64,000 nucleotides of DNA from Patellaria atrata CBS 101060. Its lineage: Eukaryota. Positions 1-64,000 of the stretch are shown here, one piece after another; the first letter of the stretch is position 1; each line of letters starts with the position of its first letter. The DNA lies in contig MU006091.1 of assembly GCA_010093705.1 (NCBI GenBank), forward strand, positions 1,550,001 through 1,614,000, in the 5' to 3' direction. Under the pieces are notes generated by a model, which did not search any database, had not been told where the DNA came from, and worked only from the letters and a program-made list of their open reading frames with translations. The position numbers were made by a program, and so were the translations under genes.

Positions 1-187
1 TTTCCAATCCAGCGAGATAGGACGATTCTTCTTTTAGTGATTCCGTATTTCATTCATGGTCATCATCAGTGATATAAAAGTCTCCTAACGTTTGTGGTGC
101 AGAAAAGGGGAAACCCCGCTCTCGCACTTCAGACGCAATTGATTTCATCGCGGGGTCAAACTTTTTTTTTCCAATATATCCAACAGA

Positions 188-1597
188 ATGCCAGAACAAC
201 AATTGATTATCCTTCTCGTAGGCAATGGGGGCAGAGAACATGCAATCGCCTGGAAGCTGTCTCAGTCCTCTCTCGTCACTAGAATTTACGTTGTTCCTGG
301 GAACGGAGGCACAGAAACTGTCCCGAAAACTCAGAATGTCACCTCCGTAAAGGCAGACGATTTTCCAGCTCTGGTGCAGTTTGCAAAGCAACTCGAAATA
401 AACCTTCTCGTGCCTGGGCCTGAGGCTCCACTGGTTGCTGGCATCGTCGACTACTTCAAGAAGCATGCGCCGGAAATCAGAGCGTTTGGGCCTTCAGAGG
501 CCGCGGCAAGAATGGAGGGCTCAAAGACTTTCTCGAAGGACTTCATGCAGCGACATTCCATCCCAACCGCCGAGTACCGCAACTTCAATAGCTATGAGAA
601 AGCGAAGGAATATCTCGATAGCGTGGCGCACAATGTGGTTATCAAGGCGAGTGGTCTTGCTGCAGGGAAAGGCGTTATCATACCCACTACAAAGAATGAA
701 GCACACGATGCGCTCAAAGAGATAATGCTAGAGAAGGAATTCGGTGATGCTGGCGATGAGGTTGTTATTGAAGAATTCCTAGAAGGGGACGAGTTGAGCA
801 TCTTGACCTTCAGCGATGGGACGACCGCCAGATCATTACCGCCCGCACAAGATCACAAGAGAATAGGAGAGAATGATACGGGACCAAATACAGGTGGTAT
901 GGGAACGTATGCTCCTGCGCCGAAGAGAATTGTGTCGGAGGAGATGATCGAGCAAATTCATAAAACCATACAACAGCCCTCGATTGACGGCATGCGAGAA
1001 GAGGGTAAGCACCCCATTCTAGTCTTATAATTGAAAACCGATTGCTTTTAACACGCATGTAGGATTTCCATTTACGGGTGTCCTTTTCACTGGCCTCATG
1101 ATGACCCCGTCTGGTCCCAAAGTCCTAGAATATAATGTCCGCTTCGGCGATCCCGAAACCCAGAGTCTCCTCGTCCTTCTTGAGTCCGACCTTGCAGAGT
1201 TGATGCTGGCTTGTACCTCTAATACCCTGAGCTCCTTCAGCTTGAAGGTATCCCCCCACTTTGCAGTCACTGTCGTCATGGCAGCAGGTGGCTATCCCGG
1301 GTCATATAAGAAGGGAACGCCGATACAAGTCCCTGACGCGCTCGAACCAAGTAAGTCTCCCTTCTTTTACAGCTCCTTGATCCGCGATACTAATATTATA
1401 TAGATACATGGCTTTTCGACGCGGGAACCATTATTAAAGGTGGCATCCTACAAACCTCGGGAGGCAGAGTCATCGCAGCGACAGCGGCTGCTGAATCCTT
1501 ACAACAGGCGCTTGACAAAGCTTACGCGCTCGTGAAGAGGGTCAAATTCGAGGGAATGCAGTATAGAACTGACATCGCCGCGAGAGCACTAAGATAA
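188..1597 (+). CDS. ADE5: Phosphoribosylamine-glycine ligase (GARS, PurD-like), monofunctional, 432 aa; exons 188-1004, 1063-1350, 1404-1597
   Basis: Motifs GNGGREHA, GPEAPL, KASGLAAGKGV, QDHKR, GPNTGGMG, LEYNVRFGDPETQ, GGRV and YRTDIA. Two GT-AG introns join the exons in frame; stop TAA at 1595-1597. Confidence 0.93.
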
Positions 1598-1668
1598 CTC
1601 TCCTCCTTTCCCTAAACGTTAGATGAGGCATTTTTGTGAGCGTTCAAAGTTTATGTACAATACCATTC

Positions 1669-1843
1669 TGCAGATTTATGGACCGTATCTTCTGATTTTA
1701 TATTCCCAGCGCCAATACAGGACCTCATGTTATGCCGGGCGTTAGATTCTCATTGCAGTTCTGAATAACCGCCTAATCCATCATGAGGTCCTGCATTGGC
1801 GCTGAGGATATAAAATCAGAAGGCCACGGTACATAAATCTGCA
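1669..1843. repeat. Imperfect inverted repeat, arms about 61 bp (1669-1729 and 1782-1843); MITE-like or hairpin
   Basis: tgcagatttatggaccgtatcttctgattttatattcccagcgccaatacaggacctcatg matches the reverse complement of 1782-1843 with a few mismatches. Confidence 0.9.
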
Positions 1844-1999
1844 CCAAAGCATCATACCACTGGGATAGAGCACTGAACTCATGTCATTCATCTTTGACCA
1901 AACTTTCTTATCCAAATTGGATTTTGTATATTAAATAAAGCTTACAGTACGTTATCATCAATCTCAAGGTTTCCTTCTCAATCCTGACCCTAATCACAT

Positions 2000-3164
2000 T
2001 CAGATCTTCGCCTTCTCCCTCAGCTCTACCTCTATCTTTTCCCTAACCTTCTCTATAGCCCCTTCATCCACATCCACCTTATCCCATGCAACCTTCGCCG
2101 CCAAATGCTCCGGCTTCGTTGGTACGTTGACCTTGTGGTGCTCGCACGTCACGTACACGATTTTACCATCTCGGCTGGTCATTTGCCCTTGAATCATGGC
2201 CATGGTGCGTCCGGCTTGGATGACGACCGACTTGATGCGGACAGTGACGTTGAGAGGGACGGGGCGAAGGTAGGAAAGGGAGAGTGTGCGAGTTACGCCT
2301 CCCATGAATCTGGTAGGAGATGTGTTATTACAAGGGAGGGGGGGGGGGGGGGGGGGGGTGATATGATAGACCACGAGCATGAAAAAGAAGGGGTCCAAGG
2401 GGTAGATAGTAGATGAACACAAAAATACTTACTCCCACTGACCCGGTTTCGCTAATGGACAGAGTGCCGTAGTCGTGCACATATCTTAATACCAAGAGGA
2501 CAATTAGTATCGATTTGTTTCTCATAGGCCAGCTTCCATCCCTATCTCGCGATCCGGTAGGATGGGAGATTGAAAGAAACTATTCTTGGTCCGACGTACC
2601 GAATATAACGCCTGCGGCGCCGCCATGCATCACGTCTAAGTGCACAATCTGGATCAGCGGGGTCCGGGCCGGGAAGCGGGTAGCGCAGAGGTTCATACAG
2701 AGCCGTTGCAGGGTAAAAGGTGTGGTGTTCTAGAAGGTTTGGGTTTGGGGTTTTGTACCGTTAAGGTTGGAGTAGTTTTGTGGAATGGTGAACTGATATT
2801 CGACCGTCCCTTTCGGAGAAGCATCGATCAGTTTGAGATTGTTCATGACATAGTTGTCGAAATCCTGTGGAGTGATAACAACTGTTAACTACTGCTGTAC
2901 TGCATGCGCCTTGAGTAGGCGCAAGATAGGATAATTCGACGTGGACGCACGATATGCCCAGCTTTTCGCTTTGATGCGAGGAGCTTGTATCTGGGTATCT
3001 TGTTTAGCTTTTCCTGGAACTGGAGAGTGATACAACGAATTAAAAGTGGGATATTACTGTGCAATTATAGTGGTCTAGTATATATCCGCAATTACACACC
3101 TATCAAACATAGCCTGGACGGCCGCCATTGCTTCCTCTCGGTCTCTAGCGGCATCCCGAGGCAT
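2000..3164 (-). CDS. PaaI/ACOT13-like hotdog-fold acyl-CoA thioesterase, multi-exon, with a PTS1-like C-terminus (-AKI)
   Basis: Spliced pieces read MPRDAARDREEAMAAVQAMFDR / YKLLASKRKAGHI / DFDNYVMNNLKLIDASPKGTVEYQFTIPQNYSNLN / VMHGGAAGVIF / DMCTTTALCP / GGVTRTLSLSYLRP...EHHKVN. The N..MHGG..D hotdog motif is present. Confidence 0.88.
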
Positions 3165-3752
3165 GATGGACAATTGCCTCGACGAAGAGCTGGAGGAATA
3201 ATTATGGGCGTAAAATAGTCTCGTTCTCCAGGCCGGAAGGAGGAACCTTTTTATCGAATTCATGTATGATAATGCACAAGACACGAAGTCGGAAGTCCGC
3301 TCCTCAGGGGCAGCAGCTGAATTACCTCAAATTGTCTCGGAACATCTGCAACAAGTACAAAGTGCATGTTAGGGCGTCGTCTACAGCGAGTGATGGTTCA
3401 AAGTCTCAGGAACCACGGAGTACTTTGCGCCGCTTGTCGATTGTGCACTGTTTCATCCTTAGGCTCACGGCTATTTTGCTGTTTCGCAGGTCAGGTACCC
3501 GCTACACCATAATATACAACTACTCTCCCTCTATCATGAAGCCACATGGGCCTATTAATACATTTTCTGGTGGTTGAATGGAAAGATATCTTCCGAATGT
3601 GACCGGTTGTTTTAATACTTCTGTTTCTCTCTTGCATCTTTTTCTTTTAGATGTCAACTGCGATCTGACGTAACTTGTTCAATACTTTTATTATTATCCT
3701 CACATTTGAGCCGGACGGTTGGACCTGGATATAGAATATTATTATCTTCAGT

Positions 3753-5246
3753 ATGGCGGTAGCAGTACCAGCAGCCACCAGGAAACAAGTCCTGCGAGTC
3801 CTCTTCATATCTTTACTTCTCGATCTGGTGTTTCCCCTGACGCCATTAGCACCCACCTTGCACTCCGACTAATAACTCTCCCAGATCTCCTTCACCTTCA
3901 TCCTCCCCCTCTTCCCCAAACTCCTCGAATTCTACCGCGACCATGAAGCAGCCCAGCTCTCCAGCTCCAACACCCTCCTCGCTCGCATCCTATCCGGCCT
4001 CAACAGCTACAAAAACTCCTTCGCCCGCCCCATCAATGACCGCTACGACATTGTGCTCCTCGGCGGGGCGCTCGGCTCCCTCTTCTCCCTCCTTCAGGCC
4101 ATCGCTTCTCCTGTCATAGGTAAGCTATCAGATAAATATGGGCGGAGAACTGCACTATTATGGAGTATGGCGGGGAACACCCTCTCAGTCGCGCTCTGGG
4201 TAGCAGCGACGGATTTCCGTACGTTTCTAGCGAGTAGAGTGGTGGGAGGTCTGAGTGAGGGCAACGTACAATTGGCTCTAGCTATAGCTACAGACATCAG
4301 CGATGAGAGCCAAAGAGGGGCGACGATGGCCATGGTAGGCGCATGCTTCAGCATCGCCTTCACCTTCGGCCCCGCGCTGGGCGCCTATCTATCCACCATC
4401 ACAACGGTAGCTGCGAATCCCTTCGCCACCGCCGCCGCCTTTTCCCTCTTCCTCATCCTCACCGAAACCTTATACCTCTACCTCAGCCTCCCCGAGACCC
4501 TCCCGCAGTCCAAGTCCACGACCGCGACAACAGGCCGCGCGAAGGGTCTAGGACGCAAACCGACGAATTCCCACGCCCTGCTGAACGTGACTCACTTCGC
4601 CTTCCTCTTCCTCTTCTCCGGCATCGAGTTCTCCCTCCCCTTCCTGACCTACGACCTCTTCGGTTTCTCCGCCCGCCGCACCGGCTCCCTCCTCGGCTTC
4701 ATCGGCCTCGTCGCCAGCCTCCTTCAGGGCGGCCTCGTCCGCCGTTTGCACCCTCTGCGCGTCGTCCAGGCCGGCGTGCTCAGCTGCACCGTCGGCTTTG
4801 CGTTGCTGGTCCAGGCGAGGACGCAGGGGATGCTGTATGCGGCGGCGACGTGTCTAGCCATCACGTCCGCGACGGTGGTGACGGGGTTGAATGGGTTGAG
4901 TAGTTTCGAGGCTGGGGAGGGCGAGAGGGGAGAGGTGTTGGGACGGGGAAGAAGTTTCGGTAAGAGACCCTTTATTTCTCGTTTTCCCCTACATTCGATC
5001 CCATATCACATCTTTCTCCGGCGTAAACCTGCTAACAAACCTTCCTCAGGCCAACTCGGTCGCTCCCTCGGCCCTCTCGTCTTCTGCTCCCTCTACTGGT
5101 GGGCCGGCCGCGAAACTGCCTACGCAATCGGTGGCACGGGCATGCTGGGCGTCTGCGCGCTCGTGCTCGCAGGGCTGAAAATGCCGCCAGCCACTGCGCC
5201 CACATCGAACGGGAAGTTGAATGGGAAGATGAGGGACGAGTTGTAG
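3753..5246 (+). CDS. MFS transporter, TetA/MFSD10-like; exons 3753-3827, 3885-4959, 5051-5246
   Basis: N-terminal SLLLDLISFTFILPLFP, motif A GKLSDKYGRR, GGLSEGNVQ, FTFGPALG and multiple hydrophobic helices. Two introns join in frame. Confidence 0.9.
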
Positions 5247-5687
5247 AGAGTGATTGGATAGCTGGGTTGTAGTATATACATATAAGGAGTTGAGGTTAGA
5301 TTCAATATAGCAAATCCACGACGAGTTCGAGGATATATGTATAACTGTGGATAGTGAGGTCAAAGTCGTATGTTCGAATTTCTGGGGATGCGCTCATCCA
5401 CTGTCTGCATGCATGCTATCTATCACACTTGTACATCTCGCTCAATATGCTCACGCTAGCCCGTGGCTCGACCCGCGAAAAGAAACAGGCCTAGCTATGG
5501 TATGCACCCGTAACCGACGTCGACCATGCGAACGCCGGCATACACTATCATCAAAACTAAATCCCGGGGCATAAACACCACATAAACCCCCCACAGAAGC
5601 GACTACAAGAAAGGTATACGGCCCCACCAACTCCTAAAACCCCCACAGACGGAAAAACAGGGCAGAGAAACCTGCAGAAAGATACTC

Positions 5688-5720
5688 TCACATCACGACA
5701 CATTTATCCTTCCCACCTCC

Positions 5721-5754
<34 letters not shown>

Positions 5755-8588
5755 ACCTGACCTCGCCCCTGAGGCCCCATCCCCTGGCCACTCCCCGCCG
5801 TTCCCCTCCGCGGCAACGGCACCCTCGGCGGGACCCCAGACTGCGGCCGCCACCCCATTTCCGGTCCTCCACGACGAAACTGCCGATCCGCGTATCCCGG
5901 ACTGTAGGGGCTAGCAGGTGGAGACGCGGTCGCGGCCGCATACGTCGGCGGGGGGGCATCATCGCGAGCGGGATTGGCGGTAGCGGGGCCAGGGAGGTTT
6001 GAGCGGCGCGGGGGGATGTGGGGACGCGGCTCCTGTCCCTGCGGGCGGGGAGGCGCGGACGAGGCGAGGTATTGCTCGCTCAGGTGGGATTCCTGGCGGC
6101 GACGGGACTCCTGCGCGCGGAGGGCGCGGTCGTCTTCTTCTTCCTGCAGCTGCAGGGCCAGCGCGAGGTCGTGGTCCTCCTGTTCCGTACGGGATTGTTG
6201 TACGGCTGCGGAGGAGGACTGGCGGACGGTGGAGGAGGGGGGCGGGGTGTGCTGAGAGCGGCGGGGAGGGACGGTTTGCCAGCCGGAGTCGTCGTCGAGG
6301 AGGGAGCGGAGGGGAGGGTGACCCTGTGCTGGGGCCGTATCGGCGGGGTCAGCGTGGCTGACGGGGCGGAAGTCGCCGCTGTACAGCTCGCTGCCGCGGC
6401 CGGAAACGTCCACAAGGCTCTCCCAGACGATCTCGTCGTGGGTGCTGTACCCGGCGTCTGTCACAAGGGTGAGCAATTGCTCGGAGCGCGGTTCCTTGTA
6501 CAATGTGGAGAAATGGTCATTTCGGAACAGGATGGCGAATTCACCAGGCTTCAGGTTGGTCGCGATGATATCGAGGCCGTGATCAGATAACTGGGTGGGC
6601 CATAAGGCCAGAAACTGCTTGATAGCAGTGAGGTCTTCGTACAGGGTCTGCTCTTGTGGTGTGAGCCCATTCGCACGCAATTTTCCTTCCAACTCTTCTT
6701 CGCCAAAGAGGATATTCTGTGTATCCTCATATGTTTTTGCGCTTCTTTCAAACGCTTCGTATGCTCGCGACTTCGACTTTGGGAGCCACCCGTGAATTAA
6801 CGGTACGCCAAATGTACTGTAGAGCTTCATCTCGAAAGTCTGTTCGAAACCACCGGGTTTCTGGCGACCGTTGAAGATTGGACGTGTCAGTTTATCGTTG
6901 TCTGTATCCGTACCATCTGATGCTACGAAACGAGGGTTGACGTTCATCCCTGTGTGAAGCGTTATGAGGAACTTGTATAGTTCGCTCATGTCTGGTATAT
7001 CTTCCGTGGTGGTTCCATGCTGTCGAGAGACTAACTCATCGGATACTGCATCTAAAAGAAGGCCAAGACTGACTTGCTCTCGGGTCCTTAATGTGTCGAT
7101 GAGAGCTGTTTCTATACCGACTGGTGTAGTGAGAACTAGGACGTTCACTAATGCCACTAGAGGGCATGGACCGTTCGCACTTTGGGTGAGAATGGGAGAT
7201 GGGCGGATACCTCGTTTTACAGAATCATACCAGCGGATGTGTTTGATTTGATAATGTTCTTTGCGTTGACGTGCAACTCGAGCATTTGGAGTTTCTACCT
7301 CTGAACGAGTAGTTAATGACGCTGCTTCGTTGACATTTAGTTGAGGTCGGGGAGGTTTCGGCGGTGCTTGTTCCTCTTGAGACCTCCTTGGAGGTAGTTT
7401 TGGTGGCTGATCTTCCAGTGAAATGGTGTGAAGCATTGCAGCTGTTCTAGCGGTTTCTTCACCTCTATGCCACTCTTCCTCGGCTCGTCTTTCAGCTTCT
7501 TCAACTTTAGCACGTTCGGCAGCAGCATGAGCTTCTTCAACTTTGCGAACTCGTTCAGAGCGTTCCCACTCGCGTTGCTCATCCCAAGAAAGGGGAGGTG
7601 GAGTGCGTTGATGGTCAGAAGGAAGACCGTGAGCTCTAGAAGTGAACGCGTCTAAAGATGAGACGTCCATGCCTGGATTCCATTCACTTGATGCGTTGGA
7701 GTCATGTCTTTCTTCATGATGTGGGTTATTCTGTTCTGTGGAGGTGGGAATAAGAGGTGGTTGGTTAGAGGAAGAAGTCGGGGCATCAAGATTGCTATTG
7801 TTGAGAGACATATTTGAGGTCTGCTCGACTGGCGTTCTTTCAGAGGGTAATTCTGCCGGATGGGATTGAAAGTTCGAATGAAACTGAGAATGTGACTGTG
7901 ATTGAGGAGCAGACTGATACTGAGAACTGAAATCCGTCCGTTGATGCTGAGGTTGAGAAGCTGTAGGAACGTCTCCCCAGATAGATGCAGAACTTTCGCC
8001 TCCGAAATAAGAAGATTGACCGGTATTTTGCACGCGTAGATAAGGATTGTGCGATCTCAAGGGCACATTAGAACTCTCATGGGGGGATGTGCCAAGGGGT
8101 ACATAGATGCCTCCGTCACTTGCCAGACTCTCCTGTAATCTTTTCAAGGCAGGAGCGCCCCCAGGGGGTCCAACTCTTAGTGCCGACGGTATTTGTTCCG
8201 CCTCTCTCTCTCTCCCCTGTCTAGGTGCCTGTATGCCCCCAACTTTCAGCGGTGCCGGGAGGTCTTTTATATCGCGAGCTAGAGAGGGAGCTTTATGTAG
8301 TTCTTCATCATCCGAATCTTCCCAGTCTGACCCAGAATTTATTGAATGCATGTCGGATTCCGGTCGAGGAGAGTGGAGTTCATTCCGTATGGACGTAAGG
8401 GTAAAATTTGAGCCCGTCGACGTAGTAGGGGGGGGTATGGATTGTGGATTTTGCTCCCCATTGTTTGTATTCGGTATACTCGCTGAAAACATGGTGGGTT
8501 CTGTTGGATATGGTGGATCGTTTGCGGCTCGCGATAGGGGAGGAGGGACAAGGTCACCTGTATCACCACCTGGCCGTCGTATAGTCAT
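5688..8588 (-). CDS. MINDY-family (DUF544/FAM63) deubiquitinase with MIU motif and C-terminal CaaX
   Basis: Catalytic QSANGPCPL, GMNVNPRF, HGWLP and FRNDHFSTL motifs; MIU-like DHDLALALQLQEEE; ends in KCVVM. Single 966-aa ORF. Confidence 0.92.
5721..5755. repeat. CAG/CAA microsatellite encoding polyQ near the MINDY C-terminus
   Basis: A (ctg/ttg)n run on the + strand. Confidence 0.85.
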
Positions 8589-9543
8589 TTCACCTCTCCT
8601 TCGGTATAATTGTCGTCCACTCGAAGTATTTAGAGGTTTAGACAGATAACTTCGAGGTCTACGGGAGAGTACGAATCAAGCTACGCGTACAATAGCATTC
8701 GGACCAGGGTGACTACAGCCATACACAAGCACCTGCTGAAAGTATAGAAGGACGGACGAAGATTATAGGTAGGAGCACAGAGGAGCACGAGGCGGAATTG
8801 GGACTACGGTAGACTTATGTACGGTTGAATTGAGGCTCTTAAGAGCTTGCGCGGCATGTTCTCGTAAAGCTAGGCCGCTTGGTGTGTAGGAAAGTAGTTA
8901 CAGCAAGGTATGCAAGTGAAGTGCAGGCGACTTGTTATGTGATTAAGGATGACGAAAGCACCGGCGAGCGGCGATAGTACAAGTATGCACAGCCACCAGT
9001 TTCTTGTCCTTCTCCACGGCAGGTAAGGTAAGCAGGGCACAGGTAAGGGTCGGGTAGTCCTAGCCACCATAGCCACACGTCAAGGGGGAACATTTCCCGG
9101 GTAGTACCGTCGGCATCCCGAATCCCCCGTTTACCCCAGAGTGCACGAGCCCGACAGCTACAAACGGAACATCAATCGAAAGCTTCATGGAAATTTAAAC
9201 TGAGACTTCAGAACTGCAACTTTCTTGAACCGAAAAACTTTCCTTGACAACTTCCATTCTGAATTACTGCTATATGAGCAGTTACTTCTGAAGCGAGCCT
9301 TTCTTTACTTCTTCTTCTATCCGTCGTCAAATTCAATTCGTAGAACTAGTTCTACGAGATACGGTGTTTTCAGAAAATTTCGAAATCAACAGATATCTAG
9401 TCACAACATCAACCTAAGTTCATCAGTACCCAGAACTACACAACGAGTTTGTTTTTCTAATTTCTTGTCCTGAGAGAACCTTGTCCCTTTACTGCATACC
9501 CAGCTTCTCGAAATCCTTTTGTTTTTCATATCCGTCGACAGCT

Positions 9544-11395
9544 ATGCCGTCAGAGTGGCATTCACATGTCCGCCCAGACACGCACGTCGTGTTGGAACTA
9601 TCCTCGGGAGTATTGAAGATTGTTGAGATTATCCTAAATACGTATGTGGAGTATTAGAATTGTGCAGTGAGCACTCACAAATTTATTCTGTGGTGCACTT
9701 AGACCTATCAGAACTGACGTATCTCGCAGAAACATTTCGATAGCAAAATTTGGCACATTCCCTACCGATGCTCTAGTAGGTCGTCCATTCCATCTGACGT
9801 ATGAAATTACGGACCGAACAGACCTGGATGGTCGGCCATTGCTACGTATAGTACCGATCGAGGAACTCAACTCTGAGCAATTTGGACAAGAAGAACCTGA
9901 ATCTTCCACACGGGCTTCTCGCGCAGAGTCAGGAGCAGATGACGGCGATGCGAAGATTGACTTCACCGGATCCAACGAAAATTCCGCGATGAAAGACAAT
10001 CGCTTCACGGTTGATGACTCATCCCGTCAAACACTCTCTATGAGTGAAATCGAGGAGTTAAAGAAGACCGATACTGGTTCTGGCAAATATATCGTCACAA
10101 AGATTTTGGCCTCTCACAAGTATCTCGATGAAAAGTCCCAATTCTCTCTAGCGAAGTACGCTCTTCGTAAGGTCAAAAAGTACCTCAAGAGATTCACAGT
10201 CCGCCCCATAGACGTAACAATGTTGACACAAGTCATACGCGAAAGGTACTCGAAGAAAATTATGCACCTGAGGCCTGAGCACCTGGGACTTCTCACAAGT
10301 ATGGTCGATGTTCACTTCAGCGAGCCCACTGAATCCACCTTTGACCACTCGAATCATACCACGGGTCCCGGACGATGGTTGGCGGTTGATGAAACAGGCG
10401 GTCTCCTAGTCGCTGCGATGGCCGAGAAGATGGGTATACTCTATCCAACCGAAGACGACACATACGAAGGGGAGAGTGACAATACTGAAGAGAAAGAGTC
10501 GAACGATCCCGCACTAGTTGAACCTTGCTCAAACTCAATTAATCAACCTCCAGCACAGGACGATGCCACCTCAATGGCATCTAAACGTAAATCACGCGCC
10601 TCCCTCCGCAGACAAATCCCCGCCATGTCCGCATCAACCAACACAATTACCTTGATCAACCCCAATATCCAATCAAAGTTGCACCTCCTTAAACACTTTA
10701 ACTTCGACCAAGACGACCCCGACCCCCTTCACCCCCTTTACACCCACCTCAAGACCTTATCCTGGATCCAACTCCTACACACCTATGCCGACCGTCCTGA
10801 AGCTACACCCGAGCAACTAGACGCCTGGACAAGCACTCAGCGCGGAAGCTACTATAGGAAGCTCCGCCGCTGGGAGCTTGTCAAATCCGTCGTCGACGAC
10901 ACCCGCAGCGGCGGCTTCGACGGCATCATCCTCGCCACCCCCATGGAGCCCCAGTCCATCCTCAAGCACACCCTCCCCCTTTTACGCGGCGGCGCCCAAG
11001 TCGTCGTCTATTGGCCGCACGTCGAACCTCTATCCCAGCTCCACGACCTCTTCTCTCGCGAACGCAAGAGCGCCTTCGCAGACCGCTACTACCAGGACCC
11101 AGACAGTATCAACGAGGTCGACTTCCCCCTCAACCCGCTGCACGTCCTCAATATCCGACTTCAGGTGCTTCGTGCGAGGCAGTGGCAGGTCCTCGAGGGC
11201 CGTACGCACCCGATGATGACGGCGAAGGGTGGGCCCGAGGGCTGTGTTTTCGCGGGAATCCGTGTGATCCCCTCCGCCACGAAGGTGGAGGCGAAGGGGA
11301 GGTTCCCCAAGAAGAGGAAGAAGGAGCCTTCCCTCGAGGAGATAGAGCAGGCGGAGAAGCGCCTGAAAGGTGCGGAGATTTCATATCAAAATTGA
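9544..11395 (+). CDS. TRM6: tRNA (adenine(58)-N1)-methyltransferase non-catalytic subunit; one intron at about 9642-9729
   Basis: AKFGTFP...GRPFHLTYEI, DDSSRQTLSMSEIEELKK, KSQFSLAKY, DETGGLLVAAMAEKMG and RQWQVLEGRTHPMMT, typical of Gcd10/Trm6. Confidence 0.93.
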
Positions 11396-11549
11396 TCGAG
11401 AGGTTATCATACCCGATCTTGTATAGTAGATTAGTTTGCGATGAAATGATATCGTCCATTGCCCCCTTTAGATCTCGCACTGTGTTCGTCGTGATGATGT
11501 GATGGTCTGTACCGTGAGTTTCCCTGTGGGAGCATAACCATACTGGTTG

Positions 11550-11820
11550 ATAGTGGACCTATATATCCTGTTCCAATTCCTCCAAGGCGCCCACCCATAA
11601 GTACCTTACGCATTCCATCCCTAACCCCCATCCATTATCTAGAGGAAGTCAGAGATGTTGCGATATCCGTACTTGAGTTTTCCCGTTGCCAGCATCCCCG
11701 TCCAGTAAATAGTGAACCTATATATTCAATACCGATTCCCCCAAAACGCCCCACCCACAATCACCTCACCCATTCCATTCCAAGCCCCATCCACCATTCA
11801 CAGGAAGCCGGACGATTTCC
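11550..11820. repeat. Degenerate direct duplication with a 159-bp offset
   Basis: atagtggacctatatatcctgttccaattcctccaagg at 11550 versus atagtgaacctatatattcaataccgattcccccaaaa at 11709; similarity continues to ...aggaag. Confidence 0.7.
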
Positions 11821-12587
11821 ATCAGACGCAGACCTAAGGCTAGGTAATATATATCCCACCTAAAGATTTGACACAGAGCGGTCATACCCATTCAGCCAAC
11901 GAAAACCACACAAGGAATACACAACAGCCCACGGCGGAATTCTAAGGACAGCGACCGGGGGGGGGGGAATATCTCCCACCTAGATCCATCAGCGTGAGTG
12001 CAAGCAATACATAGGTCTTCACCGACAAGATGAAGCCGAGTAGTATATAAAAGTCTTTCTGTTTGCTTCCTATCTACATTACTTACACGCTAGGTTGGGG
12101 ATACCGCAGAAGGTTTCGTACGCCCTATGTACAGTATAGCATCGTGCACTTCCATTGTCTCCCAATACGTCCGCGATATTTATATTCTTACAATATGCCT
12201 GTGCCATACTCTCTCCGGTCCTGATATCTGCTGTCTCCAGAAGGTATGACTCGACTGTATACCAAACGAGATTGCGTACAAGGGATTGTATCTCTTCAGA
12301 AAGCAGGGTTTGGGTGTTTTCTCCGGTGATGGGTGAGCTCGAAATACGGTCCGATAGGCCGGTTACTCCCTCTCCGCCGGCGACTCTTTGTTCACATCCC
12401 CACATTCCTTTGTCCGTATCGGTGTCGTGCATCCCTACCAGCACAGCCAATAACAATATCGAACAGCCAAGGTCCACTCCCCACACAACCTTATTCCTCT
12501 CCTTCCATCCATTACCACGTAGACCCCTCTCGTATTACACATTATTACTGTCCATCACTTTTCACTTCGATCGTCTATGTCGTGCAC

Positions 12588-12821
12588 TTAATCATTACAA
12601 TCGACATCGCTCTCCGTCACCGTGACTCGGACACCCGCGCCGTTGTGGTCGGGTAGGCTGGGGTTCGAGAGCACGGAGGAGACGGAGGAGGTACGTCTGT
12701 ATTGGGGTTGGGAGGAGGGAGTTGAGGGGTCGAGTGCTGAGCAGGAGGGCTCGAAGGGGAAGACGAGGGTTTGGAGACCGCGGAGGTTGGGAATGAAGAT
12801 GTTTTGTGGTTGGGAGTCCAT
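12588..12821 (-). CDS. Small hypothetical Ser/Pro-rich protein, 77 aa (MDSQPQNIFIPNLRGLQ...)
   Basis: ATG in CACAATGG context, preceded by a C/A-rich leader and a TATA-like tatatagaatatata at about 12955-12970. Codons are C-rich at third positions. Confidence 0.55.
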   Translation of the reverse strand: MDSQPQNIFIPNLRGLQTLVFPFEPSCSALDPSTPSSQPQYRRTSSVSSVLSNPSLPDHNGAGVRVTVTESDVDCND

Positions 12822-14325
12822 TGTGTGACTGATTTGGTTGATGGTATGGATGGATGGGTGGAAGTATAGGTTTGTTGGTTTGCTGAATTGTGTAATGAGG
12901 AAACTGTCCAGTTGAGGGAAGTATGAGTGGATGATTGTAAATGTAATGATAGGTATATATTCTATATAGAATAAGAGATCGTAGACCTGAATAATGAGGG
13001 GGAAGGCAGTGTGATAAGCTGGAACACGATAATTCCTAACGATCAACCCAGCAGTTCGTCCTCTGAGTGTAGAGTGGGAATCAACAGAATACTTATAACA
13101 AATTCCCCCTTCTCTTTTTTTTTTCCCTACGATCCTATGGCGTTATCGTACAACGCCGCTATATAGAGCCGTTTCGGTCGCCAGCATCCTAAACACCGCT
13201 TGTTGCAGCTGCTCCCGCATATACTGATCATCGATTGGTAGCACTAGCGGTCGATTCAAACCATTGCGCATCCGGCTTCATCGGCTGTCAGGAACCCTTG
13301 GCCCTTTCCACACACGCATTGCAGTATGATTGGATGGATGATTCAGGCCGGTGTTTGTATAGTGTAAAGGCCGACGGATTTGCTGAGGGAAGGGTTATGC
13401 TATTGTTCTGATTAGTGTTCTGGCCCGCTCGTACATAAGCTGATAGATTCCTGATATTCCGCTGGGATGGATGGCTGATTGTAAATCTGGATGACTGCCT
13501 GCCTGCGGACTCCGTGATATTTCGTGGGGTTCGTACTGTAGTCCTGCTGAGGCGTATGTAGGGTTACGTGTTCCTCTGCACTCCGCATGTGTAGAAATGG
13601 AGTTAGGGGATCGAGTATTGTGGATGCCTGGAAGACATCAGAGTTGCGTAGTATTTATCTACCGTAAAGCAAGGTTCGTAGCTCGTCTCTATGATCACAG
13701 TAGCTCTCTCTCACACTTGGGAGAACCGTAGAACTGGTTCCAATTTGAGGGTTTAGAACTAGAGGAGCTATCATGCTTCTCGACTGTTGAACCCCGCCCA
13801 AAGGTTCCCTTTCGCTGGAAAACTTCGCCTCTAGATTAGAGATCGATAGGTCAAGAGGATAGTACTTTGAGGAGCAAATGTTCGTTATATTTGACAACAT
13901 GCGGGATGAACGAGTAGCAGAATATCAAATCAAGGAAACGACCCCCCTCAGCACGGGACAAGCATCCCGCCCGTCCCCGCTCCGCCAAAAATCAAAATCG
14001 CCAAAAGAGTAACACTAAAATTATCCTTGACCCTACACCAACTGTTAACTCCTATCCCCGTGTAACCTAAAGAAGTTCCCATCATGACTGGCTCAAAAGT
14101 ATCTCTATGAAGATCCCAGAGACGTAGGAAACAGTTATCCGACTAAAGTAGAATCATACAGCATTAAGATACTCTAGTGTTAACGCCGTTCCACCATGAC
14201 ACCAATTGTAGAATATATATGCATATGAAAAAGTAGTCTCCCCTATTTCTAAATGATTCCCTCCCAATCTAAAACCCATACCCATACGCGTAAAGGAAGC
14301 AGAAGGAAGACCCATATCCACCATT

Positions 14326-15586
14326 ATGACAACACCATTAGCCCCAAAACCCCCATCCGTCCTTGGACGTTACCGCCTCCTATCCCCCAATGCCGGAGTC
14401 ATGGTCAGTCCCATTTGCCTAGGTGCCATGAACTTCGGCACGAACTGGACGCAAATCATGGGCAAATGCAGCAAAGAAGACGCATTTGCGCTCATGGACT
14501 ACTTCTATTCCCAAGGTGGCAACTTCATCGATACCGCCGTGAACTACCAACTCGGACAATCTGAGCAATGGATCGGAGAATGGATGGCCAAAACTCCTGC
14601 GAGGAGGAGTGAGATGGTCATTGCGACGAAATATACGGGACCGTTCATGCTGCACAAGGGACAGGAGATTATCCAGAGCAATTTTGGAGGTAATCACACT
14701 AAGGCGATGAAGGAGAGTGTTGAGACGAGTTTGAGGAATCTGCAGACGGACTATATTGATTTAGTAAGTGGCTTTTCCCTGTCAACTCTCCAAGCATCTT
14801 CCGCTTACATCGGGGCTGTAGTATTATATCCACGTCTGGACACAAACCGTGTCCATCCCCGAACTGATGCAATCCCTCAACAACCTCGTAGCATCTGGAA
14901 AGGTGCTCTACCTTGGTGTTTCTGATACACCCGCCTGGGTTGTGACAAAGTGTAATGCCTACGCCCGTCAACATGGTCTGCGTCAATTCTGCGTCTACCA
15001 AGGACGCTACGCTGCTTCTGAGCGTGATATGGAGCGCGACATCATCCCTATGTGTATTGACGAAGGTATGTCCATTGCCCCATGGGGTGCTCTCGGTGCA
15101 GGCCTGTTCCGACCATCGAACGCTGGTGAGAAGAAGGAGGGGAGGAATATGCCTACAGTAGCAACTGGAAAGGAGAAGTCAGTAAGTGCGGTGTTGGAGA
15201 AAGTAGCAGAACGGAAAGGTGGGGTGCCACTCACGAGTGTAGCGCTGGCATATGTGCTCCACAAAGCACCTTATTGCTTCCCAATCTGTGGTGGCCGCAA
15301 GGTAGAGCACATGAAGGGAAATATCGAGGCGCTGAAGCTGAAGTTGACGAAGGAGGATATCGAGGAGATCGAGACCGGGTATGACTTTAACGTTGGATTT
15401 CCGCATAACTTTTTCTCTGGGTCAAAGAATCAATCCTGGGGACCAGAGGATAATATCATGTTGAAGCGATTGGGGCATTTTGACTTCGTGAAGGGGCCGC
15501 AGCCAATTCCGCCGTATGAGGAGGGAAGCGATGAGGGTAAACCACAGCCACCGATGTGGCCTACGAAGAAGGTGGATGAGAAGTAA
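14326..15586 (+). CDS. Aldo-keto reductase, aryl-alcohol dehydrogenase / norsolorinic acid reductase-like; intron 14764-14821
   Basis: SPICLGAMNFG, GGNFIDTAVNY, IATKY, LQTDYIDL, YIHVW, GKVLYLGVSDTPAW and PWGALG. The catalytic D/Y/K/H tetrad is present. Confidence 0.93.
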
Positions 15587-15949
15587 GGCAATCCTAGAGC
15601 GATTTAGATGTATTTCTTAGTAATTTAGCAGCTTCTGTAATGGAAGCTAAAGTTATAGTAGTGGAGTATCAGTTCCATGGCCTTATCAAGCCTGTTCCTC
15701 GTGGATGCGTGATTGTTGCCAATTCCTACGCCCACCTTCAGGCTCAGATGCGATAGGGGAGAGGAGATGCGCGTCTAGTGACAACATATAAGAACTTAGA
15801 CATTATATTAGAAATACATAGAGCTGTATGGCCGTGTGTTTGCAAATTTACTTTTGTGGATGGGACTGAATAAGTAGACATACTCAATACAGCTGGAGAC
15901 GCGTTGGAGAGCGTAAAGTTGATAGTTTACTGTCTGTATCTTTCCATAC

Positions 15950-17281
15950 ACAAATATGAGATTTCTCACAAGATCATGCAGAGACAATATCTTGCCAACC
16001 CCATCAAAGCCAGACTTTTCAGTACTATCATTCCCCTATTCGCCTTACTGATAGTACTTCTCAGATCATAAATATATGCTCCGTACGATGGCTAAACAGT
16101 TACCATGGAAACCATCCTGCTGTACAAAATCAGCATATCTAAAAGTTGGGACAATACCATACCGTATAAAAGAACCATTCCGAGACGTCATAAACCCGTT
16201 TCTAAACCAAATACCACCCTTTCCCTCCCCCCATATTGTCGGTAGAGCCCAGTAACGTAACCCCTATCGCCGTACCTTCCCCAAACGCGTCCCTATCTCA
16301 GCCCATTATCCAGTGCCCCACAACTTATTCAAACGCCTTCCATGTTCACCAATTCTCCAGGCTCTAGGCCCAACCCCCACGATCTCATGGCGACACACCT
16401 CTTTCCAAATCCCTCTCTCGCTTGGTTGCACACATAAAATTTCTCACGCTCTCAAAATCTTCTTTTCTTTTCTTCTTCGTACATCACACACCTCTACCTC
16501 TCCCTCCATCTCCACCACCTCCACCAAAGCCTCAATCGTGATTTTTTTTTTTTAGATTTTTTAAAAGATTTACAATTCTGTAGGTCTCTTGTCTACCATT
16601 GTACTCGTTTGTTGTACGTATTTGTAACTGACCGTACATCCTTGAGAAAGCAGACACCATGAACTTCTCGGTGTACTTCTGGTCCGTCTTCGGGTTGATC
16701 TTCCCCCAACCGACGCTGTGGCGTGGCGGGCTTTTGCTCGTTGTTGTGTTTGTTTGTCTGGTGTCCATCGGGACAGCAAATGGAGTCTGGTGAGTTCTTT
16801 CGTGCTTTGATGCTTATTGTTGATCCCAAGCTCTTCCCTTCTGGCTGCTCATATTCTATATAACCCTCTTGTACTGCTCAACCCTCTACTCTTCCAAAGC
16901 ACCTGCATCTGTTTATCTCCGTTGCACTCTTGCTCTGCATTCCATCACCGCCCTACCGTACCTCTTCACTCCCCTCTGTATTTCCCCTCCTCTTCTGTTC
17001 TTTTGAATCCCTCCACCCTTGTGCTCTGCTGTACATTCCACTCAATTTCCTTCTCTCACTCACCAAGCTGTACTCGTTACATATCGCCCTAGCAATTTCC
17101 CTTCGTACATCACGTTAACAAAGCCTAGGCTGTCGTCTGCGGACGAATTCCTGTTCTGGGCGAGGTTTCGCCCCGCGGAGGATGTGGAGGACGTGGAGGC
17201 GCTCCTCCGGGAGGAGCGGTCAGAGGAATGGCCGCTCCTCCTGGTGGATATGTTAGAGGAGAGAGAACGAGGACGAGGACG

Positions 17282-17312
<31 letters not shown>

Positions 17313-17400
17313 CGACGACGACGACGATGACGATGACGAGGACCATGTCCCGTGGGCTGGGTGTTTTTTAGGGGAAATTTTTTTTGTTTTGTATAATGAT
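15950..17400 (-). pseudogene. Possible decayed gene: Ser-rich start, Trp-rich frame with internal stops and a residual intron
   Basis: A minus frame reads GIWKEVCRHEIVGVGPRAWRIGEHGRRLNKLWGTG*WAEIGTRLGKVRR*GLRYWALPTIW. An intron-like gtatgg...gctgat...cag lies at 16162-16120. No family recognised. Confidence 0.3.
17266..17343. repeat. Compound GAT/GAC/GAG trinucleotide microsatellite
   Basis: gacgaggacgaggatgatgat...gacgacgac...gatgacgag. Confidence 0.9.
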
Positions 17401-17639
17401 GAATGAAGACTTCGATCTTTGACCCCTATACACTATCCTTGGTTCTGTGATTCTGACTGAAATTGTGAAAGCTACCTAAAACTTTGACCTACTTTATTAA
17501 CTCCCTCATACTCTGCGTCTTTCTCTTCCTCCCCTCCCCTTGTCGAAGCGGCAGAGGAGTTGGGCCGCGGCGCGGGCGCGCCGGACCAAAACAGTATGAG
17601 GGGGAGGGGAAGACGAAGATGACCATGCGTCGTGTGGGC

Positions 17640-18210
17640 GGAGTTTATAGAGAGGATATATACTCCCCTTGGCAATCATCATCACCACCACTACCTCCTC
17701 CTAGCAGGTCATTTCTATTTAACCTTTCTCTTCCTCTTCCTCTCCCCTCTCCTCTCCTCTTCTCATGATCGAGCTCGAGGCCCGGCTTATTGGGTAGGGG
17801 CAGTGGAGGAAAGTAACGAATTCGACGACCTGGAGGAACGTGATATTGCGGAGGCGGAGAGAATAACATAAAAGACAAAGAAGATAATTCGGAGGGAGGA
17901 AAGCTATCTGACGCCGATGCTGGCCATAGTATTGCATGGGCGGAGTGTCTAGAGACGATGTATACCTCCCCTCTACCAATAATATTAATAATAATAATCA
18001 CCCCTCCCACCTCCCTCCTCCTAACTGGCGTTTCCTTTTCCTTTTCCTTTTCCTCTCCTCCTTCTCATTTCTTCACCTCTTCTCACCATGGAGATAGAGG
18101 AAGGCGGGCTCGACAAGCTCGAGCTCGGCTCATAGGGTAGGAGCAGTGGAGGAGAGTAACGAATTCGACGACCTGGGGGAACGCGATATTGTGGGAGGAG
18201 CGGCCGAAGT
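17640..18210. repeat. Degenerate tandem duplication, core offset 343 bp
   Basis: gggtaggggcagtggaggaaagtaacgaattcgacgacctggaggaacgtgatattg at 17792 versus gggtaggagcagtggaggagagtaacgaattcgacgacctgggggaacgcgatattg at 18135. Confidence 0.85.
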
Positions 18211-18630
18211 CCAAGACGAAGAGGATGATTCGGTGGCGGGAAAGTCCTTTCGACGTCCTCATACTGCTTGGTTAAAATCCTTTCGAAACGATAATGTCGC
18301 GTGGACGAGATCTTTCTACCATTGTTTATGACGGACGACTGTGTTGCGTAGGCAGAGCCGTATACGGGGGCTAAATAGTACCTTACCAATAAACATACCG
18401 AGTAGGAAAAGGTAATTCTAGAATCACGCACACGATGGAAACTAAAAGTACGAAAAATGGAATTTGTACAGAGCATATATTCAATAATAAAGTAGAGATG
18501 AGAAATGATATACCGCACGCTATTAGGGGATATACTGGCCTCGTAACGAAAAGAAAAATCGCAATTCCGAATCCTCCCTCGTGGAATAGGGTAGGACCAT
18601 AAAGAAAACCATCGTCTAAGTTCTACACGT

Positions 18631-20639
18631 CTATATCAACTTCATCCTCTTCGCCACTAGCATACAGACCGTCACGAAGCACAGGATAACTCCCAGTATG
18701 CCGAACCACCAACCAAGCGTATCAGCGTCCTGTCCGGGAACCTTCACGTTCATGCCGAACAATCCGCAAATGAGGTTCAGCGGGACCAGAATCGTGGCGA
18801 TGAGCGTAACCTTGCCCAAAGTCTCATTGATGGCGTTGCCCTGGCTGATATTCTCCACGCTGATCTGGGCAAGGTAGTTACCGTGACTCCTAGACAACAT
18901 CTTTTCGAAATGACCCAGGTTGGACATCATGGTGACGACGTGGTCCTGAATGTCGGAAAGATACAGTCCAACGTCACCGCGGGGTGCGACGGAGTAGTGC
19001 TCGTTACATCGCTTTGCGAAGCCCTTGATGACATCTGCCTTTCCACCTAGAAGGCGGATGAGCGACATTACCTTTTTGCGACTGTGGCCGATAGCCTTGA
19101 GAATTGTGCTCGAATCTTCGATGCGGGCAGTGAAGACCTGGTCTTCGATTGCTTCGGTTTCGTGCTCGACTTGGCGGATCGAGGGGCCGAAGCCGTCGAC
19201 GATATCATCGCTAGGAGATACATTAGCACCGTGTAATGGGTAGTAATTTTGAAGGCGACTTACATAAACGCATAACAGATCCAATCAGAACTGATGGAGA
19301 TGTAATCCCTCAACTTTCCAATCCTCTTGCGGACGTTCGCTGCATGAGGGTTCTGGCAGAAAGTGAACGTAATGATCCCCTCGCGAAAAACAACAGCATA
19401 GATATTGACGGGTTCAAACAATGCATCATTGTCCTTGTCTTTTTCCAGTTGGTAGAAGCTCCGGAAACACATGAAATAGTAATTCTTGAACAGTTCCACC
19501 TTTTCACGAGTTTCCTGTTGCAGAATGTCCTCCAGTGTCAATGGATGCACCCTGAAAGCCTTGCAAATGACCTTGACCTCTTCCTCGGACAGATTCGCAG
19601 CGTCTAACCACCAAGTTGAAGCATCCTCGCCCGTCTCGAATAAATCACGGAAAGACTCCCCAGGCATGAGAAGATCACCAAGTTCTGCAGCATGGATGAC
19701 ATTGTCCATTTCCGAGGAGAAAAAGGTCCACCGAGGAGCGTTATCATTGGTTACACTATCGTGACGCTCGTAAACAGACCTCTTTTCGTCAACATCTGGG
19801 CCTTTCTCCAAATCGGGGTCGAAATCAGACTCCGAAGGCCGCTCAGTAACTATCTTTGGGACATCCTGAGATTGAGGTCGGAGGTCCGGGAAGATCTTTC
19901 TCTTCGAGTCCTTAGAATCGACAGTGTTCCGACGACAGAGCGTGTGCGAAACTGGGGTTCGGTCACGTAGATGGCATTCAGCGACATATTCTTCCAGCTC
20001 CTCATAATCAATGGTGTAGGTCTTGGATGCCTCTTCCGGAGGTGGGAAGCAGACATCCTCTTCTGCAGAGTTATTGCCAGATTCAATTTCCTGTTCTTTG
20101 TTCTCGCTGAACGTCGGACGACGGCGGTGAGTTCCTCCTGAGATGGTCCGGTTCAAGGTCAACTCGACGAAAGAAGGAGCCGTGCTGTTGATGGTACCTG
20201 CCCTTGCTCTTCGACGGGGATCCGCGAATGCATCTACTGAATTGGCTGGAGAAGTAGATCGTGAGGTCCTGGACGACTCTCTGGACCTAGACAAGGGCTC
20301 GATATGTGGGGGACGACCTCTGCGGAAAGTGTTTCTTCTGGGCAAAATAGACCTGCCTTTCTCCGAAGCACCATCATCTTCAATTGCCGTTTCGAAATCC
20401 CTACTGATCATACCAGCACGCTCCAACGCATCATTGACGCCAAGCAAATCCGAATGGGCCTGTAGTTGTGGCTCTGCTATGCTTGCCAAAGTTCCTCTGC
20501 GTGTGTTTGGGTAAGGGGTCCCCATAGCGGAGAGTTCAACACGGGGAAGAGACTCTGGTTGGTTTCGATGATCATCGAGGTCAGGATTTGGTGTGCTGTA
20601 CCTCGTCTGGATATGCTCTGATCTAGGTGTGTCCGTCAT
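18631..20639 (-). CDS. ALR1: CorA-family Mg2+ transporter (Alr1/Alr2-like); one intron near 19212-19263
   Basis: WWLD, VHPLTLEDI, REKVELFKNYYF, SSDWICYA, LYLSDIQDH and two C-terminal transmembrane helices with GLFGMNV (GMN motif). Confidence 0.9.
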
Positions 20640-21926
20640 CTTGCTTGATTTCTTTTTCCGGTCAGAATCTTCCTGTATGGGATCGATATTTGGGTCGGCT
20701 TTCAGTTCTGCTTTTGTCCAGTTGGATTCGCCTCGAAAGGATTTACTAAATCGGCGAGCCGCTACTCGGCGCTCACCGTGCGAGGGAGAGCAACTTGAAC
20801 GGTGGGTCTCGCGTAGGGAATTCCCCTACACTAACCCTTATGATTGACCTTTTGACCAGCACAACCGGTCCAGCGCCAATTAAAGAAGGATTGGAGGTTT
20901 TTGATCGCAGATAGCAATTGATGGTATTTGAAGAATTCTAAAGGTCAGTTATGGAGGCTTCTTGTCGCCTCCACAGACCCAAATCTTTGGGCCGAGAAGA
21001 GGGCGGATGAAGGAGAATCTTAGGTCTTTAGCCCCCGCCAACTTGGTGGTATTGTGATGATGTTCGCCGAAGCGATAAGTTGTTCGTAGGGTATGAAAGC
21101 GAAGGTGGATTGTAGAAGTCTCTGAGTCCTCCGTGTAAGTTTGCTGATTCGATTATTGAAACTTGGTTGTGGGCGCCCGTAGGCCAAAGCTTGCTGAAGG
21201 GTTCTAATCTGGGAACAAGTCAAAATCACAAGTCTTGAACCACAGTTTCAATTGCGTTGGATCGGTTGTATAAGGTATAAGAAGATGTCCTATGGACTAT
21301 GAAAAGAAAGTAAGAGGTTAGGAGGCAAGAAGTAGAAGAATATAAAATAAGCCGCAGAATTTTCGGTAACCGGAGCTAGAACTAGACGAGGGGAGAGATT
21401 CAGGGGGGGGGGGGGGGGTAGTATGACTACCTTTTGTCTTCGCCGCCCAATTATTCTAACGTAAACAAAGCCGTGACTAGGACCCAGACTAATATTGGGT
21501 AATACTAATCAAATTATCTCTTGGTAAAATGGATGAAGCATCAAAGGATAACAATTGAAACGGAAAGGGGGGTATATACAGTATTAAGCAAGAATGCTTA
21601 TCCTCAAGAGATAGCGATATCTTATAAAGTGTTCCCTTGCCCTGTGACATCGTCTGATCCTCTCACAGGCCTTCACCTCATGCTGCCCAAGGTAAATGCT
21701 GTTCCTGCAAGGACACCTTGAGCCACATTGCAGATCCATTTACACACCTCACTGAAAATTAACTAGCCTTCCCGCGTGCGTCGACGTCCTCGGTCCATCG
21801 CGACCGAAATCTTTGGCTTGTTGATGTTCCTCAAATCCCACACTTGGCCTTACCGATATCTGCCCTTTGCCAGGTGTTTCTGATCCTCTTACACGATAAT
21901 CTGAAAGACATACTCAATCCTAAACC

Positions 21927-22471
21927 ATGGCCGACGCTCTTTTAGAACAGATCCGCGATATGCTGGAGGGACAGATTGTAAGCTCGCACCACCCTAGTTC
22001 ATACCTAGCAAAATATTCCGCTGACTGCTTTGTCCGTAGGACTTCGAGGGTCAGCGCCTTGCGGAAATTCTGGCTACGTCGCTTCTTATCGCTTTTGGGG
22101 TGAGTTTATTCATTATCTTCTCCCTTATCATTCTTCCCCTCCTCCGTCATCGTATGCATAAGTACATGCTGCCCAAATTGGTTTCCCGTGAGAAGTTGCG
22201 GGCTAGTATGGCGCAAATGAGAAGACATTTTGCCAGCGTTCATTTAAAGCTAGCATCACTACTGTCTTTGTGATTGCTAACCCATTCCTAGACTCTTGCT
22301 GCCGCTGTTGGCTTCCTTTACGGCGACATCTACCTGACACTCTATGTCTTTGTGGCTGGTACGATCTTCACTGCTCTCGCGGTTATACCTCCTTGGCCAT
22401 TCTACAACAAAAACCCAGCCCAATGGCAAAATCCTCAACGCGGTATATCGGGAGTCACGATCGAAATGTAG
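21927..22471 (+). CDS. SPC1: Signal peptidase complex subunit SPC1/SPC12, three exons
   Basis: MADALLEQIRDMLEGQI / DFEGQRLAEILATSLLIAFG / ...VIPPWPFYNKNP..W. The IDFEGQ and PPWPFYN motifs are diagnostic. Not in the ORF track because of introns. Confidence 0.9.
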
Positions 22472-23109
22472 CGGTGAAGCTCTAGAAGTGGTATCGAACG
22501 CATCAAGTGGCTGGTAGTGATTTAGAAAAGCGTGTGAAGGGTGACGTGGCTATAATTCTGGAGTACTTCAAACTCGCTCCAGGACACAGTCTTCTGAAAA
22601 GGAGATGGAGCGTTAGAATAGTACGAAGAATAAATCAAAAGGAACTGATTAGTGGAGAGCACAAATCAGTAAGGGAAAGGCGCGAATCATCATACGATGG
22701 GATTCGAGGTTTTGATTGGTATCTAGATGCTCAAGATGTTGAGCATAAAATTTTGAGGCAATCCACTAAAGCCTCATTCAACACACTGCAGTTCCAATGA
22801 AATCATGATCTGAAAGCAAGGACCCATTGAGCCAATGCAAACTAAAATAACCATCCCAAGGAAGATCTTCCTGTCTTCAATAAGTGAACCTTTTGAAAGA
22901 AAATCATCTATTCATACAACGCCAGGTGTAATGCCCCTTGAAGTCTTAAATCATGATATCCGCAAATGTATGTCGGGGAAGTCGAAGGAGTTATGAGGGG
23001 TAAACCCGTGCCATGGAGAAATTATTCGTGTCGAGGATGGGGAAGATGAGAAGTGGTATGTCGAGAACCGGAGTCGAGGGTGTGAATCGTTAGGTAGGCG
23101 ATCAAATGC

Positions 23110-23584
<475 letters not shown>

Positions 23585-24715
23585 CGAATTAAATACTGCC
23601 GAGTGGTGGAAAGGGAGCGCCCAACTCGTCTCTTTCGATCCACACAAGAAGATGTTGACACCGGCTGACCTCTCCCGGGTCAGATGCGTCCAAAACGAGG
23701 TAATTTATTAAGCGTTTGATGGTGCGGAGCAAATTTCTGTGCCTGATGCACTCGGCCTGACAGTCGTAGACTAGAGTGCAGTTTCGTGAGTACAATGAAG
23801 AGAGTGTGGAAGGACGTATGTTGGTTGACAGCTGTAGAGTGTAAAGTTGCAAGTAATTAAGTGGTAGAAAGAAGTGGAGGGAGGTAGTGAGGGCAGTAGG
23901 CACCAAAGACGAAGATTTATAAAAGTCGAGTGCTCAGGCCTTGTGACAGAATAATCAACTTACTGCGTTTTTCGAAGAGGATTATGATCCACTCCGGAAA
24001 GGAGGGGTTCCTCTCTTTCCTTTCCTCTAGAATGCGCGTATACGCGCTAACTGTCTGTTCGGCTTTTATTATTGAATTATCAGTTAGCAGAGCTACTCTG
24101 TACAAGGCTGAGGCCTCCGTATGCTTGAGGGGGGGAGGGGGGGGGGGGGGGGGAGTTGTGATTCTATGGAAATTCCCTAGCCACTTTACGATGATATGGA
24201 GGGGAAAACAGAGTGGCGGTTTCAGAGTTAACAGCCACTTCCTTTGGTAGTATGGAGGGGCGATAATGTAAGCAGGATTATCACTTACCGAGCTTCCGTT
24301 CCACGATCCTCCACGCATTCACATACGAGTAGTACTCGTACATCTTTTGTGGTGGATGTAGAAGAGAGGAATCAAAAGGTTGAGAGTTTAAATTCAATTC
24401 TCACCAAACCGAAGCAAGGCCTCCGTTTGATTCACTTATAATTCGAAATGAGCAAATTAGTTCATACATCATTCACTCAAAGTCACGCACTCTCTATTCA
24501 AAGATTTGATACAACGCGTTCGTCACACGTAGCTATAGCAAACTTCACAATACCTTAACCTTCACTTTCTTATTAGAAGCTAGTCCTCTATATCTACTTC
24601 TTCAGCGATAGCTTTCTCTGACAATCTTTCCCCTTTGTCTCGCTACTATACGCGCCACATACCATACTCTCATACAACACTTTGTAGTTGGATACCATCA
24701 ACAGATAAGGGTGAA

Positions 24716-26389
24716 ATGGGTCCAAGAAGAGGCCGAGGTGGACATGTCCATTCTAGAAGCGAAGCCAATGTACCGCAGATAGATCAGGTTCAGAATGATG
24801 CCTCAGCACGTAAGAAACGTGTCGAACAAAACGACTATGATTTCAATACGGCTCTACCACATGCTATTCCCCAAATAGCGAGAGGGGCATCCGGTAACCA
24901 GAAGCGGTACAATAAACAAGTCGGGAATGATAACCAGACAAATTACCTTCAACAATCCGTCTTCGACCAGGAACCCCAGCTAGATACTACTCCAATGAAG
25001 AAGGAACGAAAGCCTTCAGGGCGGAATCAACACAGAACTGGTATTGAATACGCTTACCAACCCCAAGATCAACAGTCACTTCCTCAAACAACACCGTCTA
25101 AGCTGGCTGCGTACGCCGGTCCCACTTTCCACGCTTCTCCTGCTCCTTCTGCCCTCCCCATACCAAAGCTTTTTTCAAAATCCGTACCAAGCACGTCAGA
25201 CAACCCATCTCTACAGTCTCGCTTCGAGCAAGAGACCATCGATATCAAATCAAATGAGTCCGAACTGTCCGTTACCCCAGACTCACTTAACGATGCAATG
25301 GGCATCCGAATCCCGGACCGAGTTCCGGATACAGGCGGGGATCGAGCAGACACACCGTCTCGAGCAGCTAACGATACCTCTTTCGATATAGCCGGTTATT
25401 TCGAGTCTCAACGTAAAGCTAGACTAGAGAATTCGAACTCCTTTACGACTACCGTTCAGAATCAGAATACAGCACAAACCAGACCCGTTCCAGGACCTAT
25501 CCATGACGAATCTCCTTTGGAATTCTTTTTCAAGCGCGATAGAGAAGAGAAAGCCGGTCTGCACCGTACAACTAGTTACAACACACCGTCCTCTAGATCC
25601 ATCTTACCGCCAGCAGCATCTGCGCCTCATCAGACCACCAATAACCCCTTCTCCCACGACCGTTACCCCTCTACCACATCTGCCAAAGAGATGTTCATGC
25701 TCGAACTGGACAGTAATACACCCTCTCACGTCCCGCGTCATGGCTCCCTCCCTGTTAACCGAACCATCACGTCCCCAGCACGCGTCCCGCAAGTCACCCA
25801 AACACCCGATGTAGAGAGAGAAGCCAAAGACCGGAAACTCAAAGACATCCTCCTTAACCTCGCTAACTCGGCATCTGGGAAGCCACTCTCACTATCCCAT
25901 TCACGCACCCCAGATCCATACGCTTCACCACCATTTGTCAAACCAGACGTTCCTATCCACCCACAATCCGGTCCCTCAACCCCAATCCCCCATGGGCATT
26001 CCGCGCACTCAGGTCCATTGCATTACGGAAACAGGAATCTCTCGCCGATGTTTCAGGCCGCGAAGGGGAATAGTAGTTCCAGACGCAGCCCTTCACGACT
26101 AAGCAGGAAAGATTCAGCAGAACCACAGACTCCGAAGGGGAGGGGATACCAGAATCAGATTGGATACCCTTTCCCGAGCTCACCCAGTCCGGTTATCTAC
26201 CCACCGCAAGCGCATCCTTTAACACCCTCGCGGTTTCACCAGGGGTATGGTGCTGGAGAATTACGTGAAGGGATGGAGGGTTATATGAGGCAAGGCGGGA
26301 AGGTAAAGGACACAGGAAAGGGAGACAAGAGTGTCGAGGAGTTGGAGGGGGAGTTACATCGGATGCTCAATATCAAACGAGATGAGTAG
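24716..26389 (+). CDS. Disordered Edc1/PNRC-like mRNA decapping activator candidate
   Basis: YAGPTFHASPAPSALPIP combines the YAGxxF and LPxP motifs. C-terminal helical motif ELEGELHRMLNI. First ATG at 24716. Confidence 0.75.
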   Translation: MGPRRGRGGHVHSRSEANVPQIDQVQNDASARKKRVEQNDYDFNTALPHAIPQIARGASGNQKRYNKQVGNDNQTNYLQQSVFDQEPQLDTTPMKKERKPSGRNQHRTGIEYAYQPQDQQSLPQTTPSKLAAYAGPTFHASPAPSALPIPKLFSKSVPSTSDNPSLQSRFEQETIDIKSNESELSVTPDSLNDAMGIRIPDRVPDTGGDRADTPSRAANDTSFDIAGYFESQRKARLENSNSFTTTVQNQNTAQTRPVPGPIHDESPLEFFFKRDREEKAGLHRTTSYNTPSSRSILPPAASAPHQTTNNPFSHDRYPSTTSAKEMFMLELDSNTPSHVPRHGSLPVNRTITSPARVPQVTQTPDVEREAKDRKLKDILLNLANSASGKPLSLSHSRTPDPYASPPFVKPDVPIHPQSGPSTPIPHGHSAHSGPLHYGNRNLSPMFQAAKGNSSSRRSPSRLSRKDSAEPQTPKGRGYQNQIGYPFPSSPSPVIYPPQAHPLTPSRFHQGYGAGELREGMEGYMRQGGKVKDTGKGDKSVEELEGELHRMLNIKRDE

Positions 26390-27730
26390 GTATTTGCTTA
26401 TGGTTTTCGGTTGGTTGGGTATGGTGGTATTGTTCGCGCGCCTGAGTTGGCGGGTATGCTGGTTTCCTCGATGTACTGGAACAATGGTCTTATGCTTGAT
26501 GGTTGAGAGGGTCTAATGCATGCTGTTATGCCCGTTGATGTTAGTTTCTGACCTAAGTTCTTTATGTATACCATGTTGTTTTTCTCGCTTTCCGTGTTCT
26601 CGTGCGCTCGTGGCGCATTTCAATACTTCCCAACATCATCTTATCTAGTACGGTTCTGAAAGTCTTTAGCTTTATCTATCTATAAATCGATATTTAACCC
26701 AGTTTTATCTAGTTCAATCTCTAGATTTTCCTTTCGCAGCACAACATACGATATACCGTGGCATGCATATTCACCAAATCCTACAAATACACGACAACCC
26801 TCCTATACCCTCATCAGCAGCACAAATTCAGTATTTTATATGATATATATATGTGCCCACTTTAGAGAACACCCATCGTACCATACACTTGCTGTACAAT
26901 TCCACCATCTACTAGGATTAGACCTAAAGTGATTCTGAACTGTCCTCACTCATTGTCATGTCAATGCTCTATTCCTTTACGATATTGTTTAGGGTAGTCT
27001 AGTGTAAACTAATTATTCGAGGTCCTCATACCAAATACCTTTGCTTTAACTCCCGATTGTCACAACCTAGACAACTCGACCACAATATCCGCCTCACAAG
27101 CATTTTGAGGGTATCAGCAACCTTCTGTGTCTCGAGACTGGTCCCCTGGGGGAAATAGTATGGGTGAACGGAGGTCATTCCCGCGTAATGGGACGAGGAC
27201 TCGAGGTATACCACAAAAGGAGGTTTCTTTCCTAACTTAGTTCGAAGCATTGTTCACGCATATTCCACCAAACCGATCTCATTCTATTTAAACTATATAC
27301 ATTATGCCGCAACAACTCCAGCAGTCATAATCCAAACCACCAATTCACGGTACCTGGATCTCGCTACCGTAGTTAGCATTGCCATATCGACTGTCCCGTG
27401 TCCCACCACATTCCCGGATCATGAAAGACATTATAGTTCTAACTGTCACATTAACAGACAATGAGTTTGTATAGTCGAATCCACAATGGCTTCGGACGAG
27501 TACAAAAGCTGTATATTTTCCTCCTTCATCCTTATCATTCACACTAGCATAGCATTCACGAGAGACTACAACACTGTACGCAGGCTGTATAGTACAATCG
27601 CGGTCTACACAAAACTCTACTTCTCTATCCACAAAGCAACAACCTGCTGTACAACACACCTACATCTTTATCTTCATACAACATTCCTAAACCACTCGTA
27701 CAAAGCAGTGTACCAACCCCATTGCCCAGC

Positions 27731-28975
27731 ATGAATTTGAATAGTCCAAAGCAACTCGTAATCAACACAAACGTAGCTCTTTTCAGCATCACAGATTCCG
27801 AGTGTATCTCCCCTCTAACACCCGTTCCCCCTACCCCTCCGCCTCCCAAATATGCCCAAGATCCGGACTACCTTAATCCGGAGCTATCAACAAACCTCAG
27901 CCGAGATTTCGTCAAGGGGTTCAACAAGTCCTGGAGTGGAGGCGAGGGCAGCGCCGAGCTGATATGCCACCGCGCGACCAAGCAACTGTTCATCCTCAAG
28001 ACCCTACACAACAGCAAGCGCGTGAAGAGCGATGAACTGACTGGTGAGCAGAAGGTGTTTGAATTCCTGGGTCCAAGCGAGCATATCGTGCTCTTCGTGA
28101 AGGAATATCTTGATACGAGCACGGCTGTGTGGAATGGTCCTCAACGCCAATTTTTGTACGGGTACTGCGACGGAGGGGACCTGTATGAGTTTAAAGATCG
28201 TTATGAAGAGCATAATATCGCCCTGCCGGAGCTCCTTGTGTGGGACTTGTACAGCCAACTCGCAGGGGGTGTGGCATTCATCCACGGTCAGGGGATCGTA
28301 CACGCCGATATTAAGCCCGCGAATATTTTCTTGGCCTCGGGTCCTGGGCACCCTGTCGCGGGCGTTACTGACAAAGACGACCATCCCAAGGGGAAACCCT
28401 ATCCTCGCGTGAAGTTGGGTGATTTCGGCATGGCGTTCTCGCCGCCTGAAAAGTGCCCCGGATATGGAACCCCGTCCTGGCAGCCGGCCGATCCCGAGAA
28501 ACCTAGATCTATGCCTGCAGATGTATGGGCTGTAGCCGCAGTCGCCCAATTCCTATGTGTCGGCAGGGGACCCCTCACCGGTGGGGCTAAGACTGAAGAT
28601 TTTTCAAGTAACAGCAGCGTGGTGGCCCTGAAGCTGGGCGAGCGTTCGGCGGCCTGCAAGCTAAGGAAGCGTAAATGGTATAGAGAGACACCAAGGAAAG
28701 TGTACAATATCACGGATCCAAGGCAACTAGACAGGCCACTGATTGGGCCCGAAGGCGAGGAATTTGGGTACAGTAGCATGCTGTTCCAGATGGTCCGTAG
28801 GGTACTGCAAGCGACTCCGTCAATGAGGGCCACGGCGAAGGATTTAGTGGTGCAAGTTGAATCGAGGAGACTCGTTGACAGGGTGCGGACTGTGCCAGCT
28901 TGGGCCATGCCCGAGGCACCGAGTCCGCAACCGTGGCAATATGAGGAGTCAGAAGTCCTACCCTACCCAGGGTAG
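27731..28975 (+). CDS. Intronless Ser/Thr protein kinase, non-RD type, divergent
   Basis: Gly loop SGGEGSA, FILK, alphaC Glu, YCDGGDL, HADIKPANIF, KLGDFG, GTPSWQPADPE and DVWAV. Confidence 0.88.
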   Translation: MNLNSPKQLVINTNVALFSITDSECISPLTPVPPTPPPPKYAQDPDYLNPELSTNLSRDFVKGFNKSWSGGEGSAELICHRATKQLFILKTLHNSKRVKSDELTGEQKVFEFLGPSEHIVLFVKEYLDTSTAVWNGPQRQFLYGYCDGGDLYEFKDRYEEHNIALPELLVWDLYSQLAGGVAFIHGQGIVHADIKPANIFLASGPGHPVAGVTDKDDHPKGKPYPRVKLGDFGMAFSPPEKCPGYGTPSWQPADPEKPRSMPADVWAVAAVAQFLCVGRGPLTGGAKTEDFSSNSSVVALKLGERSAACKLRKRKWYRETPRKVYNITDPRQLDRPLIGPEGEEFGYSSMLFQMVRRVLQATPSMRATAKDLVVQVESRRLVDRVRTVPAWAMPEAPSPQPWQYEESEVLPYPG

Positions 28976-29704
28976 GATGTCTCTATTTTGACCACTTGTC
29001 AATTGTTAGATACCTTGTACGATATATGATATTGAAGTTCTGTATAAATGGAGTCGAATAAGTAGAGATTGTATATGGAGGGAGTATCGTGCGTGCGTGA
29101 AGTTAGAGTATATAATTGCGGTGCTGGGAGACTTGGACTAGTACTATAGGTATGATAGCAAAATGAGAACTTTGAATAAGTAACACAACGAAAGAAACGC
29201 AATAGTTGAGAGTGCTCATGCCAGATGAGATGAGACGAAAGATCAGAACGTTCAACGTCCTAGCGGCCCGGCCTGCGGGATGATGAAAGATTAACAGCAG
29301 TATAATGACCATAAAACACAAGAAAAGGAGAAGGGAAAAGTTTCTGACGCCAGAAAACCGAAAGAACGAATGATGGAAAATCCCAAGCCATATCCTTCAT
29401 CCATCGTCCATTCTATATCCGCGACCCATTCGTACAGTCATTAATATCCTCCCCACGCCTGCATAGTTGCACGGCAATATGCATCTTCCAACACTTCTTA
29501 GTTATAGTGTAATGAGATAGAAAGTATTATTCTCCGAATGAAGTTCTGAAGTTTTTCAGCTGGTCAATATAGTGCCAAGAGTTGTCCGCATACAGTTGAT
29601 GTAGGAAACCGTTCCATCGGGAAGCTGAACGGACAGCCACAATCATAGCACATCAAGAATAACGGACAATATGACTATTGTTGTAGTGGTGTGTTCCATC
29701 ATCG

Positions 29705-29866
29705 CTACCGTCCGGATGGTCCTTTGCAGTGGACTGGGCAGATATACCCTACAGTGATAACCCTGTCCACAACAGCATGCCGTCCTAAGGAGGCGCAAGG
29801 GTCTACATTGTGGACGTAGTAGATGCAATCGCAGATGGCATACTTCTCAATAAGTCTGATGCACAT
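29705..29866 (-). CDS. 53-aa Cys/His-rich microprotein MCIRLIEKYAICDCIYYVHNVDPCASLGRHAVVDRVITVGYICPVHCKGPSGR
   Basis: Intact ATG to TAG with A at -3 (caagATG) and a C/A-rich leader. Pattern MC-x6-Y-x2-CxC-x4-H-x2-DPC-x5-H...VGYxCxxH. Below the 60-aa cutoff of the ORF track. Confidence 0.8.
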   Translation of the reverse strand: MCIRLIEKYAICDCIYYVHNVDPCASLGRHAVVDRVITVGYICPVHCKGPSGR

Positions 29867-30075
29867 CTTGCAGGTTCTGGCTTTTGAAACAGTTGTAGTA
29901 GTGTAAGATAGAGGGATTGGATGTTCCGAAGATTGCGTGAGGTAAGTGTTGTGGAATAAACCAGCCCTCTAGGAATTATGTTTTTGGGGAATAGACTGAT
30001 CCGTTTCGGACGTTGTGTGTACGCTGATTCCAACTCAATTGTAACCTTCGCAGCCCATAATCTGTATTGAGGAAA

Positions 30076-30353
30076 TTATGTGTTGTGATATTGAACGAGA
30101 TGGTTCACCTCAACAATCGGGCTCCACGATGAAGTTCCGGTCTTCACTAGGGATATGCTGGTGTAGTCAATGAATAAAAATTGAATGGAACGAAAGGTGA
30201 TGCTGAACGGTTTTCTGGTATGTAAGGGAGATGCCGCAATGATGTTGCTGGAAGTAACAGTAGTGAGAGAGGTATGTGATGATCCAGGAAACGCCCAAGC
30301 AAACCCAAACGAAAGCGTGAAAGAAACTAGAAGAATATGAAAATGCAACTTAT
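30076..30353 (-). pseudogene. Relic of a small secreted protein, start codon apparently lost by a 1-nt deletion
   Basis: cacaAT-AAG TTG CAT would read MKLHFHILLVSFTLSFGFAWAFP, a signal-peptide-like sequence, if one G were restored. Confidence 0.4.
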
Positions 30354-30539
30354 TGTGAAGATGTAAAGAATGGATAATGCACTCATTATATGCAAAGTTT
30401 CCAACATCACACTGGACACACCCTAGACTATCCGTTCGAATCAGCCTAACATTGTCTTGTAGTACAGAAGGAAAGTAATGCTGGATTAGCGTCGATTTTG
30501 GAGGTCAAAACAGGGCAAAGTTGCTCTCGAAATAGTGAG

Positions 30540-33500
30540 GTTATTCACAAATAACAGAAGTAGCAGCCACAGTTCGGAGTTCACGATGAAGTATTTGGAT
30601 GTACCAGAGGCGCAGCTAGGTAACCTGCAGTATATCTTAGTAGTTAAACATCGAACCATGACGTTTCCAGTAAGATTGAAGCGTGGGATGAGAGCGCAGC
30701 GGGAGGCCTATAAGGTAGCGTATCGCGGGAAAAGGCAACACAGGATCCGCGAAACAACACAAGCAACACGGATGCTGCCATGAGTACAGTACCATGCACG
30801 TGGAATTCCAAGGGAACTAACGTCTTTCCCAAGCATTTGATGGAACATGTGAATTAATCGGGCTGTGTCAACGATTCTATTTCTTGTAAGCCAACCGCTT
30901 TATGGGCCCCCAATCAGCTGGACCAGGATGGGAAGTCATACAGTAGTAGTCATACAGTAGTTCATACTCAAAACCATCCTCAATCCCCACAATTCGGGGA
31001 TTATAACGCCTCAAGTAGACTTTCCATATCGAGAAAGGAATAAAGTGCAATTCCAATGCTCGAAAGCGTCGCAATCATGATGACGGAATCCGTCGGCGAC
31101 AAGAGAATCGGATGCAATACGAGCATACTCTGCATTCAAGGGATGTACGTTGAGAGCTGGAGACGGGACAGGATCGAGAGAGTTCTAGTTCTATCAGCTA
31201 CGGAAGATTTGGGCCACGTACAGGACATTTCCCCAGCATAGACTGTTTTATTTTGCAAAGCATACTATAATCTTTGATGAGTCCCTCTCTACTGTAGAGT
31301 TCTACAAAGGGGAGAGGTGTGAGAAAGAGGAGTGAGCAGCAGTGGGGAGAGACCTCGACCGAAAGTTGGCCCGCTCAAGGCGTAAGAAGAAGTATGACAA
31401 GGGTAATCGTCAGCCCTACGGGAAACAGAGCCCCAAAAACTGTCAACTTTAGCAGAAGTTGAAAATTCCAACCAACTACGGAGTTAAGACCCTTTTCGAG
31501 GCATCCAGCAACTAACTTTTATGAGTTAGAAGCGGTTGAAAGGCCACCGCTACAAAGCTGATCATTTTGTATGGCTTGACCATCTGTGCCACACTTCAGG
31601 AACACCATAAGGGCGGTGGTGATACAAATCTCAACTCCAATTGCGACTACAATCCAACAATTTTAGTTTCTTCTCCAATCTACACGTCAACGTTTTGCTT
31701 GTAAAAAGATACTTGTTTATTTGATATTCCTGTTCGCCTTCGTCTAACATGGAAAAGCCTCTAGCACTAGAACTATGCCGAGTTTGCCGAAGAGATTTTT
31801 GTCATTTCTGCAGAAAGTAATTGACCATGTCAAGAAAACCTTTGTATTACCTGCATCGATGACTGGTTGAAGCCTAATAACTAACATTAAATACACTTTG
31901 AAGATCGACGATGAGTAACTCGGCTCCTACGACTTTGTTTGCGTTCGCGCTCACCGTTGATTTTCCAGATCTTCAAGATGATCATCGCTATGATCGACTC
32001 CTTTCTGTGTCACGATGGCTTCGGAGCTTCCAGATCGTCCAAAGAATAACGGCTTTCTTCAATTCAAACCGTTGAAGATGCTCATATTATTCTTCCGCAC
32101 AGAACTTTTCGAAACTGATGCGAGAAGTTGCATAATACGAACTGCTGACTTCGCTCCACCTAAGATCAACGTCACACTGCAGGAATAGATTAAGACCAAG
32201 ATAGTCATGTCGAGCGCTTGTCTGCTCAGGGGACCGCCGATGTTCTAGAATGGCAAGGACAACGACTTCGACTAAACTTTCTTAGGTGATCCATTGAAAT
32301 ACCAGGACACTCATACAGTGCAGACGTTCGGGTCTTGTTCTTGCATGAAATATTCCCTCAATGGACTGGACAAGATCCCTTGAACAAAGATTGCGGTTAC
32401 AATTCACGGTCACAGGCCCCTTTCCCGCCGTTGGCGCGCAAGGCTCATTTTCAGCCTTAAGGGTCTGAATTGAGGCAAGAACGGATTCTATTACTTCGTT
32501 GGCTGAAGTATTCAACCTCCTAGGTGTTACCATGTACACTTCTGGAATTCTTGACTCGTAATTTTACTCCTTTCTGGCAGTTCCGAACTCACTTTTGCCA
32601 CTCAAAACGTCTCTCACCGTATGGGAGTTTAGCTACACAGAATTCACTGGAAGGCATGATATACGGCTACAGGAACAATGCGCTGTCAGATGTTTACACG
32701 AGCATTACTGAATTACCGACTCCCCGTGGAGTAAATGAAGAGGTATACAAATTATGGTTCTAGGTTATTAGTAGGTGGTGTAATATGCGTTCTATACATG
32801 GGCTTATGGGTGTACAGTACAGGAATATTTTTATGCATCCGCTATGGGCTATTGAGGCCTCCGTTTTCGCCTTTCCTCTTTCTTACTCGACGAACAGAAT
32901 GACTCGTTTAAGCATTCCTTTTCAGGATGCTCCAAACTATCTCTCCAATTCATGTGGAATTGTTCCAAGTCAAAGATTGCGCAAATCAAAGAGTAAGCTG
33001 TCCAATAAGTTCTGCCGAGGAGTATCAGCTGGACGAAACCTATCCTAACGCGTCGTTCGTTCTCCAATCACCATCTGTCTCCAACTGAGAATAACTACCC
33101 CAGCCTTGGTTTGTAGCTCGTTGATTGAGGTTGCCGTGCGACCTTGAGGTCCGAGAAAATCACCAACTTTGTGTCTTCAGGCATGAGCCAAGTAGGAACC
33201 GGACGGTGGGAGATCCAATTCGTTCGCCGGCTGATATTGTTCCTGCAAACCGTACCACGATTCCACTCCTTGAGCAACTGCCTTCATCTCCCATGCTGTA
33301 CTCTACTCCATTCAGAACTGCCACTGTCCAACAGACTCTTCTATTCAGCCCCAATCATGCCAGCCCCTTTAGCGCACTCCAATGTATATTTCGCATCTGC
33401 ACCACACCTCATCTTGTCAACTTGTTTGCCTTATTTTAGTATACGTTTGCCTATGCGGAGAGAAATCTGTAGAGTTCCGCGAGCAGGATTTTGACCTTGC

Positions 33501-34185
33501 AAGAAACTTGTACAATCCCAGATCAACCAACCGTATACTACCAAAAGGTATTCATCTGGAAGGGACATACACGGTCACATTTTCACATGCGTAGCGCGTT
33601 CGCATGACAAGAACATTCTATCATTCTCAGAGACACCTCAGGCGATTGTGGCTAATGCGGGTCCCTGCAGATACTTCGAGATACTTTTACGAGGAAAAAG
33701 GTACAAAATCTCCTCAATCATCCATTCGCAGTCCTCCATTTCGACGGCGTTACTTCCACCCATAGACCAGAATAAACCAAGAGCATGAACACCGGGTGCA
33801 CTGTTAAACTCCCACTCCGGCATATTCGCGCCTTCAATCAGCCTAGCCCACGCTTATGCTTATACGAGCACACCTTAGAATCTCACCCCTGAGCTTTACA
33901 ATCGGTTTCCGCCCCAAATCCTCGTTATTTACAAAGCTATCTATCTTCTTCGTTACCTGCTCCACACTCTCCCTCACAACCCCCCCTGAGATACAAGTTC
34001 GAGCTAATAGTCGATCCGGACAGGTGCTCCCCAGCTCGAGCCCAGTTGCCATGGTAGGGTCAAACTCGGCCGTTACATTGAGATACGCTTCACCCTCGCT
34101 CGGTTTAAAATTCCGGTCGGAATCCGAAGTTTCGCGATTGTCTTCACCGGAGACTTTGACTAGACATTGTTTTGCGCAGACATGG
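30540..34185 (-). pseudogene. Heavily decayed large hypothetical-protein gene
   Basis: Collinear fragments: LIWDCTSFLQGQ (about 33500), KLPYGERRFEWQ followed by a GTGAGT donor (about 32590), RALELHFIPFSIW and DGFEYE (about 31000), ARLIHMFH (about 30850) and a hydrophobic tail. Many stops and frameshifts. Confidence 0.45.
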
Positions 34186-35386
34186 TTGACTCATTGCTTC
34201 GATGTAGTACAAACATCATATCGACTATTCATTCAGCTCACTTTGATAATCAATACAAGAAAGCATCAACAAACAACCTACAGATCAGCGACACCATTCC
34301 CTCAAAACGCGCTGAAAGCACGCAGACCACGTCAAAGCAGACAGATAACTCTCGAGCATTCATGTTGCGCAACACCAGATCAGCTTCAGAAGACCACACA
34401 TCCTCATCCCCTCAGCTATCAGTATAATGGGCAACATACTACCCTTTAGGTACTTTGCTTTCCGTAATCGATACGAACAAGCAATATCCCCTTTCATCTA
34501 ACAACGCGCAGATCCCCCACGGAACTCATCGAATTTCACACCACAAACATCATTTAACACATTTTGCATATAAATCACGCTGTACCTGAAATCAGATATG
34601 ATCTCTTACTCAATTCAAGTAATACTCTATTGCTGATGTTTGGTTCTGAGAGGTCTACTAAGATTTATACCGCAAATATCGTCCCCCGCGTCCCTGTTTG
34701 GTCCTGAAAGGACTATTAAGATTGATACCGCATATTTGGACCCCGCCTCTCGAACATCTATCCTGTGCGATATATTTAGAATATCCGGTGCTCCTCTCTG
34801 ATAGATATATGTCACATTCAGAATCGTATAGAATTCAGGATAGACCCAACCGCTGTAGAAGGTGATAAGGGGATTTACCATAGAATAGCAATGGTTGTAG
34901 ATCTGATCATCGTTATCTCCTGAGCAGTGTAGGAAAGCAATAAGCACAAGAGAAACAAACTACCTGGTAGGGACGCTGGAAGGTGAAAAAGGTGAAAGTA
35001 GGTAAGCGGGCTGCAAGCCAAAGCATACGAACAGTACAGCGTTGAGGTTATGAGAATGGGGTTCTATGAATAGAAAGATCCACTTGGATAGAGCTGATAT
35101 TGAAGGGCTGCGCCCAGATCATTCATCACATAGGAAACAAGTTCAACATAGTATTTGATTCGAGTTGATCTATTAATCTCATCCGCAATTTCTATATCTC
35201 GCAGTATGAGAATCCATGCATTCACGCCATGACCTGCCTCCTACTGCCGATCTAATAGCCCAGACGCCACGCAATGCAAAATCCCACCAACACCTCTTTG
35301 CCCGCCCGAAGCCTCACAATGCATCAGCACCGTCTCTAGTAGAGAAGCTATAGACAAGTAAGCATCAGACCGAGAAGTGAGAGCGC

Positions 35387-36540
35387 TCATTTCCCATCCT
35401 TCCTCTTCCTCAGCGTGTTCCCCTGGCCTTGGAAATGGACTTTCTCCTCACTCTCCGCAGCCTCCCCTTTCTTCCTGAGCGGGGTGATCTCGTAGCCCAA
35501 AAACAGCTTCCCAGGTGGCAATCTCAGGGGCTGCGGTCCTGCTCTCCGCACCTGCGTCCTTATCTGCTCTGATGGCGAATTGGTAGACTGTCCTGCCACT
35601 GGTGTTGAGGCCTGGGGTGTCGATGTCTTGGACCCCTTTTTGTTCAACTTGTGACCCGCGGACAGGAAATGGGAGGAGACTGCCTGGGCGCCGGAACCGG
35701 GGGCTGTAGAGTTGGGAGCGATGGCAGCATAGTTGATAGCCGCGGCCATTGTTCCATGTGGGTGCATCATTCCGGACTGTCCCGCTAAACCACCCGTCGC
35801 GGAGCGCGGTGTGCTTGTCCCTGAGGCCGCTTTTCTGCGCGCCACTTCTTCGTCATAACCGACGGGGGCCTCGAAGTCGACGCTCAGATCGGTCTCGATG
35901 GTACAGATCGCGTTAGCCGGGTTTGCAGGTTTTACATCCTTGACTGCGACGGAGTAGGTGTTGTCGTTGTAGGCGAAGGTGAAGATATCGCCGACGGTAA
36001 GGCAGGAAAAGTTGCGGAACGCAGTCTCGAGGACGGCTTTCGGATCACTGATCTCCAAAAAACTTGTATCTTGCGGTTGAAGCTTGATGAAACTACCGAG
36101 TGGTAGGTCCGTCGAGAGAATCTGGACTAGATCTCCTGGCTCTAGGCCTAGCGTCTGCATGAGCCAGTATGGGAGGTATATCTTGCCCTCTTCCGCGATG
36201 AATTCTAGCACCCCCGCGTGCGTTGTTTTCGACGCTTTGCCGTTGCGGAGTTCGAATAGCATGGGATAGGTTATGTGGAGCCGGGTTAGTTTGTCCAGGG
36301 CGGAGGGTGGCATGAATACTTTGCCGCCGTGGTTTGCTGAGGGGCGGTCGGGACCGGGGAGCATGGCGATGGGATAGCAGCGGAGGTACTCGTCGAAGCG
36401 ACGAGGGGGACGGGACGAGCGGTGCATCATACTCCGATAGTGGTCATCGTCGTCGTAGTAATTTGCATTGTAAGAGAACTGAGGAGGGTTAGGGTAGAAA
36501 GACAGGGTGGGAAGGAGGGAATTGTGATCGGACTTACCAT
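35387..36540 (-). CDS. UFD1: Ubiquitin fusion degradation protein 1 (Cdc48 cofactor); first coding exon is the ATG only
   Basis: GGKVFMPPSALDKL, YPMLFEL, THAGVLEFIAEEG, ISDPKAVLE, DFEAPVGY, GKLFLGY and the SHP-like FQGQGNTL. ATG|gtaagt at 36540; the exon resumes with FSYNANYY. Confidence 0.96.
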
Positions 36541-37242
36541 GATAAAGGTAGGAGGAAGGAGCGAGTCCTTCTTTGTTTGTGTGAGGAGAGTATTAAGGAA
36601 CAAGAATGAGGTGGGTTTGAGTATAAGTAGTGTAGAGATTGAGTTAAACAAGGTAAGCTTTTGAATTCGTGGCGGCTGCGTATCTTAACGGCACAACGGG
36701 TATGTTCTCTGGTTTAGAATCACATAAATCGGTATGAAGTCACTCAAATTCGTTATAGTAATCAACTTTGAAATTCACAACTCTATGCGTTTGAGACTCA
36801 ATATAATATTTCCAGTTTAATTGGGATGAAGCTTCATTAAACGTCATTTAGGTAGCGAGTAGTTGGTCCGGTTAATTATCGGCTTCCCCTCAAGAGTTAT
36901 TGCAGATGTTAAACCCTTCCTTTTCGTCAGTTCTTTCGTCTGATCTATCAAAACCAAGGCAACTCAGTAGAAGAATCTAATTTTTGGGACCATACACTTC
37001 TTTTAGTGATAAATGCCAGATCGGTTGACATCAAGGCTACACACAATAAAGGTAGCTGATCTCGGACCGTGGTAAAGCACTCTTGGGAGCGGTTCAACTT
37101 ATCATAAAGTACGAATTCCATGTTCTAAGAGGGACAGTTCAAGTTCGACGTAATAAATAGCATCCTACCAGTATACATATCTTAGCAATTCGCTCATCCC
37201 GTCTGACGTTTCCAACCCACTACCTTGATCTCAGTCAAGACT

Positions 37243-38514
37243 ATGATGTCTGCAAAACGAGGAGGGGGTCCCTTTTCATACGCTGGGGATGAGAGCTCCG
37301 AACCGTCCAGCAAAAAGTTACGGTTCGATACAAGAAATCCGTCAACGCTAGCAGCAGATGCCGCAGAAGAGGATGCAATCCTTGAGCTGGATGAGATCGG
37401 CAAAGGTGCTCAGACCAAACGAAATGCAGTCAAAATCGATGGCTATGAGTCGGACAGCTCCACGGAAAATTTCGATCAGAGAGCTGACGACAAGGCGCGG
37501 GCGGCGAAAGCAGCAACACGGCAGAAATCCAAGGAAGAAGATGAAGGTGACATGTTTGCGGACCTAGACGATGAATTTGCGGATGGCGATGATGATGAAG
37601 ATTTATCACGGGAGGGGAAACAAAAGAAGTCGGTGAAGTTTCTAGATGAGGATGAGATCGAAGGCCAGGTTTCCAATTCTAAATCCGGTGGCCATGTTTC
37701 AGCCGATTTCACTGGGAAAGGGAAAGAGCGCAAGTACGACGATACGGATTCATCTAGTGATAGCGGTGGAGATGAAGGTCGGGACCGAATCGATAGCGAT
37801 ATGGATGAAGAGATTGGCGCAGGGGGAAAGAAGAAGCACGCGCCCAAGCTGGACGCATTTAACATGAAAAATGAGAATGAAGAGGGACGTTTCGATGAGC
37901 ACGGGAATTATGTGAGGAAGGCTGTAGATCCGGATGCCGTTCATGACCGCTGGCTAGAAGGGATTACGAAAAGGGATATGAAGAAGGCCAAAGAGGCCCA
38001 AGAGCGTCGAGAAGACGAACAGCGGAGGAAAAACAAAGAAAACGATGCGCTCCTGACTTCTGACTTATTGGCGGCCCTGATTCCACGACTGAAGAAAACC
38101 GAGACACCTATGGAAGCTTTGCAGCGTCTAGAGAAGAGTAAGCCTAAGCGAAAACCAAAACAACGGTCGGATATGGATCCACAAACCTTAGCGGACGCAA
38201 AAGTGGCTACAGACGCGATCAACGCCATTTGTGATGCTGCGAACGGTCTTATTCACAAGGGTTTTCCCAACGTCTACGATGAACCTCGCGAGAAGCTCAC
38301 CAGAATCTACGCTCAGGAAAATGATAGTCCATGGGAAGACCCGCTAAAAAATTGGGAATACCGCCCTGTGGAGGGTGGTGGCCAAATACATGGTCCCTAC
38401 GATAGTAAGACAATGCAAGCGTGGAGTGATGCCGGTTACTTTGCTGAAGGAACTGCCCAGTTTCGCGAAGCTGGGGATGTACCTTGGCTGTGGGAGGTTG
38501 ATGATTTTGAATAG
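37243..38514 (+). CDS. LIN1: U5 snRNP GYF-domain protein (Lin1/Snu40/CD2BP2)
   Basis: AFNMKNENEEGRFDEHGNYV, DRWL, ETPMEALQRL and a C-terminal GYF domain (WEY...HGPYDSKTMQAWSDAGYF). Confidence 0.92.
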   Translation: MMSAKRGGGPFSYAGDESSEPSSKKLRFDTRNPSTLAADAAEEDAILELDEIGKGAQTKRNAVKIDGYESDSSTENFDQRADDKARAAKAATRQKSKEEDEGDMFADLDDEFADGDDDEDLSREGKQKKSVKFLDEDEIEGQVSNSKSGGHVSADFTGKGKERKYDDTDSSSDSGGDEGRDRIDSDMDEEIGAGGKKKHAPKLDAFNMKNENEEGRFDEHGNYVRKAVDPDAVHDRWLEGITKRDMKKAKEAQERREDEQRRKNKENDALLTSDLLAALIPRLKKTETPMEALQRLEKSKPKRKPKQRSDMDPQTLADAKVATDAINAICDAANGLIHKGFPNVYDEPREKLTRIYAQENDSPWEDPLKNWEYRPVEGGGQIHGPYDSKTMQAWSDAGYFAEGTAQFREAGDVPWLWEVDDFE

Positions 38515-39153
38515 ATACATGTACGATGTGAGTTGGAGTTATGGTGATAGTGTTAGTGGGAATTTAGGCAGGGTGGTAGTCCACATTTGGAGCCGATTGA
38601 AGGTATTTAGATGTAAGTCACATTTCGATGGCTTCATAAACAGCTACATAATCCAATCCCCAACGTCTATTAGTCAGTCTTCAATGAGTTCTATATTTAC
38701 CTAATATTGGGGTTATATCCTTTTAGAAGCATAGGTAAGGAAACATTGATCCTTACGGTGAAAACTTTCTATCATTCGTGTATTTTCACAGTATGGGCGT
38801 CAAGTTGCGATTTCATACGCACAGCCAATGGACAGTTAACAGTCAATTATTGCTTCTATTCTAATCCCATGCTCCAACACCATATATCGGAATGAAAGTG
38901 AAGAATTCATCTACTAATGATGTCAGTACGAGAGTCCTGTACAATAAGACGGAGGAGTAAGCCACCCACCTGGGCACCAAATGTGCGCCAGAAAGTGCCT
39001 ATGGAGGCAAAGGACATCGCGGCGAGGGAATTGATTTTATACAGTTTCTGCACAGTTCATAGACACCGTTAGTCCTATTTCTGAAAGGGTGTTGCAAACC
39101 GTCTTTTCCGTACCTTTTCGCTCTGCTCCATGGATTGAGCGCTTGTCGCGCCC

Positions 39154-39270
39154 TTACTCCCCATAGAAACACTTATCCAGCGTTCTACTGGGAGTACCCT
39201 TGCGGGTACGATCCCAAAACCACACTTCGATACGGTATTTGAGCTTCCTAAACGCGCGTCTGAGGCCCAT
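39154..39270 (-). CDS. Candidate 38-aa basic microprotein MGLRRAFRKLKYRIEVWFWDRTRKGTPSRTLDKCFYGE
   Basis: ACAATGG start context, an apparent 5'-UTR intron (gtaagt at about 39382 to cag at about 39280) and a CT/CA-rich leader at about 39400-39500. Confidence 0.45.
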   Translation of the reverse strand: MGLRRAFRKLKYRIEVWFWDRTRKGTPSRTLDKCFYGE

Positions 39271-42200
39271 TGTTGCGGCCTGATTGTAGGGGATGCTTTG
39301 GATTACGCACAAGAGTAAGCTTTTGTCCTCTAATCCACAGTATCGGTTGCAGAATGTCTTGTACAGCTACTTGCTCACTTACTGATTGATATGAATGTTT
39401 TTTGTTGGAGAATCTGAGCTTGTTGACAAGCTCTGTGAATGTGATGTGTGTTGTGGTGAGAGGGAGAGAAATGGGTAGGTTTGAGGAATGGTTTGGAGCA
39501 GTCGAAATTTATTCAAACGGATTGATCCTTTACGTCGCTTCAGCAACCCCTTTTGAATTTTCAGTAAGCCTCAGGGTGCCTTTGGTTTCTCCAGTTTAGT
39601 CACGCGCCTCTTACACTCCTATGTTTCAGCTTCAATTCCACTTCGATTTACTTCAGATATATCTATCAGAATATCTGGCTGAATAACACGGACTATCTAC
39701 ATCTTCAGATAGTATTCAGAACCGAAAGTCTATAAGGCATCTTACTTCTTTCATATTATGTAGTTAGGTTACCCTAAACCTAGAGATTGCATATAGCTCT
39801 TCAATTCTTGAGCTGGCTCACCTTACCCTACTACTCATACCTTGCTTAACTCCCTTTCACAAAGGAACTCAAGACTTCAATATTTTATTTACAGCTATTT
39901 CAGACCAAACATCCTACTAGGGTGTACTGCGGACGTCTTCCATGGCTCTTCGATGCACATCTAAGTGTTGGATGACCATGGAAAATCATTATAGAAACCT
40001 CTGTTCTATTAAAAAGTCAGTACTTCTGGCATACTGAACCTGTGTCATGAAATAGCAATTGGATACTGCCAACTATTGCCTCGTAGATGATTCCCGGGCG
40101 TAGGTGAGGGAATCCACAAAGAGCAACTTACGGGTACAATTGATTTGTCCTTCTGACTAACTGAATCAACAGCCGTCCGCCCGCCTCAAAGGCAAGAGCC
40201 CCATGAAAGTTTAGCTCGATTCTCAACTGCAAGCCAAGGTATTCGGCAAACGGGCTAGCTTCGTTATATTTATTTACCTCTACCAACCCTTCCGTTGACG
40301 CGTCTTTGCAATCTTCGAAAACCTCTCAACAACAACTGTAAATTATGATCCACGATGGTGTACTGGAAACTCATAGCTTGAATCGGTGCTTTCATACCTG
40401 AATTTTAAGTCACCTCCGTATTGTGAGTCATGCCTACTGATACTCTCATTCAAAGAACGTCAGCCATCATAATTACTGACACACATCAACCTGGTTGCAA
40501 CTATGGATGAACAGAATCATTTCTTGCCGACGCATGGGCTTTTTCCCTCACTATCTCCGATTACATGGAGACGTTTATGACGCTCAGCACTTGTAGGACA
40601 CCGTAAAGGACGAAGCTTACTACGCATGGTGGTGAACTGGAAGAGTTCTAAATACGAACTAAACCATAAGATGGGCACGAACATGACGCACAACATATGT
40701 ACAACACCTGGAAACACAGACGAGGCCATAGACATGTACATGATAATCAGCACATGTATGACACAGTAAAGGACGAGGCTTACCTGCGTACGGTTATCCC
40801 ACCCTTATGGATCCCGGAATACATTGTAAGTAGTGTGTCAATGTCCTTTTACTATAACACCAACTCTAACAAGAGAACAGTTCTTCATCATTATCTGTGA
40901 CGGTTCCCGAAAAGCGCTAGTGCTGAATTTGAACCCGTCGTCATGGATCTTGGCACGTCTTTGGGACTCATAAAACCAATGGAGAAATTGGAGAAGAGCT
41001 TGGGCTGGATTGGACCTCGTCATCATGGATTGCGATACATATTCGGAGCTCTTGCTTACCACAAAATCAACAGACCACTCACGACGGGGAGAAGAATAAG
41101 TAGGAGATTCCTATCATTGCGGATTTGTGATGTCGAGGGTACCCTCGAGGGAATCCACCAGTGTTCATAGCTAAGTATGGGCAGAAAGTTAACACAACAC
41201 AGTACGAATATTCGTCAACCCACTTCAGCTCTCTACCGATGCATAACGAGTGTTGGCGCTGGACGCCAGCTTTCCCATCACAGGATGATTTGGCTTAGAC
41301 GGACTGTGGTGGGTCACTGAATGTCTATCAGATCAATTGTACTGAGGTTCACGAAGAAACATATAGTCGAAGTGAGGAAAGCCTGAAGTTAAAACAAATA
41401 AAACGGTGTAAAGGTGCTCTTGATAACTAGCTATGTGGCTCGGTGAAGTCTTAAACATTAAAATTAGCCACCTCTGATGCTGCTATGCTCTTTGGGACCG
41501 CAACTCCACAAAACATTGGTACCCGCAGTAATAGCCCGTCAGGAAATACCTCAAGTCACTTTCCATGTCCAGTCATCCACGCTGCTATCCACAATACTCT
41601 ACTGCAAATATTGTTCCCTCCCGTTAATGGATGCTTCCGTAGGTATCAGTCCCATTCTAAGCAACCAAACTGCAAAGCGGGCACTGGAATAACACGACAC
41701 GACTAGATACACAGGGCTGAAAGGCACACTACCTGGCTCAGGAGAACGGACAGTCGCATGCTGGTTTCGACACACGCGGATGAAGTAAATGTCTTACGAT
41801 AGGTATGTGGCCCGACTTTTCCACCATATTCAGTCACAGCATATAAGGTGTAAGTCCCTAGTTCTAAGATGTCCCGTCTGTCCCTGGAAGTTAGTCTTCA
41901 TAGCCGCTAACCCAACATGTTAATTAGTAGGATAAGGAGCAGCATATCAACAGTCCATTGGTGTATTGATTGATCTCGGTCGTGTGGTGATAGTGAAGCG
42001 GATAACTGGAAATGTGGACGGGCTGGTGACGGTCGGGTAGTTAGCACAGCAACAGGATTTGCAATGGAAGTAATGAAAGGAGTATTATTGAAGCTTCCTC
42101 CCTATTTCTTCGGTCAAGGACGCTCTTTCCAAAAGTGCAATTGATTGATATTAATTTTGCTCAGCCCTAAGGCACTCGTGAAATTTGGTGTTCTGACTCC

Positions 42201-45200
42201 TGACTCCTTGCCAGTGATTACGTAAGATAGGGGTAATAGGGGTTGCTCCCTCCCCCTCACACCCACGAAATATTGGTTTCTTATTTTTCTGTTTCTGAAT
42301 TGCGTGCACACTCGTGATGAGGCTTGGGGGAGCACATAAGGTACGGCACAATCAAGTTCAAGGTATCTTCTGCTCACAAACATCCAATAAGTAAGGGGGG
42401 TCGAGACCAGGAAGAGGGAGAATGTTCACTGTAGAGGATTGAGATGAAGAGGGTTTGCGTATTATATCTACTTGTTATTCTCATCTTTGACCCCATCTGA
42501 AGGGTCGCAGTTTGACAGACGGATGCGCTTAGAGAGTGGCAGCTGTCACTCTCTGGGTTGACGCTGGAAAAAACCTTATTGTAACTTCAAGATTCGTATG
42601 ACAACATTCATCGCTACCTCTGTGATAGTAACTCTAGAATACTGTAAGTTGATCACAGCTGTAGATGTGATGGACCAAGTAGTATGAACAGTTCAAAACT
42701 GTGGAAATGCGTGGATCCCGTAGCGCTCATCTCCTACCTGATCTTCTCCGGAATCAAGCCTGATTTCTTGCTAGCTGGCCGCATGGTCAACAAGCAGGGT
42801 TGGGTATTCTATAGAGGTCAGGTGTAAGCTTTAGGTGAATATTCATGCATAGAATGCCATAGAACTCGGAACTCTCTGCCCCGAACTGTCGGTGAGCGCC
42901 TAGGCAGAAGTCTGGGTGTCAACATAAATACCTGCCCCCCCTCGCTCTCTTTTCTCTTTTCTTTTTCCTTCATCAAAGGTTTCCCGTGAGCCAAGTTGAT
43001 TGCCTTGTCGCCGTCCTGGCTCACTTAGGTGTGGAGCTATTCATTCGGGGGGTGTTCCTCTTGTGGTATGTTCATAATAAATGCTCTTCCTACGTGATTT
43101 GTTTGTGATCTGATGAAGACAGATATTGCCATGAATGGTAATGTTCCCAATGATCATCCCTCAAACAATCATGCATCCAACCATTACCCTTCAAACACTC
43201 ACACCATACCTGTCAGATTACACTAGCTATGGTATCATCAACTCAAAATGTATCACTATTATATTTACTAATTCTCACCATCCACACCATCATTCCTTTT
43301 CTCCCTGCAACATCAAAGCAATGAAAGTTTCTAAGCAAAATTCATCAAAGCTAATGTTGTGTAGTCCAAAAGTCACAGGTGTCTTGATCGTCGCGATTGA
43401 TCGCGTAACGCGACCAGTAAAGTCACAGTAAGGTGCCGGCAAGGAGTACATCTGAGTCTGCACATTTCACAACATTGTGCCGGGTGGAAACAATTCTTCA
43501 GAAAGCATATGAGCATTTAGTCACATCAAGGTGCGGGTAAGGAGTACATGGAAACATTCTTGAGTAACTCAACTTTCTCTTACCTGCCCAGGAGAAGACA
43601 CTAACATTCGTGATCAAAGAGCACAAAGTTTTGGTCACGGTAGCACACTCGTTCCAAAGCTCACCTATGTTCTCGTTGTTGCCATTGATCACGCAAGACG
43701 CCTGGTTCAGTCAGCAAAGTGCGGTATCTGTTCGGCCATCTGCATATTTTACAAAAAGTTCCCTAGTGTAAAAGCCCGACTTCGCCGCACGCTAGAAGTC
43801 TTAAAAAGGATATCTCTTCATAGTACGCTATCGATCTCCGGGATCAAATGTGTTTTCCGCACCCATACCACGAACCAACGACAACATAGCGAACAAGACG
43901 ATCACATATCGAAATGATGATACTTCTCGCATATTTGTTCATCCTTTAAGTGTACTTGACTAGTCGAGTCCCGGACCGATCAAACAAGTATTGTAAAGAT
44001 GTTGAGCTGATGGTAATGATATAACGTGGTGATTGGCTTAAGTTCTCGCCGTCTTCTTCACCACATTCGCCACACTATCAGGGAATCAGAATCATTACTC
44101 AAGACCAAGAAAGCTAATATGTTACATTGAGTTATTACACGGTACCAAACGCTGGAATTTCTCACACCTACACTTCTTCAGCACCAACCTTCTGATGTCG
44201 GCGGTGAATTGTGTTGTCTAGAACAATATCATGTTGTCTTCAGTGTAACAGTAGAACATACAAGTGGTTTCTTTTCATGAAGCCGCGTCGCCTCTACCCC
44301 ACCTTTTCCAAGTCTATTTTTGTCAGTTACAAGTGCATAGTCTGACAATCCACACTCATCGTTCATAATCTTCATCACTGTGACCAACGTTATAGCAACA
44401 TACTGTTGGAATTGCGAGTGGGTTCATAGATATTTGAGACGGTTGAAAAGACATGGTTCAAGCTAGCACAAGCACACAGCTCAGACAATAGACAATAAAC
44501 GAACGTTGCGTCCCCTTTTTTCTAGTATTTCAACTCAGGAGCCTTGTGTGATCAAACATATATATTGCGTACCTCTTGATCTCCATAAGTCCTCCGGTTT
44601 TCTTTTATATGCAAATTCTCAGAAAGGTCCAATTCGAGTACCACCCGAGTACCATTTTCATACGTTACCATGCTCCTACCCTTTAGGAACCTTTACTAAT
44701 ACTAATAATTGTCGTTGTAACTATGATCATCCAGCAACGCATCGTAGCTATTAGTGCCGACATCAAATTCTTATGGTAGCTAATATCCTCTCTAAAACAA
44801 TGAGTTGACATCCATTCCGAATTTCCGGGGAGGAGACAGAAGTATGATTCGAGAAGCACAGCGATCTAGCCTCAAAAAAATTCTACAATTGAATTACACT
44901 GGATACACTCCACTCGTGATATTTCTGGGTTACAGTCTAACAACTGTAAGTAGGGATGGATTCTGGAAAGGAGAAGTGACGAGGACGAGGAGTAATAGAA
45001 ATATTTCTTCGTTATGAGCTGAACCAACGAAGTTGCTCGGTCTACCGGCACACATCTTTGACATATGAGTGAAAAAAAAGATATTGCATTCGACTAGAGA
45101 TATCTTTATAAGCGGGAGGATATGGAGGACTAGTTACTATCTAAGAGCAAGCTGGTCTTATATTTCAGCACAACTTCTCCTTCTCACCTACTCCCTTTCT

Positions 45201-45789
45201 CATTGTATTTTCTCATTCTTTTTTTTTTCTCTCCGCATAAGATCCCCAAACTTTGGATTTTGACTCCGATTTGCTGTTGCTTATCGCGGTTTTCATGACT
45301 TCTTTGTCCTCTGGCATTGGCGTTCTCCACATCATGTAGTAGTTCCAGTGGTGAGGATATGGTCGATAGTGATACAGGTGACGAATATTGTCCTCATCAT
45401 AAACTAGTGAAAGAGTTTTGATAGCTCTAGAGTACACCCCCAATTACCTTGTTCTAGCGGACTCTCTCCGTTCGAGGAAGGGTCTCTCAAACACTCTTGA
45501 GAAACAGTTCGTACAAGGAAAGTGGAAGGTGAGAGCCAAAGAAGTAGATTATATACTATTACAAGTATGGTCAACTCAGCCGTGCATCCGGCGAGTTCCC
45601 AGGCTGACAGCATCATCGTGGAAATGCAACTCGACTAGGTGTCTTAATTTTGTGCATGGTCATGCTTCTACTCCGAGACCCTTCCGGTTGATGGAGACCT
45701 TGGTGAACTTGGATAAATATTCGAACGTTTTGCACGGTTTTTGGATTATTAGACTCAAAATGGATATGTACATAAAGGACCAAGTATTA

Positions 45790-47073
45790 CTACAAACCAA
45801 TCGCATTCCGCACAATATTCATGGTAACAGTTGCGCTTTCGCTTGCCTTTTGGGCCCCAGTCTCTGCAGCATCAGCTAGTACCTTTCCCTCGTTCACATT
45901 AATAACCTCGAGGTATCTTTCCCGTATAGGTTCGAGATGCTTCTCAATGCAATCTGTAACCTTCTCCTTAAGGGACTTCATGGAGAAATCTTTCATATCA
46001 TTCGCGAGATCATCACAGGTGACCCCTGGCTCCTCATTGAGATGGACCATTATTGCAACAAGATTGGAAACCCCGGGGCGTTCAACAGGATCATAAGTTA
46101 CACCTATCGTAGAGTCCGTAACCGCACTGCGTATTTTGCTGGAAATGGTATCGCGGGAGTCTGTCAGGAGGATGCGAGAAGTAGGATTCGAGTGGGACTT
46201 GGACATTTTAAGCGTTGGCTGAGTTAAGGACATCACGCGTTTCGCGGGCGCTGCTATTTATCAGCATGTTTGTAAGTATCTCCTCATATGGGAAACTCAC
46301 AAATGATGGTATCAGGTGGAACTAGTACATCTCCGTGGAAGTGATTAAAACTGGCGGCAATTTCTCTGGAGAACTCGAGATGTTGGGCTTGGTCTGCACC
46401 CACCGGAACATGAGTAGCTTGATGCACCAGAATGTCGGCAGCTTGAAGAACGGGATAGGAGAAGAGTCCTAATTTTAATTTTGTCTTGGTGGACGGATCA
46501 AGGGGCGAAGCATTTTCTGGGAGTGATAATTTGCTCTGGGTACAATAAGCACATGGTGATAGTATGAATGGGATATTAAGGGGGAGAAACCTTCCACTGT
46601 GTCATTCGAGAGAGATAACCCATTGACGCATAACAGCTCAATATCCACATTAGCTCTGAGTGGGCGGGGACCTACACGGTCTGTCTCAGTATCACTTTAT
46701 GGTCTAATAACACACGATGCTCTCATACAGATGATTGGTGAAATAAAATTGACCTATTAGGGTCTAGCCCAACCGCTATCAATGTGGCCATCATGTCACG
46801 CCGCAATTTTCTGAGCTGCTCTGGATCTTGCTTCACTGTAATAGCATGGAGATCCACAAGGGAATAGAGCAACCTTGTATCAGGGGCAGCCTCATCCTGC
46901 AACTGGACCCACTGACGAAGAGCACCTAAATAGTTTCCCAGATGGGGAACACCTGTCGGCTGTATACCAGAGAAAATGACCTTCCTTTTAGTTGTAGTAG
47001 AAGTAGTACTATGGTGAATAGAGCTTAGGGAGTGGAAGCGTGCTGCGTGCTTGTATGCATTTCGAAAATACAT
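45790..47073 (-). CDS. MSW1: Mitochondrial tryptophanyl-tRNA synthetase, multi-exon
   Basis: Presequence-like N-terminus, [51 protein letters not shown] and KMSKS. Confidence 0.95.
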
Positions 47074-47483
47074 CTGCCGCACGCCGAAGATCTAGAAGAA
47101 AAGAGAGTAAGGAGACTGATTACTCCGCGTTTCCTATCGTAATCATAATCACGAAAGGGATGAAAGTATAAGGTGTAGGATAGGAGATAGGTATGATATC
47201 TAAATAAAAGTCCCAGTCGAGGTTTCGTCTTGGCACTTGACCTTCGTCATCCCGTCTTCCCGGACACTAGGGACGTTCACAGCCACTTGAGACGACGCAT
47301 GCAACGGAGGAATTTCAAACAACAGCCACCACTATTCGAACTTTGAGCTTTCTATTTTCTTGATACCTCATATAATTCGAATCAATTCCTTTTGTTCCTT
47401 TTTTCGCGTCTGATACCTGTGGAACCTTAGACGACAAAGTTATCAAAGGAACACCCCACTAATACTGCCGTTCCTTCGCAAAC

Positions 47484-48381
47484 ATGTCTTGGGAAGGTAA
47501 AGGACGCTCTTTAGATCACTCCAGAATTCGAGATCTGATATAATCATAATGTAGGCTTCAAGAAGCAAGTCAACCGGGCAACGACCCAGGTGATGATGAA
47601 GACGGGTCACGTCGAACGAACCAACGACCGCGACTTCGAAACAGAACTACGGTGAGCACCCTCGTATCCCTATAACCATACTATTTCTAATGGGCCTTGT
47701 AGACGCTACCGCACAATGGAAACCGCAGCAAATAAGCTTCAAGCGGAAGCAAAAGGCTACCTTGACTCCCTACGCGCAATGACAGCGTCCCAAATGCGCA
47801 TCGCCGAGACCATTGACGCCTTCTACGGAGATGCGGGTGCGAAGGACGGAGTTTCGCGCTCCTATAAACAAGCCGTCGCAGATCTAGATGCAGAGACCAT
47901 CAAGGCGCTCGATGGCCCATATCGCACCACCGTCTTAGAGCCCATCTCCAGATTTTGTGCCTACTTCCCCGACGTGAACGCCTGCGTAGAAAAGCGTAAG
48001 AATAAGCAGCTTGACTACGACGCTATGAGAGCGAAGGTCAAGAAACTCACCGAGAAACCTGATAAGGATGTCACGAAGCTACCACGCGCGGAAAAGGAGA
48101 CAGAGATGGCAAAACAGGCTTATGAGGTGCTGAACGAGCAACTCACGACTGAAATCCCGCAACTCATTGATCTTCGCGTTCCTTACCTAGATCCAAGTTT
48201 TGAAGCGCTGGTAAAGATCCAGCTGCGCTTCTGCGCAGAAGCGTATAGTAGGATGGCGCAGGTACAGCAGTATCTGGATGCTGATACGAGGGATCAGTAC
48301 GCGCAAGGCATGTTAGATGAGAGAGTGGAAAAAGTACTGGAGGAGATTAGGGGGTTAAGTATTGCAGGAAGCGTGGTTTAG
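47484..48381 (+). CDS. RVS161: BAR-domain amphiphysin-like protein (Rvs161/Hob3), three exons
   Basis: MSWEGFKKQVNRATTQVMMKTG...LDSLRAMTASQ...LRVPYLDPSFEALVKIQLRFC. Confidence 0.96.
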
Positions 48382-48505
48382 ACTTAGTATGGAGTGTGCA
48401 TATTGATATCATAGAGTTCTCAACCGGAGTTAACGGTTAAAGGGCGGATAGTCACGATGGGCCAAATGTCTGAAGTCAATGAATTATACTTGGTGTACAA
48501 AGCAC

Positions 48506-49569
48506 TCAGTACATGTCTACATCGTCATCGTCATCGTGATGAACTGCCTCGTCGTCGATGGATATCTCTGCCATCTCAGCGTCAACACCCCCAAGCTCGT
48601 CATCATCGTCAGTCTTGATCATCGTCATCGCCGTTGTCTTCATCATCATCATTATCTCCATTATCATCTTCCGAGTCCGAGTCCGGAGACTCCACAACTA
48701 AAAACGCATCCTAAACGGGTCAAACATCCTCACCAGCCCTCCTCCTTGCCCCTTCCCACCCGGGAAACACCAACTCCGCACTCTCCATATTCCCCCCCAC
48801 TCCTCCACAAACGCCCCCAAACACTCTCCCACAGAAAACGACGCGCCAAGACCCAGATCCATGTCCATGGTCTGGAGATCTCGCTCCGAAACCCGCATCC
48901 GGACCTCTCTCTTGTCCTCCGTAATCTGCCGGCCAAACCGACGACCGAAGCGCTCGCTCTCGGCATCCCGCTCCACCCACTTCGCATACAGCCGCGCAAT
49001 GATACGCCGCCAGCAGGACAACTCTGTCAGCGACCGGATGGCGGCGAGCCAGACCTCCCGCGTGGTGTAGATCCCGATGCGGGCGTCGTCCGTGGACTCC
49101 GCTATCGCGGCCGTAAGAAGAGGTTCGCCCCGTACGAAGGCGGTGGTCCAGTCATGAGCGGAGAATAAGGCGGCGATGTCGCGGGTGAACTTGGCTGCGG
49201 GGTTGTGGGCGTATATGGAGACTGAGGGGTCGAAGTCGAGGTAGGTGATTGCACTGTGGACGTCAGGGTGCTGGGAGGGCGAGAGGGTGAAGTTGGCGGT
49301 AATTATGAGGGTGGGAGGGATTTGTTTGCTAGGTAGGTGCGGAGACTAGTGTCGGATTGCGGGATGAGGTGGAGGGTGTGGTATGTTCGCAGTTCGGGCC
49401 TATGTGCATTGTTAGTGGCTTGAGAAGGGGTGTGTACTTTACAGTCGGGTAAGGTAGCGTGATGTTGTTAATGCTGGACAGAGCGGGAAGGAGTCATGAT
49501 GTCAAATGCGCTGGAGTAAAGAATAAGAGGATAGGACATGACTTACGGGAATAGATTTTCAACCGTCAT
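48506..49569 (-). pseudogene. Frameshifted spliced gene of unknown family with an acidic tail
   Basis: Two introns join in frame (MTVENLFP|INNITLPYPTVK|PELRTYH). The frame then shifts at about 49315 (C-run), about 48710 (G-run) and about 48610, ending in a D/E-rich tail. Strong coding-like codon bias. Confidence 0.65.
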
Positions 49570-50025
49570 GTCCGGAGGTAAGAGACTTATGAAGTTCTCA
49601 ACGGCCTTATTCTGCTCGTTATGCGAACTCTCTCCAGTCTTCAGCTGCGGCAGCGGGATTTGTTATGGTTGATGCTGTTGCTGTTGCCAGGGCAACGCGC
49701 TTTGTTCCTGTTGTTGTTGCTGAGCTGCTCTCCGTACAAGAAACTTGCGTACCCGCAACGGTAGACGGCTCTTCTCTCGTAGAATAAAGGTACTGTGAGC
49801 ATGCGAAGGGGGCTGGGAAAGAAAAAAAAAAGCGAAGTGTACGAGGCGCAAGAAGATCTTACATATGTTGCTGCAGCACGTGGTGATGAGCTAGCTAATA
49901 AATCGAAGTTTAAGATGAAACAAAATGGTGAAGTGAAGCATTAACCAATTGCAAGAAGATTTCATTGTATTCTATTACTCCTGCAATGCTGAACGCCTTG
50001 TACATGCTTCCATTTACCTAGTGTT

Positions 50026-51872
50026 TTATGCATCGTCATCACTGCTATCCCTATCGTTCTCATCGTGAAGCCATTTACTCATATATGGTCCTACAAAGTT
50101 AAGGTTAGTATTTTCCACTGAGGATAATAAAGATGTTCGAGCACTCACCATCAAGCCAGTATCCTAGTTTTGCATAATAACTCCTCACACCTACACCACT
50201 AATAACACTAATCTTCTTACTCCCATGCTCAACCCTCGCAATTCTCTCTGCCTCCTCCATCAATAACGTTCCATAACCTTGATGCTGGAACTTCCTCGGA
50301 TCTCTCGCGTGTACTGGAACTGCAGAGCCGTATACATGCAACTCCCTAACTAGGCTCGTTGGCTGACCCGTCAGCTCCTCCCTAAACGTATGTGTAGTAC
50401 TGCACTTCCGCAACCGTAATAGTGCAATCAAGATATCCTGTTTCGGGTCCTCGTAGGCGAGGAAGGTCTCCCAGCCGCCGTTGGCAGTATAGTCACGCCG
50501 CACGAGCTCGACTTGCGACGGTCGGATCTTGTTCTTCACTTCGTTGATGCCGACTTCACGTGTGCGGACGTCGCGACATGTTGTCCCGAAGTCCTTCATT
50601 CGTGCCAGTGCGAGTTCGCGGAGGTTACCGTTTTCCACTCCGGCGGTGACGAGAGGCATGGGGATGTCGCGCTGGACGCGATAGATGCGAGTCCATGGGG
50701 GAACAAGAGCTAGAATACGTGCAACGAGGTCGATAAGAGCGTTAGGTGTATAATTCTTATATCGGCCTGTTCGCCATAACTCATAGAGACCTGTACCTCG
50801 GATCACGAGCGTAGGATAAATCTTAAGGCCATCTGTGCGGAAGGCCGGATTTTCGAAGTATTCACGAAACTGATCGAGATCGCGCTCCATCCCTACGTTA
50901 GGAAGGTCAGGCATCATATGACTGACGACCTTGAAGCCTGCGTCTTTGGCCAGCTTGAAGGTTTCTGCGACGGCGACAACAGTGTGGCCACGGTTAGTAT
51001 CCCGAGCGACGTCCTCATAGAGAGATTGTACACCGATCTCAAGACGGGTACAGCCATATCGAAGCATGGCGCTCAAGTGTTGATCGAGACAGTAATCGGG
51101 ACGTGTTTCGATCGTGATGCCTACACATTTAATATTACTCATTTCGCCAGCCATAACGGCTTCATCTACGTCTTTGGTCTGGTATCCGCTAAGTGCATTA
51201 TGAAGTTGTGAGATAAACTCATTCCTGTAGCTCTCCGGAAGGGACATGAATGTGCCTCCCATTATAATGTACTCGACTTTATCTACGCTATGGCCCAAAG
51301 CTTTTATTTGATCTACTCGCCCTCGAGCTTGCTCGAATGGATCATATCGTGCGCGGATAGCACGCATTGATGTCGGCTCATAGCCCGTATAGGATTGTGT
51401 GGAATACTCGAAATCGGAATCAGGACCACCAGGGCAGTATACGCAAATGTTACCTGTGTATGAAATGTGGGGGCATCGGTGGGGTTTACACATTACAGCT
51501 ACGACAGCAATACCGGAGGAAGTTCCTACCATTTGTTAGACTGGATACATCATTTAAGGGTTAAGACATACGGATGGGCTTCGCTATCAGCTTTGGAAGT
51601 ATGTATTTCTTATAATGCTCTGGTACCGCAGCAATGATAGCAGTCAGTGGCGGTTGCGTACTCAAGTAATGCTTCTTCGCCATCTGACCGCGCAGAGTAT
51701 TCAAATTGATATCTTTCTTTGGCTTGGAGCCATTTATTTGTGCCTCATAGTCTTCTATAAGAGCGCTGGCAACATCAGCGCAGGCGCGCATGTATCTCTC
51801 ATTCTCTGGGGCGAGTTTGACATTTTTTGGCAGTCTTGCTGGCCTGGTCTCTGTTACTGTGGTGGTCGCCAT
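50026..51872 (-). CDS. ELP3: Elongator catalytic subunit (radical SAM plus KAT domain), three exons
   Basis: MCKPHRCPH...[38 protein letters not shown] and ISGVGVR. The last exon reads GPYMSKWL. Confidence 0.97.
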
Positions 51873-52200
51873 GGTTATAAACTAAGGAATACGGGTCGCT
51901 CCAAAATATATTGTACCTTCGACTTGGTCTTCCATGAGGTATTTTGGGAGAGTTAATATGTATCTCGTAGTGGGATGTGAAAGAGCTGCGACATTAATTT
52001 TTTAGATTTTCGTGTCGCGGAGATTCGGGCGGAAGTGAGCCCTCCCAGTCTTCAAGCCACTGCCATGATCTCCCATAGCCCAACTGCAACTTCTCCTCAC
52101 CCTATCCAATAGAGCTCCCAGTTCCATAACACCGATTTCCTCTACTTCCTTCATCTCTTTTCTCGAAGCCTATATTTCTTTGCTCGCAAGTCAAAGCAGA

Positions 52201-53549
52201 ATGCAGGCCTTCAGACGCCCCATTGTCTCTGCACTGCAGACCGGCAGAAGGAGCTACTCTGCCGCTACCTCCGCATACAATTCCACAAACATAAACTTAC
52301 GCCTCACCAAAGATACAAAGGTCATATTTCAAGGCTTTACGGGAAAGCAGGGAACGTAAGTTTGGTCCATGCTTGATTCTATGGGCAATGTCTAACGAGT
52401 AATAAGCTTCCACGCCCGGCAAGCCATCGAATATGGTACTCTTTTCTAAACCCTCCGATAAGAAATACAACAGAAGATTGATTATTTTCAGGCACAAATG
52501 TCGTAGGCGGAACGAATCCTAAGAAGGCGGGCGAGACACATCTTGATAGACCAGTTTTTGCGAAGGTAGCAGACGCTGTAAAAGAAGTCGGCGCAGATGC
52601 ATCAGCTATATTTGTACCGTACGCGCATTCCGGGTTCAAATATCTCTACACTCAGCTCATCTAACAACGAACAGTCCGCCTCTTGCAGCAAAGGGCATTG
52701 AAGAGGCTATCGAAGCAGAGATCCCGTTGGTTGTCTGGTGAGTTGTATATTGGATATGGAGACATACGAAGCTAACCTCGGGTAGCATTACCGAAGGCAT
52801 TCCGCAGCATGGTGAGAAGTATACCGCCAATTGACTCGAATCTATCTCTAACAGCTATAGATATGGTCCGTATTACAGACATCCTAAAGACGCAGGGCAA
52901 GACACGGTTAGTAGGACCTAACTGTCCCGGTATCATCGCTCCCGTACGTATCTATCACGCTCTCGCCATATCTATTACTTATGATATTCAGGGTCAATGT
53001 AAGATTGGTATTATGCCTGGCTTCATCCACAAACGTGGTCGCATCGGTATTGTCTCGCGATCAGGCACTCTTACTTACGAAGCCGTGAATCAAACCACGC
53101 AAGCCGGCCTTGGACAATCCCTCGTTGTTGGTATTGGTGGTGATCCCTTCTCCGGAACTAACTTCATCGATTGCTTGGATGTCTTCCTCAAGGACGAGGA
53201 GACGGATGGAATAATTATGATCGGAGAGATTGGTGGCTCCGCAGAGGAGGATGCCGCAGACTTCTTGAAGGCCAACAACACGGAGAACAAACCCGTCGTT
53301 AGCTTTATCGCTGGTATTTCCGCTCCTCCAGGGAGACGAATGGGCCATGCTGGTGAGTAGTCCTCCGGTTATATTTCATACCACGAGAGATACTGACCAG
53401 TTCATATAGGCGCCATTGTCAGCGGAGGAAAGGGTGATGCGAACTCCAAAATTACAGCATTGGAAGCTGCAGGTGTTATTGTAGAACGCAGCCCAGCCGC
53501 TCTGGGCAAGACGCTACATAGCGAGTTTGTGAAGCGTGATTTGATATAG
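52201..53549 (+). CDS. LSC1: Succinyl-CoA ligase alpha subunit, mitochondrial, many short exons
   Basis: [55 protein letters not shown] and RMGHAG (phospho-His). Confidence 0.96.
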
Positions 53550-53895
53550 AAAGATACCTTTGGATTTTTATGAGTAGTGACTCTGAGGCCTGGACAGGCT
53601 TTCCCCAGCTGCTGTATTTATGCATTACCCCCTTGGTTTTCTGCTTTTAAGCTGTAAATCTAGTTAGAACTGGCGGCGCTTTGTACGCTGAATACTCCCG
53701 TCAAAAGGTATTTTCTTATTCCGGACTATTCACAACTGGGAAAGAGCAGACGGTGAAGCAGCAAACGGTGGAAGTCACGATATGATAACTAATAGCTCTG
53801 GATTCATATTTATTTCACTTTCTTGACCTTACAATAACTTCTAACATTCTCCACTCAATATTTGACTTCTTGAGATCAATCACCGAAACCCCATC

Positions 53896-55572
53896 ATGTC
53901 GCGCCCGCGGCCTCGGCTGTGGATGGACATGGGCATAGGCCCTGCAGAAATGATCTTCGAGAGTACAGTAGAGCCAGTGCCGCCGTCGGGGCTCACACCA
54001 ACAAGCTCCCCTTCCACTCCCCCCAAAGATGAGACCGACCTCATAGATTTCCACGAGGCCATAACTGGAGAACCTCGCCCGCCTCCTCCTCCGCCCAAAG
54101 ACGCTCCGACCCCGTTGCGGTCGCATACAATGCTTTCCGGCATCCTTATCTTCAATCAGAAAGGCGAAAACCTCATCTTTCGCGCCTTTCGCAACGACTG
54201 CCGCCCGCGACTCGCCGACGTCTTCCGAATCCAAGTCATATCCAATGCGCAGGTTCGCTCCCCCATCCTCACGCTAGGAAGCACGACATTCAGCCATGTG
54301 AAGCATGAAAATATCTATCTTGTGGCGGTGACGAAAAGTAATGCCAATGGGGCGCTCGTATTTGAGTTTTTGTATAGGTTAATTGGATTGGGCAAGGCAT
54401 ATTTTGGAAAGTTCGATGAGGAGGCTGTTAAGAATAATTTTGTGCTAGTTTATGAGCTTTTAGATGGTACGTCTCATGGTCTAGCTATCATGAGGAAAGA
54501 GCGCAATTGGCACAATATTTGAGATAGCTAATATGGTGTATAGAGATTCTGGATTTCGGATATCCCCAGAACACAGAGACAGATACCTTGAAGATGTATA
54601 TCACAACGGAGGGTGTAAAATCAGAACGTACTATGGTACAGCTTTTCCAATTGCGCTGCATCTTGCGTTCGAAAGCTGACTTCTGAGCAGGAGGACTCCT
54701 CAAGGATCACTATGCAAGCTACCGGTGCTCTCTCCTGGCGACGGGCTGACATCAAATACCGCAAGAACGAAGCTTTCGTTGATGTTATCGAAGATGTTAA
54801 TCTCCTTATGTCCGCAACAGGGACAGTACTTCGCGCAGATGTCAACGGTCAAATCATCATGCGAGCCTACCTCTCCGGGACCCCTGAATGCAAATTTGGT
54901 CTCAACGACCGCCTTACACTAGGTGAAGATGCCCTGGGTGCACCTTCTGGTAACAAAGCAGGGACCAAAGCAACACGAGCAGCTGCAGGTAGTGTTACGC
55001 TTGAGGACTGCCAGTTCCACCAATGTGTCAAGCTAGGCAAATTCGATACAGACAGGACAATTTCATTCATCCCTCCTGATGGCGAGTTCGAGCTCATGAG
55101 ATATCGCGCCACCGAGAATGTTAACCTACCCTTCAAGGTCCACGCTATTGTTAACGAGGTTGGTAAGACGAAGGTGGAGTATAGTATAGCTATTCGCGCA
55201 AATTACGGCTCAAAACTCTTCGCCACTAATGTCATTGTGCGAATACCGACCCCTCTTAACACCGCTCGCACTACTGAACGCACATCTCAAGGCAAAGCGA
55301 AGTATGAACCCGAGCACAATAACATTGTCTGGAAGATCCCACGGTTCACCGGTCAGAGCGAGTTCGTGCTCTCCGCTGAGGCGACCTTAACAAGCATGAC
55401 GAACCAAAAAGCTTGGAGTCGGCCACCGCTAAATCTAAACTTCAGCTTGCTGATGTTCACCAGTAGTGGACTATTGGTGAGGTACTTGAAGGTCTTTGAA
55501 AAGAGTAATTATAGTAGCGTGAAGTGGGTGAGGTATATGACACGCGCTGGCAACTATGAAATTAGGTTTTAG
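53896..55572 (+). CDS. APM4: AP-2 complex mu subunit; conserved start at 54130, in-frame upstream ATG at 53896
   Basis: [66 protein letters not shown] and VKWVRY. Two introns. Confidence 0.95.
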
Positions 55573-56900
55573 CCGGTGGAGTCACCCGTTTCGCGGTGTA
55601 ATAGGGTGCATTGAGGGCGTTTGGGGGCATTGCGTGGAGTTATGGGTTCTGAGTCGGTATGATCATTTTTTAGTATCTCCTTGTTGTCACGGTGCGCATT
55701 TTGAGAAGACCACCGTGGAAACATCGTACATGTAATGGTATAATATCAGATTTGATTTTGATAAGCTTCCATCTGTTTATACAGGCCAATCAGAAGTCGT
55801 TACGATCAAAACGGGCAGAACAATTTTTGTCAATTCTTACTCATAGCTCCCTTTGTTACACTCCGCCCTTCACTCACTTCATTCTAGCATTATCCACGCC
55901 AAAGAAATGCATCGTCTCTCTATATGACCACTTTCTGATCCCTCGGGGATCAGTCACACCGCCTTCCTCTATGACATTTTCGTCATGTCCCTAAACCTTT
56001 GGAACCTTTTCCATCTATATAAACCCATTCCTCTCTCAAACTTCAAATCTCTTTCTCTTCAAGAGATGCAGATGTTTGCATCGAACCTGAACACCCAATA
56101 AATACATTGATCGGAAACAGCAACGATGCACATTGACGACACGGCTATGGAGTGTGATTATGGGTCGGAACTTCCGGGGCTAGATCAGTGCTGACGAGGA
56201 GACGAATGACAGGACTGGGAATGAAGGAATTGACCGCTCTTTTGATGGTGTGATAATGATCATCCTTTCTATAAAATAGTCTCTTACGAGATCACCATAT
56301 CCCTATAACTCTCACCACCATGATTCATCATTATCGCTATTCCGACTCTCCATATGCTCCATGGAGGTTCGCCTTACCCGCATTCTTCCCGATTCTTTTC
56401 ACACTAATTTAATTATTTTCTTATTACGACAATGAATTCCATTCCTACCACCGTGGGTTGGCACGCTAGGCAAAGACAGCTTAATGATAAGTAGGTTATG
56501 AGGACCGTAGAAGTACTCATATACCTTTGGGGTCATACCACCAGTCTTTCGGTGTAGCGTGCACCGTCTGATACCGTCTTCCTGGTTTCTTGGGTCGTGT
56601 GGCCTTTGACGTTAGGTTTCCTTTACCGATTCAGTAACCGCTTTAAAGGTATATGAATTTCTTCCTTCTCCCTTGAACAGTTTTTTCGTTTTATACTTTA
56701 GGGTTCACTTCGAGGGTAAGATGAACCTTTCCCTTACATGTTATTATAGGCGTTACCCTTGCGAAAACAGGAGATTAAGAATTGCGTGTTTTTCGGCGAG
56801 TTTTACATAATGGGAGCGACGGTTGGACGTGGCAGAGAGTTGGACGTTTCCGGAAAAGTTCGAGGGGGAGAGAAGGGGAGGAGGGTCGTGATACTGATTA

Positions 56901-57017
56901 TCATCGCTTATTTTCTGAGCACCAACACCACCCCCTTTTTTCTTTTATTCATGTGTCATCGCTTATTTTCTGAGCACCAACACCACCCCCTTTTTTCTTT
57001 TATTCATGTGTCATCGC
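56901..57017. repeat. Perfect 55-bp tandem duplication plus 7-bp microhomology (tcatcgc)
   Basis: 56901-56955 is identical to 56956-57010, followed by a third tcatcgc. Confidence 0.95.
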
Positions 57018-58087
57018 CCCCAAAACCTTCAGATATCCGACGACATAGGCTCCGGTCAGTACTTAGGTCCTCGGGTGGTCCATAAAGGGGAAGCTGTACC
57101 CCGAGTCATCTCGTCTTCTAGTACGAACACTGGACGCGTGACATAGTTTCTTAGAACTACCCACCTATCCCTTATTTGAGATTTGCAGTTTTTGACGTCA
57201 TGGAGTCACATCTCTTAGAGCTGCTCAATCATCTATTCAGCTATATAAACCCTTCTCACCTTGTCCTAATATTCTTTGTTCTTGTCAACTTTCAACGGTC
57301 CCTTTTAGGAGAAAACACGTTTAACAGCCACTTATTTTCCATAAAGATGACCCGGTGATATTAAGAACCCTTGAGAAAGCGCCATTAGCCTTGCGGGTAT
57401 TCACGTAATATCAAAAACTGGGTTGTCGGTTGGGATGGGTGAGAGTCGAAGGTAAATACGAGGACAATAAGGGTGTGGGAGAATTGGGGTCAAGATGACG
57501 ATAATGCTCCTCAATGCCCATGAATGATCACCGCCACTGTCATGTTACTGTAGTCTGTATTATTAACACCAATACTCCCAGATCTCTGTTTGGTACGTAG
57601 CCTTCGTAATTATAAACGTGGATTCGTGCAAGGGGGTATCATAAGTCATATTTCTTTCCGATATAACCTCTGACACGCAAAGATCTTATTCCTTAGCCTT
57701 GCAACTTAACTCTCTTTGACGTAATAGTTGCCACCTATATCGAATACCCGTTTCCAAATATATAATCTCCTTTTCTTCCTCCCTCTAACTTTATTTTCGT
57801 TGTAATGAGGGTCCCTTATTGTTAAAGATACACAACCCGAAATCACTGCGCTTCAGCGTTCAGGACTCTAAGTATTATTAGTTTGTCTAGCCCGTAGAGC
57901 GTTCCATCGGAAGTGTCGGAAGGCATGCATATAAAACCTGAACGATGATATGGGAAATATCAATGAAGGGGGGGAGGGGGGGTGCAGTGAATATGATAAT
58001 GCCCACCATCACTCTTAGATCTTACCACCACTACTAATGTCATAAAATCTTGAGCACCACCAAACTAAATAATAGATAGGGTAGTTT

Positions 58088-58196
58088 AAAAGAAAAAAAA
58101 AAGCAAAAAGTCGAACCCAGGTGACTTTGAAGTCAACTGTGACGGCACTGCAGGTAGACGAAGTACCTGCCTACTCGGCCACATGCCCGGGTTCGA
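58088..58196 (-). ncRNA. Candidate structured Pol III-like small RNA or tRNA-derived element
   Basis: The minus strand folds into an 11-bp closing stem, a 6+7-bp arm and a 5-bp hairpin. It has an A-box TGGCCGAGTAGG, a B-box-like GGTTCGACT and an immediate T-run. Confidence 0.4.
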
Positions 58197-61100
58197 TAGA
58201 AGGAGTGCTTGGGGTTGCTTATGACTTGCGGACTGTGAGAGCAGTTACTTGTGGTTTTGTACTTGCCTTCCTTGCCTCGTGGTTTTTACATGTGTCTTCC
58301 TCCCCTTTAAGGTACCCCTTCCGTCCCAACTTCTCGAAATAATCCTAGAGCTGAGTAGAGGCCTGGACTTCCTACCAATACCCCTGTTATGGGATTTTGC
58401 ACGAATCTTCCATTCCACGCTTCTCCACTCTTCGGAAGAACGCACAAGGGTGTATGAAAAAGAAAGACAGTTTGAAAGGTGAGGAAGGGTCTTTATATAG
58501 AGGAACAGGAGAAGGGGTTCTTCATTATAGGTGTGACGTCAATTGTCATTCGTCTAGAAGGAACCCCTTTCTTTCGCTAAGAAAACATCTTCTTTCCGTT
58601 CCAAGCTCCTTTTATCTTTGCCTCACTCCGTGCCTCCTACAGATGAATTCTCCTTCAGAGCCAGACGACCAACAAATTGGTGTTGTGCGCTTAAGTTCTA
58701 TACACCGTCCCGATTCGGTGCTTGAAGAATTTATGAGCGGAACTGTGTGCCTTAACAAAGCGAAGATTTTGTGGGAAAGGTGGCAAGATGAAAAGGTGAC
58801 GATGTTCGGTGACGATGATAATCATCACCACCATCGAATGGTAGCTAATAGTACCACTATATCCTCTCTCCATCCTTACCTACACTTGGTACTCTATTAT
58901 AACATAACATATCATAAAGCGTCCGTTTCCAATCCTCGAAATAGATCTCGTAACTATCCCCTCCCCCTGTTCTTAACCTTGTCATTGTGGCTGTCATGGC
59001 TCAACCTCAGATGAAAGCTGAAATGTATATTGCGATATGTGCATGAAGCTTAAACTTAAGGAAAGAAAGTGTTGAGACAGCATATGCTGTTCTGCTAAAG
59101 TACAGTATGACTAAGCTGCTGGATCATCCACAGATCCAAGGCACTTATACCTATCGGGTCTAACCCGTGACAGTGGCAGACTCCCACAAGAATCATAACT
59201 CTATATGACGGGTAGTGTTGACCGATTATGACCAAGAGGCATCGTACCACACTTAATGATTATGATGTTGAAAGAGAATATGAAGAAAGCCTGAAGTAGC
59301 TAGAGAGAAAGCTTTCATTGACGAGAGAGATATGTGTGGGTTGATTCTAGGGGACGTTATAAGTCACTTTCTATATCGAAGCCTCTTTCTTTGGATATAT
59401 AAGCTTCTTTTTCTCTTATCAATGCTGTTTTCCTTCTTTCATCAAGTTTAGCATCGCATATAGTGGCAATACTAGGTAGACTTTGCCAAGTTGACAAGTT
59501 AGAGACATTTGGACGGATAAATCCCCAATCTAGTGTTTATTCCTCGGAAGGAGTGTGTGAAAAATGCGGTCAGGATATTGATGAGGGGAGAGGGGAGGTT
59601 AAAAGACTTTACAGAAGCATAATTGCGATGACCACTATTCGTATCAAATTCCTCATTGTCTCCATCTCTAAGGATGGTAGCGATCATCATATCTCTTTAG
59701 TCCCTAATCTCATAATCACAGATCTCTTATACACTGTACCCTCTCCTTACGTCTCTACACCATATCCTATTCCTCCAACCAGCGTACCCAATGAAGGTGG
59801 ACTTATTTCAAACCAAAATGGGGAGCTAGTAGTACGTGCACGTTCCCACTCCCAACAGGGAATGGTAAACTTTGAGGGATGGTTTTCCTCTTCGATAACC
59901 TGCTTAATGTTCGTGGAGAGTCTCTACGAACAGTTGTTTATCCTTCTGTTCGTGGTGTCACATCGTAATATGGCTGATATCATGTTACCCGCCTGAGACT
60001 CCTAGGTTATGCATCTTCTGTAGCTATACAATCTGTCCCTTCCCTTCGTAGCCTTCTTTCCTTTCCTTCAAGTATGCATACAGGAGAAACGGGCGTCCTT
60101 AGAAATCAGGTTGCGTGGTTTCAGCAAAGGAATCGCAGTCACTCATGTGCATCAGGGCGAATCAAGGACAATGTTTGGTCTCGACGAGGAAAAACCCAAA
60201 GATTAGGAAGATCATGACTATCATCACGTCCTGATATTCAGTACTATCATTGTAACTCACCAACATTGGACAGCATAGCGACAACCGCAAATTCTGGCCG
60301 CTTTTGAGTTCAACTCGGCCCTGAGTTTGCGTCTGGGTAGGAGCGTAGCCCAGCCAGGATATTCGATAACGGATACCGCTTTCTATTTACTGCTTTTTGA
60401 TCGCTCAAAGAATGAAAAAAAAAACTGCATAGAAGGGGAGAGGAACGCTTATATAGTCGAGAGTTTCTTCTAGCGCGCATAAGATCAACTAGATGTCCTC
60501 CGATATCCCTTAGACCCTTACAGATCAGCAGATGAGATATCTTCTTTTGAGCAACTAGCTATGCACTATGCCTATAAAACTTCATACTGCATGACATAGT
60601 TTGACCGCCTCCATTGCCTCCTTGTTAGTCTTTATGAACACCTTCATTTTTTTCTCCCAGTCTCCGTTTCTCTCTTCTTTCAGGGAAAGGGTAGGTTCGC
60701 TTTGGTAGCACTCGAATTTCACTGCCGCGGTTCACATACCTTTCCGATATTCGGAGTTTAGGAGCCGGTGCTGGAGTTCATACAATACCTTGTAGCCTTC
60801 CGCGTGATTGGGTGCGGATTCAATGAGGAATAGTACGGAGATGCGAAACCTAGACCTAAGTTAAATAGGGTGCTCATGGTGATTGCTATTAAGATTTAGA
60901 GATGCTGAACATCATACTTTTCGCTCAAACCAGCGCTCGTAAAAGGTGGTACTTTGCTATAGATCCTTAAACACATTCTCGAATCACCGGATGAGGTTGG
61001 GGGCGAGTATTCGCCCTGTCTCTGCCCCATCCACCTTTCAAGCATGGCTATGACTCGTAAAGGCGTACTACAACAAGATGACACCGTTACTATAGACACT

Positions 61101-64000
61101 AAGTTACAATTAGTTGTAGTCGGTGTCGTGGTCCTTGCATTGGGTAGTGAAGACCAGGTTGGTCTGAAGTGACTGCTTGATCTTGGCTATAAGGGGTTGA
61201 GAAAGCGGAAGATGATAATAGTGCCCTTTACCCTCCCTTCACTTCAATAAGCCCTTTTTTTTTTTAATTTCATTGTATTGCATTATCTACAATACTGCGC
61301 ATGCAGCCTTCAAGCTATGGCGCAACTCCCTATATACATAAATCCCTTTTCAGGGGCCCTTATATGCTTAGTGAAGTATTCAGTAGTTTAATCCGCTGAT
61401 AATTTATGTATAAAGAAATTCATTACGTTTAAACTCCATACAAAGGAAATTGTTGGAAAACCGTCTTTCTTCCTCTTTATCATCTCTTTTCTAATTCCAG
61501 TTCTATGCCATACTGCCCTAATAGGGACTAATCAAATGATCGTTAGATGCTAGCCATTATGGATTTCTCATTTGGTGATGTACCGTCAGTTTCCGTGCTG
61601 AAAATGTAGTCGAAATTGGGTAGCAAACTGGGTGTGGTTCGTGTGAACATGGATGAAAAGCTTGAGGTGCGATGGAGATAAAGATGGTGGTGATACCTAC
61701 CTGCTCGATCATCCAGCCCTTAGTTCACCCTTTGAATCGTTCTGGATTGGACAAAAGTCAGAAGATCAAAGGGTGAGCGTTCTATTACGTAAATAAAACT
61801 TTTTCGCTCCTTACGATCCATCGCTATTCATCTTCTATCTGCAGAAATCAAAAGCCGCTGGAGGTTTCGATGAAAAGGAAGAACATTGGGGACGTATACA
61901 CACCGTATTCTCAGTTAATTGTGGGGACAGCATTTTTCTTCAATAGCAGCCCTAGCCCGACGGTAACGGGGCATAAGACGGATGTTGTGTCTGTTGACTT
62001 TGGCGATGATATAGACGAAAGAAGACATCGTAAAAGTGATCGTAATGATCGGCACCTTAATTATCAATGCGGAACATCATTATGATAACGCTCAGGTTTC
62101 TATCAAAGCAGTCTGAAGCACCAGTCCTCCCTTTCTCTCAATTTCTACAATGCCCTCTTCACTTTCGAATCTTCCTTTTTGTATTACTCAAACGGCGGGA
62201 CCCTCTGGCATTGATGGGTATTGCCTCGCTCCCGGGGTTCCAAATAGTGCAAACCCACCTGGATGAGCGAGAGCGCAAGATAGAATGATCATGATGACGG
62301 GAAAAGAGTAAAGGTGTTTACCGCCTTCCGATTGCGGCATTCGCAGAGTTCGTAGATCACAAGTACCAGGTCAAGGCCGTGTGCCTCCTTCCTCTATATA
62401 AAGTTCTTCCTCTTACTTCTTCTTCAAACATCCCTCCTTGAGCAAATGCCAAATCTCGACTAGGGAGGGCTGAGTAGAGTTCCAGAGTTTCAAAGTCTCG
62501 CAAATAATTGCTAGTGAAAAAAAGCAACTGTCACTATTCGGAGCTCTCACCCACATGTCTAACTTAAAGCTTCGTGTTTAGAAATTTAGGAATTGGGGAA
62601 AGGAGCGTGACTACCCGATTTTGAACGCCTCTGGGTATTATAATACAGAGGAAGGATCTAGTTTGTGAGTAATGATAATGATCATCATTATTTTTCAACC
62701 AGGCCTTGATATGCTAAGTCTAAGACCTGGTGGAGTTGCTGTCACTAGATCATGCTCTGCCTTCTTTTATCCATATAATACTCGTCGTCATGATTCTTCT
62801 CTGTCTTTTGTTTCTTTCCCATTGCCTTCTCTCACCAACGAGCTTTACGGCGGAAGTAGTGGGCGAAGAGGAAGGGCTGAAGAATCAATCCTCATATATT
62901 GGGCGGGGGAAAGCTCGTCGAAAGTTGGATAGAACTGCCATTGTGTTTAGGAGAAACCGGCCATAGAATGAAAGAAGATGTTTGGAGGCGATGCGTTCCT
63001 ATTCCGTTTTGGGGACCATTTAGATCGAGAAGATGAAGAGAAGTAATCGTAGCGATACTGAGTATCTTCATCTTCCGTTTCAACATCAGCTTGCGATCAC
63101 AAGTCCATACTCTTAAATATCTTGACATCATAGTCACCAAATATGACTCCTCTTCCTTTCTTATTTAACCCCTTTTGTCCGTTTCACATTCTCTCATATA
63201 CCACCTCCGCAACGGCGGTTTTGAGCATGAAGAGGGTAGCAAGACGAGTGGATGGGGATCTGGCAGCCGATTTTCCGTTTACCACACAATTAGTGCCTGT
63301 GCCGAAGCATTCCGTAGGAACTGTGAAGACTTGGGTCGGTGTGGTTATCATTACACCTCTTGGACCTACTCGAACTCTTACCCACTAAAATTCCATCCTC
63401 TTCTCTCCTCCACTCTTCACAAATAGAGTCTGTATGATTTTCTGTCGATGTGGGAATCCCTCTACCCCTCAAATCGAATGTAACTATGTCTGCTCCTCGG
63501 AGACAATTATTACTCAACGCAGAGGCTGTGAAGAGGTGGAAAGAAATTCAAAGAATGCTTGAGGTAGGGTACAGGACGTTAATATGGATGTAAGGTAGAA
63601 TGTAGCGTGTCGAAGCGAATATGGCGTCAGGTGAGTAACGGACTAAGACTATGAATGAGAATGAGTGTGAATCTATCAGACGATAGTTATATGCATTGAA
63701 GGCATAGTCGCATGACTGAGCGGGCCCGAACTTGCTGCTCTTTTCACTATATAAGCCCTAAACCCTTCTTTTTCACTCTCTTCTCTTTCTTTATCGGTGG
63801 TTCAGGGTGCGGCAACACGAAATAATTTATCTCGAGCCGAAAGTCATTGGGGTCTGGATCCTAAATAAGTGTGAGGGCAGTGATGCTAATATGAAAAGAG
63901 AAGATATATTGTGGAGGTAGGGATCAAAGGGAATGGGTACGGGAGGAAACGGTAGTTATGCTAATAATGATAATTGTATTTGATACTTCGAAGCTGAGCT

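Follow-up and report, generated by a model that had tools for sequence, protein, structure and literature searches.

The window, a 64,000-nucleotide stretch of Patellaria atrata CBS 101060 DNA, carries a small intact gene, P0001, on its minus strand. The features considered here, including a paralog elsewhere in the same genome, are as follows.

18631..20825 (minus strand): CorA-family transporter gene, 9 kb downstream of P0001, with homologs at five related loci
22247..22438 (plus strand): SPC12 exon, recognised by Pfam; also near CorA in L020
27731..28975 (plus strand): protein kinase gene, single-frame, 414 aa, intact and convergent with P0001; open reading frame and Pfam
28976..29704 (no strand): downstream spacer of 0.7 kb between P0001 and the kinase gene convergent with it, in which no remnant was detected
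29705..29866 (minus strand): P0001, gene for a 53-aa Cys/His microprotein, a core-only paralog; open reading frame, homology, fold model and dN/dS
29867..35386 (no strand): upstream spacer of 5.5 kb from P0001 to UFD1; single-copy, with no RIP, Pfam, Rfam or tRNA match
35387..36430 (minus strand): UFD1, the same-strand upstream neighbour; conserved in L013, L021 and L031
37207..38514 (plus strand): GYF-domain gene, oriented divergently to UFD1, as it is in L013, L021 and L031
43363..43905 (plus strand): exons of a TruB/Cbf5-type pseudouridine synthase, recognised by Pfam; also in L026
G000:C7:676258-676482 (minus strand, contig C7): tailed paralog P0002, 75 aa, with a DSGxxS-type motif; genome search

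The P0001 frame is intact from ATG to TAG (29866 to 29705, 53 codons), and its translation contains six cysteines and three histidines, whereas the plus strand over the same positions is interrupted by an internal stop. An A occupies position −3. The intact Cys/His-rich frame and the good start context named in the original prediction were thus confirmed upon inspection, with the frame placed on the minus strand. The 34 codons 5′ of the ATG stay open without a further Met. By inspection, the conserved core begins at Met1 and the N-terminus lacks a hydrophobic stretch, with charges at positions 4, 7 and 8, including Glu7 and Lys8. The locus was covered by contigs from two public runs of one sample with zero differing letters; these runs are probably the DNA behind the assembly itself, so they do not provide independent confirmation.

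When the 6.4-kb region was resampled by dinucleotides, 300/300 copies contained an open reading frame of at least 53 aa, and 14/300 contained one of 40–70 aa with at least 6 Cys and at least 3 His. By itself, a Cys/His-rich short frame is weak evidence for a gene, and P0001 is regarded as real because of its homology and the selection acting on it rather than the frame alone. A simple codon-usage score of the frame was negative (−13 over 53 codons), probably reflecting a make-up rich in Cys, Tyr, Ile and Val. The sequence TATAWA was not found within 700 bases upstream of P0001; it was present in 13 of the 19 related loci examined. The promoter and 5′ UTR presumably lie within 29867..35386.

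A Cys/His module in filamentous fungi

A word-seeded single-sequence search recovered P0001 alone (1/1 candidate). The apparent lack of relatives was a limit of sensitivity and was overturned by phmmer and profile searches. Exhaustive phmmer searching identified 350 clusters at E ≤ 0.001 and 16 at 1e-10 (150 of the 350 clusters listed); the best match, P0003 from Aplosporella (KAF2142734.1), was 67% identical over 49 aa. A profile search matched 268 of 1520 candidates of 26–294 aa; of 8000 longer candidates, 44 matched. Among the named members are proteins from Aspergillus, Penicillium, Pyrenophora, Monilinia, Hypoxylon, Fusarium, Ascobolus and Pyronema, with P0124 (RPA71758.1, Ascobolus) and P0146 (XP_025382598.1, Aspergillus) as further database examples. 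Because the named members fall across what we take to be the Eurotio-, Dothideo-, Leotio-, Sordario- and Pezizomycetes, the family is Pezizomycotina-wide. The Pezizomycotina Cys/His family invoked in the original prediction was therefore borne out, with 350 clusters at E ≤ 0.001 and the expected spacing conserved in an alignment of homologs.

The family is already in databases as gene models; no family definition was found. The names listed for short members are all hypothetical, unnamed or uncharacterised, apart from P0008, a gene model with an upstream extension that was automatically labelled ‘Secreted protein’; none of the members seen is annotated with a function. Pfam returned no family for P0001 at E ≤ 1, nor did any family cover the core of 150 homologs at E ≤ 0.01, and the family profile matched no PDB sequence at E ≤ 10. 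The atlas clusters nearest P0001 (0.89, a lead only) and P0002 (0.96) are unnamed, from Ascomycota and devoid of Pfam domains. Among open-access papers (main text), we found none on the family or on its split into core-only, tailed and fused forms.

The core comprises 46–48 residues. Eight candidate ligands are conserved in P0001, namely five cysteines and three histidines (C2, C12, C14, H19, C24, H30, C43 and H46), with the spacing C-x9-C-x-C-x4-H-x4-C-x5/7-H-x12-C-x2-H; the sixth cysteine, C47, is not conserved and occurs in 3/280 members. M1, E7, Y16, D22, V39 and G40 are conserved non-ligands. In a 70-sequence alignment, E7, C12, C14, C24, H30, G40 and C43 were invariant, and M1, C2, Y16, H19, D22, V39 and H46 were at least 90% conserved. 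A pattern fixing the cysteines, H30, G40 and H46 was passed by 277 of 294 proteins; among these, conservation of the columns that the pattern leaves free was nearly complete (E7 in 277, H19 in 275, M1 in 274, V39 in 274, Y16 in 270 and D22 in 266).

Codon-level comparison revealed purifying selection, with a median dN/dS of 0.068 and a maximum of 0.29 over the 31 unsaturated of 171 pairs, which are not independent of one another. The set consisted of the window copy and 18 of 32 metagenome loci, each with a gap-free 46-residue core (L017, L020, L023, L027–L030 and L032–L038 were left out). Identity by codon position was 0.79/0.86/0.44. The homolog search and dN/dS analysis proposed with the original prediction thus yielded homologs with conserved Cys/His spacing under clear constraint. 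Comparisons of the window copy with its relatives gave pS of 0.69–0.92 and pN of 0.19–0.30, dS being saturated in 17/18 of them. The window copy is more diverged (branch 0.72 versus 0.10 for its sister P0003, on a poorly resolved core tree with 10/264 branches well supported) and has kept every conserved residue. Because of this divergence, constraint in this lineage may be relaxed.

Upstream extensions of at least 30 residues were annotated in 102 of the 280 retrieved gene models. As 94 of the 102 share no relative among the others, we take Met-Cys as the true start; in 55 of the 61 long forms, the Met of the module is also the first residue of the protein. At L035–L038, the match starts at residue 14 behind an intron-like stretch, and an intron appears to lie inside the core in some lineages. 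The whole contig of L015 mirrors itself, so that each end carries the gene; this is probably an artefact of assembly or amplification.

An AlphaFold model of P0001, built from a 70-row alignment (pLDDT 87.6), contains strands at residues 3–9, 15–22 and 33–40 and a helix at 44–47. In a fusion protein, the module was predicted as a separate fold (pLDDT 82–89) followed by a disordered linker. From the strand order in the model, C12 and C14, in the first hairpin turn, should meet C43 and H46, and C2 should meet C24 and H30 with H19 or D22. It is plausible from the model that the eight conserved Cys/His residues hold two structural zinc ions, one at each end of the three-stranded sheet: proposed site A would comprise C12, C14, C43 and H46, and proposed site B would comprise C2, C24 and H30 with H19 or D22. 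This putative pairing was derived from conservation and the order of the strands, together with weak covariation (top score 0.19, ~119 effective sequences).

Foldseek returned no PDB match to the 53-aa model at E ≤ 0.001, the size of the model being near the limit of such searches, and viral models gave none at the same threshold. The VIA best match had a Z of 2.4 and an rmsd of 3.5 over 40 aligned residues. PerR was a weak match in each of the two PDB searches (Z 2.3), and no reliance was placed on it. Blank fold searches do not show a new fold.

Binuclear zinc fingers of the RING, LIM, B-box and treble-clef types are protein-interaction modules. The family resembles them in having eight Cys/His candidate ligands in ~50 residues, in a predicted arrangement of β-strands ending in a C-x2-H knuckle plus a short helix, and in being used both alone and as a domain; it differs from them in a ligand spacing that matches no Pfam model. 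Metallothioneins are Cys-dominated, with scant regular secondary structure and few aromatic residues. Unlike these, the family has three predicted β-strands and a helix, together with conserved Tyr, His, Glu and Asp.

Tailed and fused forms

The 277 pattern-passing proteins divide into 22 core-only and 196 tailed members and 59 that continue for at least 150 residues. The motif DSG[YF]xS, at a median of 16 residues past the core, was present in 104/196 tailed members versus 0.16 in shuffled tails; it occurred in 0/22 core-only members and is absent from P0001. Arg/Ser-rich tails ending in Arg or Arg-Lys were found in 106/196 tailed members. The P. atrata genome contains two family matches, the window core-only gene and the tailed P0002, which are about 45% identical. 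An Ascobolus core-only protein is 57% identical to the window copy versus 40% to the tailed copy; being closer to the former, it suggests an old duplication.

The betaTrCP/Slimb/FWD-1 phosphodegron consensus is DpSGXXpS, as given in PMC13097077, and the Neurospora homolog of Slimb is FWD-1 according to PMC10931572. The DSG[YF]xS motif of the tailed paralog fits this consensus; in contrast to betaTrCP substrates, the window gene and all 22 core-only members lack it. A DSGxxS match in sequence does not alone show a working degron. A subfamily at L017, L023, L028–L030 and L034 carries another conserved tail motif, of the GI/VLPDS type, rather than a full DSGxxS, which hints that some lineages have a third or further type of paralog.

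For P0002, L003 and L004, the neighbours are an ADIP-domain gene, a DUF155 gene and a bHLH gene. A further neighbour has a weak AMPK glycogen-binding match and is presumably EsdC-like. On either side of P0002, ~3 kb or more is free of recognisable genes.

In other fungi, 61 of the 280 retrieved members are in-frame N-terminal fusions to unrelated large proteins; some of these are probably gene-model artefacts arising from merged models or read-through. Grouping the long forms on their C-terminal parts gave 12 sets (33, 11, 4, 3, 2 and 2 members and six singles). Long forms with a Pfam domain comprise, among others, a kinase, an aspartyl protease, a C2H2 protein and an alpha/beta hydrolase. The commonest partner (33/61) is an all-helical domain of ~150 residues that has no Pfam match and sits behind an acidic Ser-rich linker; P0071, P0082, P0122, P0262, P0269 and their relatives carry it. 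This domain is itself an undescribed family. That of P0269 gave no Foldseek match at E ≤ 0.001 and a best Z of 5.7 (rmsd 3.8, 87 aligned), ordinary among helical bundles.

The largest fusion group is likely genuine. Many of its rows end in apparent splice-donor read-through and would therefore be intron-blind calls, from which we infer a single open frame running from the module into the helical domain. On the core tree, the fused label required 10 changes versus 19.6 when shuffled, and well-supported branches force 2; fusions have likely originated repeatedly. Searching the P. atrata genome with two fusion proteins matched the two small genes alone and no large domain. The original prediction had linked the family to large hypothetical genes, and this link holds for N-terminal fusions elsewhere but fails for a neighbour here.

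Chromosomal setting of P0001

We compared 32 related loci, many on short contigs. A neighbour in common with the window was present at 9/18 core-only loci versus 0/14 other loci; the nine syntenic loci amount to about four independent lineages, and the core-only genes at the 18 loci encode 47–49 aa. At three of them (L013, L021 and L031), UFD1 lies on the same strand 3.5–3.7 kb upstream, compared with 5.5 kb in the window, with the GYF gene, which we take to be LIN1-like, beyond. At five others (L011, L014, L018, L020 and L022), a CorA homolog lies ~1 kb downstream in convergent orientation, accompanied by SPC12 in L020, and at L026, the TruB/Cbf5 gene lies 1.2 kb downstream on the strand of the small gene. 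Eight of the other nine core-only loci are on 1–4 kb contigs, and the ninth, L027, has no start codon. The L027 copy (7998-8141) is diverged and lies directly 3′ of a gene with PigL_N and ubiquitin-like domains; it may be displaced or spliced.

The kinase gene is nearest to P0001 in the window; of the 32 related loci, none was seen with it as a neighbour. It was considered as a specific relative of the kinase fused in P0063 and rejected (23% over 149 aa). No close full-length paralog of the window kinase was seen in this genome; at G000:C7:387253-387456, 68 residues that share 71% identity with positions 277–344 of the kinase are possibly a fragment of a duplicate. At 24716-26389 (plus strand) lies a 557-aa gene with a PNRC motif, unrelated to the microprotein finding.

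The original prediction had placed P0001 in decayed DNA full of stops. Instead, stop density in the flanks was ordinary (4.4–4.9 per 100 codons versus 4.8–5.3 in three gene-poor stretches elsewhere in the window), their dinucleotide indices were like those of other gene-poor parts, and no RIP signature was found, the composite RIP index being negative (−0.34 to −0.42). With stops read through, the 12 frames of the flanks gave no Pfam match at E ≤ 1; as a positive control, the same scan recovered the exons of SPC12 and TruB at other positions in the window (2/9 frames). Rfam and tRNA scans of the spacer gave no match, and the 6.4-kb region is single-copy in the genome.

Survival beside a dead partner had also been proposed. 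No remnant was detected in the flanks by Pfam frames, homolog C-termini or related-locus segments, and the nearest gene is intact. The C-terminal parts of 76 homologs gave no credible match to 26390-35386 beyond P0001 (one at E 0.027), and among 2909 translated segments of related loci, a single match to the flanks at E 8e-4 did not hold up. No conserved non-coding match between the window flanks and related loci was found (best E 0.13). Codon scores in the flanks peaked at 8.1 and 6.1 bits versus 4.1 in controls and 30 for the kinase. Three protein-looking frames in the upstream spacer, all on the minus strand (33846-34190, 33641-33853 and 32285-32563), have no paralog in this genome. Two adjoining open frames of 71 and 115 codons at 33638-34190 (minus strand) are faintly protein-like, with no Pfam match and no clear codon signal; this is the sole place where a very old remnant might hide. 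The notion of a conserved gene-free gap was dropped, as gene-like frames lie between UFD1 and the small gene in L013 and L031. No toxin-like partner, for which a consistent neighbour had been the proposed check, recurs in the 32 loci, the common neighbours being housekeeping genes. The DNA around P0001 is ordinary spacer, and the chromosomal position of the gene is an old one.

Proposed role and alternatives

From the fold model and conservation, P0001 is probably an old intracellular microprotein, a single zinc-stabilised binding module for a macromolecular partner. The invariant non-ligands E7, Y16, D22, V39 and G40 would provide the contact surface for a conserved partner, which is most likely a protein. 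We favour such a docking surface over metal storage and the other roles considered below because of the slow evolution, the invariant non-ligands, the defined fold and the N-terminal reuse of the module. More weakly, the tailed paralog may be short-lived, its control depending on the DSGxxS motif, and the window core-only form may be a degron-less version engaging the same or a related partner; to go from a degron-like motif in one paralog to a ‘stable competitor’ is speculation. Lineage-specific large proteins may have acquired the module N-terminally to serve as a recruitment tag, a placement that could also simply result from capture of a promoter and first exon. Taken to its full extent, the model would describe a regulatory pair on an unsolved zinc fold, in which a betaTrCP-degron form and an ancient degron-less paralog tune one conserved target, and unrelated fast-evolving proteins (helical-domain, kinase, protease) repeatedly captured the module N-terminally as a recruitment tag or decoy. 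We consider this elaborate version unlikely, if conceivable.

Several other functions might be drawn from the same module. Eight conserved Cys/His residues within 46 residues could suit a metallothionein-like buffer or chaperone that binds and hands over Zn or Cu, and a CorA-family cation transporter lies ~1 kb off in 5/32 loci and 9 kb off in the window. CorA was, however, not seen within 5.5–8 kb downstream in L013, L021 and L031, invariant non-ligands and a defined β-sheet are not metallothionein features, and fusions to kinase, protease and helical domains would be left unexplained, so that a buffering role is improbable. We give a slightly lower standing to a redox or N-terminal-Cys sensor, in which Met removal would expose Cys2 and oxidation or zinc release would act as the switch: the Met-Cys start in 274/277 members and the position of the module at the very start of 55/61 long forms agree with it, yet a structural-ligand Cys2 and promoter capture account for the same facts. 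An equally small chance attaches to a nucleic-acid-binding zinc finger, or a small subunit of a ribonucleoprotein or chromatin complex. The small size, slow evolution and conserved aromatic residues would fit, as would the Arg/Ser-rich tails ending in Arg or Arg-Lys (106/196 tailed members), but the most conserved charged non-ligands, E7 and D22, are acidic.

Fungal two-gene poison–antidote and meiotic-drive modules exist, and P0001 recalls them in being a small gene whose family is tied elsewhere to lineage-specific large proteins; it is unlike them in that no partner was found here, the neighbourhood is stable and housekeeping, and purifying selection is strong. An antidote or regulator of a killer module with a decayed adjacent partner is very improbable. 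The fusions to fast-evolving large proteins do suggest that the module is able to travel with such genes, and a remnant might be too decayed for the searches used; against this stand the flanks with no remnant, the single-copy region with no RIP, the conserved housekeeping neighbourhood and the dN/dS of 0.07, by which this reading is largely refuted. Least probable of all is a conserved uORF peptide that affects how a downstream gene is translated: P0001 is short and conserved with its ATG in good context, and L026 has a same-strand gene 1.2 kb downstream, but the next gene is on the opposite strand in the window, as is CorA in five loci, the downstream gene varies between loci, and the fold is predicted to be defined. 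The binding-module reading of P0001 is thus the one we retain.

P0001 does not constitute a new system of the selfish or killer type. Owing to their small size, genes of this family are easily missed or mis-started in annotation. A 46-residue module that extends from Pezizomycetes to Aspergillus and Penicillium and has no Pfam entry represents overlooked core biology of filamentous fungi.
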